A DNA stretch of 64,000 nucleotides from Syntrophobacterales bacterium (GCA_023512475.1 JAILZL010000003.1:54845-118844); one strand, 5' to 3'; positions 1 to 64,000 are shown, counted from the first letter of the stretch. Made by a program: numbers and translations. The notes: generated by a model from the sequence alone, not told the origin.

Positions 1-2899
1 CGGGAGAGATCGGGGTGACGGTGGCCGCGGAGGGATCCAGGAGGCCGGCGATCTCCAGGCGCAGATTCTCCAGCTCCTGCATGGTCACCGGAAAGCTGCT
101 GGAGCGCAGATCCCGGGTCAGGTAGGTTACTTTGCTCTGGATGGCCGTATAGCGGTTGGCCGGGATTTTTCCCTGCTGATAGGCCTCCTTCAGGAGGAGG
201 AGGTACTGATAATCCTGCAGTCCCCGGCGCAGGGCCTCCAGCCTGAGGGTGGGCACCGGCAGACCGTTACGGGGGTGGGGGTAGTAAAACGTGCCCCGGC
301 GCCAGTAATCCGCACTCCCGGGAGGGGTGGTCCAGGGGTTGGCGGGCCAGTAATTCACCCCCCACAGGAGGTACCCCTGAAAGGGATAGCTGTGCAGAAT
401 CCAGCCGATGAGCCGCTGATGCACCAGGGGATGATCGATGGCGTGCAGGCGGTTGGCATACAGCCACTGTTTCTGCCCCTTGGCGGCCTGGGCCAGAATC
501 TGGCTCTCCTGGTATTGCCCCGCCGGGGTGGCCCAGATATTGATGACCTTGGGGAATTCCGGGGCGGGATTCCAGCCGGCGCACAAGGTCTTGAGGCCGG
601 GGGTGTATTCCCGGGCCAGGGCGTAGGCCTGATAAACGGCGGCGTATTTCTCGGGCTTGGGCTCGTCAATGAGATAGTTGAGGGCCCGCCCCAGCCAGCC
701 GTAGCGCACCAGATACTGGTGATACAGGGGATAAAAGGTCCTGGCCTGGCTGGCAAAGGGGCCGGCGGGGTCCTGGGCGGTCTCCCAGTTCCGCACTTTG
801 GGAATCATGAAATAGCGGAAGCCGGCGTTGTTCAGGGCAAAGCTCACCAGCTCGTGGTAATCCGGGAAGCTCTCCACCGGCCGCTGGGGGCTGACCTCGG
901 CCACGGGCAGAGGGTAGGCTCCCCCCAGGGCGTTGATCTTGTATTCCCTCAGGCTGCGGTAGTAGGTCTTGATCAGCTCCAGATACTGGGCCGTGCCGCT
1001 GACCCCGAATTGGGAATAGAATTCCAGGGGGTAGTTCCAGAAGCCCCCGAAAATGGTAAGAGGGAGATCCTTGGGCAGGGCAAAGCCGAACACCCTCAGG
1101 TTCAGCACCTGGCGGTAAGTGCGGGTCTTGTCGGCCAGCACCACTTCGAAGGGATACTGGCCCCGCTGGGCCTCGGGCGGGATTTTCAGCACCAGGACAA
1201 ACTCCGGGGCACTGCCCGGGGAGGTGAGGCCGTGTTCCACCGGCAGCAGGGCCTCCGCCGGGATGGAGCTGACCTGGGCCGGCGCCCGCACCACCTGATA
1301 GAAGCGCCAGGTCAGATTGGGCAGGGTGAGCTTGCTGAGGCCCCGCACCGAGGCCTGGAAGGAGGCGGGGTCAAGGGGCCCCAGACGGAAATGGAGCACC
1401 AGAAACTCATTGGCGGCCCCGGCCACCGGCAGGGTGGGGGGCTGGGAGCCGGCCTTGAGCTCCACCACCGGGAACTGGCCCGAGGGCTCAGGCAGGGCGG
1501 CGCAGGTGACGGAACCGCCCCACAGCGCCGCGGTCAGGACGACCAGGCACAGGAGGGGCAGACTGCCGCGGACACGAAGGGGTTGAGGGAGCATGGAAGG
1601 CCTCCGTCGCCAGATTTGGGGGATATGAGGTCCCCTTGCCCCAGGCACCGGCTGCCGCCCGCCCCGGGTGAGGAATCCCTGCACGGCTACGGGAAACATG
1701 AGGAAATAAAACATGGTGCGATGGCGCATGGCGGCCCCGACATTGGCCTGCAGGAGGCTGCTGCTGCAGAAACCCACCACCAGATACACCCCCAAAAGCA
1801 GGGCGAAGTTCCGGCGGGTGCGGCTGAGCTCCCGAAAGCCCCGGAGGAAATACCCGCACACCGCCAGCAGCAGGCAGGAATCCAGCAGGCCCAGGGCCTG
1901 TTTGGCCGAGGCCACCTGCCAGGGCAGGGGCGAAAACATGAAATAGAAGGTGGACAGGGGCATGACCCACAACAGGTCGGCATAGGAAGAGTAACGCACC
2001 CCTTTCATATAGGCGGAGGCCGCCTCTTCGGAACTTTCCAGCCGGTCGTTGAGGTTTTCGATATCGGCGAACTGCACCGCCTGCACCGCCAGTTTGAACT
2101 GCGTCAGGCTGGGGGCCACAAGATACAGGAGGCCGCCGCCCGCCAGAAAGAGCAGCAGGAGAAACCCCACCTTCAGGGGCCGGGACAGGGGCCGGGGCGG
2201 AACCCGGCGGCGCCGCTCCAGGAAGAGAAACACTCCGCCCACCACCCCGCACAGGAGCAGAAGCGGGGGCCGCAACAGGGTCAGGTAGCCCATGGAGAAC
2301 AGGGCCAGGAGCGCTTTTGCCCGGTTGCCGGGCCGATCCGGGTTAAGCTGCAGTTCCGCCAGCAGGCGGAAGAGCAGGGTGAGGAAAAAGATGATCATCA
2401 TATCCCGGTTCAAGGTGCCGGCCAGGACCCAGCCGTACGGGTAGAGGGCGCCGAAGATCACCGTGGCGTCTGCCACCCGGCGGGAGAACAGCAGCCGGCC
2501 CAGACGGTGCAGGTTGAGGAGGGAGCCCACCCCCAAAAGGACGTTGAGGAGCTGACCCACCAGGGGGGAGCTCCCGAAGAGGGTGTAGAGGAGGGCCAGA
2601 GGCAGGGTGTAGGCCCAATAGGGCGCCAGGAGATCATCGGGCGGCGGCACCAGATGCCGGTGGATCGCCTGACTGATCCGGCTGGCCACGGCATGGTAGA
2701 GGCGGGCGTCGTATTGCCCCAGATCCAGGCCCAGTTTCCAGTTGAGGAGGATAAAGGTCAGGCAGCAGGAGAAAAAGACCAAAAACATGCGGGCCACCGG
2801 ATCCCGGCGCCGGAGGAGCAGGGCGGTGAGTCCCGCCAGAAGAAGGCTGGCGGCCGCCGCCAATCTCAGAAAGGCATCCCAGGGGGAATCCATGCACAT
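1..2899 (-). CDS. Multi-pass membrane protein (GT-C/Wzy-like) continuous in frame with a DUF4091/GH123-like soluble domain; 3' end outside the window
   Basis: Manual translation from ATG 2899 (MCMDSPWDAFLRL...) gives many hydrophobic segments ending ...ANVGAAMRHRTMFYFLMFP, then reads through ATG 1594 into ...DEP...GYLLWGVNYW...FYYP...PTLRLEALRRGLQDYQYL (DUF4091-type C-terminus). No stop in this frame, which is why the ORF track omits it. Confidence 0.7.
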   Translation of the reverse strand, partial: MCMDSPWDAFLRLAAAASLLLAGLTALLLRRRDPVARMFLVFFSCCLTFILLNWKLGLDLGQYDARLYHAVASRISQAIHRHLVPPPDDLLAPYWAYTLPLALLYTLFGSSPLVGQLLNVLLGVGSLLNLHRLGRLLFSRRVADATVIFGALYPYGWVLAGTLNRDMMIIFFLTLLFRLLAELQLNPDRPGNRAKALLALFSMGYLTLLRPPLLLLCGVVGGVFLFLERRRRVPPRPLSRPLKVGFLLLLFLAGGGLLYLVAPSLTQFKLAVQAVQFADIENLNDRLESSEEAASAYMKGVRYSSYADLLWVMPLSTFYFMFSPLPWQVASAKQALGLLDSCLLLAVCGYFLRGFRELSRTRRNFALLLGVYLVVGFCSSSLLQANVGAAMRHRTMFYFLMFPVAVQGFLTRGGRQPVPGARGPHIPQIWRRRPSMLPQPLRVRGSLPLLCLVVLTAALWGGSVTCAALPEPSGQFPVVELKAGSQPPTLPVAGAANEFLVLHFRLGPLDPASFQASVRGLSKLTLPNLTWRFYQVVRAPAQVSSIPAEALLPVEHGLTSPGSAPEFVLVLKIPPEAQRGQYPFEVVLADKTRTYRQVLNLRVFGFALPKDLPLTIFGGFWNYPLEFYSQFGVSGTAQYLELIKTYYRSLREYKINALGGAYPLPVAEVSPQRPVESFPDYHELVSFALNNAGFRYFMIPKVRNWETAQDPAGPFASQARTFYPLYHQYLVRYGWLGRALNYLIDEPKPEKYAAVYQAYALAREYTPGLKTLCAGWNPAPEFPKVINIWATPAGQYQESQILAQAAKGQKQWLYANRLHAIDHPLVHQRLIGWILHSYPFQGYLLWGVNYWPANPWTTPPGSADYWRRGTFYYPHPRNGLPVPTLRLEALRRGLQDYQYLLLLKEAYQQGKIPANRYTAIQSKVTYLTRDLRSSSFPVTMQELENLRLEIAGLLDPSAATVTPISP

Positions 2900-2904
2900 C
2901 CCTC

Positions 2905-4086
2905 TCAGGCCACCGGGTTCAGGCCGGCCGGGCCGACCGGGGCGGCCTCGGTGTACAGCCAGGTGAGCCGGGCCACGATGGTATTCAGGGCGAAGTGCCG
3001 GGCGATGCGGCTCCGGGCGGCCTCGCCCAGAAGGCGGCGTTGAGGCGCTTCCAGAGTCAGGAGCCGGGTCACCGCCCGGGCCAGGGCTTCCGGGTTCCGG
3101 GGGGGCACCGTCAGGCCGGTGTCCCCCACCAGCCGGGGGGAGTCCCCCACCCGGGTGACCACGCAGGGGACGCCCGCGGCCATGGCCTCCCCCACCGCGT
3201 TGGCGCAGCCCTCTCCGAAGGCGGAGGACAGCACAAAGACATCCAGGGCCGCGGCCAGGCGGGGAATGTCCCGGCGTTCGCCCAGCAGAAAGAGGCGTCC
3301 GGGCGGCAGGGCGCTCTCCCGGACCAGGGCCTCCACCTGCGGCTGCTCCGGGGTGAGGCCGGTGCCGGCCAGCAGGAAGGAGACCTGCGGCACCGCCGCG
3401 GCCACCCGCGCCGCCGCGGCCAGGAAGGTGGCGTGATCTTTCTGGGGGTCCAAGCGGGCAAACATCCCCACCAGGAGATGATCCGGGGCCAGGCCCAGGT
3501 CCCGGCGCACCTCCCGGTAGGCCCCGGGGTCAGGCCGGAAGCGCTCCAGATCAAAGCCGTTGGGCACCACCAGCATGCGCTCGGGGTCGTATCCCAGGCG
3601 GCGATGATAGTCGGCGCCGGCCCAGGAGTTCACCAGAATGAGGTCCACCCGGCGGGACAACCGGGCCGACAGCCGCACGGTCCAGGCGGTGGTGCGCCGG
3701 TAGCGCCCGAATTCCATCACGGACTGGCGCAGATTCCAGAAGATCCGGGGGACGCCCGCCAGTCTGCCGGCCAGGAGGCCCAGAAGATCGGCATGATACA
3801 GATAGGTCTGGAGCACCTGGGGCCGCAGGCGCCTCAAGAGGGCCACCAGCCGGGCCAGGCCTGCGGGGTGAGGCCGGCCCTTGGCCATCCCCAGGTGATG
3901 CACCGGCAGGCCGGCCTCCTGCAGGAGGCCCCCCACCGGCCCCGGGGGGACCAGGGAGACGACGGTGCTCCGGATCAGCCGGGGGTCAAAACGGGTGACG
4001 GTTTTGTACAGGTGCATCTGGGCCCCGCCCACCGCCAGACTGGTGATGAGATGGACCACAGAGACGGGTTCCGGTTCACAGGGCAC
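2905..4086 (-). CDS. Glycosyltransferase family 4 (GT-B fold)
   Basis: HLITSLAVGGAQ N-terminus; ARLDPQKDH; EGCANAVGEAMAAG (EX7E motif). Confidence 0.9.
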   Translation of the reverse strand: MPCEPEPVSVVHLITSLAVGGAQMHLYKTVTRFDPRLIRSTVVSLVPPGPVGGLLQEAGLPVHHLGMAKGRPHPAGLARLVALLRRLRPQVLQTYLYHADLLGLLAGRLAGVPRIFWNLRQSVMEFGRYRRTTAWTVRLSARLSRRVDLILVNSWAGADYHRRLGYDPERMLVVPNGFDLERFRPDPGAYREVRRDLGLAPDHLLVGMFARLDPQKDHATFLAAAARVAAAVPQVSFLLAGTGLTPEQPQVEALVRESALPPGRLFLLGERRDIPRLAAALDVFVLSSAFGEGCANAVGEAMAAGVPCVVTRVGDSPRLVGDTGLTVPPRNPEALARAVTRLLTLEAPQRRLLGEAARSRIARHFALNTIVARLTWLYTEAAPVGPAGLNPVA

Positions 4087-4362
4087 GGGCGACCTCCCTC
4101 CCAGGGACTCACCTCCGTTGCTTCACTTGTCGAACCGGCTTGGACGGAACTTTAATAAAATTGTGGCGGGCAGGAGGTAACCTGATGGAAATCCGAAAGA
4201 AACGGGGGAGGAAAGACAAGGGGAGGGGGTCCGGGGAAGGCGAAGGTTTTCGGCCCCCTGGGGGGAGGGAAGGCCGGATAAGGCGGAAAACGGCCGGCCG
4301 GGACGCCCCGGCTGAAGGGGGGCCGGGCCGGGGAGGGGGAGCCCGGCCCGGACCTGGGAAGT

Positions 4363-5571
4363 TCAGTCCACCTTGCGCAGAAAGGCGGGGGTGTCCAGTT
4401 CGCTCTCTTCGTACTGCAGGTCCGGATGGACGATGTATTTCTTGCCCGGCATGGAACTTAAGGCCGCGGCGCGCTTTTCCGGGCCGGGCTCGGCCCCGGG
4501 ACGGGGCAGGTCCTTGCCCCGGCGGATGAAGGTGGGAATTTCCAGCTCATCCACCGCCTCCACGGGTTCGGGGGCCGGGGGCCGCCAGAGGTCCTCCTGG
4601 CTCACCTCGGCGCGGCTGCCGATGCCGGTGGCGATGACCGTCACCTTAAGGTCTTCCTGGAGGCTCTCGTCATAGACCAGGCCCCATTTGATGAGGGCGT
4701 CCTCGTGGGCCTCGTTCTGGATGATCATGCACACCTCCCGGAGCTCCTCCATGGTGAAGGTCTCCGGGCTGCTGGTGATGTTGATGAGGATGCCCCGGGC
4801 GCCCCGGATGGAGATGTCCTCCAGAAGCGGGTGGGAGATGGCCTTGTTGGCCGCCTCCATGGCCCGGGCGCTGCCGGAGGCCGTCCCGGTGCCCATGAGG
4901 GCCATGCCCCCCTCCTTCATGATGGTGCGCACATCGGCGAAGTCCACCTTCACAAAGCCGGGCACCAGGATGAGATCGGAAATGCCCCGCACCGCGGCGC
5001 CCAGGACTTCGTTGGCCAAGGCAAAGATGTCGGCGGTGCGGGAATTTTTGGAGCCCAGGGCGAAGAGGCGGTCGTTGGGGATGGTGATGATGGTGTCCGC
5101 CACCCGACGCAGCTCGTCAATGCCCTTGTCCGCCAGACGGGCCTTCATCTTGCCCTCGAACTCGAAGGGCTTGCTCACCACCGCCACGGTGAGGGCGCCC
5201 ACCTCCCGGCTGATCTCTGCCACCACCGGGGCGCCGCCGGTGCCGGTGCCGCCGCCCATGCCGGCGGCGATGAACACCATGTCCGCGCCGGCCAGCACCT
5301 GCTTGATGCGCTCCCCCTCCTCCCGGGTGGCCTCCCGGCCCACCTCGGGATTGCCTCCGGCCCCCAGGCCCCGGGTGACATTGGGGCCCAGCTGGATCTT
5401 GACCGGGGCCAGGCTGCGCTCCAGGGACATGGCATCGGTGTTGGCGGCGATGAAATCCACTCCCACCATGTTGGCCTTGATCATGTCGTTGATGGCGTTG
5501 CCGCCGGCTCCGCCGATGCCGATGACCTTGATCTTGGCGGAGAGTTCGCTGGGCACCAGCTGAATCTTCAT
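4363..5571 (-). CDS. ftsZ: Cell division protein FtsZ
   Basis: GMGGGTGTG tubulin signature, VDFADV, C-terminal LDTPAFLRK. Confidence 0.99.
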   Translation of the reverse strand: MKIQLVPSELSAKIKVIGIGGAGGNAINDMIKANMVGVDFIAANTDAMSLERSLAPVKIQLGPNVTRGLGAGGNPEVGREATREEGERIKQVLAGADMVFIAAGMGGGTGTGGAPVVAEISREVGALTVAVVSKPFEFEGKMKARLADKGIDELRRVADTIITIPNDRLFALGSKNSRTADIFALANEVLGAAVRGISDLILVPGFVKVDFADVRTIMKEGGMALMGTGTASGSARAMEAANKAISHPLLEDISIRGARGILINITSSPETFTMEELREVCMIIQNEAHEDALIKWGLVYDESLQEDLKVTVIATGIGSRAEVSQEDLWRPPAPEPVEAVDELEIPTFIRRGKDLPRPGAEPGPEKRAAALSSMPGKKYIVHPDLQYEESELDTPAFLRKVD

Positions 5572-5659
5572 GTTCCTCTTCCCCCCTCGGGAAAGCCCCG
5601 GCGCCGGAGGCCGGGCGCGTCCGGCGGAGAGACCCGCCGGCTCCCCCGCTGATCTGTTC

Positions 5660-6898
5660 TTACACCACTTCCTGGAACCATTTCTTCACCCGGCCCCAGA
5701 GGTTGCCCCGGGACCCGGCCCGCCGCCCCCGCAGACGGCTGCTGGCGGCGCTGCCCTGCTGCAGCCGGTGACCGTAGAGCACCAGCCCCACCCCGGTGGC
5801 ATAGGCCGGATCCCGCATGACGTCGGTGAGGCCGCCCGTCACCAGGGGATAGCCCACCCGGGCCGGGAGATTCAAAGTATCCTCCACCAGTTGCTCCAGC
5901 CCGGGAATCAAAGACGAACCGCCGCAGATGACCGCGCCGGCCAGCACCGGGTGCGCCGGTCCGGCCCGGTGAATCTCCTTGGCAATGAGGCCCAGGAGCT
6001 CTGACAGCCTCAGGTGAATGATCTCCGCCAGCTCCCGGCGGGCGATGCTCCGGGGCCGGCGCCCCCCCAGGCCGGGGATCTCGATGGTCTCCTCCTGCGC
6101 CCCCAGGGCGTTGAGGCAGCAGCCGTATTCCCGTTTCAGGGCCTCGGCGTGGTTGAGAGAGGTCTGCAGGCCCACGGCGATGTCGTTGGTGATGTTGTTG
6201 CCCGCCACCGGGATGACGGCGCTGTAGCGCAGGGAGTTGCCGGCGAAGATGGCCAGGTCCGTGGTGCCGCCGCCGAAATCCAGCAGGGCCACCCCCAGGG
6301 CCTTCTCCTCCTCGGTGAGGACCGCCTCGCCGCACACCAGCCCCTGCAGGGCGATGCCGCTCACCTCCAAGCCCGCCTTGTTGGTGCATTTGACGATGTT
6401 GTTCAGGGCGTTCAACGCCGCGGTGACGATGTGCACCCGGCACTCCAGCCGGACGCCGTGGATGCCCACCGGATCCTTGATGCCGTCCTGGCCGTCGATG
6501 AGGAATTCCTGCACCAGGGTGTGGATCACCGCCCGGTCGGAGGGCACCGAGACCATGAGCTTGGCGGATTCCACCACCCGTTCCACCTCCAGGGGGGTGA
6601 CCTCCCGGTCTTTGATGACGATGACCCCGTGGCTGTTGTGCCCCTGGATGTGGGCGCCCGCCACCCCGGTATAGACGGAGCGGATTTCGCAGCCGGCCAT
6701 GGTTTCGGCTTCCTCCACCGCCTTGCGGATGGCCCGGACGGTGGTGTCGATGTTGACCACCACCCCTTTTCGCAGCCCGCCGGCCGTGGGCGCGGTGCCG
6801 ATGCCCACGATGTCCAGCTGCTGGTCCCGCACCTCCCCCACCACCGCGCAGACCTTGGTGGTGCCGATGTCCAGTCCGACGATGAGTTCCTGTGTCAC
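5660..6898 (-). CDS. ftsA: Cell division protein FtsA
   Basis: GLDIGTTKV and DFGGGTTD actin-like ATPase motifs; immediately upstream of ftsZ. Confidence 0.98.
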   Translation of the reverse strand: MTQELIVGLDIGTTKVCAVVGEVRDQQLDIVGIGTAPTAGGLRKGVVVNIDTTVRAIRKAVEEAETMAGCEIRSVYTGVAGAHIQGHNSHGVIVIKDREVTPLEVERVVESAKLMVSVPSDRAVIHTLVQEFLIDGQDGIKDPVGIHGVRLECRVHIVTAALNALNNIVKCTNKAGLEVSGIALQGLVCGEAVLTEEEKALGVALLDFGGGTTDLAIFAGNSLRYSAVIPVAGNNITNDIAVGLQTSLNHAEALKREYGCCLNALGAQEETIEIPGLGGRRPRSIARRELAEIIHLRLSELLGLIAKEIHRAGPAHPVLAGAVICGGSSLIPGLEQLVEDTLNLPARVGYPLVTGGLTDVMRDPAYATGVGLVLYGHRLQQGSAASSRLRGRRAGSRGNLWGRVKKWFQEVV

Positions 6899-7797
6899 CT
6901 CTCCATTCCTACCTGGGATTCGTCCCCGCCCTTGAGAGTGAGGAGCACCCGCATGGGATAGTCCAGGTTGATGAGACTGACCTGGCTGACGTAGCCCCGA
7001 TGGACCAGCACCGGCCAGACCCGGGCGAATTTCTCCACCTTGGCGCTGAAATCCCCCAGACCCAGGTGCACCCCGCTTTTGAGGCCGTTGACATAGACGG
7101 TGAAGCCCTTGACCGGGTCGACGTGAATCTCCGAAACCTGGCTGAGCTGCAGGGGAGGCGGGGCCTCCCGGAGAGCGTCCATGACCTCCAGGATCCGGGC
7201 AAAGATGACGGGCCCTCCTTGGCCCGGGGTGAAATCCTCCCTCTGCAAGCCGGTGATCACGGGAAAGTCCAGAGGGTCGCCAGGGGAGAGGGGCTTGAAC
7301 AGATGGCCCTGACGGTCGGCGTAGTAGAGCTCCCCCAATTGCACCAGGGCCACCGGCTCCCGCTCGGTGATGCGGACCGTCAGCCCCGAAGGCCAGCGGC
7401 GGCTGACTTCGGCCCGGGCGATCCAGGGATGCGCCGCCAGCACCTGCTCCGCCCGTTGGGGGCGGAAGACCAGAAGGTTGGTCTCCGGCCCCACCTGCAG
7501 CAGGTCCCGGATGAGCTCCGGGCTGAGGCGCCGGGTGCCGCTGATGTCAATGTTATTGACATCTTTAATACAAAAATAGGAACTGGTCAAGAGATGATAA
7601 TAGAGTAGCACGAGCCCCACGCTCAGACCGGCCAGACTCAGGAGCCCCACCTTCAGCAGCAAAAGCCGCAGCCAGAAGCGGCCCCGGCTCTCCGGCGGGC
7701 GGCGGCGGAAGGTGTTCTTGCGCCGCCGGCTCCAAAGCCGGCTCAGGAGGCCCCGGCGCCGGGGCGGCGGGCTCAGCCCATATGGACTCCAGGACAT
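6895..7797 (-). CDS. ftsQ: Cell division protein FtsQ/DivIB
   Basis: Basic N-terminus, single TM helix, POTRA region (HPWIARAEVSRRWPSGLTVRITEREP); position before ftsA. Start chosen at MSWSPYG. Confidence 0.9.
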   Translation of the reverse strand: MSWSPYGLSPPPRRRGLLSRLWSRRRKNTFRRRPPESRGRFWLRLLLLKVGLLSLAGLSVGLVLLYYHLLTSSYFCIKDVNNIDISGTRRLSPELIRDLLQVGPETNLLVFRPQRAEQVLAAHPWIARAEVSRRWPSGLTVRITEREPVALVQLGELYYADRQGHLFKPLSPGDPLDFPVITGLQREDFTPGQGGPVIFARILEVMDALREAPPPLQLSQVSEIHVDPVKGFTVYVNGLKSGVHLGLGDFSAKVEKFARVWPVLVHRGYVSQVSLINLDYPMRVLLTLKGGDESQVGMER

Positions 7798-9209
7798 GGT
7801 TCCGCTCCCTTGGCGGGGGCAGGGGAGGAACGCCTCCTGCCCCCCGACAGGCGCCGGAGAACCTCCTCCCCCAGGCGCCAGATGTCCCCGGCCCCCAGGG
7901 TGAGGAGGACATCTCCGGGCCGCAGGCACTCCAGGAGGGCTTCGGCCAGGGTGGGCTGGTCCGGGGCAAAGTAAGCCGCCGGATGCCCGTGGGCCCGGAC
8001 GCCCTCCCAGATCAGCCGGCCGGAGACCCCGGGCCGGGGCGGCTCGCTGGCGGCGTAGATCTCGGTGATGAATACCAGGTGGGCGGCCTCAAAGACCGGA
8101 AAGAAATCCGGCAGGAGCGCCTCCGTGCGGCTGTAGCGGTGCGGCTGGAAGGCGGTGAGCAGGCGCCGGCCGGGAAAGGCCTGGGCCAAGGCCCGGAGGG
8201 TGGCGGCGATCTCCGTGGGGTGATGGCCGTAGTCGTCTATGACCGTGATCCCCCGCACTTCCCCTTTCACCTCCAGGCGGCGCTTCAGGCCCCCCAGGTC
8301 CGCAAGCCCCCGGGCCACCGCGCCGAAGGGCAGCCCCAGCTCCAGGGCCACGCCCGCCGCGGCCAGGGCATTGAGGACGTAGTGGGGGCCGGCCAAGGGC
8401 AGGCGCACCTCACCCAGCAGGCGCCCCCGCTGCCAGAGACGGAAACGCTGGCTCAGGCCCCGGGTCGCCAGGCGGTCGGCCCAGAGGTCCGCCCCGGGGG
8501 TGAGGCCATAGGTGAGGCGCCGGTGACGGAAGTCCCGGAGGAGTTCCTGGAGGTGCGGATCCCCCTCCCAGGCCACCACCAGGGCCCCTGCCGGCAGGTT
8601 GGCCAGATAGCCGGCGAAGACCTCTTTTACATGTTCCAGATCCCGGTAGAAGTCCAGGTGCTCCCGGTCCAGGTTGGTGATGATGCTGATGTCGGGGGTG
8701 AGATGGGTGAAGGACCCGTCGCTTTCGTCGGCTTCGGCCACAAACCACTGCCCCGCACCCAAAACGGCGTTGCTCCCCAGGCTGTCCCACACCGCGCCCA
8801 CCAGCACCGTGGGATCCAGGCCCCCGGCCCGGAGCACCGCGGCGGTCATAGCGGTGGTGGAGGTCTTGCCGTGGGCCCCGGTGACGGCGATCTGACGGTA
8901 GGGGTCCATGAGCCGGGCCTGCATCTCGCCCCGGCGCAGCACCGTAAGACCCCGGGCCCGGGCCGCGGCCAGCTCGGGGTTGTCCTCCTTCACGGCGCTG
9001 GTGTGCACCACCACCTTGGCGTCGCCCACCTGCTCCGGGGCGTGGCCCTGGTAGATGCGCACGCCCAGGGCCTCCAGGCGCCGGGTGATGTCGTTGTGGG
9101 CCACATCGGAGCCGGTGACCGGGTGTCCCCGGCGCACCAGGAGCTCGGCCAGCCCGCTCATGCCGATGCCGCCGATGCCGATGAAGTGGTAGTGAGTGGT
9201 CTCAGTCAT
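7773..9209 (-). CDS. murC: UDP-N-acetylmuramate--L-alanine ligase
   Basis: HFIGIGGIGMSG, GAHGKTSTT, EADESDGSF, DDYGHHPTEI, FQPHRYSR. Confidence 0.98.
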   Translation of the reverse strand: MTETTHYHFIGIGGIGMSGLAELLVRRGHPVTGSDVAHNDITRRLEALGVRIYQGHAPEQVGDAKVVVHTSAVKEDNPELAAARARGLTVLRRGEMQARLMDPYRQIAVTGAHGKTSTTAMTAAVLRAGGLDPTVLVGAVWDSLGSNAVLGAGQWFVAEADESDGSFTHLTPDISIITNLDREHLDFYRDLEHVKEVFAGYLANLPAGALVVAWEGDPHLQELLRDFRHRRLTYGLTPGADLWADRLATRGLSQRFRLWQRGRLLGEVRLPLAGPHYVLNALAAAGVALELGLPFGAVARGLADLGGLKRRLEVKGEVRGITVIDDYGHHPTEIAATLRALAQAFPGRRLLTAFQPHRYSRTEALLPDFFPVFEAAHLVFITEIYAASEPPRPGVSGRLIWEGVRAHGHPAAYFAPDQPTLAEALLECLRPGDVLLTLGAGDIWRLGEEVLRRLSGGRRRSSPAPAKGAEPCPGVHMG

Positions 9210-9353
9210 AGGAAAAGGTGAATAAATGATCCATGACTTAAATATTTTCTGACGATATCGGCTGTTGAATGACCCCCCCTATCCGGGTGGGTTCAAAAAG
9301 AGAGGGCTTAATATATACGTAACGGGTGCATCGGTATCTTCTGGCTGATTTGC

Positions 9354-10445
9354 TTAAGGGGCGATGGAACCCAACAAATCCAGACAGTCCGTAACGATCT
9401 CCTGTGCCGCCTCGGGCTTGGCCAGGGACCGGCTGGCGGCTTCCATGGCGGCCAGCCTCCCGGGGTCTTCCAGGAACTGCCCTATCTTATCAGCAAAGAC
9501 CGCGGCGGTAAAATCTTTATTCACCACCACCTGAGCGGCCCCGGCGGCCTCCAGATAGCGGGCGTTGGCCTCCTGGTGGTTGCCCGCGGCGAAGGGGTAG
9601 GGGATCAGGACCGCCGCCCGGCCCAGGGCCATGAGCTCCGCCAGGGTGGAGGCCCCGGCGCGGCAGACCACCAGATGCGCCCGGCCCATGAGGGCGGCCA
9701 CCTCCGGGGAGAAGGGGGCCACCTCCGCCGCAAAGCCCGCCTCCCGGTAGCCCGCCGCCACCGCCTCATAGTCCGCCGGGCCGGTCAGATGCAGGAAACG
9801 CAGCTCCTCCCTATGGGGCGCCAGCAGGGGCAGGGCGGCCAGGACCTGGAAATTGAGATGGCGGGCCCCCTGGCTGCCGCCCATGATGAGCACGGTGAAG
9901 GGCCGCGGCGGCCGGGGCGGAGGGGGCTGGAAAAACTCCTCCCGGATGGGGTTGCCGGTCCAGCGGCACTTGTCCGCCGGCAGCCCCCGGGGGTCGGGGA
10001 AGGAAAGGAAGATGCGCCGGGCAAAGCGGGCCAGCCGCCGGTTGGTGAGCCCGGGGACGGCATTCTGCTCGTGCAGGGCCAGGGGGAGGTGGAGACTGCG
10101 GGCGGCCAGGCCCACCGGCGCGGCGGCATACCCTCCCATGCCCAGGACCAGATGCGGCGCCAGCTCCTTCAGGCGCCGCCGGGCCGCCAGGATGTTGCCC
10201 GGCAGGCTCAGCAGGGTGCGGAGCCGGGCCCCCAAGCCCATACCCACCAGGGCCCGGCTGGCCACCGGCTCCCAGGGGAGGCCGTAGCGGCTGAGGAGCT
10301 CCCCCGTCCCCGGCTTGGGGGTGGTGAGGAAGGTGACCCGAAGGCCGCGGCGCAGGAATTCCCGGGCCACGGCGATGCCCGGAAAGAGGTGGCCGCCGGT
10401 GCCGCCGGCCACAATGACCACGTGGAGTTCAGCTACGGGGCACAC
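9354..10445 (-). CDS. murG: Lipid I GlcNAc transferase MurG
   Basis: AGGTGGHLFPG, HEQNAVPG, GGSQGA, RAGASTLAE, HQEANA. GTG start chosen after a GGAGG site. Confidence 0.97.
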   Translation of the reverse strand: MCPVAELHVVIVAGGTGGHLFPGIAVAREFLRRGLRVTFLTTPKPGTGELLSRYGLPWEPVASRALVGMGLGARLRTLLSLPGNILAARRRLKELAPHLVLGMGGYAAAPVGLAARSLHLPLALHEQNAVPGLTNRRLARFARRIFLSFPDPRGLPADKCRWTGNPIREEFFQPPPPRPPRPFTVLIMGGSQGARHLNFQVLAALPLLAPHREELRFLHLTGPADYEAVAAGYREAGFAAEVAPFSPEVAALMGRAHLVVCRAGASTLAELMALGRAAVLIPYPFAAGNHQEANARYLEAAGAAQVVVNKDFTAAVFADKIGQFLEDPGRLAAMEAASRSLAKPEAAQEIVTDCLDLLGSIAP

Positions 10446-10599
10446 CCGGGCCTCCCGTAAGGATCGCACAGCGGGTGGTGGTGGATCCCGGGCAAAAGGG
10501 ATCCGGTGCAGGATTCGAGGTGAGGCCGCTCTGGCGGGGCCCTTTCCCCCGCCCCTCCCCCTCAGGCACTCCGGCAGATCTCCCGGGAGTCGTCCTCCC

Positions 10600-10760
10600 T
10601 TAACAGGCGGTGGAAAAAATCTTCCCCGGAGTTTGGTGGGATGAGGCTGGCCGGTTTAACCAGTCTGGCGAAGCCAAATCCCATTTGTGGGGTTGGGGAG
10701 GGGAGGGGTCCGTGACCCCTGGCCCCCTTCCCCGCCTCACCGTTTCCAACCACCTGTTAA
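10600..10760. mobile_element. MITE-like non-autonomous element (161 bp including flanking TTAA)
   Basis: Imperfect terminal inverted repeats: TTAACAGGCGGTGGAAA (10600-10616) and the reverse complement of 10743-10760, TTAACAGGTGGTTGGAAA. No coding capacity for a transposase. Confidence 0.6.
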
Positions 10761-10800
10761 AGCCCGCTCCCGGGCCTCCGGCCGGAGTGGCGGCAACCCC

Positions 10801-10829
10801 AGTATACCAGAGAAAGAGCGGAAGGGAAA
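10801..10829 (-). promoter_or_regulatory. Putative internal sigma-70 promoter upstream of murG
   Basis: Extended -10 TGG-TATACT (10809-10801) with a weak -35 TTTCCC 17 bp upstream. Confidence 0.4.
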
Positions 10830-10875
10830 GCGCCGGCGGCCTGAAGGCAAAGCAGAGCCGCCCCAGCCCGGGGCC

Positions 10876-11169
10876 TCAGCCCGGTCCCCAGGGCTCGGCA
10901 GGGAAAGGAGAGGGACAGGGCTCCTCCTCCCGGTCCGGACCCGGGGCGGGAGGGGCAGGGGACCACATCCGGGCCTGAAGGCGCTGGGCCAGAACCTGGC
11001 AGGAGGACAGCACCCGGGGGGATTTTTCCCGGTCATAGAAACAGAGCAGGCCGTCGTGGCGGCCGGATTCCGCCGCCAGGAAGTCGAACCAGCGCCGGCG
11101 TTCCGCCTCCCCGGCCGGCTGCGAGGGCACCCTCGGGCCCTCCCACTCTTTGAGCTTCGGCTGTGCCAT
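10876..11169 (-). CDS. Small hypothetical protein (97 aa) inside the dcw cluster
   Basis: GGAGG directly before ATG 11169; G/C-ending codons dominate; MAQPKLKEWEG...WFDFLAAESGRHDGLLCFYD. Confidence 0.55.
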   Translation of the reverse strand: MAQPKLKEWEGPRVPSQPAGEAERRRWFDFLAAESGRHDGLLCFYDREKSPRVLSSCQVLAQRLQARMWSPAPPAPGPDREEEPCPSPFPAEPWGPG

Positions 11170-11431
11170 CCTCCGCCCCCTCACAGGGCGCCCCCCGGGG
11201 TCCGGCCGGCCGGGAGGGTTCCTCAGCCCCGGCGTCAGATAATCACCGAGTCAATGATCAGGAAAAACCTGAGGTCAGTTTGGACAGTTGTGGAGATATT
11301 GTTAAGAACAATTTACCTTACGCCTGAGGATGACAGGTGTGGGGTGAGGCCCCACCGGCGGCCGGCGGGGCCCTCAGAAACGGCCCCCGGGGCCGGTTTC
11401 CGGCCGGCCGGGAGCCTGGTTGCCCCTGCCT

Positions 11432-12613
11432 TCAGGTCAGGCGCTCCCCGGACGCCGCCACCGGCGCGGGAGTGGCCGTCAGGCGACCGACTGCGGCCGC
11501 GGGCTGCTTCACCTGGCCGCTGATGTTGAGGAGGATGCCCACCGCCAGGAGATTGGTGAGGAGGTTGGAGCCGCCGTAGCTGAGAAAGGGCAGGGAAAGG
11601 CCTTTGGTGGGGAGAATGCCGGTGACCACCCCCATGTTGATGGCGGCCTGGAGGGTGATGATCAGGGTGAGCCCCAGGGCCAGATAGGAGCCGAAGGCGT
11701 CCGGGGCCCTCAGGCTCAGGCGCAGACCCCGGACCGCCACCAGGGTGAAGAGGGCCAGCAGCAGCACCACCCCCACCAGGCCCCATTCCTCGCTGTAAAT
11801 GGCCAGGATGAAGTCGGTGTGGGCGTCCGGGAGGTAAAAGAGCTTGGCCCGGCTTTGGCCCGGCCCCACCCCGAGGAGCCCGCCGGAACCGATGGCCAGC
11901 AGGGACTGTTTGAGCTGGTAGCCCACATCCTGGCCATGTTTCCAGGGGTCCAAAAAGGAGAGGATGCGGGCGAACTTTTTGGGATCCCGGAGCACCGCCA
12001 GGGTCCCCAGCACCAGACCGGCCAGGCTGGCGAAAAAGATATACGTCACCCGGGTGCCGCCCACCAGCAGCATGGTGAGGGTGATGAGGGCCAGGGTCAC
12101 CGCGGTGCCGAAGTCCGGCTCCTTGAAAATGAGGGCGATGAACACCCCCGCCACCAGCATGTGGGGGAGAAAGCCGATGGCGAAGTACTTCATCTTTTCC
12201 TGTTTGCGGGCCAGGGAGTAGGCCAGAAAAATCACCATGGCCAGCTTGGCGAACTCCGAGGGTTGCAGGGTCAGGGGGCCCAGTTTCAGCCAGCGGGCCG
12301 CGCCCCTTACTTTGGCCCCGATCCCCGGCACAAAAACGAGGATGAGGCTGATGAGGGAGAGGAGGAGGATGGGATACACCAGGGGCTTCCACCTTTGGTA
12401 GGGAATGCGGCTGGCGCCATAGAGGAGCACCAGTCCCCCCATGGCATACAGGAGCTGGCGCTTGACGAAGTAGTAGGGGTCCTGGAACTGCGCCATGGCC
12501 ATGACGGTGCTGGAGGTGAAAACGGTGGTGAGCCCCAGAAGTACCAGCCCCAGGGTGGCGTAGAGCAGAAGATGGTCCTGCGGGCCGCGGGTGGCATCAG
12601 GTTTTCCGGCCAT
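11432..12613 (-). CDS. ftsW: Peptidoglycan glycosyltransferase FtsW (SEDS family)
   Basis: GAARW, QPSEFAK, EPDFG, PDAHTDFI, LPFLSYGGS. Confidence 0.97.
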   Translation of the reverse strand: MAGKPDATRGPQDHLLLYATLGLVLLGLTTVFTSSTVMAMAQFQDPYYFVKRQLLYAMGGLVLLYGASRIPYQRWKPLVYPILLLSLISLILVFVPGIGAKVRGAARWLKLGPLTLQPSEFAKLAMVIFLAYSLARKQEKMKYFAIGFLPHMLVAGVFIALIFKEPDFGTAVTLALITLTMLLVGGTRVTYIFFASLAGLVLGTLAVLRDPKKFARILSFLDPWKHGQDVGYQLKQSLLAIGSGGLLGVGPGQSRAKLFYLPDAHTDFILAIYSEEWGLVGVVLLLALFTLVAVRGLRLSLRAPDAFGSYLALGLTLIITLQAAINMGVVTGILPTKGLSLPFLSYGGSNLLTNLLAVGILLNISGQVKQPAAAVGRLTATPAPVAASGERLT

Positions 12614-13958
12614 AGGCCTCCTCCCGCACCAGGCGTTGAAAGGTGTCGCCCCGGTGGGCGTAATCCCGGAACATGTCGAAGCTGGCGCAGGCCGGGGACA
12701 GCAGCACCACCTCCCCGGGGCGGGCCAGCCGGCGGCAGGTGCGCACCGCCTCAGCCATATCCGCCACCAGGTGGATGGGCGCCAGCCCCTGCCAGGCCTG
12801 GGCCAGGCGTTCCTTGCTCTCCCCCAAAAGCACCAGGTGCCGCACCCGGCCTTTCAGGATCGGGGCCAGAAGGGAGAAGTCGCTGTCCTTGTCCCGGCCA
12901 CCGGCGATGAGGAGCACCGGCCGGGAGAACCCCTCCAGGGCCCGCATCACCGCCCCCACATTGGTGCCCTTGGAATCGTCGTAATAGTCCACCCCGTCGA
13001 TGGTGGCCACATACTGCAGGCGATGGGGCAGGCCGGCGAAGCGGGCCAGCACCTCCCGGCAGGCCTCCGGCGCCACCCCGGCGTCCAGGGCCAAAAGCAG
13101 GGCCGCCATGATGTTTTCCAGATTGTGCCGGCCCTGCAGGCGGATTTCCTGGACCGGAAAGGCGGCTTCGGGGCCTTCGGGCAGGCGCACCCTTATAAGC
13201 TCGCCCTCCACCCAGGCCCCCCACGGCAGGGGCTCCCGGGCGGAAAAGAAGAGCACCCGGGCCGGCCCCGCCGCCAGGGCCCGCACGGCCGGATCATCAT
13301 GGTTGAGAACCCTGAGGTCGGCGGCGCCCTGGTGCCGGAAGAGGCCGGCCTTGGAGGCCACATACGCGGCGAAGTCCGGATAGCGGTCCAGATGATCCGG
13401 GGAGATGTTGAGGAGGGCCGCCCGGTGGGCATGAAACCCCGGGGCGGTGTCCAGCTGAAAGCTGGAAACCTCCAGCACCACCACGTCATGCCCGGACTGC
13501 TCCTCCACCAGGGAGATGAGGGGGATGCCGATGTTGCCCCCCACCAGGGGTCGCAGGCCTCCGGCCCGGAGGAGTTCAGCGGTGAGGGTGGTGGTGGTGG
13601 TCTTCCCGTTGGTGCCGGAGATGGCGATGAGGGGCAGGGTGAGGAAGGGGCGGGCCAGCTCCAGCTCCCCCCACACCGGGATGCCCTGACGCCGGGCCGC
13701 CTCCAGCCAGGGCAGCTCCGGGGGCACGCCCGGACTCAGGAGGATCAGGTGATAATCCCACACCCCGGAGGGCTGGGGCACCCCCAGCTCCAGGTCCACC
13801 GGCAGCCCGGACAGGGCCTCCCGGGCCTCCGCCAGTTTCTCCGGCGGGGCCGCGTCGGTGACCGTCACCTGGGCCCCCCGTGCAGCCAGGAAGCGGGCCA
13901 GGGCCACGCCCGTGCGGGCCAGCCCCACCACCAGAATGCGGGCCCCCGTGACCTCCAT
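12597..13958 (-). CDS. murD: UDP-MurNAc-L-Ala--D-glutamate ligase
   Basis: GTNGKTTTT, GGNIG, LEVSSFQL, DDSKGTN, LSPACASFDMF. Confidence 0.98.
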   Translation of the reverse strand: MEVTGARILVVGLARTGVALARFLAARGAQVTVTDAAPPEKLAEAREALSGLPVDLELGVPQPSGVWDYHLILLSPGVPPELPWLEAARRQGIPVWGELELARPFLTLPLIAISGTNGKTTTTTLTAELLRAGGLRPLVGGNIGIPLISLVEEQSGHDVVVLEVSSFQLDTAPGFHAHRAALLNISPDHLDRYPDFAAYVASKAGLFRHQGAADLRVLNHDDPAVRALAAGPARVLFFSAREPLPWGAWVEGELIRVRLPEGPEAAFPVQEIRLQGRHNLENIMAALLLALDAGVAPEACREVLARFAGLPHRLQYVATIDGVDYYDDSKGTNVGAVMRALEGFSRPVLLIAGGRDKDSDFSLLAPILKGRVRHLVLLGESKERLAQAWQGLAPIHLVADMAEAVRTCRRLARPGEVVLLSPACASFDMFRDYAHRGDTFQRLVREEAYGRKT

Positions 13959-13960
13959 GC

Positions 13961-15040
13961 TCACCTCAGCTTCAGGGCGCTTAAGGAGAGCAGGCCCAAC
14001 ACCAGGGAGATGATCCAGAAGCGCACAATCACCTTGGGCTCCGGCCAGCCCTTCAGTTCAAAGTGGTGATGGATGGGGGCCATGCGGAAGATGCGCCTGC
14101 CGTTGGTCACCTTGAAGAAGCAGACCTGCATGATGACGCTCAGGGCCTCCACCACAAAGAGGCCGCCCACCACCATCAGGAGGATCTCCTGCTTGACGGC
14201 GATGGCCGCGGTGCCCAGGATGCCCCCCAGGGCCAGGGCCCCCACATCGCCCATGAAGACCTGGGCCGGATAGGCGTTGAACCAGAGAAAGCCGATGCCG
14301 GCCCCCACCAGGGCCGCCAGGAAGATGGAGAGCTCCCCCACCCCCCGGACAAAGGGGATCTGCAGGTAAGCGGCGATGCGGGCGTTGCCCGCCAGATAGG
14401 CGAAGATGAGGTAAAAGGCGGCGGCGATGGTCACCGGCCCGATGGCCAGGCCGTCCAGGCCATCGGTGAGGTTCACCGCGTTGGCCGTGCCCACGATGAT
14501 GAACACCGCCACCGGCAGGAAGGCCAGACCCAGGTTGGGGTTGAGGTCCTTGAAGAAGGGCACGGTGAGGGTGGTCTCAAAATCCGGGTACAGATAAAGG
14601 GCCAGGGCCACCAGGGTGGCCACCACCGACTGCCAGAAGAGCTTGGCCTTGCCGGACAGCCCCCGGTTGTGTTTCTTGATGACCTTGAGGTAGTCGTCCC
14701 AGAAGCCGATGGCGCCAAACCCCAGGCTCACCCCGATGAGCAGCCAGATGTAGAAATTGGTGAGATCGGCCCACAGGAGCGTGGTGACCACCATGGAGAA
14801 GAGAATCATCAGGCCGCCCATGGTGGGGGTGCCGGCCTTCTGATGATGGGACTGGGGGCCGTCCTCCCGGATATACTGCCCGAAACTCAGCTCCTTGAGC
14901 TTGCGGATCACCCAGGGCCCGATAATCAGGCAGATGAACAGGGCCGTGAGCACCGCGAAGATGCTCCGGAAGGTGAGGTAGCGGAAGACGTTGAAGCCTC
15001 CGAAGACCGTCTTTAAGGGATAGAGCAGATGATAGAGCAT
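13961..15040 (-). CDS. mraY: Phospho-N-acetylmuramoyl-pentapeptide transferase
   Basis: [36 protein letters not shown]. Confidence 0.99.
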
Positions 15041-15088
15041 GGTCAGCCCGGATGTTCTTGAGACCTCATGTCGTGGGTGTCGGAGGGC

Positions 15089-16492
15089 TTAAGGGGCGGC
15101 CAGGCCCGCCACCACCGCCTCCATGTGCATGGAACGGGAGCCCTTCACCAGGAGCCAGTCCCCCGGCTGCAGGAATTCCTGCAGCACCCGGACGGCCTGG
15201 GATTTGTCGGCCACCGGCCGCACCGCCGCCGCAGGGAGGCCTGCCTCCCGGGCGCCGGCGGCCACTTCCTCCCGGAAGGCGCCCACCACCGTCAGGAACT
15301 CTACCCCGGCGGCCGCGGCCCGGCGTCCCAGCTCCCGGTGGGCGGCCCGGCTCAAGCTCCCCAGCTCCAGCATGTCCCCCAGGGCGGCGGCGGCCCGGCC
15401 CCGGCCCTTCAGTTCGGCCAACAGCTCCAGGGCGGCGGCCATGGAGCCGGGATTGGCATTGTAACAGTCGTTGAGGAGATGCACCCCGGAGGGCAGGGTG
15501 AGGACTTGCGACCGCCGGTGAATGGCCGTGAAACCCGCCAGGGCGGCGCTGGCCTCGTCCGGGTTTAAGCCCAGGGCCAGTCCCACCCCCAGGGCCGCCA
15601 GGGCGTTCATGGCCATATGGCGCCCGGGGACGGCGAGGGTGAGGGTGAAGGTGCGGCCCTCCCAGGCAATCAGAGCGCTCTGGCCCCCGCTTCCTCGGGG
15701 GGTGCGGCGCAGCAGCCGCAGCCGGGCGGCGGGGGAGGCCCCGAAACCCAGCCGGGGGCCGGGATAATGGGCCGCCCGGGCCGCCACCCGGCAGTCGTCG
15801 GCATTATACACGAGCAGGGCTCCGGAAGGCAGCGCCCCCAGGATCTCGGCCTTGGCCCCGGTCACCCCCTCCAGGCAGCCCACCCCCTCGGTGTGGGCCG
15901 GGTGGACATTGAGCCACACCCCCACGCTGGGCCGGGAAATCTCCGTCAGGCGCCGGATCTCCCCGAAGCGGTTCATGCCCATCTCCACCACCGCGGCCTC
16001 GTAGGCGCCGTCCAGCCGCAGCAGGGTCTGGGGCAGGCCGATGAGATTGTTGAGGTTGAGGTCATTTTTCAGCACCCGGAAGCGCCCCGCCAGCACCCGG
16101 GCGGTCATCTCCTTGGCGGTGGTCTTGCCGCAACTGCCGGTGATGCCCACCACCGGGCCGGAGAAACGCCGCCGCCAGGCACCGGCCAGGTCTCCCAAGG
16201 CGCGCAGGGTGTCCGGTACGGCGATGACGGTGAGGTCCGGGGGCAGGGAGCGCGCCGCCGGGGAGCGCACCCAGGACTCCGCCACCAGGACCGCCCCCGC
16301 GCCCCTCCGCAGGGCCTGGGGGATGTAGGCGTGGCCGTCGTGGCGCTCCCCTTTCAGCGGGATGAACAGGTTGCCCGCCTGGCAGGTGCGGGAATCGGTG
16401 GACACCCCGGCCCAGACGCGCCGGAGGTCCCCCTGAAGGAGGCGTCCCCCGGTGGCGGCCACAATCTCCGCGGTGGTAAAGACGGCGGTCAT
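15089..16492 (-). CDS. murF: UDP-MurNAc-tripeptide--D-Ala-D-Ala ligase
   Basis: GITGSCGKTTAKE, NDCYNANPGSM, LGDMLELG, KGSR. Confidence 0.97.
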   Translation of the reverse strand: MTAVFTTAEIVAATGGRLLQGDLRRVWAGVSTDSRTCQAGNLFIPLKGERHDGHAYIPQALRRGAGAVLVAESWVRSPAARSLPPDLTVIAVPDTLRALGDLAGAWRRRFSGPVVGITGSCGKTTAKEMTARVLAGRFRVLKNDLNLNNLIGLPQTLLRLDGAYEAAVVEMGMNRFGEIRRLTEISRPSVGVWLNVHPAHTEGVGCLEGVTGAKAEILGALPSGALLVYNADDCRVAARAAHYPGPRLGFGASPAARLRLLRRTPRGSGGQSALIAWEGRTFTLTLAVPGRHMAMNALAALGVGLALGLNPDEASAALAGFTAIHRRSQVLTLPSGVHLLNDCYNANPGSMAAALELLAELKGRGRAAAALGDMLELGSLSRAAHRELGRRAAAAGVEFLTVVGAFREEVAAGAREAGLPAAAVRPVADKSQAVRVLQEFLQPGDWLLVKGSRSMHMEAVVAGLAAP

Positions 16493-16589
16493 GGGACGAG
16501 AATCCTCAGCCGGTAGTCCATAAAGATGTCAGGTCAGGGGCAGACCGGCCTGCGGCCGGGTGTGCGGGCCCTCCTTAAAGGGCCGGTTC

Positions 16590-18128
16590 TCAGTCCGGCT
16601 CCCAGCCTTTCTCCCGGAGGGCCTGCCGCACCTCCTCCCGGTCGTCAAAGGGGAGCTTCCGGGTGCCCCAGATCTGGTAGTCCTCATGGCCCTTGCCGGC
16701 CACCAGCACCGCCTCTCCCGGTGCCGCCAGCCGCACCGCCAGCCGGATGGCCTCCCGGCGGTCCGGCACCACCAGATACCCGGGCTCCCCCCGCCGGATG
16801 GCGGCCAGCCCCACCGGCCGCAACCCCGCCTCGGCCAGCCCCGCCTCAATGTCCGCAATGATACCCAGGGGGTCCTCGGTGCGGGGATTGTCGGTGGTGA
16901 CGATCACCAGGCGGCTGCCCTCGGCGGCGGCCTGGCCCATGAGCGGCCGCTTGCTCCGGTCCCGGTCGCCGCCGCAGCCGAACACGGTGGTGAGGCGGGA
17001 AAACCCCAGGGTCCGGAGGGCCGCCAGCACCGAGGCCAGGGCGTCGGGGGTGTGGGCGTAGTCCACAAAGACGTGGGGGCCTTCCGGCGGCCCGAAGCGC
17101 TCCAGGCGGCCGGGCACCCCCCGCAGGTCCGCCACCCCGGCGGCGACGGCTTCCGGAGCCACCCCCAGCCCCAGGGCGGCGGCGGCGGCGGCCAGGATAT
17201 TGGCCAGATTGAAGGGGCCCACCAGCCGGGAGCGGAGGTGCAGCTCCCCCCAGGGGGTGGTGAGGCGGGCCGTGAGGCCATCCTGACGGAACTCGGTCCA
17301 CACCGGCCTCACCTGGGCCTCGAAGTGGCGCCCGAAGGTGAGGACCGGTCCGGGCACCCGGGCCCACAGGCGGCGCACCCAGGGGTCATCCACATGCAGC
17401 ACCGCCAGCCCCCGGGGGCCGCCGTCCCCTAAAATCTCCAGAAACAACCGGGATTTGGCCTGGAAGTAGGTCTCCAGATCCCGGTGGTAATCCAGGTGGT
17501 CCTGGGAAAGGTTGGTGAAGATGGCGGCGTCAAAGGCCACCCGGTCCACCCGCTTCAGGTCCAGGGCGTGGGAGGAGACCTCCATGACCGCATGGGTGGC
17601 CCCGGCCTGGCGCATCTCCCGGAGATAACGATTGAGATCCAGGCTCTCGGGGGTGGTGACCGGCGCCGGCCAGCGCCGCTCCCCCAGGCGGTAATTCACC
17701 GTGCCCAGGACCCCCACCCGGTGGCCGGCCGCGGTGAGGACGGCCTCCAAAAGATAGGCGGTGGTGGTCTTGCCGTTGGTGCCGGTGATGCCGATGAGAG
17801 TGAGCTCCCGGCTGGGGTGGCCGAAGAAGGCGGCGCTCAGGTGCGCCAAGGCCAGCCGGGGGTCGGGCACCTGCACCAGGGTGACCCCCTCCGGCAGGGG
17901 GAGGTCCCGGTCGCTCACCACGATGCGGGCCCCCTGCTCCAGGGCCGCGGGCACGTAGAGCAGGCCGTCGGTGGTGAGGCCCCGCAGGGCCACAAACACC
18001 CCGCCGGGCACCACCTCCCGGGAATGGTAGGCGATCCCCGGGACCGGCACGGAGTCGTCCCCCACGACCCGGCAGCCCTCCAGGCCTTCCAGGAGGCCTC
18101 GCAGCGTGGGGAATCGGGCGGGGAGCAT
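16590..18128 (-). CDS. murE: UDP-MurNAc-dipeptide--diaminopimelate ligase
   Basis: GTNGKTT, TTPES, MEVSSH, VDYAHTPDA, DNPR (meso-DAP type), AGKGHE. Alternative start at 18164. Confidence 0.97.
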   Translation of the reverse strand: MLPARFPTLRGLLEGLEGCRVVGDDSVPVPGIAYHSREVVPGGVFVALRGLTTDGLLYVPAALEQGARIVVSDRDLPLPEGVTLVQVPDPRLALAHLSAAFFGHPSRELTLIGITGTNGKTTTAYLLEAVLTAAGHRVGVLGTVNYRLGERRWPAPVTTPESLDLNRYLREMRQAGATHAVMEVSSHALDLKRVDRVAFDAAIFTNLSQDHLDYHRDLETYFQAKSRLFLEILGDGGPRGLAVLHVDDPWVRRLWARVPGPVLTFGRHFEAQVRPVWTEFRQDGLTARLTTPWGELHLRSRLVGPFNLANILAAAAAALGLGVAPEAVAAGVADLRGVPGRLERFGPPEGPHVFVDYAHTPDALASVLAALRTLGFSRLTTVFGCGGDRDRSKRPLMGQAAAEGSRLVIVTTDNPRTEDPLGIIADIEAGLAEAGLRPVGLAAIRRGEPGYLVVPDRREAIRLAVRLAAPGEAVLVAGKGHEDYQIWGTRKLPFDDREEVRQALREKGWEPD

Positions 18129-18216
18129 GGCAACCTCAGGCAGCGGGCGAGACCGGTATGACATGTCAGAATGACGGGAGAGGCGGTCCGGACTGACTCT
18201 TGCGGTCCGCGCTCAC

Positions 18217-18245
18217 ATCCTATCCAAACTCGGCCGGCTTGACAA
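18217..18245 (-). promoter_or_regulatory. Putative internal sigma-70 promoter upstream of murE
   Basis: TTGTCA-17 bp-TAGGAT in the ftsI-murE spacer. Confidence 0.5.
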
Positions 18246-18265
18246 CCTCCCCCCGAGGCCGCAGT

Positions 18266-20350
18266 TCACAGGGGGGAGCGGAATTTCACCGAACAGACCG
18301 CACCGGGGGTCAACTCCGCGCCCGGGGCCGGATCCTGCTCCACCGCCAGGCCGCTGCCTTCCAGCTGGCAGCGCACCCCGGCCTGGTGCAAGAGATCCAG
18401 CACCTGCCGGATGGTGAGGCCCCGGACATCAGGCATGACTCTCAGGGGCTCCCCTGGCTTGGGGGACGGCGCGGCCGCCGGCACCACCACTTCCGGGAGC
18501 AGCTCCGGAATGGCCAAAACCGAGGCGGGCGTCACCCCGCCGTTTTGGCGGCCCGCCGGAGGTTCCGGGGTTTTCTTGGCCCCCGCCAAGACCGGCAGGT
18601 TGGGGGTCGGGGGGTGATACCCCAGGACCCTGAGGACCTGGGTGGCGATTTCCCGGAAAATGGGGGCCGCCACCACCCCGCCGTAGATGGCCCCTTTGGA
18701 TTCGTCGATGATCACCGTGATGGCCAAAACCGGCTGCTCCGCGGGCACCAGCCCCACGAAGACGGAATTGAATTTGCTGTGGGAAAAGGCCCGGCCCACC
18801 ACCTTCTGGGCGGTGCCGGTCTTGCCCGCGGCGGTGAAGCCCGGCGGCGCCATCCCGGCGGCGGTGCCCCCGGGCTCGGTCACGGTCTGCATCATGGCCA
18901 GGATCTGCCGGGCGGCCTGGGAGGACAACACCCGGCGCACCGGATAGGGCGGGAATTCCCGGACCTTTTCCCCCTGGGCGGTGACGATCTCCTTGACCAG
19001 CAGGGGCCGCATGAGCACCCCGTCATTCCCCAGGGCCGCCAGGGCGGTGGTGAGCTGCAGCACGGAGACGGAGATGCCCTGCCCAAAGGCGGTGGTGGCC
19101 CGATCCAGGGGGGAGCGGATGCGGCTGTGATTCTTCACCAGTCCGGGGGTCTCCCCGGGGAAGGGGATGCCGGTGCGGGACCCGAAGCCGAAGGCCCGGA
19201 GATAATCGTCCAGCCGGGCCGGCCCCAGGCGGTTGGCGATCTTGGCGGAGCCGATATTGCTGGATTTCTGGATGATCTGCTGCACCGTCAGGCCGCCGTA
19301 GGGGTGCACGTCCCGGATGCGCTCCTTGGCCGTCAGGTACCAGATGCCGTTTTCACAATGGTAGCGGTCGGAGGGCTTCACCAGGCCGGCGTCCAGCGCC
19401 GAGGCCACGACGAAGATCTTGAAGGCGCTGCCCGGCTCCAGGGCTTCGGTGAGGTTACGGTTCTTGCGGGCCACCTCCGGGTACCGCCCGGGCTGGTTGG
19501 GGTCCATGGTGGGAAGTTGGGCCATGGCCAGGATCTCCCCGGTCTGGGGCCGCATCACCATGGCATAGCCGCCGGCGGCGTTCCACTTGGCCACCCCCTT
19601 GGCCAGCTCCTTTTCCACGATATATTGAATGGTGCGGTCGATGGTCAGCACCAGGTTGTGGCCCCGGACCTCCGGGTCGAAGGCCTTCTCCTCGGTGACC
19701 ACGATGCGGCCCCGGGCGTCCATGAGCCGCTGCACCTTTTTGGGCTTGCCGTAGAGTTCCCGGTCAAACTGGTATTCCAGCCCCTCCAGCCCCACGCCAT
19801 CGATATTGCAGAAGCCCAAAATGGGCCCGGCCAGGGTCTGCTGCGGATAGAAACGCTTGGATTCCGGCAAAAGATAGATGGCGTCCTCCTCCTGCCGGCC
19901 GGCGGCGCCCTTTTTCTGGGCCCGCTCCTGCACCCGTTCCTGCCAGGCCCGGAACGCGGCTTCCCGCTCCGGGGTGAGGTGGCGCTTCAGCCACACAAAG
20001 GGCTGCTCCGAGGTGAGCAGCTCCTGGAGCTCCTTGACGTCCAGGCCCAGAACCGGGGCCAGCTCCCTGGCCAGCCGCTGGGGGTTTTTAAGCTGCCGGG
20101 GGTGGGCCACCGCGGAGTAGACCCGGGTGCTCACCGCCAGCTCGGCCCCGTGGCGGTCCAGGATGAGACCCCGCTCGGGCAAGACCGGGGTCATCTTGCG
20201 GAGATAGGCCTCGGCCTCCTCCCGCAGGGCCCCGCCCTGGAGGACCTGCAGGTGGAGGAAGCGTCCGGTCACCAGCAGGCCCAGGCCTGCCAGAAACACG
20301 CCCACCAGCACCAGGCGCAGGCGCACCCACTTGTTGAGGAAGTAGCTCAT
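18266..20350 (-). CDS. ftsI: Class B penicillin-binding protein FtsI with C-terminal PASTA domain
   Basis: SxxK (EPGSAFK), SxN (KSSNI), KTGT motifs; PASTA-like MPDVRGLT. Confidence 0.96.
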   Translation of the reverse strand: MSYFLNKWVRLRLVLVGVFLAGLGLLVTGRFLHLQVLQGGALREEAEAYLRKMTPVLPERGLILDRHGAELAVSTRVYSAVAHPRQLKNPQRLARELAPVLGLDVKELQELLTSEQPFVWLKRHLTPEREAAFRAWQERVQERAQKKGAAGRQEEDAIYLLPESKRFYPQQTLAGPILGFCNIDGVGLEGLEYQFDRELYGKPKKVQRLMDARGRIVVTEEKAFDPEVRGHNLVLTIDRTIQYIVEKELAKGVAKWNAAGGYAMVMRPQTGEILAMAQLPTMDPNQPGRYPEVARKNRNLTEALEPGSAFKIFVVASALDAGLVKPSDRYHCENGIWYLTAKERIRDVHPYGGLTVQQIIQKSSNIGSAKIANRLGPARLDDYLRAFGFGSRTGIPFPGETPGLVKNHSRIRSPLDRATTAFGQGISVSVLQLTTALAALGNDGVLMRPLLVKEIVTAQGEKVREFPPYPVRRVLSSQAARQILAMMQTVTEPGGTAAGMAPPGFTAAGKTGTAQKVVGRAFSHSKFNSVFVGLVPAEQPVLAITVIIDESKGAIYGGVVAAPIFREIATQVLRVLGYHPPTPNLPVLAGAKKTPEPPAGRQNGGVTPASVLAIPELLPEVVVPAAAPSPKPGEPLRVMPDVRGLTIRQVLDLLHQAGVRCQLEGSGLAVEQDPAPGAELTPGAVCSVKFRSPL

Positions 20351-20700
20351 GGCACCCGGACGATCTGAGAGGGCTCCGGCGGCAGCATGCCGTATTTCTC
20401 CGCCAGCTTCTCCAGCCGGGAGGCCCCGGTGAGATTGGCGTATTCAATGAGGAGCTTCTCGTGGAGTTCCCGATGCTGTTTCTGAATCTCCTTGGCCTGG
20501 GAAATCTGATACTGCAGCTCCACCACCTGGACGCTGCTCCAGGCCCAGATGAGGGAGGTGGCCACCAGGCCGAGGGTGGCACAGATGAGCACGGTCACCG
20601 CCACCCGGCCCACCCGGTTCTCGGAGCGCGCCAGCTTGCGGTTCTTGGCGAACAGGGCATGATTGACGGCTTGGAGACGCAGAGTCAGCGGGGCGGGCAT
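20347..20700 (-). CDS. ftsL: Cell division protein FtsL
   Basis: Small, one TM plus coiled coil (RLEKLAEKYGM); lies between rsmH and ftsI. Confidence 0.85.
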   Translation of the reverse strand: MPAPLTLRLQAVNHALFAKNRKLARSENRVGRVAVTVLICATLGLVATSLIWAWSSVQVVELQYQISQAKEIQKQHRELHEKLLIEYANLTGASRLEKLAEKYGMLPPEPSQIVRVP

Positions 20701-20718
20701 CAAGACCTCCTGTGCGAC

Positions 20719-21621
20719 TCAGATTTTTTCCGCAATGCGCAGGCGGGCGGTGCGGGCCCGGGGGTTGGCCCGGACCTCCGCCGCCGTGGGCCTCAGGGGC
20801 TTTTTGGTCAGCCGCCGGCACAGGCCCTGACGCTCCCAGGCCAGAAAGTGCTGTTTCACCAGGCGGTCCTCCAGGGAGTGGTAGGAGAGGATCACCAGGC
20901 GGCCGCCGGGCTCCAGCCAGGCCGGGGCCTGACGGAGAAAGGCCTCCAGTTCCTCCAGTTCCCGGTTCACCGCGATCCTCAGGGCCTGAAAGATGCGGGT
21001 GGCCGGGTGCAGGCGGCTGCCGGGCCGGGGGCGGAGCACCGGGCTCACCGCCTCCAGAAGGTCGCCGGTGGTCCGCAGCGGCCGGCGCCGCCTGGCCTCC
21101 ACCACCAGCCGGGCCACCTGCCGGGCCCGGGGCTCCTCGCCATATTCCCAAAAGATCCGGGCCAGCTCGGCTTCGGGCAGGGTGTTCACCAGCTCCGCCG
21201 CGGGGGGCAGGGGCTCCCCGGGGTTGTAGCGCATGTCCAGGGGCTCGTCCCGGCGGAAGCTGAAGCCCCGGCCGGAGCGCTCCAGGAGATAGGAGGAGAG
21301 GCCCAAGTCCAGCAGGATGCCGGCGGCCTGACTCCGCCCCAGGGCCGCCAGCACCTCCCCCAGGCGGCTGAACGGGGCGGGAAAGAGAAAAAAGCGGGAG
21401 GTGTAGGGGGCCAGCCGCCGGGCGGTCGCTTCAAGAACGACTGGATTGCGATCCAGTCCCACCAGCTCCCCCTCTTGAGCGATACGGTCCAGGATGGCCA
21501 CTGCGTGTCCCCCCTCGCCGATGGTGCCATCCACATACAGACGGCCGGGCCGGCAATTGAGGCCCCCTAGCACCTCCGCTACCATCACCGGTGCGTGCAC
21601 CGGGCTCTGGTCTGGGCTCAA
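20719..21621 (-). CDS. rsmH: 16S rRNA C1402 N4-methyltransferase
   Basis: HAPVM, DGTIGEGGH, LDLGLSS, PLDMR, HPATRIFQALRIAVN, YHSLEDR. Confidence 0.98.
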   Translation of the reverse strand: MSPDQSPVHAPVMVAEVLGGLNCRPGRLYVDGTIGEGGHAVAILDRIAQEGELVGLDRNPVVLEATARRLAPYTSRFFLFPAPFSRLGEVLAALGRSQAAGILLDLGLSSYLLERSGRGFSFRRDEPLDMRYNPGEPLPPAAELVNTLPEAELARIFWEYGEEPRARQVARLVVEARRRRPLRTTGDLLEAVSPVLRPRPGSRLHPATRIFQALRIAVNRELEELEAFLRQAPAWLEPGGRLVILSYHSLEDRLVKQHFLAWERQGLCRRLTKKPLRPTAAEVRANPRARTARLRIAEKI

Positions 21622-22052
21622 ATCAGCAATTCGTGCAACACCTCTTCGTTGATGGATTCTTCCAGCTGCCTGCGGTGGGCCTCAAAGGCGGCCCGGTCCC
21701 AGATCTCAAAGCAGCGCACCGCGCCCACCAGGGCCACGTCCCGGGTGAGTTTGGCGTAATCCCGCAGGTTCTGGGGGATGAGGATGCGGCCCTGACGGTC
21801 CAGGGGGCATTCCTCCGCCCCGGAAATGATAAACCGCTGAAACGCCCGGAGATCTTTGCGAAAGAGGGCCAGCTCCCCGATCTTGGCCTCCACCTTGATC
21901 CATTCGGACATGGGGAAGGCCAGGATGTAGCCGTCCCAATTGGTGAGCACGAGTTGCCGGTCCTGGCGCTCCTGCAGGATGTCCCGGTAGCGGGAGGGGA
22001 TGCTCACCCGTCCCTTGTTGTCCATGGAGTGGAAGAAGCTACCGGTGAACAC
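21618..22052 (-). CDS. mraZ: Division/cell wall cluster transcriptional repressor MraZ
   Basis: DNKGRVSIP and DRQGRILIP repeats; first gene of the dcw cluster. GTG start after a GGGGAG site. Confidence 0.97.
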   Translation of the reverse strand: MFTGSFFHSMDNKGRVSIPSRYRDILQERQDRQLVLTNWDGYILAFPMSEWIKVEAKIGELALFRKDLRAFQRFIISGAEECPLDRQGRILIPQNLRDYAKLTRDVALVGAVRCFEIWDRAAFEAHRRQLEESINEEVLHELLI

Positions 22053-22075
22053 CGCTCCCCCTTTATGGCCCGGCA

Positions 22076-22101
22076 CTCCACTTTAACCCACAATTCCCCA
22101 C
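22076..22101 (-). promoter_or_regulatory. MraZ-binding direct repeats
   Basis: Minus strand GTGGGG-aatt-GTGGGT-taaa-GTGGAG: three boxes at 10-bp period upstream of mraZ. A TTGACA lies at 22139-22134. Confidence 0.8.
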
Positions 22102-22312
22102 ACGGGAACCAATTTCAGCCTTTTTCAGGGAATTGTCAAGGAAAAAAATCTCTTCGGAAAAGTTTCACAAACGTGGCCCTAAAAAAATGAATATCCAGAT
22201 AAATCAACTAGATATCCCTGCAAGGCCCCGCCGCCCGCCCGGCCTTCTCTCAGTGAATTAAGAAGGAAATTCTCAGGAAATTCCTTAGGGGAAGGACTGG
22301 AAAAGGGAAGAC

Positions 22313-22750
22313 TTAGTCCCGGTGCCGCCGGTCCAGGTAGCCCTGCAAAATGAGGGTGGCGGCCACCTGATCCACCACCCGCCGCCGTTTGGCGCGGCTC
22401 ACGTCCGCCGCCACCAGCAGGCGCTCCGCCTCCTGGGTGCTGAGGCGTTCATCCCAGGGGATGACGGGCACCCCCAGCTCCCGGCCCAGGGCCTCCGCCA
22501 GCTCTTGGGCCATGCCGGCATGGGTCCCGGGCCGCCCGTTAAGGTGCCGGGGGAATCCCACCACGATCTCCTGGATGGCATAATCCGCCACCAGGGCCTT
22601 CAGGGCCGCCACATCCCGGGCCAGATCCCGCCGCACCACCACCCCCAGGCCCTGGGCGGTGAGCCCCAGGGGGTCACTGATGGCCACGCCGATGCGTTTC
22701 TCCCCCACGTCCAGGGCCAGGATGCGGATTTCCTTTTCCATGCCGGTCAT
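22313..22750 (-). CDS. ruvX: YqgF/RuvX family nuclease (pre-16S rRNA maturation)
   Basis: ILALDVGEKRIGVAISD, WDERLST, DQVAATLILQGYL. Confidence 0.95.
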   Translation of the reverse strand: MTGMEKEIRILALDVGEKRIGVAISDPLGLTAQGLGVVVRRDLARDVAALKALVADYAIQEIVVGFPRHLNGRPGTHAGMAQELAEALGRELGVPVIPWDERLSTQEAERLLVAADVSRAKRRRVVDQVAATLILQGYLDRRHRD

Positions 22751-22979
22751 CGGGTCCCCTTGGCCTGTCCGTGGGAGTGGCCACAGCAAGGGGTTCTATG
22801 CCAGCCCCGCCGGGTGGGGGCGCCGCAGAGCTGTCCGCCCCGGCGCCTCCAGGCAGGGCCGACGGGCCGGACCAGGGCCTCACGTCCGCCCGCCCCGGGG
22901 AAGAAAGGCTTGCCGCCGGGTGCTCTGCCTGATGGCCCCCCGGACCTTCCGCCGGCGGGGCACAGGGCGGCCGTAGGCC

Positions 22980-23396
22980 TCACTCCGACAGGAGCCAGCC
23001 CGCCGCCAGCGCCAGGGCGATGCCCCCCAGGTGCCTCAGGGTCAGGGTTTCCTGCAACAAAAGTCGGCTTAAGAGCACCGTGATCACCGGATACAGACTG
23101 GTGAGGGGCACCACCACCGCCGCCGGGCCCCGGGCCAGGGCGCCGTAGAAGCACAGGAGGCCCACCGAGGTGCACAGGCCCGCCCCCAAGGCCGCGGCCC
23201 AGCCCGCCGGGTGCCAGGGGAGGCGGCCGCCGGTGGTGAGCAGCACCGTCAGGACCGTGGCCAGATGCCCCAGCACCCCCACGGCATACACCGCCTGGAA
23301 GGGCAGGCTCCGGGCCGCCAGTTTGCCCAGCACCCCCCAGGCTCCCCACAGAACGATGGCCGCCAGGGCCAGCCAGAACCAGCCTGCCACCCTCAC
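22980..23396 (-). CDS. EamA/DMT family single-domain transporter
   Basis: About five TM segments; VVVPLTSLYP...LLQE motif. Confidence 0.85.
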   Translation of the reverse strand: MRVAGWFWLALAAIVLWGAWGVLGKLAARSLPFQAVYAVGVLGHLATVLTVLLTTGGRLPWHPAGWAAALGAGLCTSVGLLCFYGALARGPAAVVVPLTSLYPVITVLLSRLLLQETLTLRHLGGIALALAAGWLLSE

Positions 23397-23540
23397 CTCC
23401 GGGCCCGGGCTCCCGCTTGTTTTTCCGCCGGGATCCTGCGATGATTAAGCGAATCTCCCGCAGGGGAGCCGCCTTGCCCTCACTTTACCGCAAAGGGGGC
23501 GGCGGCGGAAGACCCGGCACGAAAACGGGGGCGAAGCGGT

Positions 23541-24242
23541 ATGTACATCATGGGTCACCGGGGCGCTGCGGGACTGGAGCCGGAAAACACCCTCCTCAGC
23601 ATTCGGCGGGCCCTGGAGCTGGGGGTCACGGCGGTGGAGGTGGACGTGCACCTCTCCCGGGACGGCCGCCTGGTGGTCATTCACGATGACACCGTGGACC
23701 GCACCACCAACGGCCGGGGCCGGGTGCGGGACCTCACCTTCGCGGAGCTCCGGCGCCTGGACGCCGGCAAAGGGGAGCGCCTCCCCAGCCTGGAGGAGGT
23801 GGCCGACCTGGTGGCGCACCGGGCCCACCTGGTGGTGGAGGTGAAGGCCCCGGAGGCCGGCCCGGTGCTCACGGACTTCATCCGGGGGGCGGGGCTGTTT
23901 GAGCGGGTGCACGCCATCTCCTTCTGGCACCCGGTGGTGAAGGCCATGAAGGAAGAAGAACCCCGCCTGCGCACCGGGGTCCTGCTGGTGGGCTGCCCGG
24001 CGGACCCGGCGGGCCTGGCCCGGGCCGCCCGGGCCGACGCCCTGGTCTTGCACTATGCCTACATCACCCCGGAGCTGGTGGCCCAGGCCCATGCCGCCCA
24101 GCTGTTGGTGTTTGTCTGGAATATCGATGACATCGAGACCCTGAAACCCTACCTCGCCCTGGATCTGGACGGCATCGGCACCAACCGTCCGGATGTGGTG
24201 GTGGAGTTTGTGCGGCGGTGGAGGCAGGGCCAGGGAACCTGA
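23541..24242 (+). CDS. Glycerophosphodiester phosphodiesterase
   Basis: GHRG...PENT, EVDV, HDDTVDRTT. Confidence 0.95.
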   Translation: MYIMGHRGAAGLEPENTLLSIRRALELGVTAVEVDVHLSRDGRLVVIHDDTVDRTTNGRGRVRDLTFAELRRLDAGKGERLPSLEEVADLVAHRAHLVVEVKAPEAGPVLTDFIRGAGLFERVHAISFWHPVVKAMKEEEPRLRTGVLLVGCPADPAGLARAARADALVLHYAYITPELVAQAHAAQLLVFVWNIDDIETLKPYLALDLDGIGTNRPDVVVEFVRRWRQGQGT

Positions 24243-24350
24243 CGCCCTGACCGCCTCCCACCCAGGCCGTGTATCTGAAACAAAGGGAAAGGGGCGAGGG
24301 CCGCTTCTCCTCGGCCCCTTACTCCCTCGGATCCGCATGAAGGAAAGGCC

Positions 24351-26276
24351 ATGGCGCAGACCCTTGTCGAGCAGATCCTTCAGGCCCATCTGGTGGAGGG
24401 GGAGCTCGTCCCCGGCACCGAGATCGGCCTTCGGATAGACCACACCCTGACCCAGGACGCCACCGGCACCCTGGCCTATCTGGAGTTTGAGGCCATGGGG
24501 GTGCCCCGGGTGCAGACCGAGGTGGCGGTGAGCTACGTGGATCACAACCTCATGCAGGCGGACTTCCGCAACGCCGACGATCACCGCTTTCTGCGCACCG
24601 TGGCGGCCCGCTACGGCCTCTACTTTTCGCCGCCGGGCAACGGTATCTGCCACCAGGTGCACCTGGAGCGCTTCAGCGCCCCGGGCAAGACCCTCATCGG
24701 CTCGGACAGCCACACCCCCACCGCCGGGGGGGCCGGCATGCTGGCCTTCGGGGCCGGGGGCCTGGATGTGGCCCTGGCCATGGCGGGGCAGCCCTTCTAT
24801 CTCCCCATGCCCCGGGTGCTGGGGGTGCGTCTCCTGGGGCGGCTGCCGGACTGGGTCTCGGCCAAGGATGTCATCCTGGCGCTCCTGGGCCGCCTCACCG
24901 TCCGGGGCGGCCGGGGCTACATCCTGGAGTACTTCGGCCCGGGGGTGAAGACCCTGAGCGTACCGGAACGGGCGGCCATCGCCAACATGGGGGCGGAGCT
25001 GGGGGCCACCTCCTCGATTTTCCCCTCCGATGACCAGACCCGGGCCTTCCTGCGCCTGCAGGGCCGGGAAGCGGACTGGCGGCCCCTCAAGGCCCAGGGC
25101 GCCCCCGGCTACCAGCGGGTGGAGGAGGTGAATCTGTCCGCCCTGGAGCCTCTGGTGGCCCAGCCGTCCTCCCCGGACAACGTGGTGCCGGTGCGGGAGG
25201 CGGAGGGGATTCCGGTGGACCAGGTGCTCATCGGTTCCTGCGCCAACTCCTCCTTCCGGGACCTCATGGTGGTGGCCAGGGCCCTGCAGGGGAAAAAGGT
25301 GCACCCCCGGGTGAGTCTGGAGATCAACCCCGGCTCCCGCCAGGTGCTGGAGAACCTCATCCTGGCCGGGGGCCTGGTGCCGCTTTTGGAGGCCGGGGCC
25401 CGCCTCATGCCGCCGGGCTGCTGGGGCTGCATCGGCATCGGCCAGGCGCCGGCCACGGACGCGGTGAGCGTGCGCACCTTCACCCGCAACTTCCCGGGGC
25501 GCAGCGGCACCAAGGGGGACCAGGTCTTCCTGGTGAGCCCGGAGACCGCCGCGGCCACGGCCATTTACGGCGAAATCACCGATCCCCGGCGTCTGGGGGC
25601 CGCCCCCCGTATCCCCCCGCCCCGGTATTTCGTGGTGGACGGCAAGCATCTGGTGCCGCCGCTGCCGCCGGAGGAGGCCGCCCGGGTGGAGGTCCTCCGG
25701 GGGCCCAACATCGTGCCCTTCCCGGAGCTGGCGCCCCTGCCCGACACCTGGCGGGGCGAGGTCTGGCTGGTCACCGGCGACAACGTCAGCACCGATGACA
25801 TCCTGCCCGCAGGCAGCAAGATTTTGCCCCTGCGCAGCAATCTGCCGGCCATCAGTGAGTTTGCCTTTACCCGTCTGGACCCCGAATTCCCCCGGCGGGT
25901 GAAGGGCCGGGGCGAAGGGGCCATTGTGGGGGGGGACAACTACGGCCAGGGCTCCTCCCGGGAGCACGCCGCCCTGGCCCCCCGCTATCTGGGGGTCCGG
26001 GTGAAGCTGGTGCGGAGCTTTGCCCGCATCCACCTGGCCAACCTCATCAATTTCGGCATCCTGCCCCTCACTTTCGAGGACCCGGCGGATTATGCCTGCC
26101 TGCACGAGGGCCAGGAGCTGGAGCTTCCCGAGGTCAAGGCCCGGCTGCTGGCGGGGGAGGAGAGCCTGCCCCTGAGGGTGAACGGCCGGGAGATCCGGGT
26201 GAAGGCCGAGCTGACGCCCCGGCAGCGCAAAATCCTGGCCCTGGGCGGCGCCCTGAACCTGGCCCGGGGCAAATGA
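24351..26276 (+). CDS. Aconitate hydratase (short single-chain type)
   Basis: DHN, GICHQVHLE, GSDSHT, IGSCAN, CWGCIG, RNFPGRSG, NYGQGSSREHAA. Confidence 0.9.
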   Translation: MAQTLVEQILQAHLVEGELVPGTEIGLRIDHTLTQDATGTLAYLEFEAMGVPRVQTEVAVSYVDHNLMQADFRNADDHRFLRTVAARYGLYFSPPGNGICHQVHLERFSAPGKTLIGSDSHTPTAGGAGMLAFGAGGLDVALAMAGQPFYLPMPRVLGVRLLGRLPDWVSAKDVILALLGRLTVRGGRGYILEYFGPGVKTLSVPERAAIANMGAELGATSSIFPSDDQTRAFLRLQGREADWRPLKAQGAPGYQRVEEVNLSALEPLVAQPSSPDNVVPVREAEGIPVDQVLIGSCANSSFRDLMVVARALQGKKVHPRVSLEINPGSRQVLENLILAGGLVPLLEAGARLMPPGCWGCIGIGQAPATDAVSVRTFTRNFPGRSGTKGDQVFLVSPETAAATAIYGEITDPRRLGAAPRIPPPRYFVVDGKHLVPPLPPEEAARVEVLRGPNIVPFPELAPLPDTWRGEVWLVTGDNVSTDDILPAGSKILPLRSNLPAISEFAFTRLDPEFPRRVKGRGEGAIVGGDNYGQGSSREHAALAPRYLGVRVKLVRSFARIHLANLINFGILPLTFEDPADYACLHEGQELELPEVKARLLAGEESLPLRVNGREIRVKAELTPRQRKILALGGALNLARGK

Positions 26277-26360
26277 ACGGGAGCGGGAGGGGGAGTCCCT
26301 TGCCCTGCCCGGGGAGCAAACGGGCAGGGAAATGCGCATCCCTGCGCCCCAGGAAACGCC

Positions 26361-27101
26361 ATGTCTGAGACACATCCCGAGCCCCTGGTGGGTTCCCGGA
26401 AAGCCTACCTCATGGCGGGGGTGATCACGGTCATCCCCCTGCTCATCACCTGGTGGGTGGTGCGCTTCATCGTCACTGTGCTGCGGGATTTCGGCGGCCC
26501 GGCGGTGAGCTGGCTGCACCTGGCCCTACGGCCTTGGGCCCCGGATTTGGCCCACCTGCTTCTCCACCCCTGGTTCGAGGCGGTGCTGGCGGTGATTCTG
26601 GCCTTGGCCGGCTTTTATCTCCTGGGCTGGGGGGCCACCCGGGTGGTGGGGCGCCGGCTTCTGGCCTTCCTGGACGCCCTGGTGCACCGCATTCCCTTCG
26701 TCAACACGGTGTACGGCGGGGTGCAGAAATTCCTGGCGGTCCTGCAACAGAAGCCCGACGGGGTGGACCGGGTGGTGCTCATTGATTTTCCCTCGCCGGA
26801 GATGAAGACCGTGGGCTTTGTCACCCGCACCCTGGTGGATGCCGCCACCGGCCGCCCGCTGGCGGCGGTCTATGTCCCCACCACCCCCAACCCCACCTCG
26901 GGCTATCTGGAGATTGTGCCCTTGGACAAAGTGATCTCCACGGATTGGACCATGGACGAGGCCATGGCCTTCATTATGTCCGGGGGCGCAGTGGCCCCGC
27001 CTGCCATGCGTTATTATCCGGAGAAGGAAGTCCCGCCGCCGGAGCGCCGGGAAGAAGCCCCCGGGGCGGAAAACCCTCCGCAGGAAGGGGAGAGACCATG
27101 A
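26361..27101 (+). CDS. DUF502 family membrane protein
   Basis: RIPFVNTVY and VPTTPNPTSG motifs. Confidence 0.9.
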   Translation: MSETHPEPLVGSRKAYLMAGVITVIPLLITWWVVRFIVTVLRDFGGPAVSWLHLALRPWAPDLAHLLLHPWFEAVLAVILALAGFYLLGWGATRVVGRRLLAFLDALVHRIPFVNTVYGGVQKFLAVLQQKPDGVDRVVLIDFPSPEMKTVGFVTRTLVDAATGRPLAAVYVPTTPNPTSGYLEIVPLDKVISTDWTMDEAMAFIMSGGAVAPPAMRYYPEKEVPPPERREEAPGAENPPQEGERP

Positions 27102-28519
27102 AGGGCCTAACCTGCTTTATCAACAACACCTGGCAGGAGACCGGTGCTCTCCTTCCGGTGCGCTCGCCCTGGTCCGGGGCGGTGGTGGGGGAGGTGGGTC
27201 TGGCCGGTGAGAAGGAGTGGGAGGCGGCCATCCAGGGGGCCCAGGCCGCGGCCGGGGTGCTGAAGAAGTTCTCCAGCTATGAGCGTCGCCGCCTCCTGGA
27301 AGCCCTGGTGGCCGGGGTGAAGGAGCGCCAGGAGGAGTTCGCCCGCACCATCGTGGCGGAAGGGGGCAAACCCATCACCTACGCCCGGGCGGAGATGGCC
27401 CGGGGGGTGACCACCCTGACCCTGGCGGCGGAGGAGGCGGCCCGCTTCGGGGGCGAGTTTCTGCCCCTGGACACCCTGCCCGCCACCAAGGGCCGTTTCG
27501 GCCTCACCCGGCGCTTTCCTTTGGGGCCGGTTTTGGGCATCACCCCCTTCAACTTCCCCTTTAACCTCATGGCCCACAAGGTGGGGCCGGCTTTGGCCGC
27601 GGGCAACCCCATCCTTATCAAGCCCGCCTCCGCCACGCCCCTCACCGCCCTGAAGCTGGCGGAGATCTATGAGGAAGTGGGCGGACCCCCCGGGGGCTTC
27701 CAGGTGCTCCCCAGCCCGGCGGCGGTGGCGGAGCGGGCCGTGGCCGATGAGCGCCTCAAGGCCCTCACCTTCACCGGCAGCTCCCAGGTGGGCTGGCACC
27801 TGAAGAGCGTGGCCGGCCGGAAGCGGGTGCTCCTGGAGCTGGGGGGGAATGCCGCCCTCATCGTGGATCAGGACGCCGACCTGAAAACCGCCGCCCACCG
27901 GGCCGCCATCGGCGGCTTCGCGCATGCTGGGCAGGTGTGCATTGCGGTGCAGCGCCTCCTGGTTGTGGCCCCGGTATATGAGCGCTTCCGGGAGCTTTTC
28001 CTCGCCGCCGTCGGGGAGCTGGTCACCGGGGATCCCGCCCGGGAGGAGACGGTGGTGGGGCCCCTCATCAATGACGAGGCGGCTACGCGGGTGCGGGCCT
28101 GGATCACCGAGGCCCTGGAGGGCGGGGCCCGCCTCCTGGCCGGCGGCCTGGGGGAGGGCCGCCTCATCCCGCCCACCGTCCTGGAGAACGTCCGCCGGGA
28201 GATGAAGGTCTGGCGGGAGGAGATCTTCGGACCGGTGGTCACCCTCACCCCCTGCCGGGATTTCGCCCAGGCCCTGGCGTTGGCCAATGATTCCGTCTAT
28301 GGCCTCCAGGCCGGGGTCTTCACCCGCAACCTGACCCACGCCTGGCAGGCCTTTGAGGAGCTGGAGGTGGGTGGGGTGATCCTCAATGACGCGCCGGTCT
28401 TCCGGGTGGACCACATGCCCTACGGCGGCGTCAAGGCCTCGGGGCTGGGCCGGGAGGGGGTGCGCCTGGCCATGGAGGAACTGAGCGAACTGCGCCTACT
28501 GGCCCTGAAGCCGGAATGA
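27098..28519 (+). CDS. NAD(P)-dependent aldehyde dehydrogenase
   Basis: PFNFP, FTGS, LELGGN, AGQVC, EEIFGP. Start MKGLTC overlaps the DUF502 stop (ATGA). Confidence 0.95.
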   Translation: MKGLTCFINNTWQETGALLPVRSPWSGAVVGEVGLAGEKEWEAAIQGAQAAAGVLKKFSSYERRRLLEALVAGVKERQEEFARTIVAEGGKPITYARAEMARGVTTLTLAAEEAARFGGEFLPLDTLPATKGRFGLTRRFPLGPVLGITPFNFPFNLMAHKVGPALAAGNPILIKPASATPLTALKLAEIYEEVGGPPGGFQVLPSPAAVAERAVADERLKALTFTGSSQVGWHLKSVAGRKRVLLELGGNAALIVDQDADLKTAAHRAAIGGFAHAGQVCIAVQRLLVVAPVYERFRELFLAAVGELVTGDPAREETVVGPLINDEAATRVRAWITEALEGGARLLAGGLGEGRLIPPTVLENVRREMKVWREEIFGPVVTLTPCRDFAQALALANDSVYGLQAGVFTRNLTHAWQAFEELEVGGVILNDAPVFRVDHMPYGGVKASGLGREGVRLAMEELSELRLLALKPE

Positions 28520-28550
28520 GGGGCCCAAGGGAGCCCCACACGCACGGGAG

Positions 28551-29360
28551 ATGGCTATGTTAGTGGCGGCGGTGCAGATGCAGTCCACCGCGGAGATGGC
28601 GGCCAACCTGGCCGCGGCCCGGGAACTGGTGCAGGAGGCGGCGGCCCATGGGGCCATGCTGGTGGCCCTGCCGGAGCACTTTGCCTATCTGGGCCCGGAG
28701 GAGGCCGCGCCCCCGTCGGCCCAGCCCCTCACCGGGCCCCTGGTGCAGGAATTCGGAGAACTGGCCCGGCAGCTGGGGATTTTTCTGTTGTTGGGCTCCT
28801 TTCCGGAGACCACCGACCCCGGGCGCCTGCCCTACAACACCAGCGTCTTTCTGGCGCCGGACGGCAAGGTGCTGGCGGCCTACCGCAAGATCCACCTCTT
28901 TGATGTGGAGCTGACGGACGGGCCCCGCTACCAGGAGTCCCGATCCGTGCGGCCGGGCCATGAGCTGGTGGTGGCGCCCATTCCCCGCACGCCCTTCCTG
29001 GCGGGGATGTCCATCTGCTATGATCTGCGCTTTCCGGAGCTCTATCGGGCACTGTCCGCCCAGGGGGCCGATCTCTTCTTCATCCCCGCGGCCTTCACCC
29101 TCACCACCGGCCGGGATCATTGGGAGGTATTGGTCAGGGCCCGGGCCATCGAGAACCTGGCCTACGTGGTGGCCCCGGCGCAATGGGGCCGGCACTCCCC
29201 GGGGAGAACGAGCTATGGCCGCTCCCTGATCGTGGATCCCTGGGGCACGGTGCTGGCCCAGGCCCCGGACGGCCAGGGGGTGATTTACGCCGAGCTGAAC
29301 CACCAGCGCCTCACCCGCCTGCGCCAGGAACTCCCCTGCCTGAAACACCGCCGCCTGTAA
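28551..29360 (+). CDS. Carbon-nitrogen hydrolase (Nit1-like amidase)
   Basis: LPE, YRKIHLFDV, ICYDLRFPE catalytic triad; RARAIEN. Confidence 0.93.
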   Translation: MAMLVAAVQMQSTAEMAANLAAARELVQEAAAHGAMLVALPEHFAYLGPEEAAPPSAQPLTGPLVQEFGELARQLGIFLLLGSFPETTDPGRLPYNTSVFLAPDGKVLAAYRKIHLFDVELTDGPRYQESRSVRPGHELVVAPIPRTPFLAGMSICYDLRFPELYRALSAQGADLFFIPAAFTLTTGRDHWEVLVRARAIENLAYVVAPAQWGRHSPGRTSYGRSLIVDPWGTVLAQAPDGQGVIYAELNHQRLTRLRQELPCLKHRRL

Positions 29361-29517
29361 GGGGGACATGGAGGGGCAGAGCCGGGGGACCGGAGGCCCC
29401 TCTTTTTCCCCGGCGGCCCGCCTTCCTCGAAGACCGGGGAGATGGAGGCCGGGCCCTCCCCAGACAAAAAAGGCAGGAGGGGTCGCCTCCTGCCCGTCAT
29501 GGTGGGGTGGTGGGTCC

Positions 29518-29907
29518 TCAGCGCACGGCCGCGGCCTTGGCCAGCTTCTCCTTCAGGGACATGCAGGCGCGACAGAAGGGGGTTTCGGGCATGACCTCCA
29601 GGCGCCGGGGTTCGATGGGCTGGCCGCAGGATTCGCACAGGCCGTAGGTGCCGTTTTCCAGGCGCTGCAGGGCCTCCTCGATGGCCTCCAGCTCCTGGCG
29701 TTTGGGCCCCAGGAGGGTGAGCTGGGTTTCGGCCAGGAGGCTCACCGTGGCCTGGTCCTCTTCATCCCGGGCGGTGGAGAGCATTTCCTGGTAGCCGTCG
29801 CCGATGTTGCTCCGGAGCTGATCCTTGACCTCCTGCCAGAGGCGCCGTTTGCGCTCCAGAAGCCGCTCTTTCACTTCCGCCAATTTTTCCGCGTTCGGTC
29901 CTGCCAT
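29518..29907 (-). CDS. TraR/DksA family transcription factor
   Basis: DEEDQA (DxxDxA) coiled-coil tip; zinc finger YGLCESCG...FCRAC. Confidence 0.92.
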   Translation of the reverse strand: MAGPNAEKLAEVKERLLERKRRLWQEVKDQLRSNIGDGYQEMLSTARDEEDQATVSLLAETQLTLLGPKRQELEAIEEALQRLENGTYGLCESCGQPIEPRRLEVMPETPFCRACMSLKEKLAKAAAVR

Positions 29908-29950
29908 CCGTGCTCCTTTGTCAAGGGGCCAGGGCCACTGGCCGCCGGGC

Positions 29951-31246
29951 TTACTCCAGGAAGTCCTCCAGGGCAGCCTTCCGGGTGGGATGTTTCAGGC
30001 GCTTGAGGGCCTTTTTCTCGATCTGGCGGATGCGCTCCCGGGAGACCTTGAAGGCCCGGCCGATCTCCTCCAGGGTGTGCTCCACCTCGTCGCCGATGCC
30101 GAAGCGCATCTTCATGATCTTCTCTTCCCGCTGGGTGAGGGTGTTGAGGATGAGGGCCGTCTTCTGGGTCAGCTCGGACTCCAGAATGCCCTCATAGGGG
30201 GAGACGGCCTTGTCGTTCTTGATGAAATCGCCCAGGCGGTCCCCCTCGTCCCCCACCGGGGTCTCCAGGGAGATGAGCTCATCGGACAGATTGGTGACCA
30301 TGAGGATCTTGTCCTCGCTCACCCCGGAGCGCTCGGAGATCTCCTTGAGGGTGGGCTCCCGGCCCAGCTCCTTGAGGAGGTCGTAGAAGGCCCGGTAGCA
30401 GCGGTTGCGGATCTCCTGGAGGTGCACCGGAATCCGGATGGTCCGGGTCTTGTCGTAGATGGCCCGGGTGATGGTCTGCCGGATCCACCAGGAGGCGAAG
30501 GTGCTCAGCCGGTAGCCGGTGGTGTAGTCATAGCGGGTCACCGCCTTCATCAGCCCCAGGTTGCCTTCCTGGATGAGGTCCGAGAAGGTGAGACCCCGGT
30601 GCAGGTACTTTTTGGCGATGCTCACCACCAGGCGCAGGTTGGCCTTGATCATCTTGTCCCGGGCCTCGGTGACCTCGGCCTCGGTGGCCTGGATGCGCTC
30701 CGCCAGCTCCCGGATCTCCGCGTCCTCCGGATGCTGCTTGAGATAGCGCTGCAGCGTCTGGTGAATGAGGCGGAAGAGTTTCTCCTTGGCCTGGGCGCTC
30801 TTTTCCGGCGCCTGGAACCAGGCCTCCACCTTCTTCTGCAGGTACTTGATCTCCTCCAGGTCGGATTTCACCCCCAGGACGAACTGCAGGACGGCCTCCT
30901 GACCGTGCTTGATGATGCGCCCCAGCTCCCGCTCCTCTTCCGGGGTGAGGATGGAGTAGCGCAGCATCTCCCGGAAATACGCGGCCACCAGGCCTTCATG
31001 TTCGGGGATCTCTTCGGCTTCCAGGCCCTCTTCCAGGGCCCCCTCGGGGAGCTCCTCCTCCAGGCCATAGGGCGTCAGGGCGAACTGGTCCGTCACTTCC
31101 AGCTCCTCTTCGGGGGCGAGGTCGTAGTTCTCCCGAAAGGAGAGGTCCCCCTCCTCCTCGGGGATGAAGTAGGAGAGCTGATCGTAGGCAATGAGATCAT
31201 TGCCGGGGTTCAGGTCCAAAAACTTTTTCAGATACTCTTTTTCCAT
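29951..31246 (-). CDS. Sigma-70 family RNA polymerase sigma factor (RpoD/RpoS-like paralogue)
   Basis: ANLRLVVSIAKKY, DLIQEGNLGLMKAV, WWIRQ, RTIRIPVH, SRERIRQIE. Confidence 0.95.
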   Translation of the reverse strand: MEKEYLKKFLDLNPGNDLIAYDQLSYFIPEEEGDLSFRENYDLAPEEELEVTDQFALTPYGLEEELPEGALEEGLEAEEIPEHEGLVAAYFREMLRYSILTPEEERELGRIIKHGQEAVLQFVLGVKSDLEEIKYLQKKVEAWFQAPEKSAQAKEKLFRLIHQTLQRYLKQHPEDAEIRELAERIQATEAEVTEARDKMIKANLRLVVSIAKKYLHRGLTFSDLIQEGNLGLMKAVTRYDYTTGYRLSTFASWWIRQTITRAIYDKTRTIRIPVHLQEIRNRCYRAFYDLLKELGREPTLKEISERSGVSEDKILMVTNLSDELISLETPVGDEGDRLGDFIKNDKAVSPYEGILESELTQKTALILNTLTQREEKIMKMRFGIGDEVEHTLEEIGRAFKVSRERIRQIEKKALKRLKHPTRKAALEDFLE

Positions 31247-31297
31247 AGATATCTGGGCGGGTGCCCTGCCTCACAGGTGAAGTCAATCAAAACTCCA

Positions 31298-31325
31298 ATT
31301 TTAAATTGTTTAGATTCCTTGTCAA
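31298..31325 (-). promoter_or_regulatory. Sigma-70 promoter of the sigma-factor gene
   Basis: TTGACA-16 bp-TAAAAT in an AT-rich spacer. Confidence 0.65.
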
Positions 31326-31418
31326 GGGAAAAATTAATCCCCCTCCGCCCACTTATCGGCACAGGGGTTCAGTTATAAAATAATTCGTGCATACGCCCTG
31401 TCAAGACATCCCTCAGGC

Positions 31419-31447
31419 TTGACCGGAGGCCCACCCAGGGATAGGAT
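31419..31447 (+). promoter_or_regulatory. Sigma-70 promoter of the HD-domain gene
   Basis: TTGACC-17 bp-TAGGAT. Confidence 0.55.
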
Positions 31448-31497
31448 GAGGCCAGGGTCGGGCCCGGCTCTCCGGCCGCGGCCCGCAGGGAGGCCGT

Positions 31498-32487
31498 ATG
31501 GAGCATCGCTTCCTCCGGGAGCTGAAGGACGGGGAGGTGGTGAAGCAGTGTTTCCTGCTGCGCCGCTTCGAGGCCCGGGCCTACGGCGAGGGCAAGGTGC
31601 GCTGGGACCTGGAACTGGCGGACCGCAGCGGCGTGATGAGAGCCGTGGTCTGGGACGACGTCATCGCCAAATGCCCCGGGCCCCTGACCCCGGGGGAACC
31701 GGTGGCGGTCAAAGGTCAGGTGACCACCTACCGCCAGGAGCTGCAGCTGCGGGTGGACTTCATCAGCATGGTGGCGGATCTCAAGGCCCGGGGCCGGGAT
31801 CCGGGCTGCGATCTGGACCTGCTCCTCTTTGCCACCCCTTATGACCGGGAGACCCTGTGGCGGGAGCTCAACGAGCTGGCCCTCACCCACCTGCGTCCCC
31901 CCTTACAGGAGCTGGTGCTCCACCTCCTGACGGTGTATGAGCCCGAATTTCAAACCCATCCGGCGGCCCGGAAGAATCATCACCCCTATCTTGGGGGCCT
32001 CCTGGAGCACACCTGGAGCCTCACCCGCCTGGCCCTGCAGGTGCTGGAGGTCTACCCCTGGCTGCACCGGGACCTGGTGCTGGCGGGGGTGATCCTCCAT
32101 GATGTGGGCAAGCTCAAGGAGTTCACCCGGCCGGCGGCCCCGGAGCTCACCCCGGCGGGGGGCCTGGTGGGGCACATCGCCCTGGGCTGGGAGATGGTGC
32201 GCACCGCCGCCCGGGAGATCGGCTTTCCGGACGAGGAGCTCCTGTTGCAGTTGGAACACATCCTTCTTTCCCATCACGGCTCCCTGGAGAACGGCTCGCC
32301 GGTGCCGCCCCGGACTCCGGAGGCCCTGCTGGTGCACTACCTGGACGACCTGGACGCCAAGCTGAAGATGATGCAGGACCACCTGGAGGGGGACTCGACC
32401 CCCGGCCCCTTCACCTCCTGGCACAGCCTTCTGGAGCGGCGGCTCTTCAAGCCCCGGGTGCGGCTGGAGGAAGGGGAGGAGATTTAA
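31498..32487 (+). CDS. YhaM-like 3'-5' exoribonuclease (OB fold plus HD domain)
   Basis: LADRSG OB fold; HHPYLGGLLEHT, LHDVGK, GHI, SHHG, DDLDAK. Confidence 0.9.
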   Translation: MEHRFLRELKDGEVVKQCFLLRRFEARAYGEGKVRWDLELADRSGVMRAVVWDDVIAKCPGPLTPGEPVAVKGQVTTYRQELQLRVDFISMVADLKARGRDPGCDLDLLLFATPYDRETLWRELNELALTHLRPPLQELVLHLLTVYEPEFQTHPAARKNHHPYLGGLLEHTWSLTRLALQVLEVYPWLHRDLVLAGVILHDVGKLKEFTRPAAPELTPAGGLVGHIALGWEMVRTAAREIGFPDEELLLQLEHILLSHHGSLENGSPVPPRTPEALLVHYLDDLDAKLKMMQDHLEGDSTPGPFTSWHSLLERRLFKPRVRLEEGEEI

Positions 32488-32509
32488 CCGGGACAGACGC
32501 CGACATGCA

Positions 32510-32538
32510 TTGACGCCGGCGGCACCGCCCCTTATGTT
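32510..32538 (+). promoter_or_regulatory. Sigma-70 promoter of USP gene 1
   Basis: TTGACG-17 bp-TATGTT. Confidence 0.55.
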
Positions 32539-32602
32539 ATGGACAAATATGTCAGTGAACCCGGGCGGCGACCCGCATGTCACCCTGGAAGGAGGAACGG
32601 CG

Positions 32603-33085
32603 ATGTTCAAGAAGATCCTGGTACCCCTGGATGGCTCCGCCCTGGCAGCCAAGATTCTCCCTCAGGTGGTGGATCTGGCCAAGGCGCACCAGGCCCATGT
32701 GACTCTGCTCTATGTCTATTATCCCCAGGTGGCGGAGGCCACTCCGGGCGTGATCCAGGAGGCGCTGGCCCAGGAACGCAAAAGCTGCGAGCTGTTTCTG
32801 GCCGAGACCGCCAGGAACCTGAAGGACCAGGGGCTGTCAGTGGACTTTGCCTGCGTGGAGGGCCAGCCCGCCCGGGAGATCATCGGCTACGCCGACAAAA
32901 ACGGCTATGACCTCATCGCCATGGCCACCCACGGCAAGGGCGAAGTGGCCTGGGTGCTGGGGAGCACCGCGGAAAAGGTGGTCACCCACGCCACGGTACC
33001 GGTGCTGCTCTACCGGGTCATGGAGGCCAAACCGCCGGTGACCAAGGAGGAATTTGACGAGCTGATGCTCCGGGGCCTGCCGTAA
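32603..33085 (+). CDS. Universal stress protein (USP 1)
   Basis: MFKKILVPLDGS, DLIAMATHG, LGSTAEKVV; AGGAGG site before ATG 32603. Confidence 0.95.
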   Translation: MFKKILVPLDGSALAAKILPQVVDLAKAHQAHVTLLYVYYPQVAEATPGVIQEALAQERKSCELFLAETARNLKDQGLSVDFACVEGQPAREIIGYADKNGYDLIAMATHGKGEVAWVLGSTAEKVVTHATVPVLLYRVMEAKPPVTKEEFDELMLRGLP

Positions 33086-33668
33086 TCGGCCCGGCCCTCA
33101 GGACCGCGTCCCGGAAAACCAGGAGGCGTTCCCGTTAAATGCAATATTTCACAAGAATTTTCCGCCAAGATTCCGTTGACAGGCTGGGGTTTTTGTCTTA
33201 GGCTGGCAGGCAATCGGACGGGACCGGACGGGTGGGCCCGGCCTTCAGCACGAGATCACCATAAACCAGGAGGATGGAATGTTTAACAAGATTTTGGTCC
33301 CGTTGGATGGATCGGATCTGGCTGCCAAAATCCTCCCGCAGGTGGTGGAATTGGCCAAGACCTTCAAGTCCCAGGTCACCCTCCTCCATGTCTGCCACAC
33401 GGAGGCCTTCGGCGTCAGCGAGGCCGCCCCGGGAGTCATCGAGACGGCCCCGGTGGCGGAAAAGAAGGCCTGCGAGGCCTTCCTCTCCAAGGTCGGGGCG
33501 GATCTCAAGGCCCAGGGGATCAACGTCGACTGGGCCTGCGTGGAGGGGGTGCCGGCCCGGGAGATCATCGGCTACGCCGACAAAAACGGCTATGATCTCA
33601 TCGCCATGGCCACCCACGGCAAGGGCGAAGTGGCCTGGGTGCTGGGGAGCACCGCGGAAAAGGTGGTC
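32870..33668 (+). repeat. 114-bp direct repeat shared by the two tandem USP genes (32870-32983 and 33555-33668)
   Basis: Identical except for one synonymous change (GAC/GAT). Confidence 0.9.
33176..33204 (+). promoter_or_regulatory. Sigma-70 promoter of USP gene 2
   Basis: TTGACA-17 bp-TAGGCT. Confidence 0.6.
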
Positions 33669-33749
33669 TCCCACGCCACGGTGCCGGTCCTGCTCTTCCG
33701 GGTGATGGAGTTCAAACCGCCGGTGCTGAAAGAGGAATTCTTCCTGTAA
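33279..33749 (+). CDS. Universal stress protein (USP 2)
   Basis: MFNKILVPLDGS, DLIAMATHG, LGSTAEKVV. Confidence 0.95.
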   Translation: MFNKILVPLDGSDLAAKILPQVVELAKTFKSQVTLLHVCHTEAFGVSEAAPGVIETAPVAEKKACEAFLSKVGADLKAQGINVDWACVEGVPAREIIGYADKNGYDLIAMATHGKGEVAWVLGSTAEKVVSHATVPVLLFRVMEFKPPVLKEEFFL

Positions 33750-33789
33750 ATCCCGTGGCTGTCTCTCTGCCGGGGCGGAAGGCCTGCCG

Positions 33790-33817
33790 GGCCGGGGTGA
33801 TCCCCGGCCTTTTTTTT
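33790..33817 (+). terminator. Rho-independent terminator after USP 2
   Basis: GGCCGGGG-TGAT-CCCCGGCC followed by T8. Confidence 0.85.
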
Positions 33818-33833
33818 CAGGATCATGCGGGGG

Positions 33834-35153
33834 TCAGGCCGGGGGGCCGGGGGGCAGGAGGAGGTCTTTCAGGCTCAGGCGGGCCAGGTCCCGGGGCCAG
33901 GACTTCTCCCGGAGGAATCTGAGCGCCGCCGCCACTTGGGGCGCCTCCTCCGCCAGCCGGGCCAGCTGGCCGGCCCGTCCCCGGCCCACGCGGGCCAGGA
34001 CCTCCCCCACCAAGAGCTGCTCCGGGGGGATGGCCGGCACCAGGACGCCGTCTCCCAGGTGGCCGTTGGCCTCCAGCACCAGGCCGCAGTCCACCAGGGC
34101 CGCCACCGCCCGCCGCCCCTCCTCCTCCGGCCCCGCCGCCAGCGTCAGCTCCACCTCCTGGCGGGTCAAGAGGGCCTCCCGGGCCAGATACGGCCGGCAG
34201 ATGAGGAGCAGGGCCGTCAGGGCCAGGTACTCATCCACCGGTTCCGGCTCGGCCCCGGCAATCCGGCGGGCGGCGCTCAATCGGCTCAGATGCTGACAGG
34301 CGCAGGCGATCTCATTGCCGAACAGCACCACCAGCCAGCTCCAGAAGATCCACATCACCAAAAAGAGCAGGTGATGGAGGGCGCCGTAGATGGCGTTGTA
34401 GTAAGTGGCCATGCCCTGAAACCAGGCGAAGACGGCGTGGGCCCCCTGCCACAGGGTGCCGCCCAGGATGCCCCCCAAAAGGGCCGCCGGAAACCGCACC
34501 CGGGTGTTGGGCATCACCAGATAGATGAAGGTGAAGGCCACCCACAGCAGCCCCAGGGACAACAGGGAGGAGGTGATGCCGAACAGGGCCTCAGGCATGA
34601 AGGACGACAGAAAGCGCCGCAGATCCGGCTGGCTCAGCAGGCCGCTGGTCACAGACAGCCCCACCGCCATCAGGAGGGGGAGGAGGAGAAAGATGCTGAG
34701 ATAATCGCTGAGCCGCCGGCTCCAGGGCCGGATGCGGGACACCTGCCAGGTGGTGTTGAAGGCCGCCTCCACGTCGGACATCAGAAGGATGAGGGCGGCC
34801 AAAAGCCAGATGACCCCGAAGACCCCCAGGGAGGCCACCTGGGTGCCCTCCACGTATTCCAGGATCTGGAGGGCGAACTCATGGGAGCCCGGGGAGAGGC
34901 GGTCCATGAGATGCGCCGCCAGCAGCCGCTGGATTCCCAGACTCTTGAGGATGGCAAAGAGCAGGGCCAACAGCGGGATGAGGGCCAGGATGGTGACATA
35001 GGCCAGGGAGGCGGCCGTGAGATACGAGCGGTGGCGCACCAGACCCTGCAGGGCCAGCACCACCAGGCGCAGGGCCAGTTTGGCGGGGCGGTCCTCCCCC
35101 AGCCACAGGCGGGTGCGCACATATTCCTGGCTGCGGGCGATGAGATCGTACAC
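33834..35153 (-). CDS. YihY/BrkB family inner membrane protein
   Basis: AASLAYVTILALIP, FNTTW, PNTRV, YNAIYGAL, LFGNEI. Confidence 0.9.
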   Translation of the reverse strand: MYDLIARSQEYVRTRLWLGEDRPAKLALRLVVLALQGLVRHRSYLTAASLAYVTILALIPLLALLFAILKSLGIQRLLAAHLMDRLSPGSHEFALQILEYVEGTQVASLGVFGVIWLLAALILLMSDVEAAFNTTWQVSRIRPWSRRLSDYLSIFLLLPLLMAVGLSVTSGLLSQPDLRRFLSSFMPEALFGITSSLLSLGLLWVAFTFIYLVMPNTRVRFPAALLGGILGGTLWQGAHAVFAWFQGMATYYNAIYGALHHLLFLVMWIFWSWLVVLFGNEIACACQHLSRLSAARRIAGAEPEPVDEYLALTALLLICRPYLAREALLTRQEVELTLAAGPEEEGRRAVAALVDCGLVLEANGHLGDGVLVPAIPPEQLLVGEVLARVGRGRAGQLARLAEEAPQVAAALRFLREKSWPRDLARLSLKDLLLPPGPPA

Positions 35154-35190
35154 GCGTCTTGGGCCTCGGTGCTGCAGCCTCCCTCCGCCC

Positions 35191-35856
35191 TTACGGGCGC
35201 TTCAGATCCCTCAGGCGGGGATCATCCTCCCGCAGCTCCACCGTCACGGCCTTACCGGTATTCAGGCCCAGCTTTTCCAGGGCCGCCACCAGGAGGGGGT
35301 CCACCGCCTGGCGCAGATCCCCGGTGGTGCCGGAGCTGCGGGCCTCCCCCACCCACAGGGGGCGGGAGGTCTTTTTCTCCCGGTAGTCCCGGCCGGCCAC
35401 CACGTTGAGGAGGACCCAGCACTCATAGACGGCGGCGGTGGAGTAGGTGGTGAAGCCCGGCCAGAAAAAGACGTACCCGCCGTGCCAGAAGCGGCCGGCC
35501 CCCACCCCAAAGCTCCACTCCGGCGAGATCACGGTGCGGGCGGCCCCCGGGCCGATGCCGTAAGTGAACAGCATCACGAAGTCCGCCTGTTCACACGGCG
35601 CCAGCCCAAAGCCCCTGCGGCTGAGCAGGCGTTCAAGCTTGGCCTTGATCTCCCGCTCCAGCAGGGGATTGGGCGCCTGGGGGTTTTCCGCCACGCAGAA
35701 GCGGGCCCCCGGCGCCAGATGCACCACCGCGGCGGGGTCGGTATAGCCGTTCACCGACACCGGCAGGGTGGCGGCACAGCCCGTCAGGCTGATTAGGAGC
35801 AGGCCAATCAGGCCTGGGAGCCAAAGGCGGGTCTGGTAGCTCTTGGTATCCGGCAT
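35191..35856 (-). CDS. Putative lipoprotein (DUF4136-like)
   Basis: Lipobox SLTG-C after a hydrophobic stretch; ADFVMLFTYG and LWVGEA segments. Confidence 0.65.
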   Translation of the reverse strand: MPDTKSYQTRLWLPGLIGLLLISLTGCAATLPVSVNGYTDPAAVVHLAPGARFCVAENPQAPNPLLEREIKAKLERLLSRRGFGLAPCEQADFVMLFTYGIGPGAARTVISPEWSFGVGAGRFWHGGYVFFWPGFTTYSTAAVYECWVLLNVVAGRDYREKKTSRPLWVGEARSSGTTGDLRQAVDPLLVAALEKLGLNTGKAVTVELREDDPRLRDLKRP

Positions 35857-36025
35857 GTAAAGTTTCTCCACAACCAGGCCCTCAGGATAGGCCGGGGACG
35901 GAGGGGGGCGCAAGGACGCCCGGGCTCCAGCATCTGTCTCCTTCCGTCTTGCCCCCGCTCTTGAGGGCAGGGGCGCAGAAAGGCGGGCGCTTCCGGCCCT
36001 CCGGGAAGAACACTCCTTCCCCGCC

Positions 36026-36715
36026 TCAGGGGGTCACCTGGGCCAGGATGTCGTTCAGTTTGCCCTTGATGTGGCCCAGCGGCGGCAGCACCGGCAGGGC
36101 CGGCACCTCTTCCTCGGTCAACCTGCGGCGTTTGAAGCGCATGCGGGTGGAGAGTTCCTCCCGCTCCGGGGCGAACAGGCCGCCGGAGATCACTTCGCCG
36201 CCCCCCTCCATGGCCTCGATCTGGGCGGCAATGAGGCCGAAGTCGAAGGAGGCGTTGAATTTCTGAATGTCCTCGTTGAGCAGGGTGAGGTGCATCTGGA
36301 GCTTGTGGTGACGCTCCTTCAGGGCGGCCAGGGCCTGCTGCAGCTCCTCATAGATCCCCAACACCAGGTTGCGGAACCGGCGCCAGGCGGTGAGGCCTCG
36401 GGCGGGGCGGTGGGCCAGCAGGGCCTGGCGCTGGGCCGGGGTAAGCTGCCGGAATTCCTCGTAGAAAGGCCAGGGACTCAGCCCCAGGGCCGCCATGACC
36501 CGGGAGATCACCCGCTCCTCCTTCAAGGCGGCGTAGAGGGCGTGGAAAAGCCGGGCCGCCTTGGCCACCTCCTCCCGGTAGGCCTTGGCCTCCTCCTCCA
36601 GGGCCCGGGTCTCCTCCTCCAGATAGACCCGCTCAGCGAAGTAATGATCCACAATCTCCTTTTTGATCTGAAACTTGAGCGAATCCAGTGCCTTTTCCAG
36701 ATCGTCTTCGGTCAT
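36026..36715 (-). CDS. Hypothetical coiled-coil protein
   Basis: E/L/A-rich helical ORF; its start overlaps the upstream stop (ATGA). Confidence 0.75.
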   Translation of the reverse strand: MTEDDLEKALDSLKFQIKKEIVDHYFAERVYLEEETRALEEEAKAYREEVAKAARLFHALYAALKEERVISRVMAALGLSPWPFYEEFRQLTPAQRQALLAHRPARGLTAWRRFRNLVLGIYEELQQALAALKERHHKLQMHLTLLNEDIQKFNASFDFGLIAAQIEAMEGGGEVISGGLFAPEREELSTRMRFKRRRLTEEEVPALPVLPPLGHIKGKLNDILAQVTP

Positions 36716-37566
36716 GGCTCACTCCCGGGGGGGGACTCGTCGGGCTCCGAAGCGCCCGCCGCGGCAGGCAGGGGAGCCAGGGGCAGCTCCTCCAGGGGCA
36801 GCTCCCGTTCCTCGCCGGAGGCGGTCTCCAGGGTGACGGTCTGGCGGATGATGTTATAGCGGATGATCTTGGCGTCGCCGTCCGGGAGGTGCACCCGTTT
36901 CCCCACCCGGGGCAGATGCCGGCGGATCTCCTGATAGGCGGCGTATTCGTAAGTGAGGCAGCACATGAGGCGGCCGCAGACCCCGGAGATCTTGTTGGGG
37001 TTGAGACTGAGCTGCTGCTCCTTGGCCATGCGCACGCTCACCGGCTCAAAGTCCCGGATGAAGCTGGCGCAGCAGAGCTTCTGGCCGCAGACCCCCAGCC
37101 CCCCCACCATCTTGGCCCGGTGGCGCACCCCGATCTGGCGGAGCTCAATGCGGTTGCGGAACTCCTGCACCAGATCCTTGACCAATTCCCGAAAATCCAC
37201 CCGGCCCGGCGCGGTGAAGTAAAAAATGATCTTGCTGCCGTCAAAGAGCACATGGGCCCGCACCAGGTGGATGGGGAGCTGGCGGGCCAGGATGCGGTCC
37301 TGGCAGAAGGCGAAGGCCCGGGCGGCCAGGGCCCGGTTCTTGTCCGCCTGCTCCAGGTCCGCGGGGGTGGCCCGGCGCAGGAGGGTTTTGAGATTCTCCG
37401 GGACCCGCTGGAGCTCCAGATGGCGGTAGATGGTCTCCACCCTGCCCAGTTCCGGGCCGTCCTCCAGGGCCACCACGACCCAATCGCCCCGTTGCAGGTC
37501 TTCTGCGCCGGTGGCCAGAGAGCAGCAGTGGCTGCCGCCGTTCAGTCGCACTTTGATCAGGTCCAT
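36712..37566 (-). CDS. ricT: PSP1-domain protein (RicT/YaaT family, Fe-S binding)
   Basis: GRVDFRELVKDL, RIELRQIGVR, CGQKLCC, KISGVCGRLMCCL; follows holB. Confidence 0.9.
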   Translation of the reverse strand: MDLIKVRLNGGSHCCSLATGAEDLQRGDWVVVALEDGPELGRVETIYRHLELQRVPENLKTLLRRATPADLEQADKNRALAARAFAFCQDRILARQLPIHLVRAHVLFDGSKIIFYFTAPGRVDFRELVKDLVQEFRNRIELRQIGVRHRAKMVGGLGVCGQKLCCASFIRDFEPVSVRMAKEQQLSLNPNKISGVCGRLMCCLTYEYAAYQEIRRHLPRVGKRVHLPDGDAKIIRYNIIRQTVTLETASGEERELPLEELPLAPLPAAAGASEPDESPPGSEP

Positions 37567-37569
37567 AAC

Positions 37570-38607
37570 TCACGTCGTCGCCAGGCGGAAGCCCAGGATG
37601 TCCAGGGTCAGCTCCGGGTTGAGATTGGCGGCCAGATGGCGTTGGGCCCGGGAGAGGGCCAGGAGCCGGGTGAGCCAGGTCTCCGGCCGGCCGCTCAGGC
37701 TCTCCCCCTGAAGCTCCGGCAGCCGGTCCTGGTGCGCCAGGAGCTCCGGAGGCCCCCCGGCCCGCAGCACCAGGAGGTCCCGGTACCATAAGGCGGCCAG
37801 GGTGAGGAAGGTGTCCGCCTCCGCCACACTTTTGGCCAGCCGCTGGGCCCAGGCCAGGATGTCCGCGGCTCCGCCCCGGGAGAGGGTGTCCAGATCGGAG
37901 AGCACCTGATCCCGCTGGGTCAGGAGGACCTCAGGGTCCAGGGCCAGGGCCCGGCCCAGAGAGCCGCCGCTTAACGCCGCGGCCAGGGCCGCCTGGGCCG
38001 GCGGCCGCCCCCGCTTCTCCAGCTCCTGGCGGATGAGGGCCGGGGGCAGGGGGGCAAAGGTGAGCTTCTGGCAGCGGGACACCAGGGTGGGGAACAGGTC
38101 CCCTTCCTGGGCCGCGGCCAGGATGATCAGGTGCCGGGGCGGCGGCTCCTCCAGGGTCTTTAACAGGGCGTTGGCCGCGGCGTCATTCAGGGCCGCGGCG
38201 GGTTTGATGAGGGCCACCCGCCAGCCGCCCCCCACCGGCGGGTAGGCGGTGAGCTGGCGGAACTCCCGGATCTGCTCGATTTTGATCTGGGGCTGCCGGC
38301 CCTCGGAGGTGGGCCGCAGGAGGTAAAAATCCGGGTGTGTGCCCGCCGCCAGCCGCCGGCAGGAGGGGCACACCCCGCAGGCCTCGCCTTCGGGGGTGGG
38401 CCCGGCGCAGTTGAGGCGGGCCGCCAGGGCGGTGGCCGCGGCCGCCCGACCCACGCCCTCGGGACCCACAAAGAGGTAGGCGTGGGCCAGCCGCCCCTGA
38501 CTCAGGGCCATGGCAAGATAGCCCAACGCCCGCGCCTGCCCCAGGATGTCCCGGAAGAACAGGGTGGGGGTGACTTCGCTCTGTGGGCCGCGCTCCTTGT
38601 CCGTCAT
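37570..38607 (-). CDS. holB: DNA polymerase III delta-prime subunit
   Basis: HAYLFVGPEGVG, CGVCPSC zinc motif, HPD, AANALLKTLEEPP, SRC. Confidence 0.95.
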   Translation of the reverse strand: MTDKERGPQSEVTPTLFFRDILGQARALGYLAMALSQGRLAHAYLFVGPEGVGRAAAATALAARLNCAGPTPEGEACGVCPSCRRLAAGTHPDFYLLRPTSEGRQPQIKIEQIREFRQLTAYPPVGGGWRVALIKPAAALNDAAANALLKTLEEPPPRHLIILAAAQEGDLFPTLVSRCQKLTFAPLPPALIRQELEKRGRPPAQAALAAALSGGSLGRALALDPEVLLTQRDQVLSDLDTLSRGGAADILAWAQRLAKSVAEADTFLTLAALWYRDLLVLRAGGPPELLAHQDRLPELQGESLSGRPETWLTRLLALSRAQRHLAANLNPELTLDILGFRLATT

Positions 38608-38661
38608 TTTCCTCTTTCAGGAAATCCGCCCGGCCGGCGGAAAGATCCTGACCCTCTTCCC

Positions 38662-39414
38662 TTACCCCCTGGGCTTGCGGCCCCGGAGCAGGACCCCCCG
38701 GGTGAGGGGGGAGCTGTTCAGGCCGGTTGGCCCCACCAATTCCGCCTCATGAAAACCCGCTTGTCGCATCAGGGCCAGGAAAACCTTTCCCGGCACAGCC
38801 CCGCCCAGTCAGCGGGCCCAGTTTGCCACCCGCGCCTCCGGGCCGGGGGGCGGCTCTCCGGTGAGCACCTGGTCGGCCACCCAAAACCAGCTTCCCGGTT
38901 TCAGGACCCTGAAGACCTCGGCCAAGGCCGTGACCTTGTCCACCACCAGGTTGAAGGCGCCGTTGGAGATGACCGCGTCAAAGAGGTTCTCCGGGACGGG
39001 CAGCCGGGAGGCGGTGGCCACCAGGAAGAGGAGATTTCCGAGACCCATGAGCCGGGCGTTCTCCCGGGCCCGGGCCAGCATTTCGGGAACCAGGTCGATG
39101 CCGATGACCCTCCCTTGGGGGCCTGTCAGGGTGGCTGCCAGGATGGCGTCCACCCCGGCGCCGCAGCCCAGATCAAGAACTGTATCCCCGCTTGAGATAC
39201 GCCCCAGGGAGAAGGGATTGCCCACCCCGCAGAAGGACCCGGCCACCTGCTCTGGGAGTTCCCGGAGAAAAGGGGCGGGGTAATGCAGGGCCTCCAATCC
39301 GGCCCGGCCGGTGGGGTACCTGAAGCATCCCGCCGGGCTGACCGCCACCTGGGCGTATTTCTGCCGGATGGCGGCGGCGATGCGCTCCTCGTCCTCCCGA
39401 CTCAGCTTCTCCAT
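38662..39414 (-). CDS. ArsM-like SAM-dependent methyltransferase, probable selenoprotein (UGA at 38811-38809 read as Sec; 250 aa)
   Basis: SFCGVGNP, LDLGCGAGVD, LKPG motifs. After the TGA the frame continues LGGAVPGKVFLALMRQAGF...RGRKPRG to TAA at 38664-38662. Confidence 0.8.
38774..38794 (-). promoter_or_regulatory. Bacterial SECIS-like hairpin
   Basis: GCCGGGAAA-GGT-TTTCCTGGC, a 9-bp stem beginning 14 nt after the UGA; the apical loop starts with G. Confidence 0.7.
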
Positions 39415-39477
39415 AAAACCGCCCCGGTCAGCCCGGCCGGTCTGCCTTCCGTCCGGGGGATCCGGTCCCTCCCCGGC

Positions 39478-41028
39478 TCATTCCCATTCGATGGTGGCCG
39501 GGGGCTTGCTGGAGATGTCATAGACCACCCGGTTGACCCCCTTCACCTCATTGATGAGGCGGTTGGCCAGGTGGGCCAGGAATTCGTGGGGCAGGCGGGT
39601 CCAGTCCGCGGTCATGGCGTCGGTGGAGTCCACCACCCGGAGGGCCACCACGTGCTCGTAAGTGCGCTCATCCCCCATCACCCCCACGGTGCGCACGGGC
39701 AAGAGCACCGCGAAGGCCTGCCAGACCTTGCGGTACCAGCCGGTGCGCTGCATCTCCTCCTGGACGATGGCGTCGGCCTCCCGGAGGATGGCCAGGCGCT
39801 CCGGGGTCACCTCCCCCAGGATGCGGATGGCCAGGCCCGGCCCGGGGAAGGGATGCCGCCACAGCAGGGAGTCGGGCAGGCCCAGCTCCTTCCCCACCTC
39901 CCGGACCTCATCCTTGAAGAGCTCCCGCAGGGGCTCGATCAGCTGAAGGGGCATAACCTGGGGCAGGGCCCCCACATTGTGATGCGTCTTGATGGTGGCG
40001 GAGGGGCCTTTGAAGGAGACGCTCTCGATGACGTCCGGGTAGAGGGTCCCCTGGGCCAGATATCTGACCCCGCCGATTTTTCCGGCCTCCTCGGCGAAGA
40101 CCTCGATGAACTCCCGGCCGATGCGCCGGCGCTTCTCTTCGGGGTCGGTCACCCCTTTCAGCAGGGCCAGGAAGCGCTCGCTGGCATCCACATAGATGAG
40201 GTTCAGGTGCTCCCGGTCCCGGAAGAGGCGCACCACCTCCTCGGCCTCGCCTTTGCGGAGCAGACCGTTGTTCACAAAGATGCAGGTGAGGCGGTCTCCC
40301 ACCGCCCGGTGCACCAGCACCGCGGTGACCGAGGAGTCCACCCCGCCGGAGAGGGCGCAGATGACCCGCTCTGCGGGCCCCACCTGCCGGCGGATGGCCT
40401 GGACCGTGGCCTCGATGAAGGAGTGCATGGTCCACAGGCCCGAGAGCCGGCAGATGCGGAAAAGGAAATTTTTCAGAATCTCCCGGCCGTGGGGGGTGTG
40501 CTTCACCTCGGGGTGGAACTGCACCCCGTACAGCCGGCGGCGCACGTCCCGGATGGCCCCCACTGGGGAGGCGTCGCTGCCGCCGAGGATCTCAAAGCCC
40601 GGCGGCGGCTTTTCCACCAGGTCGCCGTGGCTCATCCAGACGGTCTCCTGGGGGGCCAGCCCGTGGAAGAGATCGTCGAAATAATGGATGGTGAAGGTCT
40701 TGCGGCCGTATTCCCGGCTGGCGGCGGGCACCACCGTCCCCCCCAGCATATGGCTCAGAAGCTGCAGGCCGTAGCAGATGCCCAGAACCGGCACCCCCAG
40801 CTCCAGGACCCGGGGGTCCAGCCGGGGGGCGTCCCCTTCATAGACGCTCCGGGGGCCCCCGGAGAGGATGATGCCCTGGGGCGCGAATTTCCGGATCTCC
40901 TCCAGGGGCATGGAGTAGGGGTGGATCTCACAATACACCCTGAGCTCCCGCACCCGCCGGGCGATGAGTTGGGTGTACTGGGAGCCGAAGTCCAAAATGA
41001 GGATCTTTTCCTGGTGGGGATCGGGCAT
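39478..41028 (-). CDS. guaA: GMP synthase (glutamine-hydrolysing)
   Basis: [42 protein letters not shown]. Confidence 0.99.
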
Positions 41029-41093
41029 CGACGGGTCCTTGATGGGGCAAACCGGTGAACCTGAGAGGGGTTCCAGACCCGGTTTTTACTTTC

Positions 41094-41122
41094 ATTATAG
41101 CCCCATCGGGAGGGAAAGACAA
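41094..41122 (-). promoter_or_regulatory. Sigma-70 promoter of guaA
   Basis: TTGTCT-17 bp-TATAAT. Confidence 0.6.
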
Positions 41123-41259
41123 CGACGGGAGGGGCCGGGCGGGGGAGACCCCTCAGGTCCCTTGCCTCAGGGGTCGGAAAGGGTTAGGTTAGGGGGAGGG
41201 AATCCGGAGCCGGTTCCCCGGCCGCCGGGGTTTCAGCCATTTCATCGGGAGGTCTGAGC

Positions 41260-41442
41260 ATGTCCAAACGCAAGTACACCGTCCGGGCCGAATGCCCCGC
41301 CTGCGCCTGCGGGGACATCACCTTCCTGGGGCCGGAAAAGCTCCGGGAAAAATTCATCGGCGACGAAAAGGAGATTGATATCCTCTGCCCCATGTGCGGC
41401 ACCAAGACCAAGGGCACGGTGGAGGAAGAGGAGCCGAAGTAA
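41260..41442 (+). CDS. Small zinc-ribbon-like protein (60 aa)
   Basis: GGAGG ribosome site; CPACAC and CPMC pairs; host-like codon usage. Confidence 0.75.
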   Translation: MSKRKYTVRAECPACACGDITFLGPEKLREKFIGDEKEIDILCPMCGTKTKGTVEEEEPK

Positions 41443-41484
41443 GCGGGGGAGGGGCCCCTCGCGCCCCTCCTCCGGCGGGCAGGT

Positions 41485-43074
41485 TCAGGCCGGGCCGCCG
41501 GGGCCGGCGTCCCGGACCGTCGGCTCCACCGTGCCGGCGTACTGGGCGAAGTTCTGGCGGAAACGGGCAATGAGCTCCTGGGCGGTGCGGTCGTAGGCCT
41601 CGGGGTCGGCCCAGGTGTTCCGGGGGTGGAGCAGGCGCTCCGGCACCCCGGGGCAGGCGTCCGGCACCAGCAGTCCGAAGGCGGGGTCCGGGTGGCAGGG
41701 GACCCCTTCCAGGGCGCCGCTCAAGGCCGCCCGCAGCAGGGCCCGGGAGTGGGCGATGTCAATACGGTGTCCCACGCCGTAAGGGCCCTCGGTCCAGCCG
41801 GTGTTCACCAGCCAGCACTGCACCTGGCTCTCCTTGATCTTCTCCCGGAAGAGGCGGGCATAGACGGAGGCGGGCAGGGCCATGAAGGGCGCGCCGAAGC
41901 AGGTGCTGAAGGTGGCCTGGGGCTCCTTGATGCCCCGTTCGGTGCCCGCCACCTTGGCGGTGTAGCCGCTGAGGAAATGGTAGGTGGCCTGCTCCGGGCT
42001 CAGCCTGGCGATGGGGGGCAGCACCCCGAAGGCGTCGCAGGTGAGCATGAAGATGTGGCTGGGGGGCGGCCCCACCCCGGAGCGCACGATGTTTTTCAGG
42101 TGGGTGATGGGGTAGGCGGCCCGGGTGTTCTCCGTCAGGGAGTCGTCATCCAGATCCAGGCGCCGGGTCACCGGGTCGATGGTGACGTTTTCCAGGACCG
42201 TGCCGAAGCGCCGGGTGCATTCATAGATGTCCGGCTCCGCCAGAGGGTTGAGGCGGATGACCTTGGCATAGCAGCCCCCTTCGAAGTTGAAGATGCCCTC
42301 TTTCCACCAGCCGTGTTCGTCGTCGCCGATGAGGCGGCGTTCCGGATCGGCGGACAGGGAGGTCTTGCCGGTGCCCGACAGTCCGAAGAACAGGGCGGTG
42401 TCCCCCTTTTCCCCCATGTTGGCGGCGCAGTGCATGGACAGCACCTCCTGCTGGGGGAGGTAGTAATTGAGGATGGTGAAGATGGATTTTTTGATTTCGC
42501 CCCCGTAGCTGGTGCCGCCGATGAGGATGAGGCGCCGGCCGAAATTCACGAGGATGAAGGCCTCGGAGTTGGTGCCGTCCAGCTCCGGGACGGCGTGGAA
42601 GGAGGGGGCGCTGATGACGGTGAACTTTGGGCGGTGCGTCTCCAGGAGCTGACGGTCCTTGATCTGGATGAACATGTTCCGGGCGAAGAGGTTCTGCCAG
42701 GCATAGGTGGTGATGACCCGGATGGGGATCTGGTAACGGGGGTCGGCCCCGGCATAGCAGTCCTGGATGAAGATCTCCCGCCCCTGGAGGTAGGCCAGGA
42801 GCCGGTAATAGAGCAGATCGAACTTTTCCGGGTCCAGGGGGGTGTTCTGCTCCCCCCAGGCGATGTGCGGGGCGCTACTGGGCTCATAGACAATGAACTT
42901 GTCTTTGGGGGAGCGGCCGGTGTAGGTGCCGGTGCGCACCACCACCGGGCCCAGGTGGGCGATGAGGCCTTCCCCCCGGGAGACGATCTTCTCATAAAGA
43001 GCCGGAGTGGTGAGATTCCAGTGGGCGGCGGCCACGTTGCGGATGCCGTGGTATTCCAGACCGTAGGCGGGCAT
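41485..43074 (-). CDS. pckA: Phosphoenolpyruvate carboxykinase (ATP)
   Basis: TGRSPKDKFIV, YGGEIKK, FFGLSGTGKT, LIGDDEHGW, EGGCYAK. Start MPAYGLE after GAAGGAG. Confidence 0.98.
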   Translation of the reverse strand: MPAYGLEYHGIRNVAAAHWNLTTPALYEKIVSRGEGLIAHLGPVVVRTGTYTGRSPKDKFIVYEPSSAPHIAWGEQNTPLDPEKFDLLYYRLLAYLQGREIFIQDCYAGADPRYQIPIRVITTYAWQNLFARNMFIQIKDRQLLETHRPKFTVISAPSFHAVPELDGTNSEAFILVNFGRRLILIGGTSYGGEIKKSIFTILNYYLPQQEVLSMHCAANMGEKGDTALFFGLSGTGKTSLSADPERRLIGDDEHGWWKEGIFNFEGGCYAKVIRLNPLAEPDIYECTRRFGTVLENVTIDPVTRRLDLDDDSLTENTRAAYPITHLKNIVRSGVGPPPSHIFMLTCDAFGVLPPIARLSPEQATYHFLSGYTAKVAGTERGIKEPQATFSTCFGAPFMALPASVYARLFREKIKESQVQCWLVNTGWTEGPYGVGHRIDIAHSRALLRAALSGALEGVPCHPDPAFGLLVPDACPGVPERLLHPRNTWADPEAYDRTAQELIARFRQNFAQYAGTVEPTVRDAGPGGPA

Positions 43075-43282
43075 AGGCACTCCTTCGGAGGGGGGAATGT
43101 CGGGCTCCTGGCCGGGGGCAAAAACAGCCCGGGTCGGGCTCCGGGGGCGCCGGTCTCCCGACGCGCTCCGACATATGAACTTATCATTATAATTTACTCC
43201 CCTGAACGGGAAGGGGGAAAATTTTTCCACCCGGACCCCGCCGTCCCCAGGGAAGGCGCGGGAACCGGGCCGGGAGGCCGCC

Positions 43283-43897
43283 ATGAGCCGGGAAATCGCC
43301 CCGGACGCCGGAGCGGGGGAATTCCCCCTCAGCGATGAGGATATCTACGAAGCCATGAAGGAAATCCCCGGGTATCTGGACATCACCCCGGGGAGCTTCC
43401 GGGAGCTCTACCGGCTGGCATACCGTCTGGCCCGGCAGCGTCTCTTTCAGGAGGTGACCGCGGCCCGGATCATGACCCGGGAGGTAATTGCGGTGGGCCC
43501 GGACACCCCGGTGGCGGAGGTGGCCGAAGCCATGGGGCGGGCGGGCGTCTCCGGGGTGCCGGTGGTGGAGGCGGACGGCCGGGTGGTGGGGGTGATCAGC
43601 GAACGGGATTTCCTCCGGCAGATGGGGTCCGGGGAGGCCAATTTCATGAGCCTGGTGGCCGCCTGCCTGCGCGCCCGGGGGTGTGTGGCCCTGCCCATCA
43701 GGAAAAAGGCGGCGGCGGAGCTGATGAGCGCCCCGGCGGTGACGGTGCACCCGGAGACCACCGTCCGGGAGGTGGCCGAGGTGCTGGCGGCCCACCGCAT
43801 CAACCGGGTGCCGGTGGTGGATGGCGGGGGCCGGCTGGTGGGGATCGTCAGCCGGGGGGACCTGCTCAAGGCCCTCCAGGGCGGGGTGTCCCCATGA
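43283..43897 (+). CDS. CBS-pair domain protein
   Basis: Two CBS repeats (GVISERD, GIVSRGD); N-terminal GYLDITP motif. Confidence 0.9.
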   Translation: MSREIAPDAGAGEFPLSDEDIYEAMKEIPGYLDITPGSFRELYRLAYRLARQRLFQEVTAARIMTREVIAVGPDTPVAEVAEAMGRAGVSGVPVVEADGRVVGVISERDFLRQMGSGEANFMSLVAACLRARGCVALPIRKKAAAELMSAPAVTVHPETTVREVAEVLAAHRINRVPVVDGGGRLVGIVSRGDLLKALQGGVSP

Positions 43898-44436
43898 TCC
43901 GGGCCTATTGGGGGAAGATGCGGGGCACCTCCATCAGCCCGCCCCGGGTGGATGCCTTAGAGATCCTCTTCTCCGGCCTGGGGGGCTTTCTGGGTCTGGG
44001 GCTGGTGGCCTTCCTGGAGGCGCAGTTCTTCCAGGAAAGCGACCTTCTCCTCCTCATTGCGCCCTTCGGGGCCTCGGCGGTGCTCCTCTACGGGGCGGTG
44101 AAAAGCCCCCTGGCCCAACCCCGGAATCTGGTGGGGGGCCATCTCCTCTCCGCCGCGGTGGGGGTCACGGCCCTGAAACTGTTGGGCCCCCATCCGGCGC
44201 TGGCCGTGGCGGTGGCGGTGTCGGTGAGCATCATGCTCATGCACGCCACCCGGACCCTCCACCCCCCCGGGGGGGCCACCGCCCTGGTGGCCATTCTCGG
44301 GGGCCCCAAGATCCAGAATCTGGGCTATCTCTTCGTGCTGATGCCGGTGGGCGCGGGGGTGCTGCTGCTGCTTGTGGTGGCGCTCCTCTTCAACAACCTC
44401 ATCCCCCGCCGGCGCTATCCGGAGTTCTGGTGGTGA
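43894..44436 (+). CDS. HPP family membrane protein
   Basis: APFGASAVL, SPLAQPRN, HPPGGATAL; ATGA coupling to the CBS gene. Confidence 0.93.
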   Translation: MIRAYWGKMRGTSISPPRVDALEILFSGLGGFLGLGLVAFLEAQFFQESDLLLLIAPFGASAVLLYGAVKSPLAQPRNLVGGHLLSAAVGVTALKLLGPHPALAVAVAVSVSIMLMHATRTLHPPGGATALVAILGGPKIQNLGYLFVLMPVGAGVLLLLVVALLFNNLIPRRRYPEFWW

Positions 44437-44467
44437 GGCGGGCTGAGGGAGGGGCGGAACCGGGGGC

Positions 44468-44680
44468 TCAGGGCGCCGGCTCCAGGCAGGGAGCGGGGGT
44501 CTGGGTGAGCTTGTCCGGCCAGGAATAGACACAGTAGTAGTAGAAGGGCTGCTCGCAGAAGCACACCGGGTTTTCTTCGTGCATCAGATAGGGGCACTCA
44601 AAGCAGCAGGCCGGAAGCTCCTCCGCCTGGCTGAAGGGCACCCCGTAGCGGCCGGCCCGGAATTCCTCCAGACGAAACAT
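44468..44680 (-). CDS. Small cysteine-rich hypothetical protein (70 aa)
   Basis: MFRLEEF...CCFECPY...CFCE...YYYC...C; aromatic and Cys-rich, unlike the GC shadow ORFs. Confidence 0.6.
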   Translation of the reverse strand: MFRLEEFRAGRYGVPFSQAEELPACCFECPYLMHEENPVCFCEQPFYYYCVYSWPDKLTQTPAPCLEPAP

Positions 44681-44882
44681 CCCTTGCGCCACCTGTACCG
44701 GGAAAGGATAAGCTCTCTCAGTAAGGACGGTTTGGTCCCGGGGAAAGCCGGAGGCCCCCCGCACTTTGAGGCCATCTTACCAGGGCGGGGCCGGCGGGGC
44801 AAGCCTCCCTTGCACTTTCGGGCAGGTAGGCTACAATCAGGCCAGTGCCTGCGGATCAGGTTTGGGTCCGGTGGACACCGCC

Positions 44883-45191
44883 ATGATCAGAATCCTCTTC
44901 CCGTTTGCGGTCCGGCTGTTCCTTTCGTTTCTGGCGGCCAAATTTCTGTTAGGCCTCCTGGGGGTGGGAAGCCCCCGGGCCCTCCTCCTCCTCTCCCTGG
45001 CCCTGGTGGGGAACATCTATCTCTTCGACCTCCTGGACCGCTACTATGAAGGTGCCTGGCGGCGGGCTCTCAGCCCCCGGGAGCTGGGCTGGCGGGCGGC
45101 CCGGCTGTCGGTGTGGCTCAACCGGGTGCGGCGCCGACGGGAATCCCCGGAGGCCCCCCGGCCGCCGGAGGCGGGGGCCTCTGGGAAATGA
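44883..45191 (+). CDS. Small hypothetical membrane protein
   Basis: Two hydrophobic segments; upstream TTGCAC-16 bp-TACAAT. Confidence 0.6.
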   Translation: MIRILFPFAVRLFLSFLAAKFLLGLLGVGSPRALLLLSLALVGNIYLFDLLDRYYEGAWRRALSPRELGWRAARLSVWLNRVRRRRESPEAPRPPEAGASGK

Positions 45192-45238
45192 GAGGGGGTG
45201 GCGGGGGAAGACCCCGGGCTGGGGCGAAATTTTTTCCA

Positions 45239-45274
45239 TTGACGCAGAATTTGCGATTGTTGTAACATTCACAA
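45239..45274 (+). promoter_or_regulatory. dsrT promoter with an overlapping Rex-like operator
   Basis: TTGACG-18 bp-TAACAT; TTGTTGTAACATTCACAA (45257-45274) overlaps the -10. Confidence 0.55.
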
Positions 45275-45288
45275 CGTCTGAGGTGCCC

Positions 45289-45801
45289 ATGACCTTGAAG
45301 CGACTCCTGAGCGAGCGCCGGGCCGCCATTCTGGAGAAGTGGCGGGACCGGGTTTTTGCCTGTTATCCCCCGGAAACCGCCAGTTTTCTCAAGCGGGAGG
45401 CCGACCGGTTCAGCAACCCGGTGGCCCATCGCCTCACCGAGGGGCTCAAAGGGATTTATGCCACCTTGTTGGGGGAGGCCCCGGCGGCGGAGGTCACGGC
45501 CCAGCTGGATGAGGTGCTGCGCATCTGGGCGGTGCAGGATTTCACCCCCTCCCAGGCTTTGGCGTTCGTCTTTTTTCTCAAGCCCATCATACGGGAGGAG
45601 CTGGCAGGTGAGCTCAAGGCCGATGCCGGCCTGACGGCGGAGCTGCTGGATCTGGAATCCCGCCTGGACGGGGTGGCCCTCCTGGGCTTCGACGTCTACA
45701 TGCGCAGGCGGGAGAAGCTCTCCGATTTAAAGGTATCGGAGATGAAGGCCCGGATCAGCGGCCTGCTCCGGCGGGTGGGGGTGGACCCCTCCACCCTGTG
45801 A
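45289..45801 (+). CDS. dsrT: DsrT (RsbRD N-terminal domain protein)
   Basis: DRFSNPV and AVQDFTPSQA motifs; directly upstream of dsrM. Confidence 0.85.
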   Translation: MTLKRLLSERRAAILEKWRDRVFACYPPETASFLKREADRFSNPVAHRLTEGLKGIYATLLGEAPAAEVTAQLDEVLRIWAVQDFTPSQALAFVFFLKPIIREELAGELKADAGLTAELLDLESRLDGVALLGFDVYMRRREKLSDLKVSEMKARISGLLRRVGVDPSTL

Positions 45802-45841
45802 CCCGGGCGGCGCCGGCCAAATCTAGACGAGGTGACGGTAC

Positions 45842-46900
45842 ATGAATTTTACCCAACGTCATATCACGGTGGCCCTGGCGGCGGTCCTGGGACTCATCGC
45901 CGTGGCCTACGTGGGGGTGCAGGGGAACCTCCAGCTCCTCTTCGGGGTGGTGGTGCCGTATCTGGCTCTCCTGCTCTTCTTTGAGGGGATCATCTACCGG
46001 GTCATCAAATGGGCCCGCTCCCCGGTCCCCTTCAAAATCCCCACCACCGCCGGGCAGGTGAAGTCCCTGCCGTGGGTTCCCCGGACTTTGGGGGACAAAC
46101 TGGACAACCCGGAGAGCAAGGCCTGGGTTCTGGGCCGCATGGCCCTGGAAGTGCTGGCCTTCCGCAGCCTGTTCCGCAACACCCGCACCGAGCTGGTGCC
46201 CGACCCCAAGTTCCCGGAAAAGGCCCGTCTGGTGCACTGGTCCTACAAGTGGCTGTGGCTGGGGGCCATCGCCTTCCATTACGCCTTTCTCATCATCGTG
46301 CTGCGGCACCTGCGCTTCTTCTTTGAGCCCACCCCCCATGCCATCGCCCTGCTGGGGGAGATCGACGGTTTCTGGCAGTTCTTCATCCCCACCTTTTATC
46401 TGACGGACATCATCATCGTGCTGGCCCTCCTGTATCTCCTGGGCCGACGGCTGGCCAACGCCAATCTGCGCTACATCACTCTGGCCTCGGATTACTTCCC
46501 GCTGTTTCTCATCCTGGGGATTGTCAGCACCGGCATCCTGATGCGCTACTTCTTCAAGACCGACATCACCGCCGTGAAGCAGCTCATCATGGGCCTGGTG
46601 AGTCTGAAGCCGGTGATTCCGGCCGGGATTTCGCCCCTGTTTTATGTGCATCTCTTCCTGGTGTGCGTGCTGTTGGCCTACTTCCCCTACAGCAAGCTCC
46701 TGCATGCCCCGGGGGTCTTCTTCAGCCCCACCCGCAACCTCCCGGGCGACAACCGCTGGGCGCTGCACGTCAACCCCTGGAATTATCCGGTGAAGTTCCA
46801 TCCCTATATGGAATATGAGGATCAGTTCCGGGATGCCATGTATGAGGCCGGAATTCCGGTGGAAAAAGAACCTGAGACCGCGGAAGTGGAAGAGGAGTAA
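45842..46900 (+). CDS. dsrM: DsrMKJOP membrane cytochrome b subunit
   Basis: PVPFKIPTT, FRSLFRNT, FHY, RHLR, HLFLV, FPYSKLLH, PTRN. Confidence 0.96.
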   Translation: MNFTQRHITVALAAVLGLIAVAYVGVQGNLQLLFGVVVPYLALLLFFEGIIYRVIKWARSPVPFKIPTTAGQVKSLPWVPRTLGDKLDNPESKAWVLGRMALEVLAFRSLFRNTRTELVPDPKFPEKARLVHWSYKWLWLGAIAFHYAFLIIVLRHLRFFFEPTPHAIALLGEIDGFWQFFIPTFYLTDIIIVLALLYLLGRRLANANLRYITLASDYFPLFLILGIVSTGILMRYFFKTDITAVKQLIMGLVSLKPVIPAGISPLFYVHLFLVCVLLAYFPYSKLLHAPGVFFSPTRNLPGDNRWALHVNPWNYPVKFHPYMEYEDQFRDAMYEAGIPVEKEPETAEVEEE

Positions 46901-46903
46901 CCG

Positions 46904-48538
46904 ATGAGTCTTCCGAAGCCTGAAGAACTTGCCCGCGTCAATTACCAGCCCCCGGCCCGGGGCTGGATGGAGGTCAAACCCGATTTTCGCCCCGGCACCT
47001 ACTGCAACGCCGCCTCCCCCAAGTGGCTGGAGTGGATCGATTATCCTTACCCCCGGCAGTGGTCCGTGGCCGAGGAGGACTGGCAGCTCCCGGAGAACTG
47101 GAAGGAGATCGTCCTCGAAGGCATGGAGGACCGCCTGGCCCGCTTCCGCTCCCTCAAGCTCTTCTTTGACATCTGCGTGCGCTGCGGCGCCTGTGCCGAC
47201 AAGTGCCACTTCTTTCTGGGCACCGGCGACCCCAAGAACATGCCGGTGCTGCGGGCGGAACTGCTGCGCAGCGTCTACAAGCGCTACTTCACCCGCATCG
47301 GCAAGGCCCTGGGCGAACTGGTGGGGGCCCGGGACCTGGATGAGAAGGTCATCAAGGAGTGGTTCTTCTACCTCTACCAGTGCACCATCTGCCGGCGCTG
47401 CTCCCTCTTCTGCCCCTATGGCATCGACATGGCGGAGATGACCCTGTTGGGCCGGGAGATGCTGGCCTCCATCGGCATCAACATCGACTGGGCCATGGCC
47501 TCGGTGGCCCAGTGTTACGACAAGGGCAGCCATATCGGCGCCACCCCCCAAGCCTTCAAGGACATGATCGACTTTTTGGCGGAGGAAAACGAGCGCATCA
47601 CCGGCATCAAGACGCCGGTGTCCTACAATCGCAAGGGCGCCGAGATCCTCTTTGTCACCCCCTCCGGCGACTATTTCGCCGACCCCGGGACCTTCACCCT
47701 GATGGGGTATCTGCTGCTCTTCACCTATCTGGACCTGGACTGGACCTTCAGCACCTACGCGGCGGAAGGCGGCAACTTCGGCTGGTTCGTCTCCCATGAG
47801 ATGGGCAAACGCCTCAACGCCAAGATCTACCACGAAGCCGAGCGCCTCAAGGTGAAGTGGATCCTGGGGGGCGAATGCGGCCATATGTGGCGGGTGTGCA
47901 ATCAGTACATGCCCACCTGGTTCGGCCAGGTGCCCAGCTTCCTGGAGGTGCCGGTGTCCCCCGTCACCGGGACGGTGTTTGAAAACGCCCGGGTGCACAA
48001 GATGGTGCACATCTCGGAGTTCACCGCCGATCTCCTCCGGCACAACAAGCTGAAGCTGGACCCGCAGCGCAACGCCCACATCAAGCTCACCTTCCACGAC
48101 TCCTGCAACACCTCCCGGGGCATGGGCATCTTTGAGGAGCCCCGCTACATTATCCAGCATGTGCTGCCGGAGGGCCATTTCTTTGAGATGCCCCCCAACA
48201 CCATCCGGGAGAAGACCTTCTGTTGCGGCAGCTCCAGCGGCATCAACGCCAATGAGAACATGGAGCTGAGGATGCAGGGCGGCTTCCCCCGGGCCAACGC
48301 CGTGCGCTATGTGCATGAGCGCTACGGGGTCAACCACCTGGGCTGCATCTGTGCCCTGGACCGGGCCACCCTGCCCACCCTGCTGCAGTACTGGGTGCCG
48401 GAAGTGGAAGTCACCGGCATCACCGAGCTGGTGGGCAACGCCCTCGTCTTTGAGGGTGAGATCGAGCGCACCACCGACCTCCGGGATCGGGACCTGGTGG
48501 GTGTCGGCGAACAAGAAGGCGGGGAGGAAGAGGAATAA
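46904..48538 (+). CDS. dsrK: DsrMKJOP HdrD-like Fe-S subunit
   Basis: CVRCGACADKCH, CTICRRCSLFCP, GECGH, HDSCN, CCG domain. Confidence 0.96.
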   Translation: MSLPKPEELARVNYQPPARGWMEVKPDFRPGTYCNAASPKWLEWIDYPYPRQWSVAEEDWQLPENWKEIVLEGMEDRLARFRSLKLFFDICVRCGACADKCHFFLGTGDPKNMPVLRAELLRSVYKRYFTRIGKALGELVGARDLDEKVIKEWFFYLYQCTICRRCSLFCPYGIDMAEMTLLGREMLASIGINIDWAMASVAQCYDKGSHIGATPQAFKDMIDFLAEENERITGIKTPVSYNRKGAEILFVTPSGDYFADPGTFTLMGYLLLFTYLDLDWTFSTYAAEGGNFGWFVSHEMGKRLNAKIYHEAERLKVKWILGGECGHMWRVCNQYMPTWFGQVPSFLEVPVSPVTGTVFENARVHKMVHISEFTADLLRHNKLKLDPQRNAHIKLTFHDSCNTSRGMGIFEEPRYIIQHVLPEGHFFEMPPNTIREKTFCCGSSSGINANENMELRMQGGFPRANAVRYVHERYGVNHLGCICALDRATLPTLLQYWVPEVEVTGITELVGNALVFEGEIERTTDLRDRDLVGVGEQEGGEEEE

Positions 48539-49018
48539 ATGGCTGACTATAAGAACGAATTCGGCTGGTTCGCGCCCAAGCCCACCGTGGAGAAGAAGAT
48601 TTACAACCTCACGGCCGTGGCCGTGGGGCTGGGGATCTTCCTGGTGGTGTTCGGCGCCCCCGTGCTCCTGAATATGGGGAAAGTCCATCCGGTGCCCCAG
48701 CCCAGTGTGGACACTCCGGCCATCCAGAAGCTGGCGGAGAAGGAGCGCCAGTGCGTGGAGCCCACCGAGTGGATGCGGGCCAACCACATGCAGCTCCTGT
48801 GGGATTGGCGGGAGCAGGTCGTCCGGACCGGCGAGCGCTATTACACCACCTCCCGGGGGAAGAAGGTATTGGCCAGCCTGTCCAACAACTGCATGGAGTG
48901 CCACACCAACAAGAGCCAATTCTGTGATCAGTGCCACAATTACGTGGCGGTGGCCCCCAACTGCTGGGGCTGCCACCTCCCCAAGGAGCAGAACGTGGCA
49001 AAGGCGGAGGGGAAGTGA
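48539..49018 (+). CDS. dsrJ: DsrMKJOP triheme cytochrome c
   Basis: Three CxxCH motifs (CMECH, CDQCH, CWGCH); CVEP and MRANHM. Confidence 0.96.
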   Translation: MADYKNEFGWFAPKPTVEKKIYNLTAVAVGLGIFLVVFGAPVLLNMGKVHPVPQPSVDTPAIQKLAEKERQCVEPTEWMRANHMQLLWDWREQVVRTGERYYTTSRGKKVLASLSNNCMECHTNKSQFCDQCHNYVAVAPNCWGCHLPKEQNVAKAEGK

Positions 49019-49815
49019 TGGGCATCAACCGACGCGACTTTCTCAAATTGGCCGGCCTGCTGGGGCTGGGTGGCAAAGCGGCCTTTGAACTGGTGCTCCC
49101 CGGGGAGGTGGAGGCGGCGGTGGCCAAGACCCAGGCCGCCGGCACCCGCTGGGCCCTGGTGGTGGACATGCGCAAGCTCACCGACAAGGTGGCGGCCCGC
49201 TGCATCGAGGCCTGCCACACCCTGCACAATGTCCCCAACTACCTGGAGCCCCCGGATCCCAAGCTGGCCCTCTCCGAAGACCTGAAAAACCGCTGGCAGA
49301 TCAAATGGATCTGGACCGACGTCTATGAGCATGCCTTTGTGGGCTTCGAGCAGGATCATCAGTGGGAAAAACTGCAGGGCATGAACTTCCTGCTCCTGTG
49401 CAACCACTGCGACAATCCGCCCTGCGTGAGGGTGTGCCCCACCCAGGCCACCTACCGGCGGCCCGATGGCATCGTCATGATGGACATGCACCGCTGCATC
49501 GGCTGCCGCTTCTGCATGGCCGGCTGCCCCTATGCGGCCCGCAGCTTCAACTGGCGGGACCCCCGGCCCTACATCCCCAAGATCAATCCCGATTATCCCA
49601 CCCGGGAGATCGGGGTGGTGGAGAAATGCCTCCTCTGCGAGGAGCGCCTGGCCCAGGGCCAGCAGCCCGCCTGCGTGGAAGCCTCGGGCGGGGCGTTGAT
49701 CTTCGGCAACCTGAACGAGGAAAATTCCCCGGTGAGGGCCGCCTTGCGGGCGCATTACACCATCCGGCGCAAGCCCTACCTGGGGACCAACCCGCAGGTG
49801 TACTACATCGTGTGA
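49018..49815 (+). CDS. dsrO: DsrMKJOP periplasmic ferredoxin-like subunit
   Basis: Tat motif NRRDFLK; CNHCDNPPCVRVCP, CIGCRFCMAGCP, KCLLC. Confidence 0.95.
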   Translation: MGINRRDFLKLAGLLGLGGKAAFELVLPGEVEAAVAKTQAAGTRWALVVDMRKLTDKVAARCIEACHTLHNVPNYLEPPDPKLALSEDLKNRWQIKWIWTDVYEHAFVGFEQDHQWEKLQGMNFLLLCNHCDNPPCVRVCPTQATYRRPDGIVMMDMHRCIGCRFCMAGCPYAARSFNWRDPRPYIPKINPDYPTREIGVVEKCLLCEERLAQGQQPACVEASGGALIFGNLNEENSPVRAALRAHYTIRRKPYLGTNPQVYYIV

Positions 49816-49822
49816 GGTCATC

Positions 49823-50980
49823 ATGCTGGAATACGCCTTTGTCGGAACCCGACGCTATTACACGCTGCTGGCGGTCCTGGCCACCCTCGCGGCCGTGGGC
49901 TTTCTCGTCTACCTCAAGCAGCTCTCCTTCGGTCTGGGCATCACCGGCATGAGCCGGGACGTCTCCTGGGGCTTCTACATCGCCCAGTTCACCTATCTGG
50001 TCGGCGTGGCGGCCTCCGCGGTGATGGTGGTGCTCCCCTATTATCTCCACGACTACAAGGCCTTCGGCCGGGTCACCATCCTGGGGGAATTTCTGGCGGT
50101 GGCCGCGGTGACCATGTGCCTGCTGTTCATCATCGTGGACCTGGGGCGGCCGGACCGGCTGTTCAATCTCATCAAGTACCCCACCCCCAACTCGGTGCTC
50201 TTCTGGGACATGATCGTCTTAAACGGCTATCTGTTCCTCAATATCATCTGCGGCTGGCTGGTACTGGAGGCGGAGCGCAATCAGGTGCCGCCCCCCAAGT
50301 GGCTGAAGCCCCTGATTCTGCTCTCCATCCCCTGGGCGCCCTCCATCCACACCGTCACCGCCTTTCTGTACGCCGGTCTGCCGGGGCGGGGCTACTGGCT
50401 CACCGCCATCATGGCCCCCCGCTTTCTGTCCTCGGCCTTCGCCTCAGGTCCGGCCCTGCTCATCCTGCTGGCCCTGCTGGTGCGGCGCTTTACCCAGTTT
50501 GACCCCGGCCGGGAGCAGATCCAGACCCTGGCCAAGATCGTCACCTACGCCATCCTGGTAAACGTGTTCTTCTTCTTCTGCGAACTCTTCACCGTGTTTT
50601 ACAGCCGCATCCCGGAGCACATGGACCATTTTTACTACCTGTTCTACGGCCTCCAGGGCAAGGGCTGGCTGGTGCCGTGGATGTGGTTCTCCATCGTGGG
50701 CATGTGCATCGCCGCCCTGCTCATGGTGTCGCCCAAAATCCGGCAGAACGAGACCACCCTGGCCCTCACCTGCGGGCTCATCATCATCACCACTTACATT
50801 GACAAGGGCCTGGGCCTGATCAGCGGCGGTTTTGTGCCCAATCCCCTGCACCAGGTGAACGAATACATGCCCACCGTCCCCGAGATTCTCATCACCCTGG
50901 GGGTGTGGGCCACCGGGTTCCTCATCCTCACCATCCTCTACAAGGTGGCGGTGAGCGTGAAGGAGGAGATCCGGGCCTAG
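49823..50980 (+). CDS. dsrP: DsrMKJOP NrfD-type membrane subunit
   Basis: ITGMSRDVSWG, VDLGRPDR, SIHTVTAFL, APRFLSSAFASG. Confidence 0.96.
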   Translation: MLEYAFVGTRRYYTLLAVLATLAAVGFLVYLKQLSFGLGITGMSRDVSWGFYIAQFTYLVGVAASAVMVVLPYYLHDYKAFGRVTILGEFLAVAAVTMCLLFIIVDLGRPDRLFNLIKYPTPNSVLFWDMIVLNGYLFLNIICGWLVLEAERNQVPPPKWLKPLILLSIPWAPSIHTVTAFLYAGLPGRGYWLTAIMAPRFLSSAFASGPALLILLALLVRRFTQFDPGREQIQTLAKIVTYAILVNVFFFFCELFTVFYSRIPEHMDHFYYLFYGLQGKGWLVPWMWFSIVGMCIAALLMVSPKIRQNETTLALTCGLIIITTYIDKGLGLISGGFVPNPLHQVNEYMPTVPEILITLGVWATGFLILTILYKVAVSVKEEIRA

Positions 50981-51072
50981 CGGGCCAGTCCGGCCACGGA
51001 CCGGGGCGGGATGGGCGGCTGGCCCGCCCCGACCGCCGCAGCTGTGAATTCGTGCATATGGGAGGCCTCCCT

Positions 51073-51540
51073 ATGGAAGTGAAGACCATCCTCTGGCCCA
51101 CCGACCTGTCCAGGAACTCCCTCAAGGCCCTGCGCCATGTGGTGTCCCTGGCGGAGAAATACGGCGCCAAGGTCGTGGTGCTCTATGTGGGCACCGATCT
51201 GACCGGCATGCTCACCGCCTACGGCTACCCCAATGAGGAGCATCTGCAGCACTTCCGGGAATGGGAACTCAAGCATGCCCGGGAAGAGATCCAGAAGTTA
51301 TGCGCGCCGGAGCTGAAAGCCTGCCGCTCTCTGGAAATCAAACTGGTGGAGGGGGACGCGGCCACAGAAATCCTGAAGACGGCAGACGAGGTCCAGGCGG
51401 ATATGATCGTGCTCACCACCCATGGCCGGGGGCATGGGGAGCTGGATCAGCGCACCCCGGCCTTCGGCAGTGTAGCCGCCAAGGTGGTCCGGGGCGCCAA
51501 GGTCCCCATCCACATCGTCAATCCCTTTATGGAGAGCTGA
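51073..51540 (+). CDS. Universal stress protein (USP 3)
   Basis: ILWPTDLS, DMIVLTTHG, FGSVAAKVV; GGAGG site. Confidence 0.93.
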   Translation: MEVKTILWPTDLSRNSLKALRHVVSLAEKYGAKVVVLYVGTDLTGMLTAYGYPNEEHLQHFREWELKHAREEIQKLCAPELKACRSLEIKLVEGDAATEILKTADEVQADMIVLTTHGRGHGELDQRTPAFGSVAAKVVRGAKVPIHIVNPFMES

Positions 51541-51564
51541 CCGGCGGCCAGGCCAGACAACCCC

Positions 51565-51594
51565 GGGGCCTGAAAAGGCCCCTTTTTCTTTTTT
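51565..51594 (+). terminator. Rho-independent terminator after USP 3
   Basis: GGGGCC-TGAAAA-GGCCCC followed by a T-rich tract. Confidence 0.75.
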
Positions 51595-51652
51595 GGCCCT
51601 TGGGGGTAACCCGAAAAATGAGCTGGGACAGTCCGGAAGGGTCCCCCCTCTT

Positions 51653-52369
51653 TCAGGGGCCGGCCAGCAGGCGGGCGAATCTTTGGGCGTCCTCCCACAT
51701 GCTCAGGTTATTGAAGAGCACGTAGGCCTCCTGCCGCTCCTTTACCAGACGGGCCAGCTGCGCCAGGTCCGCATCGGTGTAGCGGTAGCGGTACCCGCCT
51801 TGGCCGTGGAGGCGGAAATACGCCAGGGGCCCGGGGAAGGATGGTGTAGCCAGGGGGTCCACCACCGGCAGGAGCCTGAGCTCCCGGCACAGCCGCTCCA
51901 CCTCCTCCCGGGGCCAGGCGCCCCGGGGCTCCCAGGCCAGGAGGAGATCGTCCCGGGTAATGCCCCGGAAGAAGGCGGTGAGATGCTCCCGGTGTTCCGG
52001 GGTGGGGGTGAAGGAAGCGGGGCACTGGAAGACCACCACCCGGGCCTCGAGGGCGGCGGCCACCTCCCGGGTCACCTCCCAGGCCTCCCTCACCACCTGA
52101 GTGGGCCGGAAGGCCCCGGCCTGCCGGCGCTCCGCCTCGCTTAAGGGCCGCGTCAGGCGCCGGTAGGTGGGGCTTTTGGCTTCGTGGGTGATGAGCTGCC
52201 AGGCCTTGAGGGTGAAGCAGGCCTCCGGGGGCGCCTCCTGCCGCCAGCGCCGGGCGGTCTCGGCCCTGGGGGGCTGGTAGAAGGTCTGCTGGATCTCCAC
52301 CAGCTGCAGATGCCGGAAATACTCCCGCCGGTTGACGGGAAAGCCGCAGCAGCCGACCTTGATGGTCAT
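51653..52369 (-). CDS. DUF72 family protein
   Basis: VGCCGF, VEIQQTFY, FQCPASF, WEPR, YFRLHG, VLFNN. Confidence 0.92.
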   Translation of the reverse strand: MTIKVGCCGFPVNRREYFRHLQLVEIQQTFYQPPRAETARRWRQEAPPEACFTLKAWQLITHEAKSPTYRRLTRPLSEAERRQAGAFRPTQVVREAWEVTREVAAALEARVVVFQCPASFTPTPEHREHLTAFFRGITRDDLLLAWEPRGAWPREEVERLCRELRLLPVVDPLATPSFPGPLAYFRLHGQGGYRYRYTDADLAQLARLVKERQEAYVLFNNLSMWEDAQRFARLLAGP

Positions 52370-52426
52370 GGCGGTCTTTGAGCCTCACGGGCCCCGGTCA
52401 AAGGAGGGCGGGAAGAGAGCCCGCCG

Positions 52427-52951
52427 TCACCACAGCCGGGCCTTCAGGGCCTCCCAGAGGGCGGTGAAGAAGGCCACCGCCGCCGGATCCCGGTGGGTTG
52501 CGTCCCACAGGTGCCGGGCCCAGCCCACCTGGGCCAGGGCGTACACCCCTGCCGCCACCTGCCCCACCGCCACGTAGCCCACCGCCACCTGGCCCACGGC
52601 GACCAGGACGCTCACCGCCACCTGGGCCAGGGCGGTGCCCCCCAGGATGAATTGGCCTGCTCCGAAGAGCACCCCCACCCCGAACTGGGCCACGGTGATA
52701 AGTCCCACCCCGAACTGGCCCACCGCGATGATGCCCTTGGCCACCCGCAGGCGGCCCTCTGGGTTACGCCCCACGGCCACGTGCACCACCGGCCAGCCCG
52801 CGATCTCCCGCTGGGAGCGCCATTCAAAGCCCCAACTCCCCCGCCAGGGCCGGCGGGGGGCCGCCCCGGGACTCGGCGCCCCGCAGTGGGGACAGCTGAG
52901 GGCCTCGGTGCTGAGCTCCCGGCCGCACTCCCGGCAGGGGGTGAGGCTCAT
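52427..52951 (-). CDS. Zinc-ribbon protein with Gly-rich hydrophobic repeats
   Basis: CRECG...CPHCGAP N-terminus; repeated (A/T)(V/L)(G/A)Q(F/V)(G/A) units. Confidence 0.75.
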   Translation of the reverse strand: MSLTPCRECGRELSTEALSCPHCGAPSPGAAPRRPWRGSWGFEWRSQREIAGWPVVHVAVGRNPEGRLRVAKGIIAVGQFGVGLITVAQFGVGVLFGAGQFILGGTALAQVAVSVLVAVGQVAVGYVAVGQVAAGVYALAQVGWARHLWDATHRDPAAVAFFTALWEALKARLW

Positions 52952-52979
52952 AATTCTCCCTCCATCCGGGGAGCACCCG

Positions 52980-53171
52980 TCAATGAAAATCCAGCTCGTC
53001 CTTTTCCACCGTGATCAGGGCTGCCTGCTCCCGGCCGCAGCAGGAGAACACGGCCCGCCAATGGGTGAAAAAGGCCTCTGCGGCCAGGGGTTCCGGGGTC
53101 ACCGGCCGCCACCTGCCGCAGAGCTCGCAGCGCCCCCAAAAAAGGCCGTTTTCCCACTTGCCCGCCGCCAT
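52980..53171 (-). CDS. Small cysteine-containing hypothetical protein (63 aa)
   Basis: AAGGA site; MAAGKWENGLFWGRCELCG...SCCG...DELDFH. Confidence 0.55.
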   Translation of the reverse strand: MAAGKWENGLFWGRCELCGRWRPVTPEPLAAEAFFTHWRAVFSCCGREQAALITVEKDELDFH

Positions 53172-53403
53172 CACGTCCTTTTTCCGCCCTGGGGGGCAGG
53201 GCCTCCTCCCGAAATCCCATGCATCTCCGGGCCTGGCGTGGGATAATAATACCACATGCCGGCGGGCGGCGGGGCACAGGTCAGGAAAGGCGGCAGAAAA
53301 AAGGACGCCTGGCCCAGGGGCCGGGAGTCCCGGGTGGTGCCGCCTCTTCCCCGGTCTGGGAGGCCGCGGCCCCGGCAGGCGAAAAAGGAGGGGAGGCATA
53401 ACC

Positions 53404-54552
53404 ATGGCGGCGCCCGCGGCCGGTCGCACCGGTCTCACCCTGTTTCGGATCGCCGGGATCCGCATCACCCTGGATTTTTCCTGGTTTGTGGTCTTCACCC
53501 TGGTCCTGGTGGCCCTGGCGGTGGGGTATTTCCCCCGGAATTTCCCGGGGCATGACACCCAGGCGTACTGGCTGGCGGGACTGGCGGCCACCCTGTTGTT
53601 TTTCACCTCCGTCCTGCTTCACGAGCTGACCCATTCCCTGGTGGCCAAAAGAAACGGTCTGGAGATTCCCGAGATCACCCTGTTTATTTTCGGTGGGGTG
53701 GCCAAAATGGGGGAGGAGCCCAAAGATCCCCGGGTGGAGCTCAAGGTGGCCATTGTGGGCCCGCTGTGCAGCTTTGCTCTGGCCGCCTTCTTCGGCCTGG
53801 CGAAAGGTGTCCTGGCGGGCTTCGCCTCCGCCTTGACGGTGGCGGTGGCCGGCTACCTTGCCTGGATCAACCTGGCCCTGGGGTTTTTCAACCTCATCCC
53901 CGGCTTCCCCCTGGACGGCGGCCGGGTGCTGCGGGCCATCCTGTGGTGGCGCACCGGCTCCCAGACCTATGCCACCAAGGTGGCCAGCGACATCGGCAAG
54001 GGCTTTGCCGTGGCCCTGATGCTGTTGGGGGCCCTGCAGATCTTCGCCGGCGCCCTCATCAACGGCCTGTGGCTCCTGTTCATCGGCATGTTTCTGAGGA
54101 GCATGTCCGCCCATGGCTACGAGGAGCTGGTCATCCGCAAGGCCCTGGAGAGCGTACCCCTCCGGGAGGTCATGGTGCGGGAGGTGGTCCAGGTGCCCCC
54201 GGATCTGCCCATTTCCCAGCTGGTGCAGGACTATATCCTGCGCTACGGCTACCGGGGCTTCCCGGTGGCGGAGGACGGCCGCATCGTGGGGGTGGTGAGC
54301 CTGAACGAGGTGCGGGAGGTGCCCCGGCCGCGTCAGGACGAGGTCCGGGTCCGGGATATCATGCTGCCCCTGTCCGAGGATCTCATCATTGATCCGGAGG
54401 CCACCCTGGCCCAGGCCCTGGCCCGCATGCTGAAAAGCGGCGAAGAGCGCCTTCTGGTGATGGCCGACGGCCGCCTGACGGGTCTCATCACCAAAACCGG
54501 ACTCCTCCGGTTCGTGCAGATCAAGCAGGTGCTGGGGGAGGCGGCGGCCTGA
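53404..54552 (+). CDS. Site-2 protease (peptidase M50) with CBS pair
   Basis: HELTH, NLIPGFPLDGGR, two C-terminal CBS repeats. Confidence 0.95.
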   Translation: MAAPAAGRTGLTLFRIAGIRITLDFSWFVVFTLVLVALAVGYFPRNFPGHDTQAYWLAGLAATLLFFTSVLLHELTHSLVAKRNGLEIPEITLFIFGGVAKMGEEPKDPRVELKVAIVGPLCSFALAAFFGLAKGVLAGFASALTVAVAGYLAWINLALGFFNLIPGFPLDGGRVLRAILWWRTGSQTYATKVASDIGKGFAVALMLLGALQIFAGALINGLWLLFIGMFLRSMSAHGYEELVIRKALESVPLREVMVREVVQVPPDLPISQLVQDYILRYGYRGFPVAEDGRIVGVVSLNEVREVPRPRQDEVRVRDIMLPLSEDLIIDPEATLAQALARMLKSGEERLLVMADGRLTGLITKTGLLRFVQIKQVLGEAAA

Positions 54553-54559
54553 GGGCGCA

Positions 54560-55147
54560 ATGCCTGGACACTGCCGCAGCCGGGGTCGCGCCCCGGGAGT
54601 CCGGGTCCAGGGGCGGCCTGGGGCGAGGTTCTTTTTGGGGGTGGCCCTCCTGGGGTGGTTCCTGGTGGGCCTGATGGCTGCGCCGGCTGCGGCCCAGGTC
54701 AGCGCCACCCTCTCCTGCAAGTCCTGGCCGCCCGGCTACTTCCTCCGGGACTTCTCCCCGTCGCCGGCCCGTCGCCAGACCCTCCTCATCCACATCGCCC
54801 GGGAGCTGGAAGGCCTGAACGCCCGGGGGGAGTGCCTGGTGGTGAAGGGCACCATGCTGGAGCCCCCGGACATCCGGCGCCCCCTTTATGATAAAATAAC
54901 GGTATTGGACGACAGCGGCCTGAAAGTGATAGTCCGGCGGGTGCCCAATCTCTACTACCGCTGGCCCGGCCCCCCGGAGCGGCTCAACCGCAATGTCTAT
55001 CTGGTGGCCCGCCGCCTGAAAGTCCGGGAAGTCGAAAGCCGCCTCAGCGACAGCTTCATCATCGAAGGGGAATTTGTCGCCTACGCCGGCAGATACCTGG
55101 AGGCCCTGGGGGAATCCCTGCGCCGGGGCGCCGGGCCGGAGGACTGA
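54560..55147 (+). CDS. Hypothetical exported protein
   Basis: Hydrophobic signal-like segment ending AAA-Q; host-like codon usage. Start uncertain. Confidence 0.65.
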   Translation: MPGHCRSRGRAPGVRVQGRPGARFFLGVALLGWFLVGLMAAPAAAQVSATLSCKSWPPGYFLRDFSPSPARRQTLLIHIARELEGLNARGECLVVKGTMLEPPDIRRPLYDKITVLDDSGLKVIVRRVPNLYYRWPGPPERLNRNVYLVARRLKVREVESRLSDSFIIEGEFVAYAGRYLEALGESLRRGAGPED

Positions 55148-55258
55148 GGGCTCACTTTTCCCGGCGGGCGGATTCCCGGACCGGGGGGCTTCCTTATCCT
55201 GGTGCGGTTTCCAGGGGGGCAGGTTTGATGCCCCCGGGGGGCGCCTGACACTTTTTTT

Positions 55259-57055
55259 ATGCAGCAGATTCGCAACTTCAGCATCATCGCCCACATTGAC
55301 CATGGGAAGTCCACCCTGGCGGACCGCCTCATCCAGGCCACCATCATGGTGCCGGAGCGGCTGCGCCGGGACCAGATGCTGGACACCATGGATCTGGAAC
55401 GGGAGCGGGGCATCACCATCAAGAGCAACACCATCACCCTGCCCTATGTGGCGGCGGACGGGCAGGAGTACGCCCTCAACCTCATCGACACCCCGGGGCA
55501 TGTGGATTTTTCCTATGAGGTCTCCCGGGCCCTGGCCTCCTGCGAGGGGGTGCTCCTGCTGGTGGACGCCTCCCAGGGGGTGGAGGCCCAGACCCTGGCC
55601 AACCTCTACCTCGCCCTGGAGCACGACCTGGCCATCATCCCGGTGATCAACAAGATTGACCTGCCCCAGGCGGACATTCCCGGGACCAAGGAGCAGATCC
55701 GCCGGGAGCTGGGGCTGGACCCGGAGAGCGCGGTGCTCTGCTCCGCCAAGGAGGGGATCGGCATCACCGAGGTCCTGGAGGCCATCGTCCGGCGCATCCC
55801 GCCCCCCCGGGGCAGCCCCGAGGAGCCGTTGCGGGCCCTGATCTTCGACGCCCAGTATGATTCCTTCCGGGGCACGGTGGTGAGCCTGAGGCTCTTTGAC
55901 GGCGAGGTCCGGCCCGGGGATGTCATCCGCCTCATGTCCACCCGGGCCACCTACAAGGTGGAGGAGGTGGGCCTCTTCGGCCTCAGCCGCCAGCCCGCGG
56001 CCAGGCTCCGCGCCGGCCAGGTGGGCTATCTCATCGCCGGCATCAAGCAGGTGAGCGACACCCGCATCGGCGACACCATCACCCTGGACGCCCGCCCCGC
56101 CGCCGCGCCGCTTCCCGGCTTCAAGGAGGTGAAGCCGGTGGTCTTCGCCTCCATCTACCCGGTGAGCAACGACGACTACCCGGCCCTGGCCGACGCCCTG
56201 GAGAAATACAAGCTCAACGACGCCTCCCTGGTGTACCAGAAGGACTCCTCCGCCGCCCTGGGGCAGGGGTTCCGCTGCGGCTTTCTGGGGCTGCTGCACC
56301 TGGAGATCGTCCAGGAGCGCCTGGCCCGGGAGTTCGGCCAGTCCCTCATCATGACGGTGCCGGGGGTGCGCTATGAGTTCACCCTCACCGACGGCACCAC
56401 CCTGGCGGTGGACAACCCCCAGCACTATCCGGACCCGGTGAAGATCAAGGAGACCCGGGAGCCCTATATCCGGGCCTCCATCATCATTCCGGAGCGCTAT
56501 GTGGGCGCGGTGATGAAACTCTGCCTGGAGCGCCGGGGGGTCAACCCCCATTTCATCAACCCCTCCCCCGGCCGGGTGGAGCTGCGCTATGACCTGCCCC
56601 TGGCGGAGGTCATCATCGACTTCTACGACAAGCTGAAAAGCGTCACCCAGGGCTACGGCTCCTTCGATTATGAGCTCATCGGCTACCGGCCCAGCGATCT
56701 GGTGAAGCTGGACATCCTGCTGAACGGCGAGAAGGTGGACGCCCTGTCCATGATCGTGCACCGGGAACGGGCCCGGGAATGGGCCGTCCGGGTGTGCGAG
56801 CGCCTCAAGGAGGAGATCCCCCGGCAGCAGTTCAAGATCGCCATCCAGGGGGCCATCGGCGGCAAGGTCATCGCCCGGGAGACCATCAGCGCCTTCCGGA
56901 AGGACGTCACCGCCAAATGCTATGGGGGCGACGTCACCCGCAAGCGCAAGCTCCTGGAACGACAAAAGGAAGGGAAGAAGCGCCTGAAAATGGTGGGCTC
57001 CGTCACCATCCCCCAGAGCGCCTTTGTGGCGGTGCTGAAGACCAAAAATGAGTGA
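55259..57055 (+). CDS. lepA: Elongation factor 4
   Basis: [45 protein letters not shown]. Confidence 0.99.
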
Positions 57056-58202
57056 GGGGAACACGGAGAAAGAAAAGGAAGGGGCTCAGGGCCCTGCCCC
57101 CGGCCTTTATGTGCATGTGCCCTTCTGCCGGGGCAAATGTCCGTACTGCGGCTTTCATTCCTCCACCGACCTGACCCTGGTGCCGCCCTGGCTGGCGGCC
57201 CTGGAGGAGGAGGCGGGGCGTTATCGGGAGGCGTTTCCCGCCTTTGACACGCTGTACCTGGGCGGGGGCACCCCCAGTCTGCTGTCCCTGGGGGACCTGG
57301 AGCGCCTGCTCGCTTTTGTGAGGCGCCTGTTTGCCTTTGCGCCGGGAAGCGAAATCACCCTGGAGGCCAACCCCGATGACCTTACCCCGGACAAGCTCCG
57401 GGGCTACCGGGAGCTGGGCATCACCCGCCTGTCTCTGGGGGTGCAGTCCCTGGAAGACCGGGAGCTGCGCTTCCTGGGCCGGCGTCACACCGCCGCCCAG
57501 GCGGAGTGGGCCCTCAATGCCGCGCTGACCGCCGGTTTCGCCGCCGTGGCGGTGGACCTCATCTACGGCCTGCCCGGCCAATCCCTGCTTACCTGGGAAA
57601 GCACCTTGAACCGCCTCCTGGCCTACCGGCCCCAGCATCTGTCCTGTTACCAGCTCACCGCCGAAGCCGGCACAATCCTTATGGCCCGGCTGGAGCAGGG
57701 GGAGTTCGCCCTGCCCGGCGAGGAGGACGGCCTGGCCTTCTTTCTCTTCACCTCGGAATTTCTGGGCGATCAGGGCTACTGCCATTACGAGGTCTCCAAT
57801 TTTGCCCGGGGCCAGGAGAACATCTCCCGCCACAACCGGAAGTACTGGCAGCATGTGCCCTACCTCGGCTTGGGGCCGGCGGCCCATTCCTTTGCGGAGG
57901 GGCGGCGCTGGTGGAACCAGGCCGACCTGACCGCGTACCTGAAGGCCCTGGCCCGGGGGGAGACGCCGGTGGCCGGCCGGGAGGTCCTCACGCCCGAACA
58001 GCTCCGCCTGGAGGCTTTGCTCCTGGGTTTCCGGACCCGTTTCGGGGTGGAGGTGGGTCTGCTGTTGGCCGCCCCAAACGGGCAGGAAAACCTGGCGCGG
58101 CTTAGGGAGACGGGTCTGGTGGAGCTCTCCGACGGGCTGGCCATTCCCACCCGGGAGGGCCTGGCCGTGGCCGACCGCCTGCCGGAGCTCTTTCTGGAGT
58201 AA
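57048..58202 (+). CDS. hemW: Radical SAM heme chaperone HemW
   Basis: [32 protein letters not shown]; conserved lepA-hemW order. Confidence 0.9.
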
Positions 58203-58242
58203 AGGGCTTCCGGGAGTGCCGGGTGAGTGAAGAAGGCTATCC

Positions 58243-58318
58243 GGGGCAGAGGCCGGGGGGCACAGATCCCCGCCCCCATCCCCGAACCCCTTCCCCTGCC
58301 CTATAGATGGGAGGTGGC
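58243..58318. repeat. GC-rich intergenic palindromic element related to the interior of the MITE at 10600-10760
   Basis: GGCCGGGGGGCACAGATCCCCGCCCC...CCCCGAACCCC...ATGGGAGGTGGC resembles the reverse complement of 10673-10733 (GGCCAGGGGTCACGGACCCCTCCCCTCCCCAACCCC...ATGGGATTTGGC). Confidence 0.45.
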
Positions 58319-58388
58319 TGCGCTGGGGGGGACAGCCGCCCGGCCTTGATCGGCCGGCCAGGGGGGTTCCCTCCCCTGGGGTTCTCCC

Positions 58389-59369
58389 TCAAATCAGCCA
58401 GCGGGCGAATTCGCCCTTCTCCGGGGTGAGGAGGGTGAGGCGCCGGGGGCCGGCCCCTTCCGCCTGCACCGTCACCTCCGTGCCGGGGCGGGCGTCGCTG
58501 TAGGCTGCGGCCAGCCGGGCGGCCTGGCGCAGCGCCTCCTCTCCCCCGCCCCCCGGGATCAGCACCAGGGGGCCGGGCACCCCCAGCACCTTCAGCACCA
58601 GGTCACCGGGCCGGGTCAGGGCGGCCAGGGCCTCGTTTTCCTTCCGGGTGCGGCCCACCACCGCCTTGGGCCCTTCCGGCAGGCGGAAGTGTCTCCCCCA
58701 CTTGAGAAGCTCCAGATCCTCCCGGGCCACCTGCGGCTGATGGGCCAAAAGCTCCTTGAGCCGGGCGGCGTAACCCGGATCGGTGAGGAGGCAGCCGCCT
58801 GCGGGGGAGGGGTAGTCCCGGAGCCCGAACTTCTCCGCCAGCTCCATCTGGCGCTTGCGGCCCCGGCCGCTGAGATCCAGGAGGCGTTCCCGGTCCACCC
58901 AGCCTTCCCGCTCCGGAAGCGTGGGAGGCAGCAGTTTGGCGGAGAGAGGCCGCAGCACCAGATCCGGGACGCCGGAGCCTTTGGCCACCAGCTCCAGGGC
59001 CTGGCGGTTCTGGCTCATGGGCCGCTGCCCCAGGACCTCCCCGGTGAAAAGGAAGTTAAAGCTTTCCTGGTGCATCACCGCCGCGGCTTCCCTCAGCATC
59101 AGGATGTGGCAGTCGATGCAGGGGTTGTGGCCCTTGCCGAAGCCGTAGCGGGGCGAAAACAGGAGCGGATAAAACTTCTCGGTGATATCCCGCTCCCGGA
59201 GGGGCAGGCCCAGCACCGCCGCCGATTTCCGGGCCCGCTCGGCCCCGAAGAAGGGGGTGATGAAGGTGAGGAGCTCCACCTCCACCCCCTGCTCGGTGAG
59301 CACCCGGGCGGCCAGCATGCTGTCCAGACCGCCGGAGAACACCCCCAGGCCGCGGATGGTCTCCTTCAT
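58389..59369 (-). CDS. tRNA thiouridine synthase-like PP-loop ATPase (ThiI/MnmA-like)
   Basis: FSGGLDS PP-loop, NPCIDCH, TGEVLGQRPMSQ, PAGGCLLTD, GRHFRL. Confidence 0.85.
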   Translation of the reverse strand: MKETIRGLGVFSGGLDSMLAARVLTEQGVEVELLTFITPFFGAERARKSAAVLGLPLRERDITEKFYPLLFSPRYGFGKGHNPCIDCHILMLREAAAVMHQESFNFLFTGEVLGQRPMSQNRQALELVAKGSGVPDLVLRPLSAKLLPPTLPEREGWVDRERLLDLSGRGRKRQMELAEKFGLRDYPSPAGGCLLTDPGYAARLKELLAHQPQVAREDLELLKWGRHFRLPEGPKAVVGRTRKENEALAALTRPGDLVLKVLGVPGPLVLIPGGGGEEALRQAARLAAAYSDARPGTEVTVQAEGAGPRRLTLLTPEKGEFARWLI

Positions 59370-59791
59370 GTCCGGCCGCGGGCCTTCTCCCGCAGGAGGG
59401 GGATGAGCGTCGCCCGCATGTCATCCCGCACCTGCCGGAACACGGCCATGATCTCCTCGTCGCTGCCGGTGGCCTTGGCAGGATCCGGAAAGCCCACATG
59501 CAGCACTTCCGTGGGCCCGGGGAAGAAGGGGCACTGCTCCTGGGCCTGATCGCAGACAGTGATCACCAGGTCGAAGCTCTGCCCGGCCAGGTCGTCCACC
59601 GACTTGGAAAAGTGGCCGCTGATGTCGATGCCCAGCTCCGCCATGGCCCGGATGGCCCGGGGATTCACCCGGGTGGGCCGCACCCCGGCGGAGAAGGCCC
59701 GCACCTCACCGGCCAGGTCGTGATTCACCAGCCCTTCCGCCATCTGGGAGCGGCAGGCGTTTTCCGTACACAAGAAAAGCACCGTGAACAT
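59366..59791 (-). CDS. arsC: Arsenate reductase, thioredoxin-dependent LMW-PTP fold
   Basis: CTENACRSQMAEG P-loop; VCDQAQEQCP resolving cysteines; DPA. Confidence 0.88.
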   Translation of the reverse strand: MFTVLFLCTENACRSQMAEGLVNHDLAGEVRAFSAGVRPTRVNPRAIRAMAELGIDISGHFSKSVDDLAGQSFDLVITVCDQAQEQCPFFPGPTEVLHVGFPDPAKATGSDEEIMAVFRQVRDDMRATLIPLLREKARGRT

Positions 59792-59846
59792 GGTGGGTAT
59801 TCATCCTCCGTCTGCACGGGCGTCCGGGAGCCGGCGGCGCCGCGCT

Positions 59847-60653
59847 TTACGCCGCCGACGGCCGCAGGGCCGCCAGCTCCCAGCTGTGCCAGCCTTCCCG
59901 GGCCAGGCGGGCCGTAAAGGCCCTCTGGCTCGCAGGAACCAGGAAGTCGGCCCACCGGTCCGGCGGCAGCTCCAGGCGCACTCCGGTGCCCGTCACCCGC
60001 AGGCGCACCGCCGGGAAGCCCCGGAGCGTCAGCCAGGCCTCCAGCCGCCCCACCCGGGCCAGGTCCGCCGGGGTGAAGCGGGTATCATAGGGAAAGCGGG
60101 TGGCCAGGCAGCTCTGGGAGGGGCGATCGGCCGGCAGCCCGAAGGCCGCACTCAGGCGCCGGATGGCCGCCTTGCCCAGGCCGGCCGCAAGCAGCGGGCT
60201 CATCACCCCCGCCTCCCGGGCGGCCCTAAGCCCGGGGCGGAAGTCCGTGAGGTCGTCCCGGTTGGTGCCGTCCCAGATGACCTCGGCTCCCACCTCTCCG
60301 GCCAGCTCCCGGGCCAGGGCGATGACGCCCTTTTTGCAGACATAGCAGCGCTCCCGGGTGTTGCCCCGGAATTCCGGCAGGGCCAGGGGGTCAAAGAGCC
60401 GCACCCGGTGGCGCACCCCGAAGCGCCGGGCCAGGGCCACGGCCCGGGCCAGCTCCCCCGGGGCGCTGTGGGGGCCGCTCACGGTCAGGGCGGTGAGTCC
60501 CGGCCCCAAAGCCTGGGCCCCCGCGGCCAACAGCAGGCTGGAGTCCAGCCCGCCGGAAAAAAGGAGCACCGCCCGCCGCCACCCTCTCAGGATCCGGAGC
60601 AGCTCAGCCCCGGGGTCCGGCGCGGCCCCGGCCGGCGGCCCGGCTCCCCGCAT
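59847..60653 (-). CDS. larE: LarE-family ATP-dependent sulfur transferase
   Basis: FSGGLDS, RCYVCK, DGTNRDD, RPGLRA, PSQSCLATRF, VRLR. Confidence 0.85.
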   Translation of the reverse strand: MRGAGPPAGAAPDPGAELLRILRGWRRAVLLFSGGLDSSLLLAAGAQALGPGLTALTVSGPHSAPGELARAVALARRFGVRHRVRLFDPLALPEFRGNTRERCYVCKKGVIALARELAGEVGAEVIWDGTNRDDLTDFRPGLRAAREAGVMSPLLAAGLGKAAIRRLSAAFGLPADRPSQSCLATRFPYDTRFTPADLARVGRLEAWLTLRGFPAVRLRVTGTGVRLELPPDRWADFLVPASQRAFTARLAREGWHSWELAALRPSAA

Positions 60654-60654
60654 T

Positions 60655-61863
60655 TCAGCTCTCCCGGGCATAGGTGGGGGCCAGGGGGGTCTCCTCCGCC
60701 GTGGGGAGGAGCTCCACCGGCTCCCCCAGAAGGAAGCGGCCCGCCATGATCCATTCCTTGAGAGTCTGGGCCACTTCCCGGGCCCGCACCAGACTGGAGA
60801 GGGGCACGGTGGCCACCTCCTTGCCGTTTAAGGTGATGCTGCCGCTCTTGAGCTGGGCATAGCTCACATGCCCCAACACCCGGCCGGTGGCCTGAGGATA
60901 ATCGGTGCCGTAATCCACGATGGGGGCTAAAAGCTCCTCATCGCTCACGGCGCAGAAATGGGCCATCTCCTCATTGAGGAGGGGGATGGGGATCCCCAGC
61001 CCCACGGTGAGGGAGCAGCCATAGCCCAGAAGACTCACCCCCACCAGATGCCGGGGGCTCATCTGCTTCAGGTCGCCGATGACCATGAGGGTGCCGGCAG
61101 GACTTAAGGGGATGCCGTGTTCGTTGCGGGGTTTCCCCGGGTGATGCTGGGTGCCGGGGAAGCAGACATACCCCACCCCGCCGCCCAGGAAGATGCGGGT
61201 GCCGATGCCGATGGTGCGGTAGTAGGGGTCGTTGAACAGGGGACTCAAAGCCCCGGAAGTACAGTAGTTGGCATTGGCGGCCCGGGGTTTCAACGGCCCC
61301 ATGTAGGTGTAGATGATGCGGTTGCTCAGGTTCACCGCCACGTTGTAGTTCTGGTAGCAGTTGCGGGGGTTGCAGAGGATGGCGTTCACCATCTGCTTCA
61401 GGGTGATCTCCTTTTCCACCCGCTTGTTGGGGTAGCAGTCGGTGCCATAGGCCTCCGCCACCAGGTGCACCGGTTTGCCCGCCACCAGATCCTGGATGAC
61501 ATGGCCGCCGCCGTACTTGAATTCCCCGGGGTAGACCTTGTTCAAGGGGTCATCCGCCGCGGGCTCGGTGGCGCCGATATAGACATCCACCGCCGCCAGC
61601 CCGGCGTAGGCCGGCACGTTGTTGAGCCACACCCGGGCGGCCTTGATGGGGGGCCGGGTGTGGCCGAAATTGAGGAAGGCGCCGGAGGAGCACATGGGGG
61701 AGAAGGTGCCGGTGGTGACCACATCCACCGTCCGGGCGGCCTCCACCTCGCCCTTTTCCCGGACGATGCCGATGATCTCCTCTGCGGTGACCACCACCGC
61801 CTTCCCCTGCTTGATTTTCTCGTTGATTTCCTGGTATGTCTTATTCACCTGATAGTGCGCCAT
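60655..61863 (-). CDS. Homocysteine biosynthesis protein (DUF39, aspartate-semialdehyde sulfurtransferase family)
   Basis: KTYQEINEKIKQGKAVVVTAEE, VDVVTTGTFSPMCSSG, YGGGHVI, PRNCYQNY, GIGTRIFLGG. Confidence 0.9.
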   Translation of the reverse strand: MAHYQVNKTYQEINEKIKQGKAVVVTAEEIIGIVREKGEVEAARTVDVVTTGTFSPMCSSGAFLNFGHTRPPIKAARVWLNNVPAYAGLAAVDVYIGATEPAADDPLNKVYPGEFKYGGGHVIQDLVAGKPVHLVAEAYGTDCYPNKRVEKEITLKQMVNAILCNPRNCYQNYNVAVNLSNRIIYTYMGPLKPRAANANYCTSGALSPLFNDPYYRTIGIGTRIFLGGGVGYVCFPGTQHHPGKPRNEHGIPLSPAGTLMVIGDLKQMSPRHLVGVSLLGYGCSLTVGLGIPIPLLNEEMAHFCAVSDEELLAPIVDYGTDYPQATGRVLGHVSYAQLKSGSITLNGKEVATVPLSSLVRAREVAQTLKEWIMAGRFLLGEPVELLPTAEETPLAPTYARES

Positions 61864-62048
61864 GGGTTGTCCTCATCCCGCCCGGGACCCGCCGGCAGGC
61901 AGCCGGGGGGTCCCCAGGTCAGGAGGTGGGAGGTGATTTTTCATCGGGTCTCGGACCGGCGCGGCCCGGTCCGGGGGCGACGCGAGGGGCCTGAGGCGGG
62001 CACCCCGCCGGGCCCGGACGGGGCCGGAGGGAGGGCGATGGGGGCGCC

Positions 62049-62699
62049 ATGGTGACGGAATTTGCCGGCCACGCTTTGCATCTGTTTGTCACCAGTCTGG
62101 TGAGCCTCTGGGTCATCGTGGATCCGCCGGGGAACATCCTGGCCTATCTGACCCTGTCTGCGGGCTTTGACCCCGAGGCCGCCCGGGATCTGGCCCGGCG
62201 GGCCTGCCTGTTTTCCTTCCTCGTGCTCACGACTTTCATCGTGGCCGGCCGCCTGATCCTGGCCTTCTTCGGCATCACCCTGCCCGCCTTCCAGATCGCC
62301 GGCGGCCTCATCCTGTTCCGCATCGCCTTCGACATGCTGGAGGCCCGGGGGCACTTCCACCGCCTGGACACCTCCTCCAGTCTGGTGGCGGAGGACTACC
62401 GGGACATCGCCCTGGTGCCCCTGGCGGTGCCCCTGCTCTCCGGCCCCGGGGCCATCTCCACCATCCTGGTGCTCACCAGCCGCTCCCGGAACCTCATGGA
62501 GGACGGCCTCATCTTCCTGGCCCTGGGGCTGGTGATGCTCAGCACCTACGCCGCCTTCCGCTTCGCCGAGCCCCTCCTGGGGCTCCTCCGGGAGACAGGC
62601 ATCCGCCTCCTCACCCGGCTCATGGGTCTGATCCTGGCGGCCCTGGCGGTGCAGTTCATCCTGGACGGCCTGCGGGCCGCTTTCAGCCGTTTCCCTTAG
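62049..62699 (+). CDS. MarC family membrane protein
   Basis: VDPPGN, FGITLPAFQIAGG, VPLAVPLLSGPGAI, TRLMGL. Confidence 0.93.
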   Translation: MVTEFAGHALHLFVTSLVSLWVIVDPPGNILAYLTLSAGFDPEAARDLARRACLFSFLVLTTFIVAGRLILAFFGITLPAFQIAGGLILFRIAFDMLEARGHFHRLDTSSSLVAEDYRDIALVPLAVPLLSGPGAISTILVLTSRSRNLMEDGLIFLALGLVMLSTYAAFRFAEPLLGLLRETGIRLLTRLMGLILAALAVQFILDGLRAAFSRFP

Positions 62700-64000
62700 T
62701 AAAAATCCACCGGATCGATGCGCCGGTGCACTGCCCAGCGGAAAAAGAGATTGCTGGGCAGCCCCTGAAACACGTAGCGGGTGGGGGGCCACAGCAGCCG
62801 CCGGAAGATGGAGCCCAGGGAGTAGAATTTCCGGAAGCACTCCCAGACCCCTTCTTCGCACTCCTCCGGGGTCATGTGCCGGGGGACGAAGTTGCACACC
62901 ATGCCCAGGTATTTCTCCGCCTCGGGGTTGTGCACCCGCCCCTCCTTGGCCAGCTGCTCCCACATGGGGGTGCCCCTCCGGGGGGTGGCCACATTGAAGA
63001 AGGCCATGGGCGCCTTGACCCGCTCCAGAAAATCCAGGGTTTCGGCGAAGAGCTCTTTGGTGTCCCCGTCCAGCCCGAACATGAAGTTGAGGGAGTAAAA
63101 CAGGCCCCGCTCCCGGAGGCGGGCCAGCATGTCCTCATAGTCCTTCACCCGGTTCTGCACCTTGTCGATGGAGGTGATGGATTCCTGGCAGACATTTTCT
63201 ATCCCGATATTGATGTGAAAACAACCCGAATCCCGGGCCAGGTCCAGGAGCTCCTCATCCCGGCTGGTGTTGATGGTCCACAGACAGCTCCAGCGGATAT
63301 TCAAGGGGATCAGGGCCTTGAAGAGATCCTTGGCATACTCCCGGTGGCCGGTGAGGTTGTCGTCGATGAAATAAATCTTGCGCAGCCCTGTCAGGGCGAC
63401 GTTGGTCTTGATCTCCTCGATGACCTCGCCGATGGGCCGGCGGCGGTAGGTGTGGCCATAGACGATGGGCACCTCGCAGAAGGCGCAGTGATACGGACAG
63501 CCCCGGGAGGTCTGGGTGGGGAGGATCTTTACCCGGTAACGGCGAAAGTCCACCAGCTCCAGGCGGGGGCGGGGCAGGCCCGCCAGGTCATGGAAGCCCT
63601 CGGCCTGATAGCGGGGCTGCAGGCGCCGGCGGCGGGCGTCCTCCACCACCTGGGGCCACACCCCTTCGGCCTCCCCCACCACCACCGCGTCGGCATGCTC
63701 CAGGGCCTCCTCGGGGTGCAGGCTCACATGGAAGCCGCCCATGACCACCGGCACGCCCCGGCGGCGGAATTCGGCGGCGATCTCATAGGCCCGCTCGGAG
63801 GTGGCGCAGGTGGCGGTGATCCCCACCAGATCGTAGCGGCGCTCATAAGGAATGGGGGAGAGGCGGTCATCCACCAGCTCCACATCCACTCCCGGGGGGG
63901 TGAGGGCCGCCAGGTAGGGCAGGGTGATGCCCAGAAGCCAGCGTTTGCGGCTCCGGAGCGGGCGCCGGTCCGGGTATTTGGTCGTGGGTTGCACCAACAG
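62696..64000 (-). CDS. B12-binding-domain radical SAM protein (5' end outside the window)
   Basis: VVMGGFH, VVGEAE, SRGCPYHCAFC, FIDDN. Confidence 0.9.
   Translation of the reverse strand: MLVQPTTKYPDRRPLRSRKRWLLGITLPYLAALTPPGVDVELVDDRLSPIPYERRYDLVGITATCATSERAYEIAAEFRRRGVPVVMGGFHVSLHPEEALEHADAVVVGEAEGVWPQVVEDARRRRLQPRYQAEGFHDLAGLPRPRLELVDFRRYRVKILPTQTSRGCPYHCAFCEVPIVYGHTYRRRPIGEVIEEIKTNVALTGLRKIYFIDDNLTGHREYAKDLFKALIPLNIRWSCLWTINTSRDEELLDLARDSGCFHINIGIENVCQESITSIDKVQNRVKDYEDMLARLRERGLFYSLNFMFGLDGDTKELFAETLDFLERVKAPMAFFNVATPRRGTPMWEQLAKEGRVHNPEAEKYLGMVCNFVPRHMTPEECEEGVWECFRKFYSLGSIFRRLLWPPTRYVFQGLPSNLFFRWAVHRRIDPVDFY

Follow-up and report, generated by a model that had tools for sequence, protein, structure and literature searches.

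Does the methyltransferase gene that lies between guaA and holB end where its called open reading frame ends, at a TGA codon, or does that codon specify selenocysteine (Sec) inside a longer protein? In the window (the whole 64,000-nucleotide stretch of DNA that was analysed) the called frame runs on the minus strand from 39414 to 38809 and encodes 201 amino acids, the last of them VANWAR, before the TGA; past the TGA the same minus-strand frame continues for 48 sense codons (LGGAVPGKVFLALMRQAGFHEAELVG...RGRKPRG) until a TAA, which is separated by 54 bp from the start (38607) of the gene for DNA polymerase III delta' (holB; PF13177). Both the position of the called end and the open extension towards holB had been described in the original prediction, and translation bears them out. 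With the TGA translated as U, the product is 250 amino acids long with U at position 202, and the read-through translation of the window copy contains no further stops or frameshifts. Judging from sequence comparison, we consider it about 90% probable that the locus is a single gene whose product is a stand-alone SAM-dependent methyltransferase of 250 residues with the ArsM/AS3MT fold, and that its UGA codon 202 is read as selenocysteine. The proposal of a 250-residue selenoprotein with the sequence WAR-U-LGGA is thus supported, by a conserved UGA, by constraint on the frame downstream of it, by covariation in a SECIS hairpin and by the presence of Sec machinery in the genome. Coordinates of the features that enter into the argument are as follows.

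Features of the predicted selenoprotein gene (window coordinates; residue numbers refer to the read-through protein)
Feature	Position	Strand	Remarks
Predicted selenoprotein coding sequence, 250 aa	38662..39414	-	ATG 39414-39412; Sec-UGA at codon 202; TAA 38664-38662
Cys62 codon, invariant C-G-V-G-N motif	39229..39231	-	two residues before the CmArsM Cys72 position (Val64)
SAM-binding motif I, LDLGCGAG, residues 80-87	39154..39177	-	class I methyltransferase domain Pfam matches
Gly152 codon, invariant S-N-G motif	38959..38961	-	CmArsM Cys174 position; arsenic ligand absent
In-frame UGA, probable Sec codon (U202)	38809..38811	-	aligns with Cys224 of CmArsM; column invariant
48 codons past the UGA, residues 203-250	38665..38808	-	helix 209-219, strands 222-229 and 238-246
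bSECIS-type hairpin	38774..38794	-	9-bp stem 38794-38786/38782-38774; GGU loop 38785-38783

If the TGA were a true stop, the gene would encode a 201-residue methyltransferase, and the downstream frame would be untranslated or would form a separate small open reading frame (GTG at 38796, 44 aa). Public gene calls do end the protein at 201 amino acids here and at about 202 in most relatives, and the genome does use TGA as a normal stop, as is seen in guaA, the immediately upstream neighbour, which terminates in TGA. Genome-wide recoding of TGA is excluded because guaA stops at this codon, and it was rejected as an explanation. Against termination at codon 202 stands, among other things, a complete Sec machinery. 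The window's genome (G000) is 99.99% complete, and a check for selA, selB, selC and selD, which had been suggested with the prediction, found all four: tRNA-Sec scores 73.8 bits against a cut-off of 47 and has the anticodon TCA by ARAGORN, and SelA (620 bits), SelB (361.5 bits) and SelD (364.5 bits) each score, as the tRNA does, above the family cut-off. The selD gene (G000:C32:44857-45774, L016) itself encodes Sec, with an in-frame TGA in the motif G-U-A-A-K and a hairpin about 20 nt after that UGA, and three FDH-alpha-like genes of the same genome (C12, C55 and C21; L050-L052) have one in-frame TGA apiece. The host organism is rich in selenoproteins; the gene studied here would add one more to the set of an already Sec-rich anaerobe, and it leaves the known picture of Sec decoding unchanged.

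Are the 48 residues encoded beyond the UGA those of a functional protein? In a 23-sequence alignment, residues 203-250 contain 11 invariant and six nearly invariant columns, and mean identity to the window protein is 54.6% downstream of the UGA vs 52.6% upstream of it. Over the 45 codons after the UGA, dN/dS lies between 0.19 and 0.66 in all 22 comparisons, values that point to purifying selection on a downstream frame that stays in register in the 22 relatives. An absence of conservation here in homologues had been named as an observation that would speak against a selenoprotein; in the alignment conservation runs on past the UGA, and by these measures the last 48 residues are conserved as well as the remainder of the protein. 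An AlphaFold2 model made from this alignment (mean pLDDT 94.8, pTM 0.92) places one helix and two strands after the UGA, with pLDDT 93–98 in this part; going by the model, a protein that ended at residue 201 would miss one helix and two strands of the methyltransferase core, which likewise argues against a true stop.

The UGA column was followed through relatives at two distances. Of the 63 matches listed for 41 related genomes, 26 extend at least to residue 247 and contain exactly one in-frame TGA; one of these 26 also has a TAA. Thirty loci were translated through TGA and 26 of them aligned; left out were L042, which has an internal TAA and was read separately, and L045, L047 and L049, which, as fusions or distant matches, do not extend to residue 228. 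The TGA-bearing matches G020:C157 and G012:C13 lacked a locus and are also outside the alignment. Aligning homologues had been suggested as a check on the UGA, and in the 26-locus alignment the Sec column of the W-x-x-U-x-G-G-A motif is U in all 23 close homologues (37–66% identity) and Cys in three distant paralogues; the solved ArsM structures also have Cys in the column of Sec202, and L042, outside the alignment, likewise has U. Retention of the UGA in orthologues and Cys in other homologues, one criterion for a bacterial selenoprotein, is therefore what is found here, and the Cys codons that replace the TGA in the distant paralogues and solved ArsMs are a further point against a true stop. 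A phylum-wide sample of 401 genomes gave matches at E ≤ 1e-45 in 32, and 29 of the 33 matches contain the TGA (the four without it are two partial matches and two paralogues at 40–41% identity); the relatives are kin, and all these counts of conserved TGAs overstate independence.

The same comparisons bear on the idea that the gene is decaying after a recent nonsense mutation of a Cys codon (TGC or TGT to TGA). Only one base change is needed for such a mutation, and decay does occur in the family: in a congener (G003; L042, 1465-2400) the invariant Trp located three codons upstream of the Sec-UGA is replaced by a TAA, and a pseudogene or a sequencing error is the probable reason. However, a recent mutation would hardly produce the same TGA in 29 of 33 matches of the phylum sample and in every aligned close homologue down to 37% identity, the window copy is free of other stops and frameshifts, and downstream dN/dS is below 1 throughout, so that we regard a pseudogene as extremely improbable.

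The selenocysteine reading also predicts a SECIS element close to the UGA. Counting from the U of the UGA, nt 18–26 pair with nt 30–38 around a GGU loop that starts 23 nt after the UGA, and this hairpin, folded alone, has a free energy of −11.8 kcal/mol. The published bSECIS model has a loop of 3–9 nt, an (upper) stem of 4–16 bp and a G in the first two loop positions (PMC13188914), and further a UGA-loop spacing of 16–37 nt and an MFE at or below −7.5 kcal/mol (PMC13188914); the 3-nt loop, 9-bp stem, 23-nt spacing and free energy found here all fall within these limits. Nevertheless, the hairpin by itself is statistically ordinary in this GC-rich DNA. When the 75 nt past the UGA are folded whole, z is +0.74 and 156 of 200 shuffles are at least as stable, and 35 of the 1723 TGA triplets on both strands of the window precede a stem of at least 9 bp in a loose bSECIS geometry (a G-initiated loop at 16–37 nt). 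Given this chance rate, we did not count the presence of the hairpin as evidence, only its conservation and covariation.

By that standard the hairpin does stand out. Of the 23 sequences, 22 have it in register (in L043 it is shifted), and standard pairs occupy 90.9% of the stem cells, vs 28–65% when the partner strand is slid by 1–3 columns. Four of the nine stem pairs show compensatory changes, that is, changes on both sides; the loop-closing pair, for example, is A-U in 14 sequences, G-C in four and C-G in one. The covariation score was reached by none of 500 shuffles, although the sequences are kin and such figures are not probabilities. The original prediction of a 9-bp stem with a G-initiated loop 23 nt after the UGA therefore holds up in both the fold and the alignment, and its description as SECIS-like is upheld by the published model and the covariation. 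What does go beyond chance is that relatives conserve the UGA, the hairpin and the downstream frame. The covariation of the hairpin is a further point against a true stop; that reading, which we consider very improbable, and the pseudogene were both rejected.

The above comparisons favour a selenoprotein, but what kind of methyltransferase is it? By Pfam the protein has a SAM-dependent methyltransferase domain of class I (PF13847 at 100.7 bits; also PF13649 and PF08241), residues D81, G83, C84, G85 and G87 of motif I are invariant in the 23-sequence alignment, and all of the 12 best PDB matches by Foldseek are ArsM or AS3MT proteins, with TM scores of 0.62–0.72 relative to the query. A class I SAM-binding domain with the ArsM fold, which is one criterion for an ArsM, is thus present by both PF13847 and Foldseek. 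CmArsM, CrArsM and human AS3MT (4fr0, 6cx6, 5evj, 8xt7) share with the window protein the fold and the SAM-binding motifs, and the Cys of their C-L-G-G-A sequence corresponds to Sec202; they differ from it in having Cys rather than Sec there, in having Cys at positions 72 and 174, and in being 300–387 residues long with an extra C-terminal domain.

The closest described families are selenoproteins of fused type. The three top NCBIfam matches are NF041537 (arsenite methyltransferase/AhpD domain selenoprotein; 351.6 bits, cut-off 510, profile positions 4-249), NF041536 (arsenite methyltransferase/DUF2284 domain selenoprotein; 339.6 bits, cut-off 575, positions 4-250) and NF047649 (methyltransferase/UXPK-star double selenoprotein; 311.3 bits, cut-off 460, positions 4-250), each matched over no more than its first ~250 profile positions, and the nearest homologues of the window protein are relatives of these three fused types (47–66% identity). 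The window protein has their N-terminal methyltransferase domain nearly end to end, including the Sec of U-x-G-G-A, but it has no AhpD domain, DUF2284 domain, U-x-P-K tail or second Sec, and it scores under all three cut-offs because it ends at the TAA straight after the methyltransferase domain. The same stand-alone end is found in G001, G004 and G040, and the Sec-containing ArsM-like domain accordingly exists alone, without AhpD, DUF2284 or U-x-P-K partners. The arsenite methyltransferase model NF008823 gives 175.2 bits, below its cut-off of 263, and the score is under the curated cut-off for every NCBIfam ArsM model.

Table 1 of a 2026 review (PMC13188914) has an entry for arsenite methyltransferase, NF008823 (PRK11873), with the motif UxxG and one Sec, marked 'Experimentally verified', and for this entry the review cites Fomenko et al. 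2007 (PMC13188914); it attributes the fused families NF041537, NF041536 and NF047649 to Haft & Tolstoy 2025 (PMC13188914). Compared with that entry as the table describes it, the window protein is alike in being stand-alone with a single Sec in U-x-x-G (here U-L-G-G, at the Cys224 position), and different in scoring under the NF008823 cut-off and in having no Cys at the 72 and 174 positions. The kind of selenoprotein is already catalogued, and this gene is a stand-alone, single-Sec member of it; mild novelty attaches only to the absent cysteines and to the near-obligate Sec of the clade, and even these may have been published before.

Among the relatives, L029, L031-L033, L035, L036, L039 and L040 have a second Sec 2–4 residues from the C-terminus, mostly as U-x-P-K-stop, with a hairpin that extends over the stop codon and reaches the 3' untranslated region, an arrangement that matches NF047649. 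Other relatives extend into longer C-terminal domains.

Whether the substrate is arsenite depends on the cysteines. CmArsM numbering was transferred through 5eg5 and 4fr0 (query residues 202, 152 and 64 correspond to 224, 174 and 72), and this map agrees with the PDB titles 'C224A' and 'C72A'. Only one of the four ArsM cysteines is kept, that at position 224, and there as Sec202; the N-terminal Cys30 is out of register, and the clade does not conserve it. The screen described in a published ArsM survey required at least three of the four Cys at CmArsM positions 44, 72, 174 and 224 (PMC5552862), and the window protein falls short of this as it does of the NF008823 cut-off. The 'ArsM-like' of the original prediction is right, with the fold and the Sec at the Cys224 site; the positions of Cys72 and Cys174, however, have no Cys, which weakens the case for arsenite methylation. 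Pfam scans of 15 neighbouring open reading frames found no arsenic-resistance (ars) genes (the neighbours include a sigma-70 factor, BrkB, PSP1, holB, guaA and PEPCK), and the order guaA-gene-holB, beyond the window, occurs among the 30 loci searched only in G001, of the same genus. Because the arsenic cysteines are missing and there are no ars neighbours, we keep to the label 'ArsM-like' and consider arsenite one of the candidate substrates, for which the sequence evidence suggests a chance of about even.

The protein could instead be a real selenoprotein that is not an arsenite methyltransferase, belonging to a separate family with a Cys62/Sec202 site and acting on another substrate, perhaps a different metalloid, a compound of selenium or sulfur, or a small organic molecule. 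The single ArsM cysteine in register (as Sec, where the survey's screen called for at least three; PMC5552862), the low NF008823 score and a neighbourhood of housekeeping genes (guaA and holB) that lacks ars genes all favour this possibility. On the other hand, ArsM and AS3MT are the closest solved folds and sequences, the conserved Sec lies exactly at an arsenic-binding cysteine, NCBIfam curators use the name 'arsenite methyltransferase' for two of the three fused relatives, and no result here points to an alternative substrate. We give a substrate other than arsenite somewhat less than an even chance.

The wider family contributes to the same question. When 150 representatives were grouped by their residues at the Cys62, Val64 and Gly152 positions, all 52 tabulated members of the canonical class (any residue at 62, with Cys at the other two positions) have Cys at the 224 position. 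Of the Cys62/Val/Gly class, to which the window protein belongs by these residues, 13 break off no more than 6 residues short of the U column, one reads W and one has Cys, and of the Ala62/Val/Gly class 21 have Cys and eight end within those 6 residues; ending there was used, from protein sequences, as a proxy for truncation at a UGA. This distribution suggests that Cys62 and Sec202 may act as a coupled pair, with Cys62 the candidate partner of Sec202, and it too favours a substrate other than arsenite. A stronger version of that idea, which we put forward tentatively and think rather unlikely, is that the clade marked by C-G-V-G-N, S-N-G and W-x-x-U-x-G-G-A is a distinct, essentially Sec-obligate methyltransferase family that does not methylate arsenite, in which a Cys62/Sec202 dyad would replace the multi-Cys arsenic site and serve another substrate or a selenenylsulfide mechanism; if this were true, the stand-alone form found here would be the minimal catalytic unit of the family. 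The loss of two arsenic ligands with strict retention of Sec is a hint that the chemistry of the clade differs from that of the textbook ArsM, and such a difference would matter for the use of arsM-like genes as markers of microbial arsenic methylation.

For the predicted selenoprotein itself the following mechanism can be proposed. By standard bacterial Sec insertion, SelB carrying Sec-tRNA(Sec) would bind the hairpin inside the coding sequence and deliver Sec to the ribosome at codon 202, in competition with release factor 2. In the finished protein Sec202 would sit at the site of the substrate-binding Cys224 of CmArsM and, to judge from ArsM structures, could bind a soft metalloid or similar substrate beside the methyl group of SAM, probably together with the invariant Cys62. 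Sec202 may cycle through a selenenylsulfide; in relatives the fused AhpD domain, DUF2284 domain or U-x-P-K tail may re-reduce it, and for the window protein a separate reductant would presumably do so.

How is the gene represented in public data? Its database product is a 201-residue protein (P0002), and of the 120 nearest proteins listed, all but one cover no more than 80% of the query, and most are 202 amino acids long. The one full-length database match (P0003) has W at the Sec column, its TGA having been translated under another code. The source names of the nearest proteins are 'arsenite methyltransferase', 'SAM-dependent methyltransferase' and 'methyltransferase domain-containing protein'. 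Standard annotation had been expected to truncate this gene, and it does so for the gene and its relatives alike, at about 201–202 residues; with 119 of the 120 nearest listed relatives covering no more than 80% of the query, the methyltransferase is systematically mis-annotated, and what is lost is the probable catalytic Sec and the last 48 residues.

Several minor observations were made along the way. The paralogues L046 (G038) and L048 (G037) are ArsMs of canonical type, with G-C-G-N-P, S-N-C-V-I-N-L and G-C-L-G-G-A all having Cys, and in both an N-terminal motif that reads C-C-P in L044 is C-U-P, the U being an in-frame TGA; some 21 nt past that codon there is a small hairpin whose loop is GGG. 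The Sec site in C-U-P is distinct from the one described above, a second for ArsM, and the ArsM entry in Table 1 of the review does not include it (PMC13188914).

Within the genus, the query with the window protein gave no match in G002 (95% complete). In G001 the locus with the guaA-methyltransferase-holB order (L026) has the last 28 guaA codons duplicated downstream of the methyltransferase gene; the duplicate has 100% amino-acid identity to residues 489-516 of the window's GuaA, and the window has only the 54 bp at that place. The duplicate looks like a remnant of insertion of the methyltransferase gene at the 3' end of guaA. Downstream of holB in the window lie a PSP1-domain gene and an open reading frame with a weak HepT-like match (27.3 bits), at 36026-36715 and 36712-37566 on the minus strand, which are unrelated to the selenoprotein gene.
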